The translations under genes and the position numbers were made by a program. 64,000 nucleotides of DNA from Dehalococcoidia bacterium (lineage in GTDB: Bacteria > Chloroflexota > Dehalococcoidia > Bin125). Each line of letters begins with the position of its first letter. Position 1 is the stretch's first letter. The notes beneath the pieces are model-generated. The model made no database searches, was not told the origin of the DNA, and was given only the letters and a program-made list of their open reading frames with translations. Shown here piece by piece: positions 1 through 64,000 of this stretch. Location: assembly GCA_963663235.2 (NCBI GenBank), contig CAXXNO010000004.1, forward strand, positions 768,001 through 832,000. Reading direction: 5' to 3'.

Positions 1-583
1 GCGTGGGCTCGCCGGTGAAGACGTCGTGGGCGGAGGCCCAGAGGAAGTCGATCTCAAGTCCGGCGCCGCCGGCGAAGTCCACCGGGAAGCCGCTGCCGCA
101 GGCGACGGGTTCGTCGGGGTACTCGATGCGGTAGTGGGGCAGCCCTTCGTCGAAGTCGCCGGCCTCCGGCGGGGCGGGGAGGAACTCGAAGACGATGCGG
201 TCGAAGCCGTCGTGGGTGGCGGTGCGGATCGCGACCTGGAGGCCGCCGCGGAGCGGCGGGATGACGACGGTGTCCACCTCGAAGAGGTCGAAGGGGGGCT
301 CGTCGGGCTCGGGCTCTTCGTCTGGGGTGGCGATCGGCTCGGCGTCGCGGTCGGGCGTCTCCTCGGGCCGCTCGTCGGGCCGCTCGTCGCGGGGCGGAGG
401 GGGGCGCTCGGGACGGGGCTCGGGCTGAGATTGCTCGGCGACGTCCGCGACGGCGTCGGGCTGGGCCTGGTCGGCGGCGGGCGCCGGAGTCGCCTGGGGC
501 GAACCGGCGTCGTCGGAGCCGCCGTTGCAGGCCACGAGCAAGAGCGCGGCCAGCAGGGGAGCGATCGCCAGGGCCAGACGCAT
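1..583 (-). CDS. Lipoprotein with Pro/Asp/Glu-rich linker and AMIN-like domain (partial, runs off the window start; not in the ORF track)
   Basis: Manual translation from ATG 583: MRLALAIAPLLAALLLVAC|NGGSDD (lipobox), low-complexity linker, then IRTATHDGFDRIVFEF...YRIEYPDEPVACGSG. GAGATGAGG RBS upstream. Confidence 0.7.
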   Translation of the reverse strand, partial: MRLALAIAPLLAALLLVACNGGSDDAGSPQATPAPAADQAQPDAVADVAEQSQPEPRPERPPPPRDERPDERPEETPDRDAEPIATPDEEPEPDEPPFDLFEVDTVVIPPLRGGLQVAIRTATHDGFDRIVFEFLPAPPEAGDFDEGLPHYRIEYPDEPVACGSGFPVDFAGGAGLEIDFLWASAHDVFTGEPT

Positions 584-669
584 CGGAGCACCTCATCTCT
601 CGATCCGTGTCTCGATCGATTGTGACCGGGCGAGAGGGTGGCGGCAACGGCGGGTCGGAGGCGGGGCGT

Positions 670-1092
670 TCAGGCGGGCTTGAACATGGGGAGGGTGATG
701 TCGTCCGACATGGGCTGGAAGTGGACGCGGACGGGCATGCCGACGCGGACATCGTCGGGCGGGCAGCCGACGATGTTGGTGAAGGTGTACCAGCCCTCGT
801 CCATCTCGACGATGGCGATGACGTAGGGCACGTCGAAGGCGGGCAGCTGGGGCCGCCAGACGACCGTGTAGCTGTAGACCGTCCCCCGGCCGCTGCTGGG
901 CAGCCACTCCAGATCAGCGCTGAAGCACTTGGTGCAGACGGGCTGCGGGATGAAGACGTACTCGTCGCAGGCGCGGCAACGCTGGACGACGAGCTCACCG
1001 CGGCGGCAGGCGTCCCAGTACGGCTCAGAGAGCGGCGTGGGGGTGGGAAGCGGGATGGGCGGTCGAGCGTCGGTCATGCGGTCGGGGGTCAT
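670..1092 (-). CDS. DUF35 / Zn-ribbon OB-fold protein (ChsH2-C-like thiolase partner)
   Basis: YWDACRRGELVVQRCRAC...PQPVCTKC zinc ribbon, SSGRGTVYSYTVV OB-fold. ATGA overlap with the upstream thiolase-like gene. Confidence 0.9.
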   Translation of the reverse strand: MTPDRMTDARPPIPLPTPTPLSEPYWDACRRGELVVQRCRACDEYVFIPQPVCTKCFSADLEWLPSSGRGTVYSYTVVWRPQLPAFDVPYVIAIVEMDEGWYTFTNIVGCPPDDVRVGMPVRVHFQPMSDDITLPMFKPA

Positions 1093-2258
1093 GCGGGCTC
1101 GTTCCCCAGGAGCAGCACCTCGGCGAAGAGCGCCGCAGCGCCGCCGTTGGTGCACATGGCGACTTTGACGTCGGGGACCTGGAGAGGGCCCATGCGGCCG
1201 CGGACCTGGTCGGTCCCAGCGATGACCTTCTGCAACATCTGGGCGAGGCCGGCGTGGGAAAACGACATCGTGCCGCCGTTGGTGCAGACGGGGAAGTCGC
1301 CATCGAGGTGGATGCGGCCGTCCATGACGAAGGGGCCGCCCTCGCCCTGGGGGCAGAACTCGAAGGCCTCGAACTGGCGGATGATCTCGAAGGAGAAGGG
1401 GTCGTAGAACTCGCAGACGTCGACATCGTGGGGGGTGATGCCCGCCATGGCGAAGGCCTTTCGCGCCGAGGTGCGGCCCACCATGCCGTAGCGGTCCCAA
1501 ACGGGGGCCATCACATATGAGGGGCCCATCCGCTCCATGGCCCCGCCCAGCACGTAGGCGTGCGGGCCAGGGAGGTCGCGGGCGCGCTCGACGGTGGTGA
1601 GGATGAGGCCCGCACCGCCCTCACTGGTCATGGCGCAGTCGAGCAGGTGGTAGGGGTCGGCGACCATGCGGGAGTCGAGGATGTCCTGTGGAGTGAAGGG
1701 GCCGCGCTCGTAGTAGACGGCGTCGGGGTTGATGTGGCCGTGGTTGCGGATGGTGGCGGCGACCTCGGCGAGGTGCTCCGGCTTGGTGCCGTAGAGGTGC
1801 ATGTGGCGTCTGGCGATCAGGGCGAACTCGGCGGCGGTGTAGAGACCCCAGCACTCGACGAACTCGTTTTGGGGCCGGGTCCAGGGGGCGACCTTCTCGC
1901 GCTCCGAGTAGGCGCCGGCCTGGCCGGCGGCGAGGACCACCGTGTCGCAGAGACCGGCGCCGATGGCGGAGGCCGCTTCCAGCACGGCGGGCACGCCCAT
2001 GCGCGCTGCGCCCATCCAAGAGGGCTGCCCGCCCAGCATGTGCGCCATGTGGAAGGCGGTGACGTTGGACGCGAGGCCGACGTTGACGTTGACGCCGTTG
2101 ACGTCGTGCGGCGCGAGGCCCGCATCGGCGAGAGCGCCGCGGATGGCATCGAGTGTGATAGAGAGCGAGGTCTCATCGGGGAGGAGGCGCGCCTGCCTGG
2201 TGTTAAATGCGCCGACCACGGCCACGTCGTGGAGAGCGGTGGGTCGCTTGGTCGCCAT
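1089..2258 (-). CDS. Thiolase-superfamily (SCP-x/Ltp2-like) protein
   Basis: RRHMHLYG, DSRMVADPYHLLDCAMTSEGG, EFYDPFS, CTNGG motifs. Start trimmed to MATKRPT (2258). Confidence 0.88.
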   Translation of the reverse strand: MATKRPTALHDVAVVGAFNTRQARLLPDETSLSITLDAIRGALADAGLAPHDVNGVNVNVGLASNVTAFHMAHMLGGQPSWMGAARMGVPAVLEAASAIGAGLCDTVVLAAGQAGAYSEREKVAPWTRPQNEFVECWGLYTAAEFALIARRHMHLYGTKPEHLAEVAATIRNHGHINPDAVYYERGPFTPQDILDSRMVADPYHLLDCAMTSEGGAGLILTTVERARDLPGPHAYVLGGAMERMGPSYVMAPVWDRYGMVGRTSARKAFAMAGITPHDVDVCEFYDPFSFEIIRQFEAFEFCPQGEGGPFVMDGRIHLDGDFPVCTNGGTMSFSHAGLAQMLQKVIAGTDQVRGRMGPLQVPDVKVAMCTNGGAAALFAEVLLLGNEPA

Positions 2259-2377
2259 GCGAACTCCGTGCGGCGCGCGCCTCGGGTGCGGGGGCGGACG
2301 CAGCATCGCTATATTCCTTGCAACTGGGAGCGCGAGCAACCGGCCGGCTATGGCACCGCGACGGGAAGAACGGATCG

Positions 2378-4816
2378 ATGGCCGAGGCGCCGCTCGAGGG
2401 ACTGCGGGTAGTCGATCTCTCGACCACGTTCGCGGGCGCCCTGGCGACGATGATCCTGAGCGACGCTGGGGCGGACGTGATCAAGGTCGAGCCCGCAGGG
2501 GGCGAGCCGACCTGGGCACAGCCGGCGGCGCGGCAGTGGCATCGCGGGAAGCGGAGCGTGGCCTGTGACATCGCGACGGCGGAGGGCAAGTGTCGAGCGC
2601 TGGATCTGATCGGCGGGGCGGACGTGGTGGTGGAGAGCGCGGTCCCAGGCGAGCTGGAGCAGGTGGGCATCGATGGCGACGAGCTCCTGTCGCGACACGG
2701 GGGGTTGATCTGGGTGTCGATCACCGGCTTCGGGCGGGAGGGGCCGCTGTCGCGGTACCCCGTCTCGGAGGGGATCGTGTCGGCCAAGGCGGGGCGGTAC
2801 ACGCAGCTGGAGGGGATCCTGCCGCGGCCGGGCCCGATCTACGGGGCCGTGCCGGTGGCGGGGTTCGGCGCGGCGATGACCGCGTTGCAGGGGCTGATGG
2901 CGGCGCTGTACGTGCGGGAGCGATGCGGCATCGGGCAGCGCGTGGACGCCAGCCTGTTGCGGGGACTGTCCGTGCAGGACCTGGGGCAATGGCTGGTGGC
3001 GCAGCTGCCGGAGGAGGAGATCGCGAAGATCAGCGGCGACGGCCGGACCGACGGGATCTATAAGGCCGTCTACCTGGCCGGCCGGACAAAGGACGGCCGC
3101 TGGATCCAGTTGGGCAACACAGCGGCGCACCTCTTCATGAGCTGCATGCAGGTGATGGGGCTGGAGGACGTGTACACGAACCCCCGCTACTCCGACGCTC
3201 CGTACTACCGCGACGTCCAGATCCAGGACGAGCTCCAATCCATGCTGCTGGCGCGCGTGCGTGAGAAGACGCTGGGCGAATGGATGGAGTTGTTCATCGC
3301 CAACGGGAACGTGGGAGCGGAGCCGTTGCAGACGACGCAGGAGGGCATGGAGCACCCGCAGATGTTGCACAACGGCCACGTGGTAACGGTCGACGATCCG
3401 GTGGTCGGGCCGACGCGGCAGATCGCGCCGCTGGCGCGGCTCTCGGAGACGCCGATGCGGATCCGCGGACCCGCCGCGACGCCGGGCGCCCACACCGACG
3501 CCGTGATCGAAAACGGTGACACCCGGCGGCCGGAGCGGCCCGCGAGGTCCGGGAACAGGAGCGCCACGCCGAAGCACGCCCTGGACGATGTGCTGGTGCT
3601 GAACTTCGCATCGTGGATCGCGGGGTCAATGGCGAGCCTGCCGCTGGCCGACCTCGGAGCGCGGGTGATCAAGATCGAGCCGCTGGAGGGCGATCCGTAC
3701 CGCTACAGCGGCGAGGGTGAAGGGGTGGCGCACACGTCGGCGGGGATGGAAGGGCTGGCGCTCAACCTCAAGAGCGAGGAGGGGCGGGCGATCGCGCTGG
3801 AGCTAGTGCGACGGGCGGACATCTTGATCCACAACTGGCGCCCGGGCGTCGCGGAGCGGCTGGGGCTGGGCCACGACGCCGTGCGCGCGATCAACCCGCG
3901 CTGCGTGTACGTGCACGCGTCGTCGTACGGGCGGGACGGCCCCCACGCCCACCGGCCCATGTTCCACCCGTTGGCCGGCGCGATCGCCGGGAACGCCCTG
4001 TACCAGGCCGGCGAGGGGATGCTGCCCGACCACAACGAGGAGATCCCGATGGAGGAGCTGCGCGAGATCTCGCGCGAGCTGGGGCGCTCCAACGAACCGA
4101 ACCCGGACCCGAACGCCGGAATGGGCTGCGCCTGTGCGGCGTTGCTGGCGCTGCTGGTGCGGGAACGGAGCGGCGTGGCGCAGCACGTGGAGACGACGAT
4201 GATCCTCTCCAACGCCTACGCCTGCTCGGACGACTTCCTGGACTACGAAGGGAAGCCCGCACGCCCGGCGCCGGACGCGGGCAAGTACGGACTGCAGGCG
4301 CTGTACCGGCTCTACGAGTCGCGGGAGTCGTGGGTGTTCCTGGATGCGTCCGGCGGAGAGGCCGCCTGGACGCAGTTGTGCGAGGCGCTGGAGCGGCCCG
4401 ACCTGCCGCGCGACCCGCGATTCCGCGTGGCGGAGGAGCGGCGCGCGAACGACGCCGCGCTGGCGGAGGAGCTGACGGCGATTTTCGCGTCGCGGCAGGC
4501 CGAGGAATGGGAGCGGAAGCTCATCGGCGCGGGAGTGGGGTGTGTGCGAGCGGACGGGCCGACGTACTCGCGCTTCAGCATGTTCGACCCGCACAGCCAG
4601 GCGACGGGGCTCTCCGAGCCTGCCGAGTGGCCACATCGCCGATACGGGGCACACCGGCGGCACGGGCCGGTGGTCGCGCTGTCGCGGACGCCGGGGCGGG
4701 CGCGGCCGGGCTGCGAGCTGGGGGAGCACACGCAGGCGATCCTGGAAGAGATCGGCTACGCGCCCGACGCGATCGCCGGGCTGCGCGAGCGGGAGGTCGT
4801 GGGGCTGCCGGACTAA
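2378..4816 (+). CDS. Family III (CaiB/BaiF) CoA-transferase, two fused domains
   Basis: Two copies of the CaiB N-terminus: PLEGLRVVDLS...LSDAGADVIKVEP...RGKRS and ALDDVLVLNFA...LADLGARVIKIEP. Ends GEHTQAILEEIGY. Confidence 0.9.
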   Translation: MAEAPLEGLRVVDLSTTFAGALATMILSDAGADVIKVEPAGGEPTWAQPAARQWHRGKRSVACDIATAEGKCRALDLIGGADVVVESAVPGELEQVGIDGDELLSRHGGLIWVSITGFGREGPLSRYPVSEGIVSAKAGRYTQLEGILPRPGPIYGAVPVAGFGAAMTALQGLMAALYVRERCGIGQRVDASLLRGLSVQDLGQWLVAQLPEEEIAKISGDGRTDGIYKAVYLAGRTKDGRWIQLGNTAAHLFMSCMQVMGLEDVYTNPRYSDAPYYRDVQIQDELQSMLLARVREKTLGEWMELFIANGNVGAEPLQTTQEGMEHPQMLHNGHVVTVDDPVVGPTRQIAPLARLSETPMRIRGPAATPGAHTDAVIENGDTRRPERPARSGNRSATPKHALDDVLVLNFASWIAGSMASLPLADLGARVIKIEPLEGDPYRYSGEGEGVAHTSAGMEGLALNLKSEEGRAIALELVRRADILIHNWRPGVAERLGLGHDAVRAINPRCVYVHASSYGRDGPHAHRPMFHPLAGAIAGNALYQAGEGMLPDHNEEIPMEELREISRELGRSNEPNPDPNAGMGCACAALLALLVRERSGVAQHVETTMILSNAYACSDDFLDYEGKPARPAPDAGKYGLQALYRLYESRESWVFLDASGGEAAWTQLCEALERPDLPRDPRFRVAEERRANDAALAEELTAIFASRQAEEWERKLIGAGVGCVRADGPTYSRFSMFDPHSQATGLSEPAEWPHRRYGAHRRHGPVVALSRTPGRARPGCELGEHTQAILEEIGYAPDAIAGLREREVVGLPD

Positions 4817-4853
4817 GTTATCGCTTTGGGGCGATCGCTTGGGGGCGAAGGCT

Positions 4854-5690
4854 TTAGGCGCGCTTCGCGACTTCGTAGACAATCGTGTGGCGGAAGCGGG
4901 CGAGGTCGCGGCCGTCCTCGGCGATGAGGACGCAGTCGAGGACGCTGTAGCGGTGGCCCTTGCGCTCGAAGTAGTCGACCAATCGACCGGCCACGGTGAG
5001 CGTTTGCCCGGCGTGCGCCGGGGCCAAGTGCTGCACGCGGGTCTCCGCGTGGATGCCCGGCCCGTACTCAAACGAGTGGCGGACCAGGTGGGTGCCGCGC
5101 GCAGCGATCCAGGAGGGGTGGAGGCGGGCGGCGTCCCCCCGCCAGAGCGGGCCCTCATCGGCGGCGCGCTCCGTGGCGTAGGCGGCCGCGTCCTGGGGGG
5201 AGAAGGGGATGGCCATCGGGGGCAGGTCGTAGCCGAGCGGCGCGGTGTCGGGCGAGAAGCGGGGCTTGGCGTCGCGCGAGGGCACGGCGGTGCGATTGTC
5301 GGGCTGCTGCAACTCATGCAACCAAGGGGCGGCGTCGAGCCCGACGGTCCCGACGAGGCAGCGCTCACCGTCGCCGTTGGACATGACGAAGCCGGCCGCG
5401 CCGTCGTCGCTGGGAGTGACCTGCGCGGTCATCTCATCGCCGGGGTAGACGGGGCGGCGGAAGGCGACCTGCGCCCAGCCGTGATCGAGCCAGCGCTCGC
5501 CCAGCGCCTCGACGATGCAGGGGACCACCCAGGCGTAGACGGTCACGCCACGGACCAGCGCCGCGCGGTAGCCGAAGGCGCGCGCGCCCTCCGTGGAGTG
5601 GATGACGTTGGGGATATCGAGGCTGTCGGGCCCGTCGAGGAAGGCGGTGATCCGCGAGACAGCGGGGCGACCGTGGGACTGGGTGGTCAT
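4854..5690 (-). CDS. Double hot-dog (MaoC-like) dehydratase/hydratase
   Basis: NVIHSTEGARAFGYRAALVRG...AFRRPVYPGD, and a second hot-dog half (GIHAETRVQHL...FERKGHRY). Confidence 0.75.
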   Translation of the reverse strand: MTTQSHGRPAVSRITAFLDGPDSLDIPNVIHSTEGARAFGYRAALVRGVTVYAWVVPCIVEALGERWLDHGWAQVAFRRPVYPGDEMTAQVTPSDDGAAGFVMSNGDGERCLVGTVGLDAAPWLHELQQPDNRTAVPSRDAKPRFSPDTAPLGYDLPPMAIPFSPQDAAAYATERAADEGPLWRGDAARLHPSWIAARGTHLVRHSFEYGPGIHAETRVQHLAPAHAGQTLTVAGRLVDYFERKGHRYSVLDCVLIAEDGRDLARFRHTIVYEVAKRA

Positions 5691-5817
5691 TTGGGCGCCA
5701 TGCTAGCGCATGCGAATGGGCCGGGCGCCGCATTGCTGGGCGAATTGCTGGGGTTGGGGGGCACGCATATACTCTCGCCATTCCGCCCGCACACACCCGA
5801 TGAGCAAGAGGGCACTC

Positions 5818-6051
5818 ATGGCTGCGACCGAAAAGTTGGCGGGGGGCGGCGGGTACGGCGATCCGCCGGCGCGCCCAGCGGCCAAGGTGGTGGAGGAGAT
5901 CAAAGACGAGTCCGTCTCCCCGGCGGCGGCGCGGTAGCCCTCCAGGGTGGTGGTGAAGGAGATCGACCGCCAGCGGCCGGCCCACGAAGTGGACGAGGCC
6001 GCGACCCAGGCGCTGCGCGAGCAGATGCGGGCGTCGCGCAGGCAGGGCTAA
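5818..6051 (+). pseudogene. Remnant of a hydantoinase B/oxoprolinase C-terminus
   Basis: AGGGGYGDPPARPAAKVVEEIKDESVSPAAAR*PSRVVVKEIDRQRPAHEVDEAATQALREQMR aligns by eye to the C-termini of the three HyuB genes in this window. TAG 5935-5937 sits where they have GAG/ACG. Confidence 0.75.
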
Positions 6052-6156
6052 TCCGCGTTTCCTCCGCCTGTTGGGGGCACTCCCCGTGATCCGGCGAGCG
6101 GAGCGCGGGCCGGGATCAGCGCGCCGCCGGCGGGCGCGGGAGAGACCGCATCGCGC

Positions 6157-7329
6157 ATGACCGAGAGCAGCAGAGCCGAGTCCGGGCGCCTGTGGAGCCG
6201 GGAGCTCGTCCTGTTGCTGGTGATGATCCACCTCGTCTTCGTGGGCTACTACTCCATGTTCGTGGTGCTACCCGCGTACCTGGACGATTCGTCAAAAACC
6301 ATGGTCGGGATCGTGGTGGGCGTCTTCGGGATCGCGACGTTCGCCACACGGCTGTGGGCCGGATCGCTGGCCGATCTGATGGGCAGGCGCACCCTGCTGC
6401 TGGCGGGGCTGGCTCTGCCGATGGTGGCGTTGCTGCTCTACGCGCAAGGGCCGTTCGCGGCCGGGCTGATCCCGGTGCGCCTGCTGCACGGTCTGGCGTG
6501 GGTCCTGACGGCGACTTCCTTCGTAGCGCTCAACGCGGACATCGCGCCCGCGGCACGGCGGGGCGAGGCGATCAGCTACGTGCTGCTGGCGAGCGAGAGC
6601 GCGGCGCTCTACGCGCCGTTCGCGTCGCTGTGGATTGGGGAGCACGTCAGCTTTCGAGTGGTGTTCGTCGGTCTGGCGGTGCTGGCGATCGTCAGCATTC
6701 TCATCGTGCGGCGGTTGCCGAGCGATCGGGGAACGCCGCCATCGTGGCGGCTGCCGACGCCGTTTCGCGTCTCGCGGGCGGGGCTGCTGCCACTGGCCGC
6801 GTTCATCGGCGTGGCGATCGCGATCGGCGCGCAGGCCAGCTTTCTCGTGATCCACGCCGACGAGAAAGGCCTGGGGAACCCGCAACTGTTCTTTCTGGCG
6901 CACGGGATCGCCGTGATCGCCATCGTGACCGTGGCCGGTCGCGTGTTGGCCGCGCTGGGGTACGCGCTGACCACGTTCATCAGCCTGCTGCTGGCCGGCG
7001 CGGCGATGCTGACGGTAGCACTGGCGCAAGGGTCCGAGGGGCTCATCCTGGGAGGCGCGCTGTTCGGCGTCGCGATGGGCGGCTCCTACACGGCGGCGAT
7101 GACGCAAGCGTATACGAGCGCGGACCCGGCGGGGCGGGCGCGGGCGATGGCGACGGTGGCGCTGGCGTTCGACATCGGGGCGACGGCGGCCATCCCGTTC
7201 GGCGCGGTAGCAGATGCGGCGGGCACGCGGGTGGTGTTCGCGATCGCGGCGGGCATCGCGGCGGTGGCGGCGTTCGTGCCGTTCGTGGGGATGCGGGCGG
7301 GCCGCGCGCGGGGATCGCGGGGCGCCTAG
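6157..7329 (+). CDS. MFS transporter
   Basis: About 12 hydrophobic segments; motif A GSLADLMGRR. Confidence 0.9.
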   Translation: MTESSRAESGRLWSRELVLLLVMIHLVFVGYYSMFVVLPAYLDDSSKTMVGIVVGVFGIATFATRLWAGSLADLMGRRTLLLAGLALPMVALLLYAQGPFAAGLIPVRLLHGLAWVLTATSFVALNADIAPAARRGEAISYVLLASESAALYAPFASLWIGEHVSFRVVFVGLAVLAIVSILIVRRLPSDRGTPPSWRLPTPFRVSRAGLLPLAAFIGVAIAIGAQASFLVIHADEKGLGNPQLFFLAHGIAVIAIVTVAGRVLAALGYALTTFISLLLAGAAMLTVALAQGSEGLILGGALFGVAMGGSYTAAMTQAYTSADPAGRARAMATVALAFDIGATAAIPFGAVADAAGTRVVFAIAAGIAAVAAFVPFVGMRAGRARGSRGA

Positions 7330-7420
7330 AGAGCGGGAGCGGCCAGCGAGGTTTGCGAACCGCTTACGCCGTGTGCCACCATGTCGGCCGTTGTGCGAAC
7401 CCCGGGGAAGAATGTGGGCG

Positions 7421-9910
7421 ATGGCGAAATGGAGCATTCCGACAGTGAGGCGGGCGTTTGCGGCGGTCGTGCTTGTCGCGATCGTCGCCGCGACTTCCCT
7501 GGTCGGTGACGCCGCCGCCCAAGCGCCGGGCCCGCCCAGCAAGGGGTCGGCAGCGCCGGCAGGGCTCATCGGCCCGCTGGCGGACCTGTCCCTGCAAAGC
7601 ACACGCCTTGAGGCGGCCGCGCAAAGCGTTGCGCCGGGGGCGCAGACATCGCGAGCGGAGCGGATCGCCGCCTGGACTGCGCTGGGGCAGTTGCGGATCG
7701 ACGACGGGGGAGCGGCGCAGGTGCGCGCCCTGATCGAAGGGGAAGGCCCGGACGCGGAGGCGCTGGCGGCCATGGGCGTGGTGGTGGAGCACTCTTTCCC
7801 CGCGTATGGCCTGGCGCAGTACTGGGTGCCGCAGGAGTCGTTGGCCGCGGTGGCGCGGCTGGACGGCGTCGTGTCGCTCAGCCCTCCGCGCTACGCGTTT
7901 GGTCAGAGCGGCTCCCTGCTCAGCGAAGGGGACGGCGTGCATCGGGCGGATGAAGCGCGCGAGCGCTTTGGGCTGACGGGCGAGGGAGTGCGCGTGGGGG
8001 TGATCTCGGACGGGATCTTGGGGCTGGAGGAGTCGATTGCGTCGGGCGACGCGCCCGAGTTGTTCGCCTCGGAGAGCTTCATTTCCCTCACGGACCCCGA
8101 CCTGCTCGCCGGCGCCGAGGGCACCGCGATGATCGAGATCGTGCACGACATGGCGCCGGGCGCCGCGCTCTCTTTCGCCAACACGGACACCGACCTGGGC
8201 ATGATCGATGCAGTGAACTTCCTGGCCGAGCGGAACGACATTGTGGTCGACGACCTGGGCTTTTTCTTTCCGGCGAACGGACTGAGCGCCGTATCGCGCA
8301 ATACGGCGACCGCGCTCAACAACCCCGAGTGGCCGATCCGCGCGTACTTCACGGCCGTGGGCAACAGCGCACAGCAGCACTACCGAGAGCCGTTCGATCC
8401 GGTATCGCCGTTCGGCCTGCGGCTGGAGACGCCGGGCCAGGTCCAGAGCTTCCACGCGACCGATCAGACGAGCGACGTCCTGGGTCGGGGCACCCAGCAA
8501 TATAACGAAATCTTCCTGGACACCAACACGGGGGTGCTCCTGTTGCTCTTCTGGGACGCGCTCCCCGGCGAGTACGAGAGCGACTACGACCTCTACTTGC
8601 TCGACACCTCAAACCGGATCGTCGAGGCCAGCGCGGCGGGACAAACGGCCGTCCGTGGGGAGCCGTTCGAAGCGATCGCCTTTACGAACACGGGGCCATC
8701 GGACTTCTTCCGCGTGGTGGTGCAGAACTTCGCGGACCTGTCACCCCCGCACACGATTGAACTGTTCGCCTTCTTCGCGCCGCCGCTCCCCGTGCCGCAA
8801 CTAGAGGCGCAGCCGCCTGTGTTCAACTACAACACGCCGGCGGGCAGCATTATCGGGCAGGGCGACGCGGGCGGGGGCGTGATCTCCGTGGGCGCCGTAG
8901 ATCAAGAGACGCCCAATGCGATCGAGTTCTTCAGCAGCCACGGCCCCACCGCCGACGGCCGCATGAAGCCCGAGATCGTGGCAGTGGACGGTGTGACGGT
9001 CACGGGCCACGGCGGCTTCGGAAGGCCGATCGACGAGAGCGACGCCGCCGCGGGCAGCCGCTTTTTCGGCTCCAGCGCCGCGGCCCCGCACGCGGCCGCC
9101 ATGGCCGCCCTGCTGGCAGAGGCGCGCCCGGAGCTGCTGGGTCCCGACGGCGACGCAGCCAACGAGCGGGCGCTCTTACGCGCGCTGATCCTGAACAGCG
9201 CGTTCGACCTCGGCGAGCCGGGCCCGGAGAACGTCTTTGGCTATGGCCGAGCAGACACGCTCGCGGCGCTCGAGCTCTTGCCGGTGGCGGGCTTCGCGAT
9301 CCCGGAGACGCAGCGGGTCCCGATTGGCGGATCGTCAACGGTGACGGTCACCGTGCTGGACATCAACGGCAACCCGTACTCGGGCGCCGTGGTGGAGCTC
9401 AGCGGTCCCGAGGACCAGCCGCTCCTTGCGGCAGCGGTCGGCTCGGAGTTGACAGCGGCGGCCGTCACAACCACCACCACTGCCGCCGACGGCCAAGTGG
9501 GGGTGCGCTTCGACGGCCGGAGCCTTGGCGTTGAGGAGATCACGTTCCGGGTGCTGCTGGGCTTCGCCGGGGAGCTGGTAGAGACCGGCATCGGGGGAAC
9601 GATCCAGGTGGACATCGTCCAAGCGCAGGGCTGGATCGACCGAGTGCCGCTCCAGCCGGGCTGGAACAACGTCGGTTGGGGCGGCCGGCCAACGCCGGCC
9701 GAGGAGGCGCTGGCGCCGATCGCGCCGGCCATCGGGAGGGTCTGGGCCTGGGTTCCGGCGACGCAGACGTGGCTGAGCTGGTCACCCCGGGCCCCCGCCG
9801 TGGTGAACACGCTCAGCGTGATCCAGAGCGGGCAGTCGCTGTGGATCTTGGTGACGGCACGGCAGACGATTTTCTGGGAGCCACCGTCGCCATCGATCGC
9901 CGACGATTAG
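7421..9910 (+). CDS. Secreted S8/S53-like (Asp-Glu-Ser type) subtilase with Ig-like and C-terminal module
   Basis: Signal peptide ending AAAQA. GVRVGVISDG, AEGTAMIEIVHD, FSSHGP...KPEIVAVDG, FFGSSAAAPHAA. Start 7412 or 7421. Confidence 0.85.
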   Translation: MAKWSIPTVRRAFAAVVLVAIVAATSLVGDAAAQAPGPPSKGSAAPAGLIGPLADLSLQSTRLEAAAQSVAPGAQTSRAERIAAWTALGQLRIDDGGAAQVRALIEGEGPDAEALAAMGVVVEHSFPAYGLAQYWVPQESLAAVARLDGVVSLSPPRYAFGQSGSLLSEGDGVHRADEARERFGLTGEGVRVGVISDGILGLEESIASGDAPELFASESFISLTDPDLLAGAEGTAMIEIVHDMAPGAALSFANTDTDLGMIDAVNFLAERNDIVVDDLGFFFPANGLSAVSRNTATALNNPEWPIRAYFTAVGNSAQQHYREPFDPVSPFGLRLETPGQVQSFHATDQTSDVLGRGTQQYNEIFLDTNTGVLLLLFWDALPGEYESDYDLYLLDTSNRIVEASAAGQTAVRGEPFEAIAFTNTGPSDFFRVVVQNFADLSPPHTIELFAFFAPPLPVPQLEAQPPVFNYNTPAGSIIGQGDAGGGVISVGAVDQETPNAIEFFSSHGPTADGRMKPEIVAVDGVTVTGHGGFGRPIDESDAAAGSRFFGSSAAAPHAAAMAALLAEARPELLGPDGDAANERALLRALILNSAFDLGEPGPENVFGYGRADTLAALELLPVAGFAIPETQRVPIGGSSTVTVTVLDINGNPYSGAVVELSGPEDQPLLAAAVGSELTAAAVTTTTTAADGQVGVRFDGRSLGVEEITFRVLLGFAGELVETGIGGTIQVDIVQAQGWIDRVPLQPGWNNVGWGGRPTPAEEALAPIAPAIGRVWAWVPATQTWLSWSPRAPAVVNTLSVIQSGQSLWILVTARQTIFWEPPSPSIADD

Positions 9911-9935
9911 CGAGGACATCGGTAGAGGGCGCGCG

Positions 9936-10895
9936 ATGCAGAAGCCCGGCTTCCTCTTCTCCGCCGCCCCCGGGCATCGAAAGGCGATGATCGCCGTCGC
10001 GCAGGAGCTAGACCGGCGCGGCTTCTCGACGATCTATTGCACCCACGGGGCAGGTGGCAGCATCCCGCCGGGCCAAGCGCATATCGCACGGCCGTACGAG
10101 ATCCCCGCGCCCTACGACGCGCTGGGCCAGTGCCTGGCACTGGCCCAGGCGACGGAGCGGATCACGATCGCGAGCGGCATCGCCGTGACGTATACCCGAC
10201 ACCCCACCGAGATGGTGGCGACGGCGAACCTGATCCACGAGATCAGCGGGGGGCGGTTCATCCTGGGGCTGGGGCCCGGGCACAACGCGATCCTGGAGCG
10301 ATTCGGCTACCGGCCGGAGAAGCCCCTGGGCCACATGCGACGGTACGTGGAGGCGCTGCGCGCCGCCGCGCCGGACCGGCCGCTGCCGCCGATCATGTTC
10401 TCCGCCCTGCGCAAGAGGATGGTGCGGCTGGCGGGCGAGTTGGTGGATGGGGTGATCTGGGCGAACGCGGCGCGCTCGCACATGGCGGAATCGCTCAAGG
10501 AGGTTCCAGCGGAGAAGCGGGAGGGGTTCCTGGTCGGGAACCTGGCGCCGGCCTACGTCTCCGAGGACCGGGGCGAGGCGCTGGCCGCGGTGCGGCGGGC
10601 GCTGAGCAACTACCTGACGCTGCCCAACTACCAGCGCTACTTCATCGAGGCGGGGTACGAGGAAGAGGTGGTGCGGGGGCGGGCGGCGCTGGAAGCGGAT
10701 TCGCAGCCAGCGCTGGAGGCGTCGATCTCCGAGCGGATGGCGGAGGACATCGCCGTGTTCGGGACGGCGTCGGAGGTGCGGGGGCAGGTGGAGGCCTGGG
10801 AGGCGGCGGGCGTGAACCAGATGTGCCTCTCGACGCTGTTCCACAGCAAGGACCAAGCGAAGGCGGTGATGCGGGTCGCGGCCGCGTTCGATTAG
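9936..10895 (+). CDS. LLM-class flavin/F420-dependent oxidoreductase (paralogue 1)
   Basis: ALAQATERITIASGI...RHP...ISGGRFILGLGPG...MVRLAGELVDG. Confidence 0.88.
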   Translation: MQKPGFLFSAAPGHRKAMIAVAQELDRRGFSTIYCTHGAGGSIPPGQAHIARPYEIPAPYDALGQCLALAQATERITIASGIAVTYTRHPTEMVATANLIHEISGGRFILGLGPGHNAILERFGYRPEKPLGHMRRYVEALRAAAPDRPLPPIMFSALRKRMVRLAGELVDGVIWANAARSHMAESLKEVPAEKREGFLVGNLAPAYVSEDRGEALAAVRRALSNYLTLPNYQRYFIEAGYEEEVVRGRAALEADSQPALEASISERMAEDIAVFGTASEVRGQVEAWEAAGVNQMCLSTLFHSKDQAKAVMRVAAAFD

Positions 10896-10928
10896 GGGCG
10901 ACTCGGGCCGATTAGGGGCGACTCGGGC
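10889..10928. repeat. Perfect 20-bp tandem duplication across the stop codon
   Basis: CGATTAGGGGCGACTCGGGC x2. Confidence 0.85.
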
Positions 10929-11028
10929 GCGCCGATCCGGGCCTCGGGTTTGGCGACGGGTCGGACGTGGAGTGTTGCACGGGGATGAAGCCGCGGGTAG
11001 CCTCACTCGCACCAGTGGAGGGTGTGCC

Positions 11029-12003
11029 ATGACGAAACCGGGATTCCTGTTCTACGCCGTCCCCGGCCAGCGCAAAGCGATGATCGAAGCGGCGCAGGAG
11101 CTGGACCGGCGCGGCTTCCCTTACATCTACTGCAATCACGGGTCGGCACGGGTCATCCAAGAGCCCAGCGCCGAGGAGAAGGCGAAGGGTGTTGCACAGA
11201 CGTACCTGGGCACGGCTTGGACCGACGGGCTGAGCCACAGTCTGGCGATCGGGATGGCGACGAAGCAGATCACGATCGGGACAGGGATCGAGGTCACGTA
11301 CACGCGCCATCCGCACGAGATGATCGGCATCGGCAACTACATCAACGAGGTCTGCGACGGGCGCTTCATCCTGGGCATCGGGCCGGGGCACAACGAGATC
11401 CTGCGGCAGTTCGACTTTCCGATCGAAAAGCCGCTGGGGCACATGCGGCGGTACACGGAAGAGATGCGGACGGCGGCCGCGGGGCAACCGACGCCGCCGA
11501 TCATCTTCTCCGTGCTGCGGCAGAAGATGGTGGGGCTGGCGGGCGAGATTGCCGACGGCGTGATCTGGGCGAACGCCGTGCTCTCGCACCTGCCGACGTC
11601 GCTGAAACAGGTGCCGGCCGAGAAGCGGGATCGATTCATCGTGGCGAACCTGGCGCCGGCCTACGTGTCGGAGGATCGGGGGGAGGCGCTGGCGGCGGTG
11701 CGTATTGCGCTGACGAACTACCTGTCGCTGACCAACTACCAGCGCTACTTTATCGAAGCGGGCTACGAGGAAGAGGTCGAGCGGGCGCGGGCGGCGATGG
11801 CGGCGGACGACCAAGCGGCGCTGGCGGCGGCGGTGTCGGAGCGGATGGCGGAGGACATCGCCGTGTTCGGGACGCCGGCGCAGGTGCGCGAGAAGATCGA
11901 GGCGTTCCAGGCCGCGGGCGTGAACCAGATGTGCCTCTCGACGCTCTTTCACAGCGAAAACCAAGCCAAGGCGATCCTGCGAGTGGCGGACGCGTTCGAC
12001 TAG
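11029..12003 (+). CDS. LLM-class oxidoreductase (paralogue 2)
   Basis: Highly similar to paralogue 1; start MTKPGF after GGAGGG. Confidence 0.88.
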   Translation: MTKPGFLFYAVPGQRKAMIEAAQELDRRGFPYIYCNHGSARVIQEPSAEEKAKGVAQTYLGTAWTDGLSHSLAIGMATKQITIGTGIEVTYTRHPHEMIGIGNYINEVCDGRFILGIGPGHNEILRQFDFPIEKPLGHMRRYTEEMRTAAAGQPTPPIIFSVLRQKMVGLAGEIADGVIWANAVLSHLPTSLKQVPAEKRDRFIVANLAPAYVSEDRGEALAAVRIALTNYLSLTNYQRYFIEAGYEEEVERARAAMAADDQAALAAAVSERMAEDIAVFGTPAQVREKIEAFQAAGVNQMCLSTLFHSENQAKAILRVADAFD

Positions 12004-12016
12004 ATGTTCGCTTAGG

Positions 12017-12943
12017 ATGGGCAAGCCGGGATTCATCCTCAGCCCAGCGCCGGGCCAGCGCAAGGCGATGATCGACGTGGCGCAGGAGCTGGACCGGCGG
12101 GGCTTTCCGCACGTGCTCTGCCCGCACGAGTACGCCGGCGCGGCGACCGCGGTGGCGCCGTACGACAGCCTCAGCATGTGCACGGCCGTGATCCAGGCGA
12201 CCAAGCGGATGAAGGTGGCAAGCGGCGTGGCCGTGACATACTCGCGGCCCCCGCACGACATGGCGGCGGCGGCGGCCTTCAATCACGAGATCAGCGACGG
12301 CCGGTTCTCCCTGGGCCTGGGCGTCGGCTACGACGGCATCCTGCGGCGGTTCGGCATCGAGAGCGAGCCGCCGCTGCCGCACATGCGGCGGTATGTGGCC
12401 GCGATGCAGGCGTCCGCCCCCGACGAAGTCCTGCCGCCGGTCATCCTGGCCGCGCTCCGTCCCGGGATGATGCGCCTGGCGGGGGAGATCGCCGACGGGA
12501 TGGTGGGCGGCTGCTGGGCCCTTTCGTACGTGCGGGAGGCCCTTGCCGCGATCCCGGAGGCGAAGCGGGAGCGGTTCATCGTGGCGAACATTGTGCAGGT
12601 CTATCCGTGCGAGGATCGCAGCGAAGGGCTGGCGTTCATGCGGCGGCTGCTGGGCGCGTTCATGAAGATGCCCAGCTATCCCCAGTACTTCATCGCGGCG
12701 GGGTTCGCGGACGAGGTGGAGCGAGCAGGCGCCGCCCTGGAGATAGATGACCGCGAGGCGCTGTGGGCGTCGATCAGCGATCGGATGGCGGAGGAGATGG
12801 GGATCTTCGGGAACGCGTCGACGATGCGGGGGAAGGTGGAGGAGTGGCAAGCGGCGGGCGTGAACTGGCTCACGCTTTCGACGATCTTCGCGGACAAGGA
12901 CCGCGCCGGGACGATCCTGCGCGTCGCCGACGTCTTCGACTAG
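12017..12943 (+). CDS. LLM-class oxidoreductase (paralogue 3)
   Basis: MGKPGF...QELDRRGF...ISDGRFSLGLGVG...MRLAGEIADG. Confidence 0.88.
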   Translation: MGKPGFILSPAPGQRKAMIDVAQELDRRGFPHVLCPHEYAGAATAVAPYDSLSMCTAVIQATKRMKVASGVAVTYSRPPHDMAAAAAFNHEISDGRFSLGLGVGYDGILRRFGIESEPPLPHMRRYVAAMQASAPDEVLPPVILAALRPGMMRLAGEIADGMVGGCWALSYVREALAAIPEAKRERFIVANIVQVYPCEDRSEGLAFMRRLLGAFMKMPSYPQYFIAAGFADEVERAGAALEIDDREALWASISDRMAEEMGIFGNASTMRGKVEEWQAAGVNWLTLSTIFADKDRAGTILRVADVFD

Positions 12944-12957
12944 CGCCGCCGCCACGG

Positions 12958-13995
12958 TCAGGCGAGCAGAACGATGCCCGCGACGGCCACCCCCGTGCCC
13001 AGCACGACCCCAAGGGTCGGCCGCTCCCGCAAGAAGAGAAAGCCCATGGGGAGAGCGAACAGCGGCGATGTCGAGAAGAGGACGGCCGTCTGGCCCGGCC
13101 CGATCTGCTGCAAGGCCCATATAAAGAGGAGCAGGGTCAGGCCCGTGCCCAGGATGCCGGACGCCGCCAGCGCCCCGTGGCCGCGCAGCGAGATGGTGTT
13201 GCGGCGGAGGCTGGAATCTCGACGCCGGTAGGCAAACGCCATCAGGATCAGCACCACCAGCGGCAGGCGGACGACGCCGACGGCGGCCGCATCGAAGTCT
13301 TCCGAGACGCTGCGCAACCAGACGGATGAAATGGCCCAGAAGACGGCGGGCACGAGCATAACCAAGAGCACGGTCAGGAGGCGGGGGCGGAGCCAAGCGG
13401 GACGGAGGAACGCCTCCGGGGGCTCCGGCGGCGGCGCCTCGGCGCCGCTACCCCCCGCGATCGTCGCGGTGCGCCGACGGCGGAGCCAGCGGGCGGGCCA
13501 GCGCCCCGTCGACGGAAGGGAGCCGGAGGCGGAGGGAGCGGCCGGGGGCGTGCCGGACGCAGGGCGGGCGCGCCCGTAGATGGTGACGAGAAAGACGCCC
13601 GCGAGCACCAGGACGGAGCCGAGGGCGACCTCCCAGCTCAGCGTCTCATCCAGCACGAGCACGGCGCCGATGTAGGTGAAGAGGACGTAGACGGCCGTCA
13701 CGCTGGTGAAGGCGCGGGTCATGCCGATCATGGCGACGGTGGCCACATAGCCAGTCTCGCCGATGGCAGAGCCGAGGATGCCCGTCGCCGCGATGGCCAA
13801 CGCATCGCCGACGGACATATGGGCGATGTCCCCGGCGGCGCCGAGCGCGAAGGCCATGACGAGCAGAAAGAGGAGCGCCCAGACGGCGCGCAGCGCAGTA
13901 ATGGAAACGAAGTCGACGCGGGCGGTTTGCGAGGCGAGGAGCGTACTGGAGAGGGCCCAAGCAAAAGCGGAACTGAGCGCGGCAGCGACCCCCAC
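12958..13995 (-). CDS. DMT/EamA family transporter
   Basis: Two EamA halves (VLVLDETLSW...GSVLVLAGV; LFLRERPT...GTGVAVAGIVLL) with a long Pro/Arg linker. Confidence 0.85.
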   Translation of the reverse strand: MGVAAALSSAFAWALSSTLLASQTARVDFVSITALRAVWALLFLLVMAFALGAAGDIAHMSVGDALAIAATGILGSAIGETGYVATVAMIGMTRAFTSVTAVYVLFTYIGAVLVLDETLSWEVALGSVLVLAGVFLVTIYGRARPASGTPPAAPSASGSLPSTGRWPARWLRRRRTATIAGGSGAEAPPPEPPEAFLRPAWLRPRLLTVLLVMLVPAVFWAISSVWLRSVSEDFDAAAVGVVRLPLVVLILMAFAYRRRDSSLRRNTISLRGHGALAASGILGTGLTLLLFIWALQQIGPGQTAVLFSTSPLFALPMGFLFLRERPTLGVVLGTGVAVAGIVLLA

Positions 13996-14327
13996 GAAGC
14001 AACCCCCCCGGCACGGCCAGCATAGGGAGCCGGGACCAGAGCGCCCATTGCGGGCGGGAGGCCGCGGCGATGGTGTGGTTACGCGGGGTTATGGTTGGCG
14101 GCGGGGCGCGAAAGCGGCTGAAAGAATCTCCGCGGTGGAAAAGATGGCCAGCGTCGCACCGCGAGGTGGTCGCGCCAGCGTCCTGAGTGGTCCCGTCCGC
14201 AGGCGGCGAGGGCGATGGCGCCCCGTGGCCAGCGGCGTATATCTCAGTGGGGAAAGCGACTAGGGTATGGGCCTATACAGAATTGTCCCGACCAGAGCGA
14301 GCCGAAGCGAGCGATAGGAGAAGACGT

Positions 14328-16115
14328 ATGAGCGACCTGAAAAATAAAGTGATGCGACGACGGGTCAGCCGGCGCAGCATTCTGGCGGCGTCGGGCGCGG
14401 CCGGGCTGGGGGCAGCGGGGCTGGCCTTGGTGGGCTGCGGCGACGACGACGACGAAGCGATATCGCAAGCCATTGCGCAGGTGATTGAAGAAGAGGCGGA
14501 GCCCGTCGAGCAGGTGGTGGCAGAGGAAGGCTTCGCGCCGGCGACTGCGGACCGGGTGCCGCCGCGGTCCAGCAAGGACACGGCGCTCCTGGCCATCGCG
14601 GCCACGCCGCTGGCGGTCGACCCCGACTTCGCCCACGGCAGCCCGCAGACGTGGGAAGCCTTTATTAACTTGCAAGACCAGTCGATCAAGTTCGGCTGGG
14701 CGGAGTACCCCTACGACGTGGGGGCGACGGAGCATGTCGGCTACCTGTCGTTCAAAGACGAGGACATCCTGCCGTGGATGCACGAGTCGGTGCCGGAGTT
14801 GAGCGAGGACGGCACGCAAGCGACCCACCGGATCAAGCCGGGCGTGCTGAGCTCCACGGGGAACGAGCTGACGTCGGCGGACTTCGCTTACCGGATCGAC
14901 CGGGCGTTCGGGCTGGGGGCGATCGGCGCGTTCTTCATGAGCATCATATCGGCGGACCCGACCAACCCGGTCGAGATCATCGACAAGTACACCTTCAAGG
15001 TGAACGCCACAGCGCCGAACGGGCTGCTGGCGACGATCTGGGCGAACAGCTTTTGGAACGCCCTGGACTCGGTCGAGGCGCTGGCGAACGCTACGGCGGA
15101 CGACGAGTGGTCCACGGAGTGGTTCGCGCAGAGCGGCGTCGGCTTCGGGAGCATCGCCGTCGAGAGCTTCGGCACGGGCGAGCAGGTGGTGTTCGCGTCA
15201 AACCCGAACTACTTCCGGGGCGAGCAGCCGATTAAGCGGTTGATCTACGACGAGATCCCGTCGGCGTCCAACCGGCTGGCCGCGGTGGCGGCCGGTGAGG
15301 CGGACGCCGCGTACGGGCTCCCGGGCGAGCTGTTCGCCCAGGCGCAGGAAGAGGGGATCCAGAACCCGATCGCGATCAAGGGGAACCTCATCTGGTTCGC
15401 CTTCATGAACTCGCTGCGCGACCCGTACCGCGACCCGCGGACGCGCCAGGCGATGAACTGGGCGACGCCGCGGCAAGATATCCTGGACACGACGTTCGGC
15501 GGGCTGGGTAACCCCTGGACCTCGGTGATGACGTCGATCTGGGAGGGGATCTGCTTGGACTGCGCGCCGTGGGGCGCCGACCCGAACTTCGCCGAGGCCA
15601 ACAAGTTGCTGGACGCGGCGGGGCAGGCGGACGGCTTCGAGGTCACCATTGACACGAACAGCTCGCGGGCGCAGGACGAGCGGATGGCCGTCCTCATGCA
15701 GGACGCGTACAAGAACATCAACGTGAACATGTCCATCAACCCGCAGCCGGAAGGGCCGTTCATCGCCGAGGGCACGGGCAAGCAGAAGACCATGGCGTTC
15801 TGGCAGGACGCCTATATCCAGCCTGACCCGATCTACTTCCTGGCGCTGGGCTACGACGCGGGCTTGAGCGGCATCAACAACTACGGGCAGCTGGACGACC
15901 CGGAGTTGAACGGCCTGCTGGACCGCGGGCGGACGTTGCTGACGGGCGCGGAGCGCGCGGAGATCGCGATCCCGATCCAGGAGCGCGTCGTCGAGCTCTC
16001 GCCGTACATCTGGCTGGTGGAGCCCTTCTACGTCAACGTCATCAACGAGAACTTGCGCGGATGGCGCTGGCACACGACCCAGGAGACGAACTGGTCCGAC
16101 ATGTACTTCGTGTAG
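14328..16115 (+). CDS. ABC family-5 (Opp/Dpp-type) solute-binding lipoprotein with Tat signal (copy 1)
   Basis: RRVSRRSILAA...LALVGC (twin-Arg plus lipobox); IKPGVLSSTGNELTSADF, PYRDPRTRQAMNWA. AGGAG RBS. Confidence 0.9.
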   Translation: MSDLKNKVMRRRVSRRSILAASGAAGLGAAGLALVGCGDDDDEAISQAIAQVIEEEAEPVEQVVAEEGFAPATADRVPPRSSKDTALLAIAATPLAVDPDFAHGSPQTWEAFINLQDQSIKFGWAEYPYDVGATEHVGYLSFKDEDILPWMHESVPELSEDGTQATHRIKPGVLSSTGNELTSADFAYRIDRAFGLGAIGAFFMSIISADPTNPVEIIDKYTFKVNATAPNGLLATIWANSFWNALDSVEALANATADDEWSTEWFAQSGVGFGSIAVESFGTGEQVVFASNPNYFRGEQPIKRLIYDEIPSASNRLAAVAAGEADAAYGLPGELFAQAQEEGIQNPIAIKGNLIWFAFMNSLRDPYRDPRTRQAMNWATPRQDILDTTFGGLGNPWTSVMTSIWEGICLDCAPWGADPNFAEANKLLDAAGQADGFEVTIDTNSSRAQDERMAVLMQDAYKNINVNMSINPQPEGPFIAEGTGKQKTMAFWQDAYIQPDPIYFLALGYDAGLSGINNYGQLDDPELNGLLDRGRTLLTGAERAEIAIPIQERVVELSPYIWLVEPFYVNVINENLRGWRWHTTQETNWSDMYFV

Positions 16116-16145
16116 GTCTCCATCGCAGGGTTGGAAGCGAACGAA

Positions 16146-16175
16146 CGAGGGGGCCGCCTGCAGGCGGCCCCCTCG
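16146..16175. terminator. Perfect GC hairpin after SBP copy 1 (terminator or mRNA-stabilising; no U-tract)
   Basis: CGAGGGGGCCGCC-TGCA-GGCGGCCCCCTCG. Confidence 0.6.
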
Positions 16176-16472
16176 GCGATCTCTGGTGCTTCGGGTCTCA
16201 GCAGCGGGAGCCGGCCCGAGTGAGGGCTCAGTGCCCGAGCCGGCATCGGGTCCCCAGCGCAGGCTGAGGGATCATGGCCAAGAGCGGCAAGGCCGGAAGC
16301 GCGGGCAGCCGTCGGGCGCCAGCGAGAGCGAGCAGCGTTCCTCGCCGGCGTGGATTCGCCGCCCAGAGGGTCGGAGCGCCTATCAGGGGCGGGAGGCCGC
16401 GGCGATGGTGCTGTTGCATGAAGTTATGTTTAGCAGCGGTGGCGCTGCTCCGGGCCGAACAGTATCACCCAC

Positions 16473-16502
16473 TTGACAGGGCGCGGCGACGGCTGAAAGA
16501 AT
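16473..16502 (+). promoter_or_regulatory. Putative sigma70 promoter of SBP copy 2
   Basis: TTGACA-N18-AAGAAT with extended TGn. The same TGAAAGAAT lies before copy 1 (14119-14127). Confidence 0.5.
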
Positions 16503-16704
16503 CCGCAGCGCGGGAAAAAGAGGGGCCGGCATGGCACCGGGAGGTGCGTGCGGGTGTCCTGAGTAGTCCCGCCCCGAGCCGTCGAGGGCGATAGAGCTCC
16601 GCAGCTGTGGGCGTTCACCTCTCCGGGGGAGTCCACCAGGGGTGCAAGCCTATGCAGAATTGTCCCGACCAGAGCGAGCCGAAGCGAGCGATAGGAGAAG
16701 ACGT

Positions 16705-18492
16705 ATGAGCGACCTGAAAAATAAAGTGATGCGACGACGGGTCAGCCGGCGCAGCATTCTGGCGGCGTCGGGCGCGGCCGGGCTGGGGGCAGCGGGGCTG
16801 GCCTTGGTGGGCTGCGGCGACGACGACGACGAAGCGATATCGCAAGCCATTGCGCAGGTGATTGAAGAAGAGGCGGAGCCCGTCGAGCAGGTGGCGGCAG
16901 AGGAAGGCTTCGCGCCGGCGACCGTGGACCAGGTGCCGCCGCGGTCCGCCAAGGACCAGGCGATCCTGGCGATCGCGGCCACGCCGCTGGCGGCGGACCC
17001 GGACTTCGGCCATGGCAGCCCGCAGACGTGGGAGTCGTGGATGAACGTCCACGACCAACCGCTGAAGTTCGGCTGGGCGGAGTACCCCTTTGACGTGGGG
17101 GCGGTGGAGAATGTCGGCTACGTCTCGTTCAAGGACGAGGACATCCTGCCGTGGATGCACGAGTCCTTCCCGGAGTTGAGTGAAGACGGCACGAGCGCCA
17201 CGCACCGGATCAAGCCGGGCGTGCTGAGCTCCACGGGGAACGAGCTGACGGCCGATGACTTCGCTTGGCGGATCGACCGGGCGTTCCAGCTGGCGGGGAT
17301 CGGCGCGTTCTTCATGAACCTGCTGACGGTGGACCCGGCCAACCCGTACGAGATCATCGACAAGTACACCTTCAAGGTGAACGCCACAGCGCCGAACGGA
17401 CTGCTGGCACCGATCTGGGCGAACAGCGCCTGGCAGCCGCTGGACTCCGTGGAGGCCAAGAAGAACACCACCGCGGACGACGAGTGGGCCGTCGACTGGA
17501 TGGCGCAGAGCGCGGTGGGGTTCGGCGGCACCAAGATCAACAGCTTCGGCACGGGTGAGCGGGTGATCTACGGCGCGAACCCCAACTACTTCCGGGGTGA
17601 GCCGCCGATCAAGGAGATCATCTACGACGAGATCCCGTCGGCGTCCAACCGGCTGGCCGCGGTGGCGGCCGGTGAGGCGGACGCCGCGTACGGGCTCCCG
17701 GGCGAGCTGTTCGCCCAGGCGCAGAAAGAGGAGATCCAGAACCCGATCGCGATCAAGGGGAACTTCATCTGGTTCGCCTTCATGAACTCGCTGCGCGACC
17801 CGTTCCGCGACCCGCGGACACGCCAGGCGATGAACTGGGCGACGCCGCGGCAAGATATCCTGGATACGACGTTCGGCGGGCTGGGCAACGCCTGGACCAC
17901 GGTGATGACGTCGATCTGGGAGGGCATCTGCTTCGACTGCGCGCCGTGGGGCGTCGAGCCGGACTTCGCCGAGGCCAAGAAGTTGCTGGATGCGGCGGGG
18001 CAGGCGGACGGCTTCGAGGTCACCATTGACACGAACAGCTCGCGGGCGCAGGACGAGCGGATGGCCGTCCTCATGCAGGACGCGTACAAGAACATCAACG
18101 TGAACATGTCCATCAGCCCGCAGCCGGAAGGGCCGTTCATCGCCGAGGGCACGGGCAAGCAGAAGGTCATGGCGTTCTGGCAGGATGCCTACATCCAGCC
18201 CGACCCGATCTACTTCCTGGCGCTGGGCTACGACGCGGGCTTGAGCGGCATCAACAACTACGGGCAGTTGGACGACCCGCTGTTGAACGACTTGATCGCA
18301 CAAGCGTCGGCGAAGCTGACGAGTCCAGAGCGCGCGGAGATTGCGGTCCCGATCCAGGAGCGCGTCGTCGAGCTCTCGCCGTACATCTGGCTGGTGGAGC
18401 CGTTCTACGTCAACGTCATCAACGAGAACTTGCGCGGATGGCGCTGGCACACGACCCAGGAGACCTACTGGTCCGACATGTACTTCGTGTAG
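16705..18492 (+). CDS. ABC family-5 solute-binding lipoprotein with Tat signal (copy 2)
   Basis: Tandem paralogue of 14328-16115, same length, offset 2377 nt. Confidence 0.9.
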   Translation: MSDLKNKVMRRRVSRRSILAASGAAGLGAAGLALVGCGDDDDEAISQAIAQVIEEEAEPVEQVAAEEGFAPATVDQVPPRSAKDQAILAIAATPLAADPDFGHGSPQTWESWMNVHDQPLKFGWAEYPFDVGAVENVGYVSFKDEDILPWMHESFPELSEDGTSATHRIKPGVLSSTGNELTADDFAWRIDRAFQLAGIGAFFMNLLTVDPANPYEIIDKYTFKVNATAPNGLLAPIWANSAWQPLDSVEAKKNTTADDEWAVDWMAQSAVGFGGTKINSFGTGERVIYGANPNYFRGEPPIKEIIYDEIPSASNRLAAVAAGEADAAYGLPGELFAQAQKEEIQNPIAIKGNFIWFAFMNSLRDPFRDPRTRQAMNWATPRQDILDTTFGGLGNAWTTVMTSIWEGICFDCAPWGVEPDFAEAKKLLDAAGQADGFEVTIDTNSSRAQDERMAVLMQDAYKNINVNMSISPQPEGPFIAEGTGKQKVMAFWQDAYIQPDPIYFLALGYDAGLSGINNYGQLDDPLLNDLIAQASAKLTSPERAEIAVPIQERVVELSPYIWLVEPFYVNVINENLRGWRWHTTQETYWSDMYFV

Positions 18493-18522
18493 GTTTTCTC
18501 GCAGGGTTGGAAGCGAACGAAG

Positions 18523-18550
18523 GAGGGGGCCGCCTGCGGGCGGCCCCCTC
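18523..18550. terminator. GC hairpin after SBP copy 2
   Basis: GAGGGGGCCGCC-TGCG-GGCGGCCCCCTC; stem conserved with copy 1, loop varied. Confidence 0.6.
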
Positions 18551-18688
18551 GCCTATTTCTGAGGAGGTCCGGCCACACCGCGACGAGCGGCTGCCTTGAG
18601 CGGCAGCGAGCGGCGCGAGCCACCGTACTTCCGCTGCCCTTGGTGGCACAATAGGAAGCCATACGGCCCAGCGAGAGGAAGGTCTGCG

Positions 18689-19249
18689 ATGACTCTCAGT
18701 CGTATCGCACGGGAGCAAGTTCCTGCGCCCTACCGGGCGATGATCGACGAGTCCCTGGAGCTCACAGGAGACGCCCGATTCCTGGAAGTGGCGGCCAACG
18801 CGCCGCACATCACGCACTTCTACTTCGACCAGTTCTACGGGGAGGTCTTCTACGGCGGCAAAGTCGCCGTGCGGATCAAAGAGCTGGTGCGCTTGCGGCT
18901 CTCGCGGCTGCACGGCTGCGCGCTTTGAAACACAGTGAACACCGTCTCGGCGAGACGGTACGGCATCAGCGACGACGAGATCGCCGCGCTGGACGATTAC
19001 GAGCAGGGTCCCTTCGACGAGCGTGAGAAAGCGGCCATCCGGCTGGCCACGATCATGTCCTGGCGAGAGCCCACCGGCACCGTGGACGACGATCTCCTGG
19101 CGCAGCTGCAGGAGTATTTCAGTGACGGGGAGATCCTGGAGCTGGCGATGGTGTGCTCCGTCCTCACGGGCATGGCCAAGCTGCTCTTCGCCTTTGATCT
19201 TGCGGACAAGGAAGCGACCTGCCCGTACAACCCGCCGGACGGGTCCTGA
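18689..19249 (+). CDS. AhpD/carboxymuconolactone-decarboxylase-like selenoprotein (CxxU; Sec at UGA 18926-18928)
   Basis: Two track ORFs are in one frame: IKELVRLRLSRLHGCAL-UGA-NTVNTVSARRYGISDDEIAAL...FDEREKAAIRLA...YFSDGEILEL. Hairpin 12 nt after the UGA. Confidence 0.8.
18941..18959 (+). promoter_or_regulatory. Putative bacterial SECIS hairpin
   Basis: ACCGTCTC-GGC-GAGACGGT: perfect stem with a G-led small loop just 3' of the in-frame UGA. Confidence 0.65.
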
Positions 19250-19282
19250 CGGGTCCGGCACCGGCCGCGTAAGGAGTCCCGC

Positions 19283-20203
19283 ATGGAGTTTGGCGTCCAC
19301 CTGCCTCAGATCGGCCGGACGGGCAGCGGCGAGAACATCCGGCGGCTGGCAGAGCGCGCCGAAGCGCTCGGCTACGAATCGTGTTGGGTCAGCGACCACG
19401 TCACCATCCCAGAGCGGATCGCGTCGCGGTACCCGTACGGGAACGGGCGGCTGCCGGTGGGACCGGAGATCGCCTGGCTCGACCCGCTGGGCACGCTCTG
19501 CTTCGCCGCCGCCTGCACCGAGCGGGTGGCGCTCGGGATCTCGGTGCTGGTGCTGGGGCTGCGGCCGCCGGTGCAGACGGCCAAGCTGATCGCCACGCTG
19601 GACGTGCTGTCAGGGGGGCGTCTGATCCTGGGCATCGGCGTGGGGTGGATGGAAGAGGAGTTCGAGGCCGTGGGGATGCCCTGGGATCATCGCGGGGCGC
19701 GAGCCGACGAACAGCTCGAGGTCTTCGACGCGCTCTTCACTCAGGATCGCCCCGAGCATCACGGCCGTTTCTACGAATTCGAGCGGATCGGCTTCAACCC
19801 CAAGCCGATCCGCGGCCGTGTCCCGATCTGGGTGGGCGGCAGCAGCCCCGCCGCCTACCGGCGCGCGGCGCGCTACGGAGACAACTTCCATAGCGTGGCT
19901 TCGACGACGCCGCCGTCGGAGGTGCAGCAGCAGTGGGAGGCGGCGCGCCGCTTCGCCGAGGAGCAGGGGCGGGACCCCGACTCGGTGGCGCTCAGCCTGC
20001 GGGCCTGGCTGCGCTACGGCGCCGAGGACATCGGCGACGGTTCCTTCAGCGGCAGCGACGACCAGATCGTCGAGAGCATCGAGCGCTGGGCCGCGATCGG
20101 CGTATCGCACATCGCGATGGACATCGTGAGCCCGGGCGGGATCGAGCAGCAGGTGGAGTCGATTGAGCGCTTCGCCGCGAACGTGCGGCCGCAGTTGGGC
20201 TGA
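19283..20203 (+). CDS. LLM-class, probably F420-dependent, oxidoreductase (Rv2161c-like)
   Basis: AEALGYESCWVSDH...WLDPLGTL...AKLIATLDVLSGGRLILGIGVGWMEEEF. Confidence 0.9.
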   Translation: MEFGVHLPQIGRTGSGENIRRLAERAEALGYESCWVSDHVTIPERIASRYPYGNGRLPVGPEIAWLDPLGTLCFAAACTERVALGISVLVLGLRPPVQTAKLIATLDVLSGGRLILGIGVGWMEEEFEAVGMPWDHRGARADEQLEVFDALFTQDRPEHHGRFYEFERIGFNPKPIRGRVPIWVGGSSPAAYRRAARYGDNFHSVASTTPPSEVQQQWEAARRFAEEQGRDPDSVALSLRAWLRYGAEDIGDGSFSGSDDQIVESIERWAAIGVSHIAMDIVSPGGIEQQVESIERFAANVRPQLG

Positions 20204-20213
20204 GGCCGGCAGG

Positions 20214-21050
20214 ATGGCGGGCAAGCATCCCAGCGGCAAGCGGGTCATTGTCACCGGCGCGACCGCAGGGATCGGCAGAGCGACGGCGCGGCTGTTCGCG
20301 CAGGAGGGCGCGCGCGTCGCCGCCGTGGCGCGACGCCAGGAGCGGCTGGAGGCGCTGGCCGGGGAAAGCGACGGGATGGCGGGGTCGATCATCCCCATCG
20401 TCGCGGACCTGTCCAACGAAGCGGACGCCCGGCGGATGGTGGACGAAGCCGCCGCCGCCCTGGGCGGGGTGGACATTCTGATCAACAACGCCGCGGCGGC
20501 GATGATGGGAGAGTTGATCGACGCGGATCTGCAACGTTGGCGCTACATGCTGGACGTCAACTATTTCGGTCCGGCGGCGGCGATCCAGGCGGCCATCCCG
20601 CACCTGCGGCAAGCGGGGGGCGGGCAGATCATCAACATCTCATCGACGGTGGCCAAGCGGTCGATGCCGGGCAGCGCCCCGTACTGCTCCTCCAAGATGG
20701 CGTTGGACGGGATCAGCGAAGGGCTGCGCCAGGAGCTGGAGCCGGAGGGCATCCGCGTGATCGTGGTCTACCCGGGGCTGACCGCTACCGAAGTCTACGA
20801 CGCCCTCCTGGCGATGGGGCCGCTGCCCAAGCCGGGCGGTTTCTGGGGGCTGCTGTTCCGGCTGCGCAGCAAGGTCCGCCGGGGCGTGCCGCCCGGGCAC
20901 GTGGCGCGCACGATCCTCAAGGCATCGCGGCGGGGGCAGCGGGAGGCCTACGTGACGATCGGTGACAAGCTGTCCGTGCAGCTGGCGGGCCTTGCCCCGG
21001 CGGTCATGGATTGGGTAGTGGCAGGGATGTACGGCAAACGGCGGACGTAG
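20214..21050 (+). CDS. Short-chain dehydrogenase/reductase
   Basis: TGATAGIG, NNA, YCSSK catalytic motif. Confidence 0.92.
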   Translation: MAGKHPSGKRVIVTGATAGIGRATARLFAQEGARVAAVARRQERLEALAGESDGMAGSIIPIVADLSNEADARRMVDEAAAALGGVDILINNAAAAMMGELIDADLQRWRYMLDVNYFGPAAAIQAAIPHLRQAGGGQIINISSTVAKRSMPGSAPYCSSKMALDGISEGLRQELEPEGIRVIVVYPGLTATEVYDALLAMGPLPKPGGFWGLLFRLRSKVRRGVPPGHVARTILKASRRGQREAYVTIGDKLSVQLAGLAPAVMDWVVAGMYGKRRT

Positions 21051-21137
21051 CGGGGCGCGGCGTCCGCGCGATCATCGAAGCGCGCTGCATGCGATGGTGG
21101 GCATCAAGGCAGCGGGCGCACTCCAGGAAGGCGTGTC

Positions 21138-22274
21138 ATGCCCTCGACGCTGACGAACGAGCTGTGCGAGATGCTGGGCATCGAGTACCCGATCATCCTG
21201 GCGGGCATGGGGGGCGCCGCCGGTCCGCAGCTGGCCGCGGCCGTTTCCGAGGCCGGCGGGCTGGGCGTGGTGGGAGCGAGCGGCTACAGCCCGGACGAGC
21301 TCTCGGGCATGATCGCCACGGTGCGATCGCTGACGGACAAGCCGTTTGGGGTCGACCTGCTCGTGCCCTCGTCGCTGGCGGAGAGCGGCAACCAGGAGGA
21401 CTTGGAAGCGCAGATCCCGGAAGAGCATCGGCAGTTCGTGGAGGAGCTGCGGCGCGAGTTCAAGCTCCCGAAGGCGAAGCAGCGACCGTACTTCATGCCC
21501 CCCACGCAGGAGTACTTCCGCAAGCAGGTGGCCGTGACGCTGGACGAGAAGGTTCCCGTCTTCGCCAGCGGGTTGGGGGACCCCGCCTGGATGGTGCCAG
21601 ACGCGCACGCGCAAGGCATGACGGTGATGGCCCTTGTGGGCAACACGAAGAACGCCAAGCGCGTAGCGGCGGGGGGCGCGGACGTAGTGGTGGCGCAAGG
21701 GACCGAGGCCGGCGGGCACACGGGGCGGATCGGCACGATGGCGCTGGTGCCGCAGGTCGTCGACGCCGTGTATCCAACCACGGTGGTTGCGGCAGGCGGC
21801 ATCGGCGATGGGCGAGGGCTGGTGGCGGCGCTGGCCCTGGGCGCGGCAGGAGTCTGGTGCGGCACGGCGTTCCTGGCCACGCCGGAGGCCTACCTGGACG
21901 CGGAGGAGCGCGGCGAGACCAACGCGTGGACGCGCCAGGTCCAGCAGCAGAAGCTGATCGCGGCCAGCGATGAGGATACGCGCGTCGGGAAGATGTACAC
22001 GGGCAAGCCGGTGCGCCACGTGCACAACGCCTGGACCGAGGCGTGGGAGCGGCCCGAGGCGCCGGCGACGCTGCCGACGCCCTTGCAAGAGCTACTGGTG
22101 AACGACGCGCTGCAAGGCGCCCGCGAAGGGCACGTGGAGGCGCTGATCGGAGGGCCGGCGGGCAACGCGGCAGGACTCATCAAGGCGGTCCACCCCGCGC
22201 GGGACGTGCTAGCAGCGATGGCGCGCGAAGCGGAGGCGCTGCTGGAGCGGCTGCCGCGATCGCCGCGGACCTAA
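21138..22274 (+). CDS. Nitronate monooxygenase / FabK-like FMN enzyme
   Basis: YPIILAGMGG, AQGTEAGGHTG, AAGGIGDGRG, GVWCGTAF. Confidence 0.9.
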   Translation: MPSTLTNELCEMLGIEYPIILAGMGGAAGPQLAAAVSEAGGLGVVGASGYSPDELSGMIATVRSLTDKPFGVDLLVPSSLAESGNQEDLEAQIPEEHRQFVEELRREFKLPKAKQRPYFMPPTQEYFRKQVAVTLDEKVPVFASGLGDPAWMVPDAHAQGMTVMALVGNTKNAKRVAAGGADVVVAQGTEAGGHTGRIGTMALVPQVVDAVYPTTVVAAGGIGDGRGLVAALALGAAGVWCGTAFLATPEAYLDAEERGETNAWTRQVQQQKLIAASDEDTRVGKMYTGKPVRHVHNAWTEAWERPEAPATLPTPLQELLVNDALQGAREGHVEALIGGPAGNAAGLIKAVHPARDVLAAMAREAEALLERLPRSPRT

Positions 22275-22334
22275 ATTCGGGCCGGACTATACTGGGCCGG
22301 CGGCGGGGCGGCCCGCATGACCGAAGGGAGCGTC

Positions 22335-24116
22335 ATGGCAACCGAGCGTGGAGCGTCGGTCGACCCGATCACTTTCGAAGTGCTGCGCGGGGCCTTCGTG
22401 GCGATGTGCAACGAGATGGCGCTGGTCGTCGCCAAGACGGCCTACTCCACGCCGGTGAACGAGGGGCGCGACTTCGCCAGCGGCCTCTACGACGGGGAGG
22501 GGAAGCTGATCTCGCAGGGAGAGTTCGACCTGCCGGCGTTCGTAGGGCTGACGCACCTCACGGTGCCGGAGGTGATCCGGGCCATTGGGCGGGACAACAT
22601 GGAGCCCGAAGACATCTACATGATCAACGACCCGTATGTCGCGTCCACGCACTGTAACGACATTCACTTCGTCAAACCGATCTTCATGGACGGGAGCCTG
22701 GTGGCGTTCGTCTCGACCACGGCGCACTGGTCGGACGTGGGGGGTATAGCGCCGGGCTCGCTGATCTGCGTGGCACGCTCCCACTTTGAGGAAGGGATGC
22801 GGATCCCAGCCGTGCGGATCTACGAGCGCGGCGAGCTGAACACCGACGTGCTCCATTTGCTGCTGGCCAACATGCGCCAGGAGTGGGAGCGGCTTGGTGA
22901 CTTCAACGCGCAGGTCGCGGCGACCAGAGCGGGGGAGTCCCGGTTCCGCGTCATCGTGAAGCGGCACGGCCTGGACGCCGTCCTGAAGACCATGGCCGAC
23001 GTGCAGGACTACTCCGAGCGGCTGACGCGAACCGCGTTCACGTCGTTGCCGGACGGCACGTATTACGGCGAGGACCGCTGTGACCAGGACATCTTCACCG
23101 GCCTGCCCAAGGTGATGCGGCTCAACCTGACGATTGACGGGGACCACGCGATCATCGATCTGACGGAGAGCGACGATCCGGCGGAGTGCAGCATCAACTG
23201 CACGATCGCGGCGACGACATCGGCGGTGTTCATCGCGCTGCTGTCGATCCTACCGCCGATCCCGGTGAACAGCGGAGTGCTGCGGGCGATTGAGATCAAA
23301 GCGCGTCCGGGCTCGCTGGCGTGGGCGCTGCCGCCGGTGGGGGTCTCCGGGCTGCCCGCCACGACGATGGATTCCGTCACCAGTTGCACGTGGCAGGCGC
23401 TGGGCCAAGCGATACCCGAGCGGGGCATCGGGTCCGCGTACAGCATCCTGAACGCCGTCTTCTCCGGCTTCGACGAGCGGCCGGAGTTCCAATCGCCGTT
23501 CATCAATTACGTGTGGGGATTCGGTGGCATGGGAGCGGCGCAGACGCACGACGGCACGAGCGCCGCGGCCGCTCCCTACGGCGGCAGCATCCAGACCATC
23601 CCCGCAGAGCTCCAGGAGCGACGCTACCCGGTGCTGTGGAGGCGCCACCAGTTCCGGCAAGGCTCGGGCGGCCCGGGCGCATCACGCGGGGGATTGGGAC
23701 TGGACGAGCTGGTGGAGTTCCCGTTCCAATCGGGGACCGTCTCCTGCATCGGAGCGCGCGAGCGGTTCGGGGCGCCGGGAATTTTCGCCGGTGAGGAGGG
23801 CGGGACGTCCGGGTTGATCCTGAACCAAGGGACGGAGTCGGAACGGAACCTGGGCGTGCTCTGCCTGCACGAGCCCGTGGCCGCGGGCGAGATCATGTCC
23901 ATGTGGGCAGGCGGCGGGGGCGGCTACGGGGATCCGTTGGACCGTCCGGTTGAGGAGGTCGTCGAGGACGTCAAGGACGAATACGTGTCGATCGAGCAGG
24001 CGCGCACGCAGTACGGCGTGCTGGTGCGCGAGATCGACCGTCGCACGCTGGACTACGCGGCCGACGAGCAGGCCACCACGACGCTGCGGCAGGAGATGCG
24101 CGCCGCGCGCTCCTAA
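22335..24116 (+). CDS. Hydantoinase B / 5-oxoprolinase family protein (paralogue 1)
   Basis: DPITFEV...NDPYVASTHCND...AHWSDVGG...EEGMRIP...GGGGGYGDP. Start 22317 or 22335. Confidence 0.9.
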   Translation: MATERGASVDPITFEVLRGAFVAMCNEMALVVAKTAYSTPVNEGRDFASGLYDGEGKLISQGEFDLPAFVGLTHLTVPEVIRAIGRDNMEPEDIYMINDPYVASTHCNDIHFVKPIFMDGSLVAFVSTTAHWSDVGGIAPGSLICVARSHFEEGMRIPAVRIYERGELNTDVLHLLLANMRQEWERLGDFNAQVAATRAGESRFRVIVKRHGLDAVLKTMADVQDYSERLTRTAFTSLPDGTYYGEDRCDQDIFTGLPKVMRLNLTIDGDHAIIDLTESDDPAECSINCTIAATTSAVFIALLSILPPIPVNSGVLRAIEIKARPGSLAWALPPVGVSGLPATTMDSVTSCTWQALGQAIPERGIGSAYSILNAVFSGFDERPEFQSPFINYVWGFGGMGAAQTHDGTSAAAAPYGGSIQTIPAELQERRYPVLWRRHQFRQGSGGPGASRGGLGLDELVEFPFQSGTVSCIGARERFGAPGIFAGEEGGTSGLILNQGTESERNLGVLCLHEPVAAGEIMSMWAGGGGGYGDPLDRPVEEVVEDVKDEYVSIEQARTQYGVLVREIDRRTLDYAADEQATTTLRQEMRAARS

Positions 24117-24144
24117 CTCGTGGCCCGCCCAGCGGCGTGGCGGA

Positions 24145-25059
24145 TCAGACCGCCACGCGCGCCTTCACCCACTCGCCGATGCGGTCGATGGCCTGCTGCC
24201 CCTCGGGAACCATGCCAGCGAACTGCTGCCAGACGTGGAACATCTCCGGCCAGATCTCCATCGTGACGTCCACGCCGGCCGCCTTCGCCTTGTCCGCCAC
24301 GCGGGTGGTGTCATCGAGGATGAGCTCGGCGTCGCCGGCCTGCATCAGCAGCGGCGGCAGGCCGCGGAGGTCGGCGTAGAGGGGTGAGGCGAGCGGGTTG
24401 CGGGCATCGGCGCCCTTGAGATACATCGCGGCGTTGGCAAGGAGATGATCCGCCCTGATCATCGGGTCGGCGTCGCGGCGGCTTTCCATCGACTCGCCGG
24501 TGCCGGCCAGGTCGGCCCAGGCGGAGAGGGTGACCGCGCCATCGGGCATCGGGACGCCGGCGTCGCGGGCGGCGAGGAGAGTGGCGAGCGCAAGACCGCC
24601 GCCGGCGGAATCGCCGGCGATGAACGTCTGCGCCGCGGGCTTGGGGCCAACGGGGCCGTTGTCGCGCATCCAACGCAGTCCCGCGAGCCCGTCATCGACC
24701 GCAGCGGGGAACGGGTCCTCGGGCGCCATGCGGTAGGCCAGGAAGAGCATGGAGCAGCCGGTGGCGGCGGAGATGCGAGCCACCATGTCACGATGGGTGT
24801 TAAGCGAGCCCATGACGTAGCCGCCGCCGTGCAGATAGAGCAAGCGGCTGTCGGGGTCGGCGCCAGGGGCGCGCACCCACTCCGCGGCGACGCCGGCGGC
24901 ATCGACGGGAGTCACCGAAGTGCCCTCCGGCGGGGGAAGGGCCTTGCTGTCGGTCATCGCGCGCAACTCGCCGATCTTCGATGGGTCCGTGTATTCGCTC
25001 AGGATGTCCCCGAGCTTGGTGACCATCTTGAAGGCCTTGTCGAACTGTGGTGAAGCCAT
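24145..25059 (-). CDS. Alpha/beta hydrolase (HSL-family esterase)
   Basis: YLHGGGY, GDSAGGGL, EMFHVW. Confidence 0.92.
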   Translation of the reverse strand: MASPQFDKAFKMVTKLGDILSEYTDPSKIGELRAMTDSKALPPPEGTSVTPVDAAGVAAEWVRAPGADPDSRLLYLHGGGYVMGSLNTHRDMVARISAATGCSMLFLAYRMAPEDPFPAAVDDGLAGLRWMRDNGPVGPKPAAQTFIAGDSAGGGLALATLLAARDAGVPMPDGAVTLSAWADLAGTGESMESRRDADPMIRADHLLANAAMYLKGADARNPLASPLYADLRGLPPLLMQAGDAELILDDTTRVADKAKAAGVDVTMEIWPEMFHVWQQFAGMVPEGQQAIDRIGEWVKARVAV

Positions 25060-25188
25060 GCGTTGCCCCTCTCGGAAGGTGTGGTCAAGCCGAGCCGTCC
25101 GACAATCCTAGCCGATCTCCACAGCAAGGCAATGCCGAGGGATGGGCCGCGTCCGGTGTGCGAGACCGCGGCCTCTTCCCGCCGCCGA

Positions 25189-27154
25189 CTAGGCGATCGC
25201 GGTCGTGCTCACGGTCAGGACGCCGTCCGCGACGGTCCCCAGGATCTGGATCGGCGCGTCCGACCAGGTGACGCCGCCGGCGCTCTGGCTGTCTGGGAGG
25301 CTGGCGAGATCGAAGCCGTCCACTCGCAGCGATGCTCCCCCGCATTGCGGCGGCAATGACTCGGCGAGCGCCTCACAGAGCCGGACCTCACCGCTCTCAG
25401 CCACGAGGAACCCGTTGACCAGCAGCGGCCCCTGGAGCGTCGTGGTCAGCGCCTCCGGGATGGAGATTCCCGGACCCACGCCGCCGACCGGACCGGATGC
25501 CAGAACGATGTCCTGCGCCGTCTCGGACACGATCCACAGCACCGCGCCCTCGCTGAGGGCGAAGTTGGTGATGCCGAGCGCCGGGATGAACGAGGTCCAG
25601 CTGACGGCGGCCGGGTCGAAGAGCCAGGCGATCTTGACCGTGCCGAAGACATCCGCCGCCTGCGCCGCCCCGAACGCCCAGAAGAGGAACTGGCCGCCGG
25701 CATTGAGGGCGAGGACCTCCGGGGCCGGCGGCTCCTCTTCCGCTTCCTCCTCGACGATCTCGACGAACAACACCGTGGTCAGGTGCGGCAACGACGCCTC
25801 CACCACCACCGGCGGGCCCAGCGACACCACGGTCACCGCGATGACTTCCCCGTTCACAACCACCGCGCCGCTCGCCGCGTCGAACCCCGCCGGCAACTCG
25901 AACTGCACCGTCACCGGCGTCGTGCCGCCGATGTCGGTCCCGTCGCCGGCGACGATGTCGATCTCCACGCCGAACGCCATCGTGCCCGCGGGCAGCCCGG
26001 CCTCCGCCAGCGCGTCCGCGACATCTCCCGCCGAGGCCGGTCGCATGTTCACGGTGATCTCCCTAGTCCCCGTGGGGAGATCGTCCGTGCTGATCTCCAC
26101 GGTCGTGCCATCAGCATCCGTGACCCGGATGTCGCCCCCGTTCGCGGTCTGGGTTTCCACATCGATGGGGCGCCGCCGGCCCGTGACCGGGTCCACCGTG
26201 TGCGTCCCCGTCGCCGGGTCGAACGTGCCTTCGTCCGCCGACGCCGGCGCTGGCGCCGGCCCGAAGCCAACGAGGGGCCCCACGGTGAACGGCGCCGACG
26301 TGCCCGTCTCCACCCCCGTCCCCAGGCCCGCCGCCGGTGTGTCCGTGGCCGTGATCGTCGCGCCGCCGTTGTTGAGTCCGTTGAGGACCAGCCCGTGGTT
26401 GTTCAGCACCCCGTTAGTGAAAACGCCGGTCGTCCCGCCCCCGGCCCCGATCGGCAGGTTGCTGGTGAGGTCCACCGTGTCGCCCGCCAAGTTGAAGTTG
26501 TTGAAGCCGTCATTGAGCGTGTTGTTGAACTGGTCGCGGGCCGATGCCGCCGCCGCCCTGCCGCTCCACCAGGAAGTTGGCCAGAGCGCCGGGCACGTGG
26601 TGGATCGGGTGGGCGTTGGGCGTGTCGAAGGCCGTCACGTTCCCCGCGATCGTCACGTTGGCCGTGCCGTCCCCGACGATGACCGTCTTGCCCGCCAGGG
26701 GCCGCAGCTCCATCCCGGTGATCGAGATGAGGCCGGCCACGCCGACGCCCGCGGCGGTCACGGTCCACGTCGCCACGGTGTTGCCGACGCTGTAGACCGG
26801 CGCAACCGCCGCGCCCGCGCCGCCGCCGAGGTCGATATCCGTCGCGCCGTAGAAGAACCCAGCGGCCGCATCACCGGCCGCCGCGGGATTGAACTCGAGC
26901 CCGGCGGGCGCGGTCAAGGCGAACGTGTTGGTGGCCGCCAGGTCCACCCCCGGCTCATCGGTAAAGTCGATGTCGTCCAGCAAGGTGAAAGCGCCGCCGT
27001 TCGTGTCCGCGTCGATGTCCACGATCAGGCCCGGGAACACCGCGTGCACGGCGAACGCCTTCTCCGACTCGCTGATCACCATCCCGGCGGCGACCACTAG
27101 CGCCAGGAGGATCCTGAAAGAGACGGCATGCGGGAAGCGTGGCAGGGCAGGCAT
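25189..27154 (-). pseudogene. Large secreted Thr/Gly/Ala-rich surface protein, frameshifted near 26540
   Basis: Signal peptide from ATG 27154 (AGGAG RBS). Frame 1 reads ...LVERQGGGGIG; the sensible continuation RDQFNNTLNDGFNNFNLAGDTVDLTSN is in the frame of ORF 25189-26490. Confidence 0.6.
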
Positions 27155-27322
27155 CAGCGCTCCTGTGTCTCGGCGGGCGCCAACTCGGCGGACCCCCATG
27201 TATTCCCCAACGCCCGAGGGGATGCACCGGACCCTCCTCGACGCGACCCCGAGGTTAGAGGCCGCCGCGAGTCTCCCACACGCGTCGCCGCGCGTCGCTC
27301 CCGAGCCGTTGCCCCAGATCGC

Positions 27323-27351
27323 CCGCTGAGGGCCCACCTGGCCCTCAGCGG
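27323..27351. other. Perfect 12-bp intergenic hairpin
   Basis: CCGCTGAGGGCC-CACCT-GGCCCTCAGCGG. Confidence 0.55.
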
Positions 27352-27444
27352 CTTTGGGATTCGAACGGGTGTTCTATGAGGAGACGTTATTCCGGCCGCT
27401 CCAGAGAGGACCGGGGCGCGAGCCAGTCGCGGCGTCTGGGCCGC

Positions 27445-28560
27445 CTATCTACGGCCGGCTTGCGCGAGGACTCTGCCCAGTGCCTGAAAGTACTGAGCAC
27501 ACTGCGCCGTTTCGCACGGCATGACGAGGTTCGTCGGGCGGTCCGCAACCACCACGAACGCACCGCTGTTGGGAACCGTCACCTCGGTGCGCAGGGAAGG
27601 GGGCAGAGCCCGCCCGATCAGCGTCCACATGCGCGTGTCTGGGTCGAAGGTGAATAGGCGGTCGACGCCAGCGTTGCCGTCGAGAATGTCGGTGTTGCTT
27701 TGCAAGTCCCCACAGTTCGCCACGATCTGAAGACCCGCCTGCACCTGCCAGATCAAGGTGAGTTCCTGGAACTCGAAGCCGAGGGGCTCCTCCGCGACAA
27801 GGCCGCTAATTTCGAGGAGGAACGCGCTTTCCGAACGGACGAACAGGCCGGCCATGAAATTGATACTGACGTCGCGCCGCAGGGATGCCGGCAGCCGCCT
27901 GTCAGCGACTTGAAAGCTTCGCGTCTCCGCGTCCAGGACGAAGAACGCCTGTAGAGAGGGGTTGGCGGCGAAGAGATCCTCGCTCGTCGTCGGCCTTCCG
28001 CACCAGCCCAGCGGGCTGAGACCTGCAGGAATCCGCACCTCAACCGCCGCGTCGCCGGACACACCTTCGTCGGCCACGGGCTGGAGGAAGCCGCCGAGAT
28101 CCCCGGCCGTCGTGCGGACCAGGACGAACACCTCGCCGGCGTCCAGCGCAGCGTGCGAGAGGTCGCCCGATTCGAAGCCGTCGGCGAAGATCGCGTTCGG
28201 CCCTGCGCAGCCCTCCATACAGAGGAGCGAGACGATCAGCGTGCCCCGGCCCGGCTCGCCGCCAACGAAGATGTCGGTCGCGATCAGTCCCGATCCCAGC
28301 CCAACCGAGATATCCGCGAACATGACATCGACGAACAGACCCCACCCTCCCTGGTCTTGGCCCTGGAACCCAACCGTCACGGTGCCCAAGTCGGCCTCGG
28401 CGACGAAGGTCCACGTGATCTCCTCGAAGTTCAACATTTGCGCGGCTTCCAGCGCTCCGCCGTCCGCTTCCGCATGGGAGGGGAGCGGGGTGGAGCCCAG
28501 GCCATAGCCCAGGGCGATGGCCGCCAAGGCCGAGATGACGATCAAGCGGGTCCGGGACAT
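27445..28560 (-). CDS. Secreted protein: degenerate CHRD-like domain plus two copies of the shared C-terminal module
   Basis: Signal peptide MSRTRLIVISALAAIALG. GTVTV...ATDIFVGGEPGRGTLIVSL...LDAGEVFVLVRT...GDLGGFL resembles CHRD spacing. Confidence 0.6.
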   Translation of the reverse strand: MSRTRLIVISALAAIALGYGLGSTPLPSHAEADGGALEAAQMLNFEEITWTFVAEADLGTVTVGFQGQDQGGWGLFVDVMFADISVGLGSGLIATDIFVGGEPGRGTLIVSLLCMEGCAGPNAIFADGFESGDLSHAALDAGEVFVLVRTTAGDLGGFLQPVADEGVSGDAAVEVRIPAGLSPLGWCGRPTTSEDLFAANPSLQAFFVLDAETRSFQVADRRLPASLRRDVSINFMAGLFVRSESAFLLEISGLVAEEPLGFEFQELTLIWQVQAGLQIVANCGDLQSNTDILDGNAGVDRLFTFDPDTRMWTLIGRALPPSLRTEVTVPNSGAFVVVADRPTNLVMPCETAQCAQYFQALGRVLAQAGRR

Positions 28561-28629
28561 GCAGCGTCTCCGTTTCTGCGGGGGTGCCGAGGCTAGCGCG
28601 GGGTTCGCTCGGTCCCCGCTGCGGCGCGG

Positions 28630-30774
28630 CTACGGCGCCGGCTGCTCCCAGGCGGCGGCGGCGGCCAGGCGGATGAAGAAGGCGTCGCCGTTGGCGAGCG
28701 TCTCCAACGTGTTACCGACGGGTGCGCCTCGGCGCCAGGTGTCGTAGGCGACGCCGTTCCAGCGGAAGACGGCGTCCGCGGCCGCGAGGCCTTCCAAGGC
28801 GCCTTCGATGTCCATGGCGGGGCCGGTCCACATCGCCAGGTTCAGCCCGGCGAGGAGGGCGACGGATCGGGCGTCGTTGAAGGCGGGCTGCTCCCAAGTC
28901 GCCGCCTGGTCCATGACGATCCAGAAGGCGTCGCCCGTGTTCAGGTCGGTCACGCCCTGCACCACCGCCGGCAGACCGGGGATGAAGGAGACGTAGCCCT
29001 GGGCGGCCGCGTCCCACCCGAGGATTTGGCTGAAGAGGCCGGCGATGGAAGCGGTAGCGTCGGGGATGGCGGTGTCGCCGGTCCAAGCCACCAGGTTCAG
29101 GCCGGGGACCAGGTTCACGCTGCGGGTCTGGGCCACCACCTGCCCCGGCGTGCCGAAGAAGCCGTAGAGCGCACCCGTGGGGGCGGCGAAGGGGCCGGTG
29201 GTGTGGAAGCGCGACGTGACGCGGACGTCGGGGACGCCGTCCGCGTTGAGATCGGCCACGTCGATGTCGCCGCCGAAGAGCTCGCCCGCCCGGCCGCCGA
29301 CGTAGGCGCGGGTGGCCAGTTGCGCCAGGCTGCCGGACTGGAGCGGGCCCTCGACCAGGTAGACGGCGCCGGTCTCGTCGCTAACGCCCGCCTGGGCCGC
29401 TTGGACGTCGCCGCTGTCGGCGCCGGGGACGCCGATGAGCAGGTCCAGGGCGCCGACGAGGTTCACGTCGGCGAGCCTGAGGGCGAGGCCCCGGTGGCCG
29501 TTGGGGATGCCGGAGATCTGTACCGCCTAGGGCTGGGTTTCGCTGATCGCTTCCTCCCGCCCCAGGGCGACGATGTTTTCGATCAGCCAGACGGAGGAGT
29601 CGCCAGTATCAGCGGCGGCGCCTACGGCGACGCAGGAGCCGGCGCAGAATCCGCTGCTACCCGCTCCGCTCAAAGCGAGCGCGCTCCCGAACGTGGGGTC
29701 GGTTGAGCGCACGGTGCGGACGGGGGTGACGTTAAACGAGGACTCCACGCCGCCGGGGCGGGTAATGACGTCGAGGCGGCCACCGGCGCCGTCCGCGCCG
29801 GGGATCGCGAGGAAGAGGAGGAGCAGCTCATCGATGCTGGCACCGAACGTCGCAAAGCGGGCGGCGGAGAACGCCGGCTCGGCACCGGGTTCCCAGATCG
29901 CAATCGGACCCGGCTCGGTGGTCACGCCTGCTTGCTGCACGGCGATTGCCGGATCAGTCAGCGGACGGAGTATCTCTTCTCCATCACCGAGGGTTTTTGG
30001 GTCTTCTGGCTCGAAGCTTTCTGGATCGTCCTCCTCAACAGGATCAAGTCGAAGAGGTGGTGGGAAGGCTTCGCTGTAACGACGGAGAGCTTCCGCTTCG
30101 TCCTCGCTCACTAAAACTGGAAAGTCACCCCTGAGGAGGCGTTCGAAGATATCGCGCAAGGCGATTTCGCCGTTCTCCCGAATTTCCTCTCGCCTTGTAC
30201 CCTTCTTGCCCTGCGCCGTGCGTGGCACCTCCAGATCGGCAACCGTGGGAGGGACCAGGAAGAGCAAGTCGGGCGTGCCGTCCCCATCGAAGTCGAGCAC
30301 CTGAGGATGGCGATCGAAGGCCCCCCGCGCCGCCCCCGGCACAGAGACCAGCGCCTGCGAGAGCCAGGTACGGCCGTCGAGGCGGGCGCAGCCGGACGGG
30401 TCGTCCTCCGGACACAGGACGAGGAAGGTCTCGCCTGCGCCGTAGAGGGGGAACGTCTCCGCGAGCGGATCGGTGATGAGGAAGCTAAGACCTCCCGTGT
30501 CGGGATCTGCCGAGGCGAGCACGTTGACGGGGAAGGCGAGTTGCTCGTCGGTGTCCGGGACGAAGGCGGCCTGGATGGGGCCGCCGAGGAGGAGGAAGTC
30601 GGCGTCGGCGGCGTCGATGACGTCGAGGCCGGCGATCTGGGCAGCCTGCGGCCCGGGGTCCTGTGCGTCGACGGAGGAGCGCAGCGGGTTGAGGCCCACG
30701 GCGTAGCTCAGGGCGACGACGACCATCGCGATGGTTCCCACGGCGATGGCACAGATGACCTGGGTCCGGGACAT
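28630..30774 (-). CDS. Secreted FG-GAP (integrin-like) repeat protein with two C-terminal modules; in-frame TAG at 29527-29529
   Basis: LDFDGDGTPDLL, ADVNLVGALDLLIGVPG, GAVYLVEGP, ADLNADGVPDV. ORFs 29527-30774 and 28630-29466 share one frame and the FG-GAP motif begins upstream of the second ORF's called start. Confidence 0.7.
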
Positions 30775-30778
30775 GGGC

Positions 30779-30808
30779 AGCCTCTCCGCTTCTGTGAGCG
30801 GAGAGGCT
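30779..30808. promoter_or_regulatory. Perfect 12-bp inverted repeat covering the RBS and putative -10 of the FG-GAP gene
   Basis: AGCCTCTCCGCT-N6-AGCGGAGAGGCT. Confidence 0.5.
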
Positions 30809-30896
30809 AGCCGAGGAAGGCGGGATGGTCACCGGAGGTGCGCCGGGGCGGAACTCCAATGGAGCTCCGCCCCGGCGCGGGGGGACAGGAAGGCCG

Positions 30897-33035
30897 CTAG
30901 GCGGCGGCGTCCTCCTCCTGGAGCTCGGGCAGCGCTGTGGGATGCGTGCCGGTCTGCCGCCGGGCCAGCTTGAAGGTCGACACGCCGGCGCGGAGATCAT
31001 CGGCCAGGTTGCCCAGCGTCTTGGCCGACGAGGAGACTTCCGTCACCTGCGCGGTCATCTCTTGCGCGGCGGCGGAGACCTCCTCCGTGCTCGCGGCGTT
31101 CTCTTGCGCGACGGCGGCGACGGAACCGGCGACCTCGCTGACGGCGCGGAGTTCCTGCAACACCTCGCCGATGAGCGTGACCATGTTCGCGCCGGCGCCC
31201 TTGAGTTCGTCGGAATTGGAGGTGAGCCCCTGGATCTGGCCACTGACGGACTCGACGGCGGCGAGGATACCCGTGAGGGCCTCGCCCGCCTCCTCGGCGA
31301 CCTTGGCACCGCCCTCGGTCTGGGTGGCGCCCTCCTCCATGGCGCGGACAGAGCGGTCGACATCGTCCTGGACCCCGCTGATCAAGTCAGCGATCTCCTT
31401 GGTGGCTTGAGCCACCCGCTCGGCCAGCTTGCGCACCTCGTCGGCGACGACGGCGAAGCCGCGGCCCTGCTCGCCGGCGCGGGCCGCCTCGATGGCGGCG
31501 TTCAGCGCTAAGAGGTTGGTCTGGTTGGCGATGTCGTCGATGGTCTCGACGATGCGGCCGATCTCCTTGGAGCGCTCGCCGAGGCGGGCGATCTCCTGGG
31601 AAGCGGTCTCCACGGTATCCTTGATGCGGGCCATGCCTTCAATGGTCTCGCGCACCTTCTGAGCGCCGCCTTGGGCGGTCTTGCGCGCTTCGTCGGCCTG
31701 GGTGGCAGCGGTGGTGGCGCTGTCCGCCATGGCCACGGCGGCGTCGGCGACCTGCTCCTTGGCCGCCCGCTCGATCTGAGCGGCGGAGGTGGAGACCTTG
31801 TCCAAGGATTCGTTGGCGCTCTGGAGTCCCTTGGACTGCTCGGTGGTGCCAGAGGCCACCTGGGCGGTGGTGGTGGCCACCTGGCCCGCCGCTTGGGCGG
31901 CCTCGGCGGCGGCCGACTAGAGCTGATCCTTAGACGTGCCCAAGCTGTCCGTGGCAGCGCTGACGCGGCCCATGACCTCGTTCAGGTTCTTGAGCATGGT
32001 TTCGAAAGCGGCGCCCAGCGCATCCTTCTGCGATTTCGCCGTGACCTTGACCGTGAGGTCGCCATCGGCGATCTGCTTGGCGGCGTCGGCCATTTCGCGC
32101 AGGTAGGCGCTCATGCCCACGAACGACTTGCCGAGCACATCCTGCTCCGACTTGGGATCGACTTCCGCGGAGACATCGCCCAGGGCGATCGATTCCGCGG
32201 CATCCGCCATGGTCTTCAGGTAGGCGATCATGTCGGTGAATGCAGCGGCCATCTCGCCGATCTCGTCTTTGCTCCGGACATCGACATCCTGGCTCAGGTC
32301 TCCGACGGCGATCCCCTTGGCCGCACCAAGCATGGTGCGCACCCCGCCGGTGATGCCACGGGCGATCCAAAACGCGATCCCTGCACCGATAACCAGCGCA
32401 ACGATCAGGAGCGCGACGAGGATTGTGGTCGCGGAGCTGGCCGTGCTTCTCGCGGATTCGTGCGCTGTTTGCGCCTCCGCCGCGCGAACGTCCAACAAGC
32501 CCAATTCCTCGTCGACGGCCTCGGCGAACACGGCGCGCATCCCGTCGAAGTGGCGTTTGCCCTCGCCCGAGGTCTCGAACGCGATGACGTCGTCGGTTGT
32601 CGCTATGCCATCATTGACCTCGCGACGGAGGGAGATGCCCGGCTCGGTGACCTCGGTCTGCCACGCCTCGGCTCGCGCCACAAGGTCGATCCAGCGGCGG
32701 ACCTGACCCGGGTTGTCGCTTGTCAGCTCTTGCAGTTCTGCAAGAGTTTCCACGTGCGCCTCGACACCTGACTTGTACGGATCGAGGAACTCCTCCTCGC
32801 CCGTGACGAGGAAACCGCGGTATCCGGTCTCCATGTCGACGAGGGCAGCGAGGGCATGGTCTGCGGCTTCGATCACCTCGTGGGTATGGTTCACAGACTG
32901 TGCGTTCGTGAACAGATCCTCAGCGGAATTGCCCACGCTCCGCACCTGCGTGATTGCGACGATGCCGCTGACCACCATCAACGCGAGGAAAACGCCAAAA
33001 CCCGCGTACAGCTTGGGTCCTATTTTGAGCTTCAT
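30897..33035 (-). CDS. Methyl-accepting chemotaxis protein (CHASE3-HAMP-HAMP-MA), interrupted by in-frame TAG at 31917-31919
   Basis: CHASE3 (VNHTHEVI...[21 protein letters not shown]), two TMs, HAMPs, and [37 protein letters not shown]. Both ORFs are in one frame. Confidence 0.85.
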
Positions 33036-33180
33036 CCCGAGAATCCTTTTCCTTTCACGTGCCCGTTTCCTTCCTCTGGCGCCTCGTTCGAGACAGCCCG
33101 ATCGCGCATCACGATCCTGGCGTGGCTCAAGGCATCGCTAGAGCTCCTGGCCGGATCATGGTGGTCGCCTGTCAACGCGA

Positions 33181-33207
33181 CCATCGGAGCGAATCATCTA
33201 GACCTTA
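33181..33207 (-). promoter_or_regulatory. Putative sigma28 (FliA) promoter of the MCP
   Basis: Minus strand TAAG-N15-TCCGATGG versus consensus TAAA-N15-GCCGATAA. Confidence 0.5.
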
Positions 33208-33369
33208 GGGAGGGGCCTATCGGAACGGAACGAGCAAGCTTCGTAGGTCGCGAAGGGAATTCCCTTATTCGCGTGCGGGAAAGGCCCGATGGGCTTCGGC
33301 CGCGCCGTGAGGTGCGCGCGGGTCGCCGGGTGCGGGTCGAACGGCGGCCGGAGGGGGGCGTGTATCATC

Positions 33370-33466
33370 GCGCGGAGGCGCGGAGGCGCGGAGGCGCGGA
33401 GGCGCGGAGGCGCGGAAGCGCGGAGGCGCGGAGGCGCGGAGGCGCGGAAGGCGCAAAGGCGCGGAG
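33370..33466. repeat. 8-bp tandem repeat (GCGCGGAG), about 10 copies plus 2 degenerate
   Basis: Read directly; lies between TGTATCAT and the GAGGAGG RBS of the next gene. Confidence 0.9.
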
Positions 33467-33487
33467 AGGCCGAGGAGGAAGCGGAGC

Positions 33488-35095
33488 ATGGTCACCACCG
33501 CACGGCGGAGCATTTGGGCGTGGGGGCTGGAGAGCGACGAGCCGACCGAAGGACAGCGGCGGGAAGAGGCGAAGCGGCTGGCGCAGCAGTTCAGCGTGCA
33601 GTTGGAGCCGCCACCAATTCCGCGCGCGGAGGAGCTGGATCTGCGAGCGCCCCGGATCGTCCCGCCGGACGCGCTCGCTCCCTTCTGCTTCAGCGACACG
33701 TACGAGCGGGCCGCGCACGCCTACGGCCGCTCGTACCCGGACAAGTTGCGGGCGTTGCGGCGGGAGTTCCCGAACCCGCCCGACATTGTGGCCCGCCCCC
33801 GGAACGAAGAGGAGGTGGAGGCCGTCCTGGGGTGGTGCTCCAGCAAGGGGTACGCCGCGATCCCCTACGGCGGCGGCTCATCGGTGGTGGACGGCGTCAA
33901 TCCGCCCGAGGGCTACGACGGGACCGTCACCATCGATCTGAGCGCGCTGGACTGCGTGCTGGAGATCGACGAGACATCGCGGGCGGCGCGGATCCAAGCG
34001 GGCGTGCTGGGCCCGGCGCTGGAAGCGCAGTTGAAACCGAGCGGTTACACATTGCGGCACTTCCCGCAGTCGTTCGAGTTCTCCAGCCTGGGTGGGTGGA
34101 TCGCGACGCGATCGGGCGGGCACTACGCGACGAACCACACACACATCGACGACTTCGTGGAGTCGATCCGCATGATCACGCCGAGCGGCTGGTGGGAGTC
34201 GCGGCGGCTGCCGGGGTCCGGCGCGGGGCCGAGCCCGGACCGGCTGGTTATCGGGAGCGAAGGGATCCTGGGCATCATCACGGAGGCCTGGATGCGCATC
34301 CAGGCACGGCCGCGCTACCGAGCATCCGCCGGCGTGCGTTTCCCGACCTGGGAGGCCGGCTACGAGGGCACGCGCCAAGTGGTCCAAGCGAAGCTGTGGC
34401 CGGCGAACCTGCGGCTGCTGGACCCCTCGGAGGCGGAGAAGGGGGCGGGGCTGGACGGCACGCAGGCGCTGTTGATCATCGGTTTTGAATCGGCGGAAGT
34501 GCCGCAGGGGGCGTTCGTGGGCGAGGCGGTGCGGATTGCGCGGGAGGCCGGGGGGCAGGTTGCCGAGGAGGAGATCTTGATCTCGGATGGGAGCGGCGAT
34601 CCCACGGGTCGAGGAGGCAAGGTGGGGGCGTGGCGAGACACGTTCATCCGCGCGCCGTACGACAAGAACGTCTCCGTGGGGCTGGGGTTGATCGCCGACA
34701 CGTTCGAGACATCGATCACGTGGGATCGTTTTCCGGAACTCGACGCCCAGGTGCGCGAGGCCATGCGCACCGTGCTGCAGGAGGTCTGCGGGGGCGGGAC
34801 CATCGCCTGCCGGTTCACGCACGTCTACCCGGACGGACCGGCACCGTATTACACGTACGTGGGATTCGGAAAGCAAGGGGCCGAGCTGGAGCAGTGGAGC
34901 GCGATCAAGCAAGCGGGGTCCGACGCCGTGATCAAGGCCGGGGGGACGATCACGCACCATCACGCCGTGGGGCGCCAGCATCGACCGTGGTACGACGAGC
35001 AGCGACCGGATCTGTTTGCCGAGGCGCTTCGCGGCGCCAAGCGAGCGCTGGACCCGAACGGCGTGCTCAACCCCGGCGTGCTGCTGGATCCCTGA
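33488..35095 (+). CDS. FAD-linked oxidase (alkyl-DHAP-synthase-like, VAO family)
   Basis: IPYGGGSSVVDG, RHFPQSFEFSSLGGWIATRSGG, GSEGILGII, GGTITHHHAVG, LDPNGVLNPG. Confidence 0.9.
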   Translation: MVTTARRSIWAWGLESDEPTEGQRREEAKRLAQQFSVQLEPPPIPRAEELDLRAPRIVPPDALAPFCFSDTYERAAHAYGRSYPDKLRALRREFPNPPDIVARPRNEEEVEAVLGWCSSKGYAAIPYGGGSSVVDGVNPPEGYDGTVTIDLSALDCVLEIDETSRAARIQAGVLGPALEAQLKPSGYTLRHFPQSFEFSSLGGWIATRSGGHYATNHTHIDDFVESIRMITPSGWWESRRLPGSGAGPSPDRLVIGSEGILGIITEAWMRIQARPRYRASAGVRFPTWEAGYEGTRQVVQAKLWPANLRLLDPSEAEKGAGLDGTQALLIIGFESAEVPQGAFVGEAVRIAREAGGQVAEEEILISDGSGDPTGRGGKVGAWRDTFIRAPYDKNVSVGLGLIADTFETSITWDRFPELDAQVREAMRTVLQEVCGGGTIACRFTHVYPDGPAPYYTYVGFGKQGAELEQWSAIKQAGSDAVIKAGGTITHHHAVGRQHRPWYDEQRPDLFAEALRGAKRALDPNGVLNPGVLLDP

Positions 35096-35269
35096 TGGGG
35101 GACGGCGCGCGGACGCAGACCACTAGGAGTGGGGCCTGGAGCGGAGGGTAAAGGGGCTTCTAGGCCGACACGCGGCAGGATGCTACCGTGTGGGCGGAAA
35201 CGAAGACGCTACGGATCAACGTCGCAGCGCGGCGCACCGCCGCGGCGGCGCGGAACTGACACCACCACC

Positions 35270-36837
35270 TTGGGCTTGCTCGACCGCATTACACGCAGAT
35301 CGCCTCAGCCCGCTACCGAGGAGCGCCGTCCCGTGGGCCGGGACGAGGCCGAGCGACCGCCTTCCGCGAGCGCGACAGCGGAGGGTCGCGCGGCTCAGAC
35401 TGCCGAGCAGGCAAAGCCGCGGCGCCGACGCCGACGGCGCGGTCGAGGGTCCGGCGGCAAGGCGGGGCCACCAGGCGCAGCGGCGGCGGGGTCAGGGCAG
35501 AGCCGTCGAGGGCAGCGGAGCCATCGAGGGCGGCGGAGCCATCGAGGGCGGCGGATCCGTCGAGGGCAGCGGAGCCGTCGAGGGCAGCGGAGCCGTCGAG
35601 GGCAGCGGAGCCGTCGAGGGCGGCGGATACGTCGAGGGCAGCGCGTCAGGCACTGGTGTCCGGGGGCTACCGGCTTCCGGACATCGCCACGCTGGAACGG
35701 ATTGACCCCGCCACCTACGCGGCGGGGTTCCGCAACCTCGGGCTGAGCGACCGGGCCCTGGCCACCGTGACCGGCTTGGGGTTCGACGAGCCGACGCCGA
35801 TTCAAGAGCAGAGCATCCCCGCCCTGATAGAAGGCCGCGACGTGGTGGGGCAAGCTCAGACCGGCACCGGGAAGACGCTGGCGTTCGGGCTGGCGATTAT
35901 CGAAAGACTGGACAGCGCGCTCCCCGAGGTGCAGGCCATCGTCCTGGTGCCCACGCGAGAACTGGCGCAGCAAGTGCACAGCGTGCTGGCGTTCCTGGCC
36001 GAGTCGTTCGGGCTTCAGGCGACGGCGCTGATGGGTGGCCGCCGGATGGATAAGGACTTCCAGAATCTCGAGGCCGGGCCGCAGATCGTGGTGGGGACGC
36101 CGGGCCGCGTCATCGACCATCTGGGGCGCGGGACGCTCAGCCTGCGCCGTGTCCGGCTGGCCGTGCTGGATGAGGCCGACCGCATGTTGGACATCGGCTT
36201 TGAGCCCGACATCAGCCGGATCATGAGTCGCTGCCCGAAGGATCGACAGTCGGCGCTCTACTCCGCCACGATTCCCACGTCGATCAAGACACTGATCTGG
36301 AAGTACATGCGGGACCCCGTCTACATCACCATCGCGCCGGAGCAGGCCACCGTCCCGGAGATCCGGCAGCGGTACTACGAAGTGGCCGAGCGCGACAAGC
36401 TCAAGGCTCTGATGGAGCTGCTGCCGGAGATGACGGGCCGGACGCTGATTTTTTGCAACATGAAGGTCACCGTGGACCGGCTGGTGAGTCGGTTGCGCGA
36501 CCGGAGCATCGCCGCCGACGCGATCCACGGCGATCTGGACCAACGCAAACGCGACCGGGTCATGGAGCGCTTCCGAAGCGGGGAGCTGGAGATCCTGGTC
36601 GCCACCAACGTGGCCGCCCGCGGGCTGGACATCGAAGACGTCAAGCACGTCGTGAACTTCGATCTCCCCCAGAGCGCCGAGGACTACATCCACCGCATCG
36701 GGCGGACGGGCCGGGCCGGGCGGGAAGGCAGCGCCACCACCTTTGTGGCGGAATGGGACATGGACACGTTCGACGCGATCAAAAAGACCGCGGGGGATGA
36801 CCTCCGGCGTGGCGAGCTATCTCTCTATGTCACGTAG
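35270..36837 (+). CDS. DEAD-box RNA helicase; intact core 35656-36837, Arg-rich N-terminal extension joined through an apparent frameshift near 35493
   Basis: Q motif GFDEPTPIQ, AQTGTGKT, PTRELA, TPGR, DEAD, SAT, HRIGRTGRAG. Upstream TTG-start MGLLDRITRR...PRRRRRRRGRG is in another frame. Confidence 0.85.
35500..35643 (+). repeat. 18-bp tandem repeat x8 (EPSRAA in the helicase frame)
   Basis: GAGCC(G/A)TCGAGGGC(A/G)GCG units; most variation is at third codon positions of the helicase frame. Confidence 0.9.
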
Positions 36838-37054
36838 GAGTGGGGCGGAGCCGCGGGGCCGGTGTCTTGCGTGACGCGAAAGTCGGGTATTATGTGTCTC
36901 CGGCGTCCGCGGGGAGGCGGGCGCCGCCTCAGAACAGCTTCGAGGTCGTCTTGCCAGCACGTCCAGCGCGGAGTCTGAGGTAGAAAACGGGGCCGCGATC
37001 TCCCGGGATCGGGCCGTAGCAACGCCGGGGTCGTCCGGCTGGGAGTGTTGGACC

Positions 37055-37360
37055 GTGACTCAGAGGATCTACGTCGGGAACCTGCCATTCACATCAACCG
37101 AGGAAGACATACAGCAGCTCTTTGCCACCTACGGCGAGGTGATCTCGTGCTCGCTGCCCACCGATCGCGACACGGGCCGGCGCCGGGGCTTCGGCTTCGT
37201 CGAGATGTCGGACGACGACGCCACCAAAGCGATCGAGGCCCTGAACGGCCAAGACTTTGGGGGGCGGGAGCTGCGCGTGAACGAAGCGCGCCCGCGCGAG
37301 GGCGGGGGCGGGGGCGGGGGCGGAGGCGGGGGCGGGGGCCGGGAACGGTCGCGCTGGTAA
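37055..37360 (+). CDS. RRM RNA-binding protein with Gly-rich tail
   Basis: RNP2 IYVGNL, RNP1 RGFGFVEM, LRVNEARPR-GGGG. Confidence 0.93.
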   Translation: MTQRIYVGNLPFTSTEEDIQQLFATYGEVISCSLPTDRDTGRRRGFGFVEMSDDDATKAIEALNGQDFGGRELRVNEARPREGGGGGGGGGGGGGRERSRW

Positions 37361-37549
37361 GAGCGGCCTGAGGTCCTACGCGGGCCCGCTCCGTTTCAAC
37401 ACCGCGCTTCGCCGCCGCTGGCCGCGGCGCCCCGCGGGCCGGCGATCGCCGTGCGTCCCAGAAGGCATCGATGCCTCCCCGGGCTGGCACTGCCTGCCGC
37501 GATCCTGCTTGACGAGGCACCGCGGGCGTGGAAGGCTCGCTCTGCCAAT

Positions 37550-37640
37550 CAAATAGGGTAGGCGTCCGGCCGGGGAAGCCGGTGCAAATCCGGCGCTGTC
37601 GCGCAACGGTAACTCGCTTGAGAAGCCCGAATACCTACCC
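37550..37640 (+). ncRNA. Cobalamin riboswitch
   Basis: GGGGAAGCCGGTGCAAATCCGGCGCTGTCGCGCAACGGTAA...AAGCCCGAATACC core, closed by GGGTAGG/CCTACCC; upstream of a BtuF-like gene. Confidence 0.9.
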
Positions 37641-37788
37641 GGCGCCTGCGCTAGCCAACCCACCTTCGCGTCAAGGGCCGGGGCGCCTGGTGAATCACCC
37701 GACCAACCGTCGCGCCGCGTGGCGGCCCGGTTGCGAAGGGCATGGCCGCACCGTCACCGCCTTGCTCGGGGGGTGACGGAGGCTCCCG

Positions 37789-38790
37789 GTGCGCGAACCC
37801 CTGTTGCCCCGCTTGCGTCCTCTGCCCTCGCTGCTATCGCTGGCGGTTCTGGCGACAGCGCTCGCGCTGGGGGCCTGCGGTGACGATGACGGTGAGGGCG
37901 CGCCGGCCGCCAGCGCCTATCCCCTGACCATCCGAGACGACACCGACACCACCGTCACGATCAGCGCGCAACCGCAGCGGATCGTCGCGGTGCTGCCATC
38001 GACGACGAACCTGCTCGTCGACCTGGACCTGGCGAGCCTGATCATCGGTACCGACAGCTTTTCCAAGGCTGCGCACGCCGAAGACGAAGGGGCTCCGCTG
38101 GCCGACGTCCAGAGCGTCGGAGGCAGCGGCTTCCGCTTTAACCTGGAACTGATCGCGCAGCTCGATCCGGATCTGGCGCTGGTGGGTCTGGGCGGGACAG
38201 AGGACTTTATCGATCAGCTGCGGACCCTGGGCATCACCGTGGTGGCGCTGCGCTTCCCGCAGAGCATCGAAGAGATGCTGGAGCAAATGCTGCTGATCGG
38301 CGAGATCGGCGATGCCACAGCAGAGGCCGAGGCGCTGGTGGCGGAGCTGCGCGGACGCATCGAGACCGCGCAAGGGCAAGGGCAAGAGCGGCGGGAGCTG
38401 TTGACCTACATAGAGATCGACCAATCGGAGCCGACGCGGCCGTGGACCGCGGGGCCGGCGTCGCTACACCAGGAGATCATCGAGGTCGCCGGAGGCGAGA
38501 ACGCGTTCGCCAACCTAGCCAGCGACTTCGCGCAGGTGAGCTGGAAAGAGGTCATCGCGGCGAACCCGGACGTGATCCTGCTCTTGAACTCCACGGAACA
38601 CGCCAGTGAGCTGGCGTTCAACCCCGTGTCGACGGAGAAGGTGGGGACGCGCACGGGCTGGGACCAGATCGCCGCCGTGCAGAACGGCCGCATCTTCGCG
38701 CTGGACCCGGATCTCTTTAGCACCGGGGTCCGGCTGATCGAGGCAGTGGAGCAGGTGGCCGCAGCGCTGGACGCCGCCCAGGCCGAGTGA
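37789..38790 (+). CDS. btuF: Cobalamin/iron-siderophore binding lipoprotein (BtuF-like)
   Basis: Lipobox LGAC, YPLTIRDD...PQRIVAVLPSTT, IAANPDVILL, IAAVQNGRI; preceded by a B12 riboswitch. Confidence 0.8.
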   Translation: MREPLLPRLRPLPSLLSLAVLATALALGACGDDDGEGAPAASAYPLTIRDDTDTTVTISAQPQRIVAVLPSTTNLLVDLDLASLIIGTDSFSKAAHAEDEGAPLADVQSVGGSGFRFNLELIAQLDPDLALVGLGGTEDFIDQLRTLGITVVALRFPQSIEEMLEQMLLIGEIGDATAEAEALVAELRGRIETAQGQGQERRELLTYIEIDQSEPTRPWTAGPASLHQEIIEVAGGENAFANLASDFAQVSWKEVIAANPDVILLLNSTEHASELAFNPVSTEKVGTRTGWDQIAAVQNGRIFALDPDLFSTGVRLIEAVEQVAAALDAAQAE

Positions 38791-38941
38791 GACGAGCGCG
38801 GGCACCCGGCGATCCGGCGTCGAGCGGCGCCGTCCCTGAGCCTGCGCGGCGGCAGCACCGCGCCAACGGCCGCTACACCTATTGAGTCCCGCATCGCGTC
38901 CCGTCCTACACTGACGTTCGCGGCTCAACAGAGGAGGGCGC

Positions 38942-39124
38942 ATGGCGTCACCGACAGATCGGATCCTATTGGCGATGCGGATCAAGCGGCATGACCCCGT
39001 GTGCGGGATGAACATCCGCCCGGCGCAGGCCGCCGGCACGTCCGAGTACCGAGGCCGGACCATCTACTTCTGCGCCGACGCGTGCAAGCAAGAGTTCGAC
39101 GCGCACCCCGAGCGATACGGCTAG
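38942..39124 (+). CDS. YHS/TRASH domain protein
   Basis: DPVCGM...YRGRTIYFCADACKQEFDAHPERY; AGGAGG RBS. Confidence 0.85.
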   Translation: MASPTDRILLAMRIKRHDPVCGMNIRPAQAAGTSEYRGRTIYFCADACKQEFDAHPERYG

Positions 39125-40269
39125 GGCTGCGCGGGGGGCTGCGCGGGGGGCTGCGCGGGCTCGAGCGCCGCGAGCACCGCGGCGAGATCATCGGGCGTGT
39201 CCTCAACCGCGCGGACGACGCCTTGGGCGTCGATGACGACGATGCGCAGCTCCAGGCGGACGGCAAAGAGAGCCGCCACGTCGTCGCGCCACTGCAGGTG
39301 CGTCGCGGGCGGGATGGTTGCGCGGGCGTCGTCGTCGAGCACCAAGACCGGCGTGTAGCCGGCCTGCTGCGCCGGCTCCGCCGTGGCGACGGCCGCAGCG
39401 CCGCAGGAACGGCAGGCCGGGGGTGCGAAGGCGATCACCAGGGGTGCGCCGCGGTTGCCGGAGAGACGCCACGTCGCCCCGGCCCGGTCCGCCCGTTCGA
39501 GGAGGAAGTCCGGCGCGGGCTGTCCGACCCGGCCGGCCGGGGCGCGGCCTTCATGATCGAGGGACGTGGGTAGCGCCTTGGGGCCCGGCAGCGGGGCGGG
39601 GCCCAGGGGCTGCGCGAGGGACGCCACCAAGGCCGCCACCTCCTGTTCGAACTCCTGGTCCGGGGCCTGGCCGACGAAGACGGACGCGATCACGCCATCG
39701 GGACGGACGAAGATGGAGTTGGGCGGGCCGATCTGGAGGTAGCGGCGGGTGACGGAGCCGCCGAAGTCCATGGGCACGGGATAGTTGATGCCGAACTCGT
39801 CGACGAAGTTCTGCGCCGGCCCACGCGCTTCCTCGATGTTGACGCCGATGATGACGAGTCCGGCCTGCCGGTGCTGCTCTTGCAGGCGGACCAGCACCGG
39901 CACCTCGCGCCGGCAGGGGCCGCACCAAGACGCCCAAAAGTTGATCAGCAGGGGATGGCCGCGCCAGTCGGAGAGGCGGAAGCGCTCGCCGTCGATGGTT
40001 TCGAGCTCAAAGTCAGGAGCGAGAGCGCCGAACTCCACGGCCACCCGCTGATCGTCCGGGTTCAGGTAGGCGGGAAAGTCGGCGAGGCCGAAGGAGCCGA
40101 CGAGGGTCGGGCCGCCACCGCTCAGCCCGAGCCAGAGGGCGGCCGCGGCGGCGCCCACCACGAGCAGCCCGACCACGAGCGTGCGCCGCCCGTGGTACTC
40201 CCGTGGTCGATTTGGGTTCTCGTCCGGGAAGGTCGCGTCGCCGGCGTCGCGCCGCTTGCGCTTCGCCAC
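39121..40269 (-). CDS. Membrane-anchored TlpA/ResA-like thiol-disulfide oxidoreductase with a second redoxin-like domain
   Basis: APDFEL...INFWASWCGPC; second APDFLL...ACRSC; N-terminal TM. Confidence 0.85.
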   Translation of the reverse strand: MAKRKRRDAGDATFPDENPNRPREYHGRRTLVVGLLVVGAAAAALWLGLSGGGPTLVGSFGLADFPAYLNPDDQRVAVEFGALAPDFELETIDGERFRLSDWRGHPLLINFWASWCGPCRREVPVLVRLQEQHRQAGLVIIGVNIEEARGPAQNFVDEFGINYPVPMDFGGSVTRRYLQIGPPNSIFVRPDGVIASVFVGQAPDQEFEQEVAALVASLAQPLGPAPLPGPKALPTSLDHEGRAPAGRVGQPAPDFLLERADRAGATWRLSGNRGAPLVIAFAPPACRSCGAAAVATAEPAQQAGYTPVLVLDDDARATIPPATHLQWRDDVAALFAVRLELRIVVIDAQGVVRAVEDTPDDLAAVLAALEPAQPPAQPPAQP

Positions 40270-40429
40270 AGCCCATCCTCCCCTCGCCCGCGATCGCCCG
40301 GCCAGAGCGTATCGCTACCGGTCCATACGAACGACGAGCGCCGACGGATGCGGCTTGACCTTCGTGCTAGCCTACGCGTCTGCCGCGCCGCGGGCGCGCA
40401 TTGGGGAGGAACGGGGGGCAGCCGCACTC

Positions 40430-40936
40430 ATGGACGAAGCACGCGTGCGCGAGTTGCTCGACAAGCATGAGATCGCGGAGGTGCTGGCCCGCTACGCGCG
40501 GGGCGTGGACCGGATGGACCGAGAGCTGGCCGGATCCTGCTTCCAGCCCGATGCGTTCGTGGACCATGGAGACGCCAAGGGGTCCGTGGACGAGCACCTG
40601 GACTGGGTGTTCCAGTTCCTGGCGCCGACGACGGTGTCCATGCACCGGATCGGCAACCTCTTGATCGACGTGCAAGGCGACAGCGCCTACACGGAGGCCT
40701 ACTGCGTGCCCTACCTGCGCCGCGAGACGGACCAAGGCGTGGAGGATGAGTACTTTGTGATGCGCTTCATCGACCGGCTGGAGCGTCGCGACGAGGGGGC
40801 GTGGCTGATCGCGCATCGCGTGGTGGCCTTCGACTGGAGCCGGATCGAGCCGGTGGAGCGGCAGCGGGAGTTCACCGCCGACTTCATCCGGGGGCAGCGC
40901 GACAGAGCGGACCCCGTGTACGAACGGCTGCGCTGA
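40430..40936 (+). CDS. SnoaL-like / NTF2-fold protein
   Basis: LLDKHEIAEVLARYARGVDRMD...SMHRIGN...RFIDRLERR...WLIAHR. Confidence 0.88.
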   Translation: MDEARVRELLDKHEIAEVLARYARGVDRMDRELAGSCFQPDAFVDHGDAKGSVDEHLDWVFQFLAPTTVSMHRIGNLLIDVQGDSAYTEAYCVPYLRRETDQGVEDEYFVMRFIDRLERRDEGAWLIAHRVVAFDWSRIEPVERQREFTADFIRGQRDRADPVYERLR

Positions 40937-40990
40937 CCGCCGACGGGCGGGCGCGCATTGAGCCCCCGTCCGATTGGTGTACGCTGCGGC

Positions 40991-41225
40991 GCAGCAGGGC
41001 GCAGCAGGGCGCAGCAGGGCGCAGCAGGGCGCAGCAGGGCGCAGCAGGGCGCAGCAGGGCGCAGCAGGGCGCAGCAGGGCGCAGCAGGGCGCAGCAGGGC
41101 GCAGCAGGGCGCAGCAGGGCGCAGCAGGGCGCAGCAGGGCGCAGCAGGGCGCAGCAGGGCGCAGCAGGGCGCAGCAGGGCGCAGCAGGGCGCAGCAGGGC
41201 GCAGCAGGGCGCAGCAGGGCGCAGC
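40991..41225. repeat. Perfect 10-bp tandem repeat (GCAGCAGGGC) x23 plus a partial copy
   Basis: Read directly; no spacers, no variants. Confidence 0.95.
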
Positions 41226-41270
41226 GGCGCGCCGGCAGCGGAGCGCGTCGGCCGGGAAAGGACCGCGAGG

Positions 41271-43061
41271 ATGGCGAAGGACGACAGCAGCGCGGCGACA
41301 GCGCTAGTGGACCCGGTCACCTACGAGTTGGTGCGCAACACCATCCTGGCGATCTCCACGGAGATGGCGATGGTGGTGTCGAAGAGCGCGTACTCGACGG
41401 CGATCAACGAGGGGATGGACTTCGCCAACGCGACGTACGACTGTCATGGCCAACTGCTGTCGCAAGGGGAGTTCGACCTGCCGGCTTTCGTGGGCATCTC
41501 GATGCTGGCCATCCCCGAGGTCGTCCGCGCCATCGGCCGGGAGAACATGGCGCCGGGCGACATCTACATGATCAACGACCCGTATGTCGCCAGCACGCAC
41601 TGCAACGACATTCACTTCGTGAAGCCGGTGTTCTACGAGGGCGACATCGTGGCGTTCCTCTCGTCCACGGCGCACTGGAGCGACGTGGGCGGGGTGGTGC
41701 CGGGGACGTTGAACCTCAGCGCGAAGACGCACTTTGAGGAAGGGATGCGGATCCCGGCCGTCACCATCGTCAAGCGGGGCGAGTTGCAGCAGGACCTGGT
41801 GCGGCTCCTGCTGGCAAACATGCGGCAGGCGTGGGAACGGATGGGCGATCTGAACGCGCAGATCGCGGCGCTGCGGACGGGCGATGGCCGCGTGGTGGAG
41901 CTTGTGGAGAAGCGCGGGGTGGCGAAGACGTTGGCCGCCTTTGAGGAGATGCAGAACCACACGGAGCGGCTGGTGCGTGCGGCGTTCCGCTCGATCCCAG
42001 ACGGGGTGTACGAGGCGGAGGACCTGATCGACCAGGACCTGGCCACGGGCGAGCCGGTGGCGATCCGGCTGAAACTGACCGTTGACGGGGATCACGCGAT
42101 CTTCGACCTGACGGAGAGCGACGACGCGGCGGGGTCTGGGATCAACGGCACGATCGCCGCCACGACCTCCTCGATTTACAACGCCACGGGGGCGATCCTG
42201 CCGCCGATGCCGATGAACGCGGGCTTGATGCGGGCGATTGAGATCAAGACGCGGAAGGGGTCGATCTGCCACGCGCAACCGCCGGTGGCGATCTCCGGCA
42301 CCGCGGCGACGAGCCTAGAGTGCACCTTCGCCGCGGTGGTCAAGGCGCTCAGCGAAGCGCTGCCCGAACGCGGGGCGGGGATATCGTCCACGGTCCACAA
42401 CACCTGCTACAGCGGCGTGGATGGGCGGAGCGGCTTCGGGGAGCCGTTTATCGAATACGTCTGGGCGGTGGGGGGCATGGGCGGGACGAAGTACACCGAT
42501 GGCGGAAGCGTCCTGGGTTCCCCGTACGCCGCCAGCATCACCAACATCCCGGTGGAGCTGCAGGAGCGCCGCTATCCGTTGCTGTGGAGCCGGTACATGC
42601 TCTTGGCGGACTCCGCCGGCCCGGGCCGGTCTCGGGGCGGACTGGCCCTGACGCAGGAGTGCGGCTTTCCGTACCAGCCGGGCCGGCTGAACAGCTTCGG
42701 GAACCGGGAACGGTTCGGCCCACCGGGCGTCTTCGACGGCGGTGACGGCCAGACGGCGGGGCTGATCCTCAACCGCGGCACAGAGAGCGAACAGCGGATG
42801 AGCTCCTTCTCCACGCAGGTGCGCGTCAACGTGGGCGACACGCTGTCGCTGTGGTCCAACGGCGGGGGCGGGTACGGCGATGCGCTGGAGCGGCCGCTGG
42901 AGAATGTGGTGGAGGACGTCAAGGACGGGTACGTGACCACCGCTGCGGCGCGCGAGCAGTACGGAGTGGTGATCAAGCATCTGGACCTCCGCACATTGGC
43001 GTGCAAAGTGGACCAAAAGGCCACGGAGAAGCTGCGCCGGGAGCTGCGGGCCGCGCGGTAG
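41271..43061 (+). CDS. Hydantoinase B / oxoprolinase family protein (paralogue 2)
   Basis: Same motifs as paralogue 1; start MAKDDS just before VDPVTYEL. Confidence 0.9.
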   Translation: MAKDDSSAATALVDPVTYELVRNTILAISTEMAMVVSKSAYSTAINEGMDFANATYDCHGQLLSQGEFDLPAFVGISMLAIPEVVRAIGRENMAPGDIYMINDPYVASTHCNDIHFVKPVFYEGDIVAFLSSTAHWSDVGGVVPGTLNLSAKTHFEEGMRIPAVTIVKRGELQQDLVRLLLANMRQAWERMGDLNAQIAALRTGDGRVVELVEKRGVAKTLAAFEEMQNHTERLVRAAFRSIPDGVYEAEDLIDQDLATGEPVAIRLKLTVDGDHAIFDLTESDDAAGSGINGTIAATTSSIYNATGAILPPMPMNAGLMRAIEIKTRKGSICHAQPPVAISGTAATSLECTFAAVVKALSEALPERGAGISSTVHNTCYSGVDGRSGFGEPFIEYVWAVGGMGGTKYTDGGSVLGSPYAASITNIPVELQERRYPLLWSRYMLLADSAGPGRSRGGLALTQECGFPYQPGRLNSFGNRERFGPPGVFDGGDGQTAGLILNRGTESEQRMSSFSTQVRVNVGDTLSLWSNGGGGYGDALERPLENVVEDVKDGYVTTAAAREQYGVVIKHLDLRTLACKVDQKATEKLRRELRAAR

Positions 43062-43141
43062 GCCCGGCGTCGCGAGCGAGGATCCGTCATCCGGCGCCCG
43101 GCTTGTCCGGCGCGGCTCCGACGCCGTCGGCGGAGGAACGA

Positions 43142-44932
43142 ATGGCGAAGCGCGCTCCCCCTGAGTGGGCGACCAGACAGATCGATCCCGTGACCTACGA
43201 GATCGTGCGTAACGCGTTCGTGGCCGTGTGCGCCGAGATGGCGCTGGTGGTGTCGAAGAGCGCGTACTCCCCGACCGTGAATGAGGGGAAGGACTTCGCC
43301 GGCACGGTGTCCGATCGCGACGGCAACCTGGTGGCGCAGAGCGAGTTCGACCTGCCGGCGTTCGTCGGGCTGGGCATGTTCACCGTCAAAGAGGTGATGC
43401 GGGCCGTGGGCGTGGAGAACATGGCGCCCGGAGATATTTACATCATCAACGACCCGTACGTGGCCAGCACGCACTGCAACGACGTGCACTTCATGAAGCC
43501 GGTTTTCTTCGGCGGCGAGCGGGTGGCGTTCCTGGAGTCGACCGCGCACTGGACCGACGTGGGCGGGCCGCTCCCGAGCTCATTGAACTCGATGGCGCGG
43601 TCGTACTTCGAAGAGGGGCTGCGCATCCCGGCGGTGAAGATCTTTGATCGAGGCGAGGTCTGCCAGGACATGCTCTCGCTGCTGCTGCTGAACATGCGTG
43701 AGCCCTGGGAACGGATGGGCGATCTCAACGCCCAGTGCGCGGCGCTGCGGATCGGGGACAGCCGGGTCACGGCGATGGTCGAGAAGCACGGCGCGGCGAC
43801 CGTCCGCGCCTGCATGGCGGAGATGCAAGACCGTTCCGAAGTGATGGTGCGGGCGATCCTGCGCGACCTACCGGACGGCGTGTACGAGGCGGCCGACCAG
43901 AACGACCGAGACTCCGCCACGGGCGAGCCGGTCACGTTCCGGGTGAAGTTGACCATCGACGGCGACGGGGCGGTCTTCGACCTCAGCGAGAGCGACGACG
44001 CGGTCGATTCCGCCATCAATACGAGCATTGTGTCGACGACCTCGTCGATCTTCAACGCGATGGGATCGGTGTTGCCCCCGGTCCCCATGAACGCCGGGGT
44101 GATGCGGGCGGTGGCGATCAAGGCGCGGCGCGGGTCGATCTGCTACGCGGAACCGCCGCGCGCCGTCTCCACGCAAGCGACCAGCATGGAGATCATCATC
44201 GCCGCGGGAGCGGCGGCGCTGAGCCAGGCGCTGCCCGAGCGGGGGGCGGGGACCTGCTCCACCGTGCTCAACACCGCCTACGCCGGCTACGACGAGCGGC
44301 CGGGTTACGAGGCCACGTTTTTGGAGTACGTCTGGGCCGTGGGCGGCATGGGCGGGACGAAGGACAGGGACGGATCGAACGTGGTGGGGTCCGCCTGGGC
44401 GGCGACGATCCAGAACATCCCAGTGGAGTTGCAAGAGCGTCGCTACCCGCTGTTCTGGCAGAGCAACATGCTGCTGCCCGACTCGGGCGGGCCGGGGCGA
44501 TCGCGGGGCGGGCTGGCGCTGCGACAGGTCTGCGCGTTCACGTTCCAGGGCGGCACCCTCACCAACTTCGGGAACCGCGAGCGAGTGGGGCCGCCGGGGA
44601 TCTTTGAGGGAAAGGCGGGCGCGACCGCGGGGCTGGTGCTGAACGCGGGCAGCGAGCGGGAACGGGTGGTGGGGCTGGTGGCATCGAACGTGCCGGTGGA
44701 ACGAGGGGAGACGCTCACCTACTGGTCCGCCGGCGGGGGCGGTTACGGCGATCCGCTGGAGCGCGCCGTGGACCGGGTGCTGGAAGACATCAAGGACGAC
44801 TACGTCTCGCCGGTTGCGGCGCGCGAGCAGTACGGCGTGGTGGTGCAGGAGATCGACCGTCGGAGGCTGCGGTACGAGGTGGACCACGCGGCCACAGAGG
44901 CGCTTCGCCGGGAGATGCGGGCTCGGGCGTAG
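43142..44932 (+). CDS. Hydantoinase B / oxoprolinase family protein (paralogue 3)
   Basis: IDPVTYEI...NDPYVASTHCND...GGGGYGDP; GGAGG RBS. Confidence 0.9.
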   Translation: MAKRAPPEWATRQIDPVTYEIVRNAFVAVCAEMALVVSKSAYSPTVNEGKDFAGTVSDRDGNLVAQSEFDLPAFVGLGMFTVKEVMRAVGVENMAPGDIYIINDPYVASTHCNDVHFMKPVFFGGERVAFLESTAHWTDVGGPLPSSLNSMARSYFEEGLRIPAVKIFDRGEVCQDMLSLLLLNMREPWERMGDLNAQCAALRIGDSRVTAMVEKHGAATVRACMAEMQDRSEVMVRAILRDLPDGVYEAADQNDRDSATGEPVTFRVKLTIDGDGAVFDLSESDDAVDSAINTSIVSTTSSIFNAMGSVLPPVPMNAGVMRAVAIKARRGSICYAEPPRAVSTQATSMEIIIAAGAAALSQALPERGAGTCSTVLNTAYAGYDERPGYEATFLEYVWAVGGMGGTKDRDGSNVVGSAWAATIQNIPVELQERRYPLFWQSNMLLPDSGGPGRSRGGLALRQVCAFTFQGGTLTNFGNRERVGPPGIFEGKAGATAGLVLNAGSERERVVGLVASNVPVERGETLTYWSAGGGGYGDPLERAVDRVLEDIKDDYVSPVAAREQYGVVVQEIDRRRLRYEVDHAATEALRREMRARA

Positions 44933-44956
44933 GCGGCCGCCGGTGAACGAGGAGCG

Positions 44957-46255
44957 ATGAGCGCAGAGACGAGCACGGATTTCGAGCCCTATCTGGCCCC
45001 CTCGCGGGGGGAGCGGACCGGGCGGCGGGTGGAGATTGCGACCGCGCTGGCGTCGATTGGGGATGGGGCGCGGGTCTACATCGGCAACGCCTGCAGCGTG
45101 CCGCTGCAACTCCTGGACGAGGTGATCGCCGAGCGCGGGCGGTGGAGCGACCTGGAGATCGTCTTTGGCATCCAGGTCGCGGAGATCCCGCTGATGAAGC
45201 ACGCGGGCGCGCCGTTCCGCTTCACCACCTTGCAACCCAACCCCAACCTGCGGGCGGCCAGCGAGGCCGGCGCGGTGACCGCGATCCCGGCCCGCATCTC
45301 CGACGTCCCCACCCTCTTCACGCCCTTCGGCGTGTACCCGGTCGACGCCGTCCTGGTGCAAGTCAGCGCGCCGGGGCCAGAGGGCCGCTTCAGCCTGGGC
45401 ACGTCGACCGGCATGGCGATCGACGCGGTGCGGAGCGCGCCGCTGGTGATTGCGCAAGTCAACCAGGAGATGCCGTACACGTTCGGCGCGGGGGAGCTGC
45501 GACGGGACGAATTCGATTACCTCGTGGAGATGGACGGGCCGCTGGTGGAGCTGAAACGGGCGCCCCCCGGCCCGGTAGAGGAAGCGATCGCCGAGCAAGT
45601 GGTCGCGCTGGTTCCGGACGAGGCAACGTTGCAATTCGGGATCGGCGCAGTGCCGGAGGCGATGAGCGCGCGGTTGGGGCAGCGGCGGGACCTTGGCATG
45701 CACTCCGGCATGATCAGCGACGGCGTGATCGAGCTCGTCGAGAGCGGAGCGCTGACCGACAGGCGCAAGTCGATGGACCGAGGCACGATGATCACGGGCG
45801 AGCTGATGGGCACGCGGCGCCTGTTCGACTGGGCGCATCGCAATCCGTTGGTGCGCATGGCACCGCCGGCGTACACGCACGGGCTGGCCGTCCTCTCGCG
45901 CTGCCACCGCTTCACCGCGATCAACTCGGCGGTGGAGGTATCGCAGTACGGCGACGTCAACGGGGAGTCGATCGCCGGGCGGCTGATCTCGGGGCCCGGG
46001 GGCCAGCCGGACTTCGCGGAAGGGGCGCTGCGGTGCGCGGAGGGCCTGAGCATCGTGGCGCTGCCGTCGACGGCCGCGGCCGGCAAGGTCTCGCGGATCG
46101 TGCCGCGGGTGGACACGGTGACGGTGCCGCGGCACCAAGTGGACCGGGTGGTCACGGAGTACGGCGTGGCCGCGTTGCATGCCCGGCCGCTGCCGGACCG
46201 CGCCGCGGCGATGCGGGCGATCGCCCATCCGGACTTTCGCGCGTCGCTGACTTGA
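44957..46255 (+). CDS. Acetyl-CoA hydrolase / 4-hydroxybutyrate CoA-transferase family protein
   Basis: VIAQVNQEMP, LQFGIGAVP, AINSAVEV, SGPGGQPDF, VVTEYGVA. Confidence 0.88.
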   Translation: MSAETSTDFEPYLAPSRGERTGRRVEIATALASIGDGARVYIGNACSVPLQLLDEVIAERGRWSDLEIVFGIQVAEIPLMKHAGAPFRFTTLQPNPNLRAASEAGAVTAIPARISDVPTLFTPFGVYPVDAVLVQVSAPGPEGRFSLGTSTGMAIDAVRSAPLVIAQVNQEMPYTFGAGELRRDEFDYLVEMDGPLVELKRAPPGPVEEAIAEQVVALVPDEATLQFGIGAVPEAMSARLGQRRDLGMHSGMISDGVIELVESGALTDRRKSMDRGTMITGELMGTRRLFDWAHRNPLVRMAPPAYTHGLAVLSRCHRFTAINSAVEVSQYGDVNGESIAGRLISGPGGQPDFAEGALRCAEGLSIVALPSTAAAGKVSRIVPRVDTVTVPRHQVDRVVTEYGVAALHARPLPDRAAAMRAIAHPDFRASLT

Positions 46256-46321
46256 CGGCACCGAGCCGCCCGCCCATCCTGTCCCCGGTCCGAATGGCGC
46301 ACGACGAGAGGCGGACGGGTC

Positions 46322-47266
46322 ATGCCGACAATGCCAACTGAAGAAGAGGTCCTGGGCTACTTTCAAACGTTGTCCAACTGGGGGCGCTGGGGCGCAGACG
46401 ACCAGATCGGGGCGCTGAACCTGATCACGCCGGCGAAGCGTCGGGATGCGGCGGCGCTGGTGAGCGAAGGGGTATCGGTCTCCTGCGCCTGGGACATCCA
46501 GTCCGCTGCGGAGCCCGACCCCGCGTACCGCCGGCCGCAGCGGCTCATGCTCGGCACGGGGGAGGATCTGCCGGACCCGGCGGGGGGCACCCGCCACGGG
46601 TTCGCCTGGGAGTTCATTGGGCTGATCTATCACGGTTTCGCCGTGACCCACCTGGACAGCATCGCGCACGTGTTCTGGGACAAGAAGATGTACAACGGCG
46701 TGCCGGCGGAGCGCGTGACGAAACAGGAGGGGGCCCAGGACTTCGCCGTGAGCGTGCTCAAGGACGGGGTGGTATCGCGGGGGGTGCTGCTGGACGTGGC
46801 GGCCGCCAAGGGCAAGAAGTGGCTGGACCCCGACGAGCCCGTGTACCCCGAGGATCTGGAGGCCGCCGAACGGCGCGAGAACGTGCACGTGAGCGAGGGC
46901 GACGTGCTGTTCCTTCGGACGGGGTTCGCGCGGCGGCGGCGAGCGCCCAAGGAGGATCGGGGCGACACCAGCGCCACCGCGAGCTGGCAGGCGGCGTGCC
47001 TGCCGTGGCTGCACGCGCGCGGCGTGGCGATGATCGGGTCCGACACCGCGAACGACGTGAGCCCGCAGCAATACGAGGGCTTCATCAACCCGATGCACCT
47101 GGTGGGGGTGACGGCGATGGGGTTGTGGCTCATCGACAATTGCGACCTGGAGGCGCTGTCCAAGGCCTGCGAGCAGTACAACCGCTGGGCGTTCCACTTC
47201 ACGCTGGCGCCGCTGCGCTGGCTGGGCGCGTCCGGCTGTCCGGTGAATCCGATCGCGCTGTTCTGA
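46322..47266 (+). CDS. Cyclase family metal-dependent hydrolase (paralogue 1)
   Basis: NWGRWGADDQIGALN, HGFAVTHLDSIAH, RGVLLDV, GCPVNPIA. Confidence 0.9.
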   Translation: MPTMPTEEEVLGYFQTLSNWGRWGADDQIGALNLITPAKRRDAAALVSEGVSVSCAWDIQSAAEPDPAYRRPQRLMLGTGEDLPDPAGGTRHGFAWEFIGLIYHGFAVTHLDSIAHVFWDKKMYNGVPAERVTKQEGAQDFAVSVLKDGVVSRGVLLDVAAAKGKKWLDPDEPVYPEDLEAAERRENVHVSEGDVLFLRTGFARRRRAPKEDRGDTSATASWQAACLPWLHARGVAMIGSDTANDVSPQQYEGFINPMHLVGVTAMGLWLIDNCDLEALSKACEQYNRWAFHFTLAPLRWLGASGCPVNPIALF

Positions 47267-47291
47267 GCGGACGTCAGCGAGAGGCTGCGCC

Positions 47292-48239
47292 ATGCCGACG
47301 GTCCCCCGAGAAGACGAGGTCCTGGCCTATTTCGAGACACTGTCGAACTGGGGGCGGTGGGGCGCCGACGACCAACTGGGCACGCTCAACCTGGTGACGC
47401 CGGCGACGCGGCGGGAGGCGGCGGCGCTGGTGACCGAGGGGACCGCCGTCTCCTGCGCGTGGGACATCCAGTCCGTCGCGGATCCCGACCCGGCCTCCGG
47501 CCGCCCGATGCGGATCATGCTGGGGAGCGGCGAGAACCCGGCGGAGATGGAGCCGGGAGGGCGGGCGTCGTTCGCGCTGGACTTTCTCGGCGTCGCCTAT
47601 CACGGCTTCTCCGTCACGCACCTGGACGGGCTCTGCCACGCCTTTTGGGACAAGCAGATGTACAACGGCATTCCGGCGGCCAAGGTCACGGACCGCGAGG
47701 GGGCGACTGAGCTCTCCATCCACGCACTGCAAGACGGCGTGGCGACTCGCGGGGTGCTGCTGGACGTGGCCGCGCTCAAGGACACGGCGTGGCTGGAGCC
47801 GGGCGAGGCCGTCTTCCCCGAGGACCTGGAGGCGGCCGAAGATCGCCAGGGGGTCCGGGTCCAGGAAGGCGACGCCCTGTTGCTGCGAACGGGCTGGGGG
47901 CGTCGCAAGCGGGAGCCGAAGAGCAACCGCCCCTCGACCGCTGGCGCCTACCCCGGCTGGCACGCCGCCTGCCTGCCGTGGTTCCGCGAGCGGGGCGTGG
48001 CGATGATCGGCGCCGACACCGGCAACGACGCCTATCCGTCCGGATACGACAGCCTGGCGCACCCGATCCACTCGATCGGGATGGTGGCCATGGGGCTGTG
48101 GCACATCGACAACTGCGACCTGGAGGAACTGGCGAGCGCCTGCGAGCGACTCCAGCGCAGCGCGTTCCACTTCTCCCTGGCACCGCTGCGCTGGGTGGGC
48201 GCCACCGGCTGTCCCGTGAACCCCATCGCGGAGTTCTGA
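47292..48239 (+). CDS. Cyclase family metal-dependent hydrolase (paralogue 2)
   Basis: Tandem paralogue; THLDGLCH. Confidence 0.9.
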   Translation: MPTVPREDEVLAYFETLSNWGRWGADDQLGTLNLVTPATRREAAALVTEGTAVSCAWDIQSVADPDPASGRPMRIMLGSGENPAEMEPGGRASFALDFLGVAYHGFSVTHLDGLCHAFWDKQMYNGIPAAKVTDREGATELSIHALQDGVATRGVLLDVAALKDTAWLEPGEAVFPEDLEAAEDRQGVRVQEGDALLLRTGWGRRKREPKSNRPSTAGAYPGWHAACLPWFRERGVAMIGADTGNDAYPSGYDSLAHPIHSIGMVAMGLWHIDNCDLEELASACERLQRSAFHFSLAPLRWVGATGCPVNPIAEF

Positions 48240-48272
48240 GCGGGCAAACGCCCGGTACGGTGTGGCGTGGCC

Positions 48273-49085
48273 CTAGCGGCCGGTGAAGACGGGCTCGCGC
48301 TTGTCCACCCAGGCCGCGGTGGCCTCGCGGTGGTCCTCCGTGCTCATCGAGAGCCGCTCCCAGGCCAACCCGGCGTCAAGAACCGCTTCCACCCGCTGTT
48401 TGAGCAGTTTGTTGATGGTGACCTTGGTGGCCCGCACGGCGAAGGGGGCCATCCCGGCCAGGCGGTTCGCCAGATCCATGGTGAAGGTCTCCAGGTCATC
48501 GTGAGGCACCAGGTGATTGACGATGCCGAGGCGGAGGAGATCATCGCCCATGATCAGTTCGCCCGTCATCAAGAGCTCCTTGGCTTTGTTGATGCCCATC
48601 AGCAGCGGCCAGATCACGGCGCCCCCATCGCCGGCGACGAGGCCCACGTTGACGTGGCGATCTCCGATGCGGGCGCGGTCCGAGGCGACGACGACATCGC
48701 AGAGCAGGGCGATGGTGGCGCCGAGGCCGACGGCCGCTCCGTTGACCATCGCCAGCAGCGGCTTCTGCAGGTCCAGCATGGAGTGGACGATCTCCTGCGC
48801 CTCGCCGCGCACCTGGGCGGGGTCGCGCCGCACGAGGACGTTGGAGCCGCTATCGCTCTCACTCATGCCCTTGACGTCGCCGCCGGAGCAGAAGGCTCGG
48901 CCCGCGCCCGTCAGGAGCACGACACGCGATTCGTCGTCGTCGTTGGCGTCGCGGAAGATCGTGGCGAGCTCTGCGTGGAGACGGCCGTTCACGGCGTTGA
49001 GCCGTTCCGGCCGGTTGAGGGTGAGCACCAGCACCGCGCCCCGGCGGTCGATTTGGATGTGCTCGTAGCGCGAGAAGTCCGTCAT
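48273..49085 (-). CDS. Enoyl-CoA hydratase/isomerase family protein
   Basis: LNRPERLNA, AFCSGGD, KPLLAMVNGAAVGLG, GLVAGDGG. Confidence 0.92.
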   Translation of the reverse strand: MTDFSRYEHIQIDRRGAVLVLTLNRPERLNAVNGRLHAELATIFRDANDDDESRVVLLTGAGRAFCSGGDVKGMSESDSGSNVLVRRDPAQVRGEAQEIVHSMLDLQKPLLAMVNGAAVGLGATIALLCDVVVASDRARIGDRHVNVGLVAGDGGAVIWPLLMGINKAKELLMTGELIMGDDLLRLGIVNHLVPHDDLETFTMDLANRLAGMAPFAVRATKVTINKLLKQRVEAVLDAGLAWERLSMSTEDHREATAAWVDKREPVFTGR

Positions 49086-49190
49086 CGTTTCACCTCCACC
49101 AGCCCGGAAGTCGCGCACCGTGTGGAGCGTGGAACCGGCCGAGCACGCGCATGCTAGGACCACTCGTCGCGCAGCGGAACCGCCAGCGGC

Positions 49191-50033
49191 CTACGCCATG
49201 CCGTACTGCTCGGCCAATTGGGTGGCGTCCCCCATGCCGATGAAGGCGCTGAACTCACGCATGCGGCAGGTGCGGTCGCGGTAGTTGGGGATGACCCCCT
49301 GCTGGTTGAGGTCGTGGAGCATGTCGCGCACAGCCTTGTACGCCACGAATAGGGATGCGCCGGGGTAGATGGCCAGCTTGGTCCCGGCGCGCTCGAGATC
49401 CTGGCGCGACTCGGGACCGGCCAGGTTGACGAGGGGAGCCGGCAGAGCCTGGGCGACGGCGGGCGAGTCATCAAGGCGGAGGCCGGGGAGCATGAGCAGA
49501 TCGGCGCCGGCGGCGGCGTAGGCGCGGGCGCGCTCCAGGGCATCGTCCAACGAGTTGACCGAGATGGCATCGGTGCGGCCGATGATGACGAAGTCGGGGT
49601 CGGTGCGGGCGTCGACGGCGGCGCGGATGCGCTGCACGGCGTCCTGGGTGGAAACGAGCCGGTCCGGGTGGCCGAGGAAGTGTTTGCCGAGGACAAGATC
49701 CTCGATGTGCACGCCCGCTAAACCGGCGCGCTCGCAGAGGCGCACGGTGCGGCGGACGTTGAGGGGAGCGCCGCCGCCATCGTCGATGTCGGCAACGACG
49801 GGGATCTCCACCGCCGCCGTCACGTTGCGGGCCTGCGTCAGCAGTTCGGTCATGGTGATCAGGGAATGGTCAGGGATGCCGAGCATGCTTGCCGAGCCGG
49901 CGTAGCCGCCCAGATACAGCGCGTCGAAGCCCTGGGCCTCGACGAGCTTGGCCGTCATGGCGTCGTGGGCGCCGGGCGCCACGAGCATCTCCGGCCGGTT
50001 GAGCAATTCGCGTAGACGCGACGTCGCTTTCAT
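49191..50033 (-). CDS. Isocitrate lyase / PEP mutase superfamily enzyme
   Basis: APGAHD, PVVADIDDGGG, GVHIED, IIGRTDA, AYAAAGAD. Confidence 0.88.
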   Translation of the reverse strand: MKATSRLRELLNRPEMLVAPGAHDAMTAKLVEAQGFDALYLGGYAGSASMLGIPDHSLITMTELLTQARNVTAAVEIPVVADIDDGGGAPLNVRRTVRLCERAGLAGVHIEDLVLGKHFLGHPDRLVSTQDAVQRIRAAVDARTDPDFVIIGRTDAISVNSLDDALERARAYAAAGADLLMLPGLRLDDSPAVAQALPAPLVNLAGPESRQDLERAGTKLAIYPGASLFVAYKAVRDMLHDLNQQGVIPNYRDRTCRMREFSAFIGMGDATQLAEQYGMA

Positions 50034-50305
50034 CGTGCTCCCCTCCCATTTCCAAGGCGACAGCGCGGCCCAATCTAGCACGGGTCGCAAGCCGTGCCGC
50101 CCTCTACCGTGCGGATCAGCGCCCCTTTCGCCGGCAGGCACACCCGCGAGACAAGGACAGCCGGCCGTGGGTCGTGGCAGGCGTCGTGATCTCACCGGCC
50201 CGGGTGATTCTCATCGCCTGGTGAGTCGCCGATGGACCGTGCAGAAGCCCACCGCCATCCGCTATGTTTATCGCCGCGAAGCAGATCACGACGAGGAGGT
50301 GAGCG

Positions 50306-51394
50306 GTGAAGGCAGCGGTCATGCGTGCCGCCAACGAACCATTGACCATTGAGGACGTGACGATCGATGAGCCGCGGGCCAGCGAGGTGCTGGTGCGCAG
50401 CGGGGCGACGGGGGTCTGCCACAGCGACCTACACTACATGAAGGGGCTCTTCCCCCAAAAGGTCCCCACCATCCTGGGCCACGAGTCCGCGGGAACGGTG
50501 GTCAAAGTCGGCGAGGGCGTCACGGGCGTCAAGCCGGATGACCAGGTGGTCCTCTCGTTCGTGCCCTCCTGCGGGCAGTGCGAGCGCTGCGTCGAAGGAC
50601 GGCCGGTGCTGTGCTCGCGGCGGGGCCGGGGCGAACGGCCCGACCGGTTGACGCAGGGCGGCGAGACGGTCCACCAGTTCGCGGGGATGTCCGCGTTCGC
50701 GGAGTACCAACTGGTGCAGGACACAGCCTGCATCCCGGTGCCGGAGGGCGTGCCGATGGAAGCCGCCTGCCTGGTGGGCTGCTCCGTGATGACGGGCTAC
50801 GGCGCGGTGGTGAACACGGCGCAGATGGAGCCCGGGTCCAGCGTGGCGGTGATCGGGTTGGGCGGGATCGGCCTGAACATTGTGCAGAGCGCGGCGCTGG
50901 CGGGGGCGAGCCGGATCATCGCGATCGACATCGCGGAGCACAAACTGGCGGCGGCGCGGCAGTTCGGAGCGACCGACACCGTGGATGCGTCCGTCGCCGA
51001 CGCGGTCGACGCGGTCAAGAAGATGACAAGGGCGACGACGGGAGGGGGCGTGGACTACGCCTTCGAGGCGATCGGGCTGGCGGCGACCGCGGAGCAGGCG
51101 TTCGCCATGGCGCGCCGGGGCGGCACCGCCGTCATCGTGGGGATGGTGGCGATGGGCGAGAAGATCAGCCTCCCGGCATCCCAGTTCCTGAATGAAAAGC
51201 GGATCATCGGGAGCTTCTACGGAAGCGCGCGCCAGGCCAAGGACATGCCGCGCCTGCTGCGGTTGTACCAGCAGGGCAAGATCAAGATCGACGAGATGAT
51301 CACGCACCGCTACACCCTGGACCAGATCAACGAGGCGTACAGCGATCTGGAAAAGGGCGTCATGCTGCGCGGCGTGATCACCTTCGAGAGCTAG
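50306..51394 (+). CDS. Zn-dependent alcohol dehydrogenase (class III-like)
   Basis: GVCHSD, GHE, CGQCERC...C, GLGGIG. Confidence 0.92.
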   Translation: MKAAVMRAANEPLTIEDVTIDEPRASEVLVRSGATGVCHSDLHYMKGLFPQKVPTILGHESAGTVVKVGEGVTGVKPDDQVVLSFVPSCGQCERCVEGRPVLCSRRGRGERPDRLTQGGETVHQFAGMSAFAEYQLVQDTACIPVPEGVPMEAACLVGCSVMTGYGAVVNTAQMEPGSSVAVIGLGGIGLNIVQSAALAGASRIIAIDIAEHKLAAARQFGATDTVDASVADAVDAVKKMTRATTGGGVDYAFEAIGLAATAEQAFAMARRGGTAVIVGMVAMGEKISLPASQFLNEKRIIGSFYGSARQAKDMPRLLRLYQQGKIKIDEMITHRYTLDQINEAYSDLEKGVMLRGVITFES

Positions 51395-51437
51395 GGGCGA
51401 GAGCTAGGGGCGAGAGCCAAGGGCGACGGCTAGGGGC
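51386..51437. repeat. 13-bp tandem repeat x4 (two exact, two degenerate) across the stop codon
   Basis: GAGAGCTAGGGGC, GAGAGCTAGGGGC, GAGAGCCAAGGGC, GACGGCTAGGGGC. Confidence 0.8.
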
Positions 51438-51444
51438 GGCGCGC

Positions 51445-52842
51445 TCAGACGTCCATCGTCGGGGGGTGCGAGGGCACGGTGAGGGGGCAGCCGGTGGCGG
51501 CCAGCACCTGGTCCCCCGTCACGCCGGGGGCGATCTCACGAAGCCGCAGCCCGTCCGGGGTCACATCGATCACGGCGAGGTTCGTGACGACCGTGCGGAC
51601 ACAGCGCCGACCCGTCACGGGCAAGGTGCAGGCCTCGACGAGCCGGGGCCGCCCATCGCGGGTGGTGTGCTCCATGACCACAATCAACTCGATGCCCCCG
51701 GCGACGAGGTCCATGGCGCCGCCGACGCCGGGCGCGCCGACGTTCGGCCGGACCCAGTTGGCGAGATCGCCGTCCTGCGACACCTGGTAGCCGCCGAGCA
51801 CCACCGCGTCCAGGTGGCCGCCGCGGATCATCGTGAACGAGGTGGCGCTATCGAAGATGGCGCTGCCGGGGATGTACTCGACGGGCAGGCTGCCGGCGTC
51901 GAAGATGTTGGGGTTCCAGCGATCCAGATCGGCGAGGCTGTGGTAGCCGAGGATGCCGTTCTCGCCCTGGAGCATGACCGACGCGTCGATCCGTTCCAGC
52001 CAACGGCCAACGAGCGTCGGCAGGCCGACGCCGAGATTGACGTACTTGTAGTCCGCGATCATGCGGGCGGCGCGCAGCCCCATCTGATCGCGGGAGATGC
52101 CGGGAATGGGTGCGCCGCCGCCGGACGGGTTGCGGCGGTAGCCGCGGCCCTCGGCCACGATCTCGTCGCGGGGGAGGTCGGCCGTGACCACGCGGTCCAC
52201 AAAGATGCCCGGGAGATGAACGGCCTCGGGGTCGAGGTGGCCCGCCGGGACGATGCGATCGGCCTCGACGATGACGGTCTCGGCGGCCGTGGCCATCGCG
52301 GTCTGGAAGTTGCGCAACGGGCCCTCGAAGCGGCAGTTGCCCACCTCATCGACGACGTTTGCGCGGAGCAGGGCGAAATCGGCGGAGAGCGCCGTCGCCA
52401 GCAGATAGGGGCGGCCGTTGAATTGACGCAACTCCTTGCCCTGGGCCAGATCCGTCTCCGCCGCCGTGGGCGTGTAGAAGGCGGCGATGCCCGCGCCGGC
52501 CGCGCGGATGCGCTCCACGAACGTCCCCTGCGGCACCATCTCCACCTCGACCTCGCCGGCCAAGAACTGATCCTCGAAGGCGGTCGGGCGACCGACCTGT
52601 CCAGCGCCCGAGCCGATGAAGCGCTTGACCAGCCGTCGATCGGCCAGGAGTTGCGGCGTGAAGCGACCGTGACTCATGGAATTGGCGATGACGGTGAGGT
52701 CGCCGGCGCCGTGGTCGGCCAAGGCGTGGATGAGGCTGCTCGGCCAGGAGACCGTCTGCGAGAAGCCGCCGATCATCACCGTCATGCCGGCGCGGACGTC
52801 GGAGACGGCTTCGCGGGGGGAGGCGACGACCTTGCTCTTCAT
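51445..52842 (-). CDS. Fused A+B 3-oxoacid CoA-transferase (ScoAB/PcaIJ-like), paralogue 1
   Basis: PQGTFVERIRAAGAGI, HLPGIFVD, VNLGVGLP, QGENG, GVGGAMDL. Confidence 0.9.
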   Translation of the reverse strand: MKSKVVASPREAVSDVRAGMTVMIGGFSQTVSWPSSLIHALADHGAGDLTVIANSMSHGRFTPQLLADRRLVKRFIGSGAGQVGRPTAFEDQFLAGEVEVEMVPQGTFVERIRAAGAGIAAFYTPTAAETDLAQGKELRQFNGRPYLLATALSADFALLRANVVDEVGNCRFEGPLRNFQTAMATAAETVIVEADRIVPAGHLDPEAVHLPGIFVDRVVTADLPRDEIVAEGRGYRRNPSGGGAPIPGISRDQMGLRAARMIADYKYVNLGVGLPTLVGRWLERIDASVMLQGENGILGYHSLADLDRWNPNIFDAGSLPVEYIPGSAIFDSATSFTMIRGGHLDAVVLGGYQVSQDGDLANWVRPNVGAPGVGGAMDLVAGGIELIVVMEHTTRDGRPRLVEACTLPVTGRRCVRTVVTNLAVIDVTPDGLRLREIAPGVTGDQVLAATGCPLTVPSHPPTMDV

Positions 52843-52863
52843 GCCGGCACCGTCACGGGGAAC

Positions 52864-54264
52864 TCAGAGGTCCATCGTCGGGGGGTCGGGCGGGCCCGCC
52901 AGCGGACAGCCAGTGGCCGCCACGACCTCCTCGGCCGTCACGCCGGGGGCCAGCTCGCGGAGGCGCAGACCGTCGGATGTCACGTCGATCACAGCAAGGT
53001 TGGTCACGATCGTGTTCACGCAGCGCCGACCCGAGACCGGGAGCGCGCACTCCGTGACGATGCGAGGTTTTCCATCGCGGGTGGAGTGCTCCATCAGCGC
53101 GATGAGCTCTCTCCGGCCCGCGATCAGGTCCATTGCGCCACCGATGAGCGGTGCGCCCCTCCCCGGGCGGCTCCAGTTGGCGAGATCGCCTTGCTCCGAC
53201 ACCTCGTAGGCGCCGAGCACCACGGCGTCCAGATGGCCGCCGCGGGCCATAGCGAAAGCGGAGGCGCTATCGACGATGGCTGCGCCCGGGATGAGCTCGG
53301 CCGGCTGGCTGCCGGCGTCGAACAGGTTGGGGTTCCAGCGGTCGGGATCGGAGAGGGCGCGGTAGCCGACGATGCCGTTCTCACCGTGCAGCACCACGGA
53401 GGAGCCGAGCCGCTCCAGCCAGCGGCCGGCGAGCACGGGCAGGCCGATGCCGAGATTCACGTAGCGGTAGCCCGCGATCATGCGGGCCACGCGCAGCCCC
53501 ATCTGCTCGCGCGAGATCCCGCGCCCGGCGCCCGTCTTGCCCGACACATCGCGGGGCTGGAGGCGCGCGACATCCAAACGCTCTTCGCGAGGGATCTCCA
53601 CGGCCACGACGCGGTCGATGAAGATGCCGGGCAGGTGCACGTCCTCGGGCTCGATCTCGCCGACGGGGACGATGCGCTCCGCCTCCACGACCACGGTGGC
53701 GGCAGCGGTGGCCATCACGGTCTGGAAGTTATGGGTGGAGCCCTCAAAGTGGCAGTTGCCGATTTCGTCCACGGCGTCGGCCCAGAGCAGCGCGATATCG
53801 GCGGAGAGGGCCGCCTCCAGGAGATGGGGGCGGCCGCCGAACTCCCGGACCTCGCGGCCGTCAGAGGCGAGATCGGTATCGGCCGCCGTGGGCGTGTAGA
53901 AGGCCGGAATGCCGGCCCCGGCGGCGCGGATGCGCTCCGCGAGGGTCCCCTGGGGGACGATCTCCACTTCGATCTCGCCGGCGAGGATGCGGTCTTCAAA
54001 GGGGGTTGGGCGGGCCACCTGCGAGGCCGCGGAGCCGATGTAGCGCTTGACCAGGCCCGCCTCGGCCAGCATCTGCGGCGCATAGCGGCCGTAGCCGATG
54101 GAACAGGAGATGACGGTCAGATCGCCGGCGCCGTGGTGAACCAAGGCGTTCATCAGCGTGGTCGGCAGGGACATCGTCGGGGCGAAGCCGCCGAGCATCA
54201 CAGACATGCCGGGCCGCACGTCGGAGACGGCCTCCAGGGCCGATGCGACCACCTTGCTCTTCAT
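52864..54264 (-). CDS. Fused A+B 3-oxoacid CoA-transferase, paralogue 2
   Basis: Same motifs; both paralogues begin MKSKVVAS. Confidence 0.9.
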   Translation of the reverse strand: MKSKVVASALEAVSDVRPGMSVMLGGFAPTMSLPTTLMNALVHHGAGDLTVISCSIGYGRYAPQMLAEAGLVKRYIGSAASQVARPTPFEDRILAGEIEVEIVPQGTLAERIRAAGAGIPAFYTPTAADTDLASDGREVREFGGRPHLLEAALSADIALLWADAVDEIGNCHFEGSTHNFQTVMATAAATVVVEAERIVPVGEIEPEDVHLPGIFIDRVVAVEIPREERLDVARLQPRDVSGKTGAGRGISREQMGLRVARMIAGYRYVNLGIGLPVLAGRWLERLGSSVVLHGENGIVGYRALSDPDRWNPNLFDAGSQPAELIPGAAIVDSASAFAMARGGHLDAVVLGAYEVSEQGDLANWSRPGRGAPLIGGAMDLIAGRRELIALMEHSTRDGKPRIVTECALPVSGRRCVNTIVTNLAVIDVTSDGLRLRELAPGVTAEEVVAATGCPLAGPPDPPTMDL

Positions 54265-54466
54265 TCGCGCCTGCCTCCGCGGACCCGGCGCACCTGCTGC
54301 GGCGGAGCGCCGTGGAAAGGAATATCGCACGCGCGGGCGGGCGTCGCCAGCGAGCGAAGGCCGGTCGCTCCGTCTCCCACGCCGTTCCAGGCGCCCGCCA
54401 TCCGCCCGCCCCGCGAGAGCCGCGCGGGACGGTCCACGCGGAGGCCGGCAGGGCTACGATGCCGGC

Positions 54467-55240
54467 ATGAGCGTGGAGACGGCTGCGGCCACCGATGTGG
54501 GCCGGGTGCGCGCGGGCAACGAAGACTTCATGGCCTTCAGCGCCCAGCCGGAGATCGAGACGGCGCTGCTGATAGTCGCCGATGGGATGGGTGGGGCGGC
54601 GGCGGGCGAAGTTGCCAGCGAACGAGCCGTCGAGGCGTTCCGCGAGCACATGGGCGCGCGCCTGCGCCAGTTGGCGCAGGCGCCGGAGGCGGAGATCGAG
54701 GCGGCGCTGGCGGACGGCGTGGCGGCGGCCAATGCGGAAGTGTGGGACCTAGCGCAAGCGCATCGCGAGTGGGCGGGGATGGGCACCACCCTGGTAGCGG
54801 CCTGCGTGCTGGGCGATAAGGCCTGGGTGGCGAACGTCGGGGATAGCCGAGCCTATCTAATCCACGACGGAAAGATTCGCCAACTGACTGTGGATCACAC
54901 GGTGGTGGGAGAGGCGGTGCGCGCCGGCTCCCTGACGGCCGCGCAGGCGGCCAGCAGCCCCTCCCGTCACATCCTCACGCGCGCCGTGGGAACAGGCGCG
55001 CAGGTCGAGGCCGACCTGTTCGGGCCGATCGCGCTGGCGGACGGGGACGCGCTGCTGCTGTCGTCGGACGGGCTGCACGGCGTGCTCAGCGACCCCGAGA
55101 TCGGCGCAATCACCAGCGGTTGTCCGCCGGCGGAGGCGCCGCAGCGGCTGATCGAGGCGGCCAACGCCAGAGGCGGCCCAGACAACATCACGGTGGTGGT
55201 GGCGCGGTACACGGCGAAGCGGCGCGTCGCGGCCGCGTGA
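54467..55240 (+). CDS. PP2C-type Ser/Thr phosphatase (Stp1/PrpC-like)
   Basis: GRVRAGNED, VADGMGG, MGTT, NVGDSRAY, SDGL, GGPDNITV. Confidence 0.93.
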   Translation: MSVETAAATDVGRVRAGNEDFMAFSAQPEIETALLIVADGMGGAAAGEVASERAVEAFREHMGARLRQLAQAPEAEIEAALADGVAAANAEVWDLAQAHREWAGMGTTLVAACVLGDKAWVANVGDSRAYLIHDGKIRQLTVDHTVVGEAVRAGSLTAAQAASSPSRHILTRAVGTGAQVEADLFGPIALADGDALLLSSDGLHGVLSDPEIGAITSGCPPAEAPQRLIEAANARGGPDNITVVVARYTAKRRVAAA

Positions 55241-55306
55241 GCGGCCTCCCGAGGTGGAACGGTGCTAGGCTGCGCGGCCCAAGCCGGGCGGGAGGGGAGC
55301 GGGACG

Positions 55307-56467
55307 ATGCAAGGGAGCGACGAGCGGATCCTCACGACGCACGTCGGCAGCCTGCCGCGCAACCCCCGGCTCGCGGACCTGCTGATCCGACGCGAGCAGG
55401 GCGAGCGCATCGAGCAGGCGGAGTTCGAGCAGCAGACCGAGGCGGCGATCGCGTCCGTGGTGCACCACCAAGTGGAGGCGGGCGTCGACGTGATCAACGA
55501 TGGAGAGCAGCCTCGCCCGGGCTTCTCCACCTATGTGGCGCAACGCATGCAAGGGTTCGGGGGCGAGAGCGATCGACCCGTCCTGCAGGACATGGACGAG
55601 TTCCCCGACTACGCGGAGATGATCGTGGCACGCCTGCGCACCACGGCCAAGATGATGAATGCGCCGCAGGCGGTCGCCGAGGTGTCCTACGAGGACCTGA
55701 GCGAGGCGGAGCAGGAGTGCGACCTGTTCCTGCGGGCCAGCGCGGCGCAATCGTCGCGGATCCGCGAGCGCTTCATGACGGCGGCGTCGCCGGGGATCAT
55801 CTCCACCACCCTGCTCAACGCCCACTACGCGACGCACGAGGACTACGTCTTTGCCCTGGCGCGCGAGATGAAGAAGGAGTACGAGCTCGTCCACGCGAAA
55901 GGGCTGGTGCTCCAGATCGACTGCCCGGACCTGGCGATGGAGTGGTCGTTCGCGCTGAAGGAGACGTCGCTGAAGCGTTTCCAGGAGCTGGTGGCCACGC
56001 ACGTGGAGGCGATCAACATCGCCACGGAGAATATCCCGGCGGAGCGCATCCGGCTGCACGTCTGCTGGGGCAACTACGACGGCCCTCACATCCACGACAT
56101 CGCCCTGGCGGACATCCTGCCGATCCTCTACGAGGCGAAGGTGGGGGCGCTATCGCTGCCGCTGGCGAATCCGCGTCACCAGCACGAGTACGCGGTGATC
56201 AAGCAGAACCCGCCGCCGGCATCGATGCTATTCCTGCCGGGCGTGATCGATTCCACCACGAACTACGTGGAGCATCCCGAGGTCGTGGCGCAGCGGATCA
56301 CGGAGGCGGTTGACGCGGCGGGGGACCGGAGCCGGGTGATCGCGTCGACGGATTGCGGGTTCGGGACGTTCGCGGGCTGGCAGATGGTGGCGGAGAGCGT
56401 GGTCTGGGCCAAACTGCGCGCGCTCACGGATGGCGCGGCGCTGGCCAGCCAGCGGCTGTGGGGCTGA
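55307..56467 (+). CDS. Cobalamin-independent methionine synthase II (core MetE-like) family protein
   Basis: TTHVGSLPR, NDGEQ, QIDCP, HVCWGNY, PGVID, STDCGF. Confidence 0.9.
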   Translation: MQGSDERILTTHVGSLPRNPRLADLLIRREQGERIEQAEFEQQTEAAIASVVHHQVEAGVDVINDGEQPRPGFSTYVAQRMQGFGGESDRPVLQDMDEFPDYAEMIVARLRTTAKMMNAPQAVAEVSYEDLSEAEQECDLFLRASAAQSSRIRERFMTAASPGIISTTLLNAHYATHEDYVFALAREMKKEYELVHAKGLVLQIDCPDLAMEWSFALKETSLKRFQELVATHVEAINIATENIPAERIRLHVCWGNYDGPHIHDIALADILPILYEAKVGALSLPLANPRHQHEYAVIKQNPPPASMLFLPGVIDSTTNYVEHPEVVAQRITEAVDAAGDRSRVIASTDCGFGTFAGWQMVAESVVWAKLRALTDGAALASQRLWG

Positions 56468-56486
56468 GCGCGGCGACGGCCGCGGG

Positions 56487-57413
56487 CTAGACGAAGATCG
56501 CTTTGGGCAGGTACGCGGCGATGATCCAGTTGGGCTGGTCCACGATCTCGCTGATGCGCAGGTCGACGGCCACGCTGCACAGCAGATAGGCCAGAACAGG
56601 GTCGAGTCCGTATTCGCGGCCCAGGTGGTCGATCATGTCGCGGACCGCATCCTTCGCCGCGTCCATGAGGTCCGGGCCGATGCCCGTGGTGACGTAGTAG
56701 CCGCGCTCGTCGACGTGGCGGGTGGGGCTGCCGCCGATCTCGAAGCGGGGGCGGCGAAAGTTGGCCTGCTTCACGAGATCGAAGCGCAGGTGGACGTCCA
56801 TCGACGTCTCGACGGCGGTGCCGCAGACTTCGCCGTCCCCCTGCGCGGCGTGCGTATCGCCGACGGAGAAGAGGGCACCGGGCACCTGCACCGGGAGCCA
56901 GAGCCGGGCGCCGATGGTGAGGTCGCGGATGTCCATGTTGCCGCCCACATCGCGGGGCGGCACGACGGAATGCAGCCCCGGCTCGGCCGGGGCCAGGCCC
57001 ATGGTGCCGGCGAAGGGACGGAAGGGGAGCCGGATGCCGGGCTCGAACTCGACGCCGTCGGGGCTGTAGCGAGAGAGGTGGTAGGCGGGGTCGGGGAAGT
57101 CATCGGCGAGGAGCCCGAAGCCGGGAATCACCGCGGTCCAGCCCCAGCCGCTCTCCTTGAGGTCGAGGATCTCCACGAGCAGGGCATCGCCCGGCTGCGC
57201 GCCCTCCACGAACACCGGTCCCACCACCGGATTGACGCGGGCAAAGTCCAGCTTGGGCACATCCGCCGAGGTGGTGGATTGGGTGTATTGTCCGCTGCTG
57301 GCGTCGGTGACCTCAAAGGTGAGCGCCTCGCCCGGCGCAACGCGGATCGCCGGCTCGAAGCTGTTGTCCCAGCCGAAATTGTGCTGTGCGCGGTGGATGG
57401 TTCGCGCCGCCAT
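56487..57413 (-). CDS. Acetamidase/formamidase family protein
   Basis: GPVFVEGAQPGD, GGNMD, GDTHAAQGDGEVCGTAVE. Confidence 0.92.
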   Translation of the reverse strand: MAARTIHRAQHNFGWDNSFEPAIRVAPGEALTFEVTDASSGQYTQSTTSADVPKLDFARVNPVVGPVFVEGAQPGDALLVEILDLKESGWGWTAVIPGFGLLADDFPDPAYHLSRYSPDGVEFEPGIRLPFRPFAGTMGLAPAEPGLHSVVPPRDVGGNMDIRDLTIGARLWLPVQVPGALFSVGDTHAAQGDGEVCGTAVETSMDVHLRFDLVKQANFRRPRFEIGGSPTRHVDERGYYVTTGIGPDLMDAAKDAVRDMIDHLGREYGLDPVLAYLLCSVAVDLRISEIVDQPNWIIAAYLPKAIFV

Positions 57414-57610
57414 GCGCGGCCCTCCCCTCTCGATCAGATGGGTGGCAGGCCGCCCGAGATGGCGGCCTGCCAGGGAGTCTAGCAACGCGCGGCTCGCGGC
57501 GCGGGACCGGAACAGGGCCTGCCTCACTTGTGCCAAGCGGACGCTTGATCGAGCATACGAAGCGCGGGCACGAGACGTCTCCACCAGTCCAGGTCAGAGC
57601 GGAGTGCCCC

Positions 57611-59428
57611 ATGCACCCGCCCCGCGTATCGCGCTACGCCGTGATCATCGCTCTCTACGGCCTGCTCATGCTGCTGCTGCCGGCGGTCGCCGGCGCGCAA
57701 GCGCAAGATCCGCCCCTGGCCTCATTCACGCTGGAGCCCGAGCTGGGAACGGTCCCCCACACCGTCCGGTTCACGGACACCTCGCAAGGGGCGGAGACGT
57801 GGAGCTGGGACTTCGGGGACGGCGCCACCAGCGGCGACCAGCATCCCCAGCATATGTACGTCCGGCCGGGCCGCTTCACGATCGAGCTGGAGGTGTGCAA
57901 CCCGGCCGGTTGCGACAGCGCTTCAGCCGGGGTGAGCGTCGAGGGACTGGACGCGCTGGACGGAGGTCAAATCTTCGATGGCGGGACCGTGTACGGCGCC
58001 ATCAACGATGTCACCGATGTCGACCGCTGGAGCTTTGAGGCGGAGGAGGGTGACGTCGTCACGATCGTGGCGGACGCAGCGGCCGGCTCCTTCTTGGAGA
58101 CGGCGGTGCGGCTGTTTGGGCCGGACGGCGAAGTGGTCGCGGCTTCGGAACCGTTCGGCTTCGATTTCACGAGTTTGGCCGAGATCAGTGATCTGCGGCT
58201 GCCCGCCAGCGGCACGTACGCGATCGAGACGAGCGGGCGCTTCGGCACCACGGGCGCTTACGAACTGACGCTTACGTTGCGCTCGACAACGGCCGTCAGC
58301 GCCAGTTTCGACCCGGCGTCCGACATCGGCGTGGCTCCAGCCGTGATCGCGTTCCAGAATCACTCGCGCAATGCGACCTCGTACCACTGGGATTTCGGGG
58401 ACGGCGGGACGAGCGAAAGCATCAACCCGGTACACCGCTACGACGCCGGCGGCGTGTACGAAATTGGTTTGACGGCGTGTCGTGGCGAGGAGTGCGGCGA
58501 GGCCACGCAGACGGTGGTGATCGAGGCCAGCGACGGCGGCAGCCTGCCAGACGGTGTCCCCGTGACGGGGCGCCTGGATTATGAGCAGGACGTTGACCTC
58601 TGGACCTTCTATGCGTCGCACGGAACCGAGGTGACGATTGAGCTGGTCGCCGTCGACGAGGCGTTCGATCCCCGAATGTTCCTCATCGGCCCGGGGGATC
58701 GGGTGTTCGCGTTCGACGACGACAGCGGCGTGGGGCTGAACTCGCTCATCGACGCCTTCACCATTCCGTTCGCAGGGACGTATGCCATCGAGGTCGGGGC
58801 CTTCTCGGCGCCCGAGCCCGCGGACTATGAGCTGCTGTTGCGCATCGACCGGGAGCCGATAGTGCAAGCGAGCGTGGACGTTTTCGCGCTCGGGTTCACC
58901 GCGCCCGCGGAGGTTTTCTTCACGGACACGTCGCGCGGCAGTCCCACGTCGCACCGCTGGGACTTTGGAGACGGCAGCAGTGGGACCGGCGGCAGCGTCT
59001 CTCACCGGTACGAGGAACCGGGAAGGTTCGTGGTCCGGCTGGAAACGTGCAATATCCGCTCCTGCGGCGAGTGGACGGTGCTGTTGCGCATTGCGGCCGA
59101 AGATGATGGGGGCGCGATTGCGCTGAACCAGACGGCCTTCGGCGCGATCAACGGGCCCGGCGATGTGGACGAGTGGCTGCTGGAGGGGACGGCGGGCCTG
59201 GTGGTGACCATCGGGGTGCGTGCGGACGACTTCAGCTTCTTCGACCCCGTGCTGGAGCTACTGGGGCCGGACGGTGCGCTGGTGGCGCTGGACGACGACA
59301 GCGGCGGCGCGCTGCAACCGCTGCTCGCGGATGTGATCTTGCCAGCGGACGGCACCTACACGATCCGGGTGCGTGGCTTCAACGACGCGCTGGACATTGG
59401 CGCCTACCGCATCGAGGTCAGCGGCTAA
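57611..59428 (+). CDS. Secreted protein of three alternating PKD and PPC domains
   Basis: Signal peptide; WDFGDG x3, each followed by D(V)DxW(S/T/L)F...DPxxxLxGP...DDDSG-type PPC units. Confidence 0.8.
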   Translation: MHPPRVSRYAVIIALYGLLMLLLPAVAGAQAQDPPLASFTLEPELGTVPHTVRFTDTSQGAETWSWDFGDGATSGDQHPQHMYVRPGRFTIELEVCNPAGCDSASAGVSVEGLDALDGGQIFDGGTVYGAINDVTDVDRWSFEAEEGDVVTIVADAAAGSFLETAVRLFGPDGEVVAASEPFGFDFTSLAEISDLRLPASGTYAIETSGRFGTTGAYELTLTLRSTTAVSASFDPASDIGVAPAVIAFQNHSRNATSYHWDFGDGGTSESINPVHRYDAGGVYEIGLTACRGEECGEATQTVVIEASDGGSLPDGVPVTGRLDYEQDVDLWTFYASHGTEVTIELVAVDEAFDPRMFLIGPGDRVFAFDDDSGVGLNSLIDAFTIPFAGTYAIEVGAFSAPEPADYELLLRIDREPIVQASVDVFALGFTAPAEVFFTDTSRGSPTSHRWDFGDGSSGTGGSVSHRYEEPGRFVVRLETCNIRSCGEWTVLLRIAAEDDGGAIALNQTAFGAINGPGDVDEWLLEGTAGLVVTIGVRADDFSFFDPVLELLGPDGALVALDDDSGGALQPLLADVILPADGTYTIRVRGFNDALDIGAYRIEVSG

Positions 59429-59542
59429 ACCGGCGGCAGGGGCGGGCAGGGCCGATTCAGGGGCCCGATAGCGCTCCGGACGAGCGGTCAGGGTGTCGAT
59501 GATCGATCGTCGGCGGAGATCGCCGGCGGGGGTAGCGCGCCC

Positions 59543-62500
59543 ATGTCCGAGCGGGGAACTCCACGGCTTCGCACGCCGCCAGCCGCCCCGGTACCGATGC
59601 TGATCTGGGACGCGGGGCGGCGCGTGCTGTTCGTCAATGACGCCGGGTGCGATCTGTTGGGGTGTGAGCGTGAGGGGATCGTAGGGCAATCCGTCGACGC
59701 CCTGACGGCGAACCTGGACGGTGCGGAGCAGCCCGCGTGGCGCGTCATTGACCGCCACGACGGGACTTTCCTGGGGATCGGCGGCGACCTGTGTGAGCCC
59801 GACCCGGCGGTGGCGCCGTCAGCCGGAGCGGACGATCTGTACCGCGCGACGCTGCACGCGCTCTCGGATCCGATCATCGTCGTTGACGAGTCCGGCACGA
59901 TCATCGCGGTGAACGAGACTTGGCGCGCGCGCTGGCAACGCGTGGCCCACTACGAGGACGAGTTTCGCGTCGGGCGCGACTACCTTCAGGATCTCGATGC
60001 GCTCGCCGACGACATGTTTCCGCTCCGACGGGAGCTCGCCGCGGGGGTTCGAGACGTCCTTGCGGGCCGGCGTGAGCGGTTCTCCATCGAGCTGCCGTGG
60101 GTCGCGGAGGACCAAACCTATTGGCATGAGACGCGTGTGACGCCGCTGGGCGGTGCGGGGCCGCGTCGCATTGTGGTGGCGGTCCGCGGCATCACCAAGC
60201 TCAAGCAGACGCATGACGCCTTGCTGCGGGCGCGCGATGAAGCGGAGGCGATCGCCTCCGTGGCGCGGGACCTGGGGGGATCGCTGCATCTAGACGAGTT
60301 GCTGCAGCGCATCGTGGGGCATGCGCGCAGGTTGACCAGCAGCGATCTGAGCTACATCGCGGTCCGGGGACACTCCGGCGAGCGGATGTGGATCGTGGCG
60401 GAGCACGGCGCCCGCAACCCTGCCGTGCTGGGCCGGTCATTCAGCGGGGATCACGGCCTGGCGGCGCGAGCGCTGGAGACGGGCGGTCCGGTCAGCGCCC
60501 ACGACTGCCTGCAGAGCCCGGGGCCAAGCGGGGTGGAGTACGAGATCGCGCGGGAGGAAGGGCTGGCGGCGCTTGCGGCCGTGCCGGTGCAGGCCGGGCC
60601 GGACTGTGTGGCGCTGCTCTACGTGGGGCAGCGGGCGCAGCGGCGCTACGCCGACTCGGACCTCTCCCTGCTGTCCCGCCTAGCCGACCAAGCGGTGGCC
60701 ACCCTGCGCAACGCGGCGCTCTATGCGGAGCTGGCCGCCTCCAACGCGGATCTGGAGCGGTCCGCGACGCGGGCCAAGGAGCTGGCCGCGACCGCCCAGG
60801 AGGCGACGGCGCTGAAGTCCGAGTTTCTGGCCACCATGAGCCACGAGATCCGCACGCCCCTGGCCGCGGTCATCGGCATCACAGATCTGCTGCTGGCGAC
60901 GCCGCTCAACGAGGAGCAGCGGGAGTTCGCCGGCATCGCCCGTAATTCCGCCAGCCTGCTCTTGGACCTGATCAACGACATTCTGGACTTTTCCAAGATC
61001 GAGGCAGGGAAGCTCAGCACCGAATGGGTCGAGTTCGAGCCGCGAGTGGTGGTCGAAGAGATGGCCGAGTTGCTGAGCCCCACGGCGCACCAGAAGCACG
61101 TCTCCCTCGCGACATTTGTGGCGCCGGAGGCGCCGGCGGCCGTGCGGGGTGACGCGGCGCGGTTACGCCAGATCCTGCTCAACCTGATCGGCAACGCGGT
61201 GAAATTTACCGACGCCGGTGAGGTAGTTGTGCGCGCGACGGTCGAAGCGGCGGAAGACGCCCCCCTGACGATGCGGTTCTCCGTCAGCGATACGGGGATC
61301 GGGCTTTCCGAGGTGGCGCGGCGGCAGCTGTTCCAGCCGTTCACGCAGTCCGATGGATCAATGGCGCGCAAGTACGGGGGCACGGGGCTAGGGCCCGCGA
61401 TCTGTAAGCGGCTGGTGGGGCTGCTGGGCGGGGAGATCGGCGTCGAAAGCGAGGAGGGGCGCGGCTCCACGTTCTGGGTGACGCTGCCGTTCGCGCCCGT
61501 GGAAGCGCCGTCAGAGCGGGCCGATGTGACGCGGCTCGCGGGCCTGCGGATCCTGGTGGCCGACGCGGACCGGACGCAGCGCGAGATCACGGAGCGCTAC
61601 CTTGCGGCGCGGGGCGGCGCGGCTGTGTGCGCCACGACGACGGAGGAGGCGCTGGCGCTGCTTCAGCAGCAGGCGGCGGCGGGTGAACCGTTCGACGTGG
61701 TCGTCGTGGACCGCGCGCTGGCGCCGGACCGCGGCTTCGAGGCGGCCAGCGCGGCGACGCCCGTGGTCCTCCTCAGCGGCTTTGACCTCCCGCCCCGCGC
61801 TGAGGCCCCGATGCGGCTTGGTGTCGCCGCGCGCGTGCGGAAGCCGGTCAAGGAGCACGCGCTGGTGGAGGCCGTCGCGGAGGCGGCCGGGCGCGGGGAG
61901 GCCCGGGACGGGACGGCCGGGCGGGCGGCCTCGCCGGCGGAGCCGACGGTCCCAACCCACATAGACCGCCGCATCCTGGTGGCCGAAGACAACCCCGTCA
62001 ACCAACGTGTGGCCGCTCTCCAGTTGGAGCGGTTGGGCTATCGGGTGGAGGTGGTGAGCAATGGACGTGAGGCCGTGGAGGCGTGCGAGCGGTCGGCGTA
62101 CGCGCTGGTGCTGATGGATTGCCAGATGCCGGAGATGGACGGCTATGAAGCGACCCGACGCATCCGCGAACGGGAGGCGGGAGGGGAGCGTCGCGTGCCG
62201 ATCGTGGCGTTAAGCGCCAACACGATGAAGGACGAGCGTGAGGCTTGCGGGCGCGCCGGCATGGACGACTACCTCGCCAAACCGGTGAAGGCGGACGAAC
62301 TGCGGGAGACGATGGAACGGTGGATCGCGGGGCCGGATGAGACCGCGCGGGACGAGCCCGGCGCGGGAGCGCCGGCGGGAGCGCCGGCGGGGGAGCCGGT
62401 GGATCGGGCGATTCTGCAGGGACTGCGGCGGTTAAGCGCCGAGGGCAAGCCCGGCTTCCTGGACGAAGTGGTGCATCTCTATACGGGCGAAACGCCAAAG

Positions 62501-62746
62501 TTGCTCCGCGCCATGCGCGACGCGATCGCGGCCGGCGACGCGGACGCTCTGGGTCGCTCCGCGCACGCGCTCAAAGGCAGCAGCGCCGACCTCGGGGCCA
62601 GCGGCCTGGACCGGCTGTGCAAGGAGATCGAAGAGATCGCCCAGAGCAGCGCTCTGGATCAGGCGCCGCTGCGGCTGGCGGCGCTGGAGCGGGAGTACCG
62701 GCGGGTGGAGAGCGCTCTGCACGAGGAGCTGCGCCGAGCGGCATAG
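59543..62746 (+). CDS. Hybrid sensor kinase PAS-PAS-GAF-HisKA-HATPase-REC-REC-Hpt
   Basis: FLATMSHEIRTPL, QILLNLIGNAVKFT, DTGIG, LVAEDNPVN...MDCQMPEMDG, AHALKGSS; no TM segments. Confidence 0.93.
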   Translation: MSERGTPRLRTPPAAPVPMLIWDAGRRVLFVNDAGCDLLGCEREGIVGQSVDALTANLDGAEQPAWRVIDRHDGTFLGIGGDLCEPDPAVAPSAGADDLYRATLHALSDPIIVVDESGTIIAVNETWRARWQRVAHYEDEFRVGRDYLQDLDALADDMFPLRRELAAGVRDVLAGRRERFSIELPWVAEDQTYWHETRVTPLGGAGPRRIVVAVRGITKLKQTHDALLRARDEAEAIASVARDLGGSLHLDELLQRIVGHARRLTSSDLSYIAVRGHSGERMWIVAEHGARNPAVLGRSFSGDHGLAARALETGGPVSAHDCLQSPGPSGVEYEIAREEGLAALAAVPVQAGPDCVALLYVGQRAQRRYADSDLSLLSRLADQAVATLRNAALYAELAASNADLERSATRAKELAATAQEATALKSEFLATMSHEIRTPLAAVIGITDLLLATPLNEEQREFAGIARNSASLLLDLINDILDFSKIEAGKLSTEWVEFEPRVVVEEMAELLSPTAHQKHVSLATFVAPEAPAAVRGDAARLRQILLNLIGNAVKFTDAGEVVVRATVEAAEDAPLTMRFSVSDTGIGLSEVARRQLFQPFTQSDGSMARKYGGTGLGPAICKRLVGLLGGEIGVESEEGRGSTFWVTLPFAPVEAPSERADVTRLAGLRILVADADRTQREITERYLAARGGAAVCATTTEEALALLQQQAAAGEPFDVVVVDRALAPDRGFEAASAATPVVLLSGFDLPPRAEAPMRLGVAARVRKPVKEHALVEAVAEAAGRGEARDGTAGRAASPAEPTVPTHIDRRILVAEDNPVNQRVAALQLERLGYRVEVVSNGREAVEACERSAYALVLMDCQMPEMDGYEATRRIREREAGGERRVPIVALSANTMKDEREACGRAGMDDYLAKPVKADELRETMERWIAGPDETARDEPGAGAPAGAPAGEPVDRAILQGLRRLSAEGKPGFLDEVVHLYTGETPKLLRAMRDAIAAGDADALGRSAHALKGSSADLGASGLDRLCKEIEEIAQSSALDQAPLRLAALEREYRRVESALHEELRRAA

Positions 62747-62762
62747 GAACGGAAAGGAAGCG

Positions 62763-63710
62763 ATGAAGACCCTTGTGGTCGAGGACGATCCGATCCAGCG
62801 GCGGATCCTTGAGGCCAGCCTGCGAAGCGCCGGCCACGACGTCCGCGTCGCGGCGAACGGTGAGGAAGCCTGGGCGCTTATCAACGAAGAGCGGATCCGG
62901 CTGGTGATCACCGACTGGATGATGCCCGACATCGACGGGCTAGAGTTGATCCGCCGGATTCGCGGCACGGACTTGCCCGGTTACACCTACGTGATCCTCC
63001 TGACGGCCAAGGACGGGCAGGACGACATCATCGACGGGCTACGAGGGGGCGCCGATGACTACCTCACCAAGCCGTTCGACCCTCGGGAGCTGCAGGCCCG
63101 TCACGCGATTGGTGGACGGATCGTGCGGCTGGAAGAGCGGCTCAGCGCGTCCCAGGAGGAGCTGCGGCGCCTGGCCATGTACGACGGCCTGACGGGGCTG
63201 TTCAATCGACGGACCATCCAGGAGCACGCCGAAGCCGAGCTCGATCGCGTGGCGCGGGGCAGCGGGCCGCTGAGTTTGGCGTTGGTGGACGTGGACCACT
63301 TCAAGTCGATCAACGACCGTCACGGGCACTTGACCGGCGATAGCGCGCTGCGGTTGATCGGGGGGATCCTGACCGCGCAACTGCGCTCCTACGACTGGGC
63401 CGGCCGCTGGGGCGGCGAGGAATTCCTCGCCGTGTTCCCGGGGACCAACATCGAGGAAGGGGTCGGGATGGCAGAACGGCTGCGCGCGGCGATCGCCGCG
63501 CGGCCGTTGTCGCTGCCGGACAGAGCGGTGGTGGAGGTGCGGGCGTCCTTCGGCGTCAGCGGCGCCGCCTCCGGGACGGCGTGCGACCTGGACACGCTAG
63601 TGCGCGAGGCAGACGCAGCGCTCTACCGCGCCAAGCGCGAGGGCCGCGATCGGGTTTGCGTGCACCGGCTTGATGCGGGCGCCGACGATCGGGATCGGCT
63701 GGCGTCCTAA
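62763..63710 (+). CDS. Response regulator diguanylate cyclase (REC-GGDEF)
   Basis: TDWMMP receiver; DVDHFKSINDRHGHLTGD; I-site RSYD; RWGGEEF. Confidence 0.93.
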   Translation: MKTLVVEDDPIQRRILEASLRSAGHDVRVAANGEEAWALINEERIRLVITDWMMPDIDGLELIRRIRGTDLPGYTYVILLTAKDGQDDIIDGLRGGADDYLTKPFDPRELQARHAIGGRIVRLEERLSASQEELRRLAMYDGLTGLFNRRTIQEHAEAELDRVARGSGPLSLALVDVDHFKSINDRHGHLTGDSALRLIGGILTAQLRSYDWAGRWGGEEFLAVFPGTNIEEGVGMAERLRAAIAARPLSLPDRAVVEVRASFGVSGAASGTACDLDTLVREADAALYRAKREGRDRVCVHRLDAGADDRDRLAS

Positions 63711-63859
63711 GCGTTCGCGGGCGAGAGCGCGCTCAGCGCCGTGGAGCGTCGCACGAGCGAGGCGAAGCGGCTGGAGGCCCGCGGCCGCGTCCGCATCGCC
63801 GCCGCGCGCAGCGCGAAGCGCCAAGGGGCGCGGAGCGATAGGATCGCGACGAGGCGGAC

Positions 63860-64000
63860 ATGAGCGCGCTTCCGATCCTGCTCTCCATTCCTCACGGGGG
63901 CACCCGCGTGCCCGAGCAGTTGCAGGGGCGCGTGCGCCTGACGCCCCTGCAACTGCTGTACGCCAGCGACGCCTTCACGCACGAGATCTACGACCTGGGC
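63860..64000 (+). CDS. N-formylglutamate amidohydrolase family protein (partial)
   Basis: Manual translation MSALPILLSIPHGGTRVP...SDAFTHEIYDLG; runs off the window end. Confidence 0.7.
   Translation, partial: MSALPILLSIPHGGTRVPEQLQGRVRLTPLQLLYASDAFTHEIYDLG

Follow-up and report, generated by a model that had tools for sequence, protein, structure and literature searches.

The locus considered here raises the question of whether an in-frame TGA inside a CxxC-type motif terminates a short gene or specifies selenocysteine (Sec), and, in the latter case, what the full-length protein would do. By the window we mean the whole stretch of DNA analysed, 64,000 nucleotides from a Dehalococcoidia genome. 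Within it, a frame runs from ATG 18689 through 79 codons to the TGA and through 106 further codons to a terminal TGA at 19247-19249 (Table 1), and the interrupting triplet stands in the motif H75-G-C77-A-L-U80-N. An earlier note on this DNA had described a single continuous frame interrupted only by this TGA, a second half without a ribosome-binding site (RBS) of its own and a third cysteine (ATCP) near the C-terminus; all three observations held. From the alignments given below, the host almost certainly decodes UGA codon 80 as selenocysteine, under the direction of the hairpin just 3' of it. The full reading, a Sec-recoded, 186-residue protein of AhpD/CMD fold acting as a stand-alone thiol/selenol oxidoreductase, is probable.

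Table 1. Features of the selenoprotein locus and its surroundings, in window coordinates.
Feature	Coordinates	Strand	Basis or remark
12-bp GC-rich hairpin after the upstream solute-binding-protein gene, terminator-like, weak T tract	18523..18550	+	terminator scan
RBS-like GAGAGGAAGG, 6 nt 5' of start ATG	18673..18682	+	sequence; purine tracts in orthologues
Predicted AhpD/CMD-fold selenoprotein CDS, 186 aa, Sec at codon 80	18689..19249	+	translation
Glu65, equivalent of the AhpD proton-relay Glu (PA0269 Glu36)	18881..18883	+	alignment; E in 33/35 homologues
CxxU motif: Cys77 (TGC), Sec80 (TGA, 18926-18928)	18917..18928	+	homologue alignment and scored loci
Asn84, in place of the relay His of AhpD/PA0269 (His137/His55)	18938..18940	+	PA0269 alignment
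Putative bacterial SECIS: 8-bp stem, GGC loop 20 nt 3' of UGA	18941..18959	+	position, covariation, published model criteria
Cys178 (ATCP), third conserved Cys, C-terminal tail	19220..19222	+	homologue alignment
LLM-class oxidoreductase (TIGR03619 over cut-off)	19283..20203	+	neighbour here, not conserved as such
Short-chain dehydrogenase (SDR)	20214..21050	+	neighbour here; absent from orthologous loci
Nitronate-monooxygenase/FabK-like flavoenzyme (NMO)	21138..22274	+	neighbour here; not found in 3/4 orthologue-bearing genomes
Hydantoinase B/oxoprolinase-family gene	22317..24116	+	directly 3' of the selenoprotein gene in the three nearest orthologous loci

The same TGA recurs in relatives. 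The host genome carries a paralogue (L045, G000:C12:202812-203372) with 52% identity and the same TGA column and hairpin. Across 41 genomes, the window's included, all nine matches at 48% identity or above have exactly one TGA; among 301 genomes of the class, six have a match at E ≤ 1e-30, and each of the eight such matches again has exactly one. Three of the relatives (G004, G012, G017) hold two copies of the gene each. The closest named matches, at 58-64% identity, are labelled Chloroflexota and Dehalococcoidia. A database search found 38 proteins, 35 of which were aligned, three fragments or fusions being left out. Column 80 holds Cys in 34 of the 35 and Arg in one (P0008), and Cys77 is present in all; the Cys homologues of full length each form one chain of 174-213 residues. 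Among 77 loci examined, 74 were scored at this column, giving 60 Cys and 14 TGA (13 distinct genes including that of the window), counts that overstate independence since the TGA rows are relatives. Thus, cysteine does align to the UGA, as the earlier note's reading called for. Decoding of the TGA as tryptophan was rejected, because the column is Cys and a tRNA-Sec is present. Additionally, selA turned up in 15 of the 16 genomes with a TGA gene (the sole miss being 54% complete) versus 7 of 18 with the Cys form.

In a quick tree, whose root is unreliable and from which rows with fewer than 150 aligned residues were excluded, the 13 Sec rows share one branch (SH-aLRT 99) with P0008 and the long-branch Cys row P0018, and a single Cys-to-Sec gain appears likely from this topology. 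P0008 is a member of the Sec clade by its VSARR peptide and its place beside L076 in the tree, and its Arg possibly reflects a change of TGA to CGA/AGA or a sequencing error. Locus L128 has TGC at the Sec column.

Several other CMD-family genes were seen along the way. Eight distant CMD-like CxxU genes from genomes of the same family or class (L026, L027, L029, L032, L034, L035, L037, L049; 23-30% identity) encode different peptides, with a stem-loop at the same +19/+20; they represent four or more additional clades, and all three that were scanned stay below the NCBIfam cut-offs. One of them stands in tandem with another CMD-like gene (L049/L025, G026:C191), the first having CxxU and the other Asp at the second Cys (HGCAYD). 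At nine Pseudomonadota loci (L099, L107, L109, L113, L114, L118, L122, L124, L126), the gene for the Cys form has another CMD-family gene on its strand, 21 nt away, and a heteromeric pair is possible there. Two loci titled Nitrosopumilus sp. (L111) and Klebsiella pneumoniae (L115) fell among MAG sequences of Pseudomonadota in the tree, a placement at odds with their titles, and L115 formed a tight group with Steroidobacteraceae; these records are possibly mis-binned or mislabelled.

The earlier note had also pointed to an 8-bp hairpin with a G-led loop 12 nt past the TGA and proposed a SECIS-like role for it. Indeed, the stretch ACCGTCTC-GGC-GAGACGGT begins 12 nt past the TGA, with its loop at +20. 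Its energy is unremarkable against shuffled sequences, with z of -1.1 over 60 nt, -1.5 over 45 nt and +0.4 over 100 nt. Genome-wide, 913 of 27,359 scored TGA triplets (3.3%) carry a G-loop stem of at least 8 bp at +12 to +31, and mean folding energies 3' of the codon are alike in TGA and Cys rows (-14.5 vs -13.7 kcal/mol). Significance by energy was therefore rejected. Because the hairpin alone does not exceed chance, its significance rests on its position and on covariation in relatives.

Both lines of evidence are consistent with a SECIS. All 14 TGA rows (13 distinct, window included) have a stem of 7-8 bp with a GGC loop at exactly +20, compared with one of 60 Cys rows having a stem of at least 7 bp and a G-led loop, located at +25. 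When 21 TGA genes (eight distant, 13 close) are aligned without gaps, 92.9% of cells pair and two-sided changes occur in all eight pairs. The covariation value of 0.74, against 0.29 for shuffled alignments (0 of 500) and no more than 0.19 when the partners are slid, is not a probability, the sequences being related and the structure derived from one of them. Direct compensations include CCGTCTC/GAGACGG to CCGCTTC/GAAGCGG, as well as TCTGCATC/GATGCAGA. When the gene is compared with each of six homologues, 7-9 of the 12 codons 81-92 are identical, the corresponding figures for the rest of the gene being 21-27 of 79 and 24-35 of 86. AGA, which makes up 1.0% of the genome's Arg codons, is found in the stem in 11 of the 14 TGA rows. 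A published model of bacterial SECIS elements describes a loop of 3-9 nt, a stem of 4-16 bp, G in the first two loop positions, a distance of 16-37 nt from the UGA and a minimum free energy of -7.5 or below (PMC13188914). The hairpin agrees with all four criteria compared, with its 3-nt GGC loop, 8 bp, position +20 and -12.7 kcal/mol over 45 nt. Judged by conserved position and covariation, it behaves as a SECIS.

The host, whose genome is 91.9% complete with 68-69% GC, has the machinery for Sec insertion that had been supposed for it. Matches to selA (E 8e-134), selB (2e-107) and selD (4e-107) are all over curated cut-offs, and selD itself contains one in-frame TGA at its Cys/Sec site. A tRNA-Sec (70.9 bits, UCA anticodon) was found at C4:239791-239890, far from selA (C2), selB (C12) and selD (C4:103776). 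Aragorn made 46 tRNA calls in this genome, including an unassigned 100-nt call at C5:159277-159376.

A crude genome scan for genes with in-frame TGA returned 137 candidates, of which 12 were picked by eye and nine scanned against NCBIfam. All nine match families with known or plausible selenoprotein members, two of them over the cut-off (a SelL-related redox protein and SelT/W/H). The many in-frame TGA candidates matching selenoprotein families mark the host as a heavy Sec user. Dehalococcoidia with 46-49 selenoproteins are among the richest genomes of BSepDB (PMC13326102). Other in-frame TGA candidates (L139-L145 and L147) lie at C12:208722, C6:216247, C9:76486, C5:45281, C4:341954, C1:26680, C4:663121 and C5:50199. 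Their types are CC/Se-motif, rhodanese, SelL-related, peroxiredoxin-like, glutaredoxin-like, FtrB-like, OsmC-like and SelW-like, and the gene at C5:45281 apparently shifts frame past its TGA (two AhpC/TSA pieces). Some 20 kb before the window, an arsenite-methyltransferase-like gene (L138, G000:C4:747832, minus strand) is interrupted by a TGA in frame (WSG-U-IAG) and has a G-loop stem of 9 bp; its ArsM-type NCBIfam matches are below cut-off.

We then considered what kind of protein is encoded. The earlier assignment as AhpD/CMD-like was upheld by a PF02627 match that includes the CxxU (C77-A-L-U80; 41.7 bits against a gathering score of 23), by the fold prediction and by alignment to PA0269. 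The protein is predicted to have the AhpD/CMD fold, with E65, C77 and U80 on predicted helices 61-75 and 78-90 in a helix-hairpin that keeps the Glu-x11-Cys-x-x-Cys spacing. More specific families fit less well. TIGR01926 scores 24.8 bits against a cut-off of 81.8 (E 2e-5), and the best NCBIfam match, NF053654 ('YciW-related (seleno)protein', E 9e-15), 54.9 against 310. Neither NF041047 ('distant AhpD homolog') nor NF041238 ('AhpD-related') matched at E ≤ 0.01. For the paralogue and two further members of the Sec group, scanned at E ≤ 1e-4, these families likewise stayed below their cut-offs.

A peroxidase-type AhpD site comprises the Glu-x11-Cys-x-x-Cys helix-hairpin, a relay His four residues past the second Cys and a His/Tyr within the motif (PMC3141380). 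In the window protein, the relay His and the in-motif His/Tyr are absent (N84, L79). Position 84 is N or D in all 74 loci, with no His in the 35 homologues, and position 79 is F, L, T or S among the homologues. Since the relay His is missing across the subfamily, the classical peroxidase mechanism does not transfer unchanged. Cys178 is conserved in 31 of 35 homologues, the four without it being three distant outgroup sequences and one truncated one, and a Cys stands near this position in 72 of the 73 loci with a full tail; C156 is also present but not conserved (1/35).

AhpD attacks with its second Cys, the residue here replaced by Sec. In the preferred reading, SelB-tRNA(Sec) would bind the G-led loop at +20 and allow Sec to be inserted. 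The Sec80 selenolate would then attack a hydroperoxide or an oxidised protein thiol, and Cys77 would resolve it into a selenenylsulfide. The tail Cys178 may serve as an electron relay, and the selenoprotein would be recycled by a donor of lipoyl or thioredoxin type, as is described for AhpD (PMC8945050). PA0269 has a weak Cys-dependent peroxidase activity (PMC3141380). The host genome has nine AhpC/TSA matches over the cut-off, and these proteins could be the selenoprotein's clients. Sestrin2 retains only the first Cys, as the catalytic one (PMC4674687), and the Bmp8 substrate complex is, per its PDB title, a first-Cys mutant. The missing relay His together with first-Cys catalysis in Sestrin2 leaves room for different chemistry. 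We regard as tentative, and on balance improbable, the idea that this His-less, three-cysteine branch runs a Sec80-Cys77-Cys178 relay that serves not peroxides but a specific organic substrate (a halogenated aromatic, for example, as with Bmp8 or thyroid deiodinase), its peptide having been reshaped from xDAxx to VSARR for the SECIS.

The neighbours bear on whether the protein serves a particular pathway. Same-strand gaps from the selenoprotein gene through LLM, SDR and NMO to hydantoinase B are 33, 10, 87 and 42 nt, and no plus-strand terminator-like site lies between the selenoprotein, LLM, SDR and NMO genes. From this spacing, co-transcription of the selenoprotein gene with LLM-SDR-NMO in the host is plausible. 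The terminator-like scan found four sites versus 2.0 expected and is thus weak; a second copy of the upstream hairpin stretch (Table 1) was seen in contigs. The nearest orthologues (G004, G012 and G017, 63-65% identity), which belong to one genus and are not independent, are followed directly by a hydantoinase B/oxoprolinase-family gene, a label based on Pfam scans at two loci and on the same size and position at the third. The shared order there is LLM, two binding proteins, the selenoprotein gene, hydantoinase B and an opposed alpha/beta hydrolase. The LLM-SDR-NMO block is missing from these loci, the best match to the window's LLM lies elsewhere in each genome, and the NMO query had no match at E ≤ 1e-40 in the same three of the four orthologue-bearing genomes. 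In G027, the selenoprotein gene comes after alaS-ruvX-mltG. The paralogues have other neighbours still, as do the orthologues of L045 in three relatives. A conserved LLM-SDR-NMO operon was therefore rejected, and the earlier suggestion of an operon linking selenium to catabolism is not supported. In G004, G012 and G017, another LLM (57-60% identity) is located some 6-9 kb from the paralogue; it was not counted, being too distant and of too common a family.

No neighbour family recurs in more than 15 of 65 related named loci. The top cluster, CoA-transferase III (15/65, several of them close kin), was rejected as a conserved partner; GC-rich clusters were filtered as likely shadow ORFs. Nor is a partner peroxiredoxin or donor conserved adjacent to the gene in the loci compared. 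Collectively, the comparisons suggest that the gene behaves as a free-standing module and that LLM, SDR and NMO are likely local passengers rather than fixed partners. The paralogue L045 lies downstream of a gene of the Asp/Glu/hydantoin racemase family; a 'hydantoin' theme was put down to coincidence, as the paralogue's orthologues in three relatives differ in neighbours.

Other observations concern the surroundings alone. The selenoprotein gene is preceded by two family-5 solute-binding lipoprotein genes (14187-16115 and 16642-18492, plus strand), which are closely alike, stand in tandem and have near-identical N-termini; one member of the pair is inverted in three relatives. Three LLM-class oxidoreductase paralogues stand in tandem at 9936-12943 (plus strand), and the LLM family is much expanded in relatives, with 64-84 first-look candidates per genome. 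The hydantoinase B gene has no A subunit among the adjacent identified ORFs, and its best NCBIfam match is caprolactamase beta (272 vs 1000 bits).

The neighbourhood is also what speaks to the best-surviving alternative, in which a real selenoprotein would be a substrate-specific catabolic reductase cooperating with LLM, SDR, NMO or hydantoinase B, for instance as a reductive dehalogenase of Bmp8 type or by protecting the flavoenzymes encoded downstream. We consider this unlikely: neighbours vary among lineages and between the host's two copies, the three hydantoinase-linked genomes amount to one genus, and Bmp8 ties in Z with about ten other AhpD-like structures. Bmp8 (tetrabromopyrrole debrominase, 6OHI/6OHJ) is 15% identical, and no bmp-like cluster was seen among the scanned neighbours. 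Its His88 and Asn170, which we take to be functionally important, align to G/V83 and A163 in the subfamily and so are not kept, in a profile alignment where register errors are possible at this identity.

Slightly less probable again is a real selenoprotein in which H75, C77, U80 and C178 form a metal or metalloid site for sensing, buffering or detoxification instead of a redox pair. The high conservation of these residues (H75 in 32 of 35 homologues; C77, C80 and C178 as given above) and the absent relay His would suit such a site, but the relay Glu65 is retained and Sec usually takes the place of a redox-active Cys, both favouring the oxidoreductase.

Far behind stand two readings without Sec. 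The split into two peptides, one of 79 residues and one of 104 that restarts at GTG 18935, matches the separate fragments under which public protein collections store the gene, and some truncated product of a selenoprotein is expected under selenium shortage. It is nevertheless highly improbable as the main reading, since this GTG exists in just two of the 14 TGA rows and has no RBS-like motif 5' of it, the split would remove the second active-site residue, and the Cys homologues are unbroken chains. Orthologues have purine tracts resembling the window's RBS-like motif, 5' of an ATG whose distance from the TGA is again exactly 79 codons. A nonsense mutation (pseudogene) or assembly error, in whose favour only the hairpin's ordinary energy could be cited, is effectively refuted by the recurrence of the TGA in the paralogue and in orthologues down to 48% identity, by the covarying SECIS and by two further results. 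Against six homologues, both halves of the gene are open and differ mostly at third codon positions, the pattern expected of one functional gene. Assembly error is excluded because contigs from five runs of five studies, one or more of which may be the window's own source, span the TGA and hairpin with identical letters and no other letter listed there. Contigs from three RNA runs are short pieces only (18578-18824 in X18, 19047-19218 in X20), none over the UGA.

Selenoproteins of AhpD/CMD type have long been catalogued, and this gene is a further, well-supported member. The Sargasso Sea set included AhpD-like (27 sequences) and CMD domain-containing (4) CxxU selenoproteins (PMC1088965), Table 2 of the GOS survey gives 299 and 70 sequences for AhpD-like 1 and 2 (PMC2398784), and a 2026 review lists several such families (PMC13188914). 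The gene resembles the CMD-like/'AhpD-like 2' selenoproteins in its PF02627 match over cut-off, CxxU, single Sec, canonical SECIS and widespread Cys homologues (PMC1088965, PMC2398784, PMC13188914), a family defined in the literature by domain and motif, so that the likeness is one of description. Excerpts of the published accounts of that family mention neither the lost relay His nor a conserved C178. With 'AhpD-like' (COG2128/TIGR01926), NF041047, NF041238 and NF053654, it shares the fold and the CxxU position, yet its scores set it apart from the TIGR01926 and NF053654 families. Compared with PA0269 of P. aeruginosa (2O4D/2IJC/7XW1), DR1765 of D. radiodurans (6K40) and M. tuberculosis AhpD, it has Sec in place of the second Cys, Asn where these carry the relay His55/His137, Leu at the position of Tyr50/His132, the extra tail Cys178 and no adjacent ahpC. 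The S. pneumoniae AhpD (6E8L), 16% identical, presumably has a three-cysteine active site. The Sec clade itself may already be listed in BSepDB or in selenoproteome supplements; among the matches listed, literature on Dehalococcoidia, SAR202 and sponge did not contain the word selenoprotein.

The finding does not establish a novel type of system, and it does not tie selenium to the neighbouring catabolic genes. It corrects an annotation: what is stored as two fragments is one selenoprotein gene, and the same split affects its paralogue and relatives. The in-frame SECIS has a coding cost, in that a rare AGA codon and a changed peptide are fixed across the Sec clade. Excerpts of published selenoproteome accounts report no tested activity for an AhpD/CMD-type selenoprotein, so the soluble 21-kDa protein and its Cys twins make a handy assay pair. 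The Sec and Cys versions of one subfamily offer a clean natural comparison.
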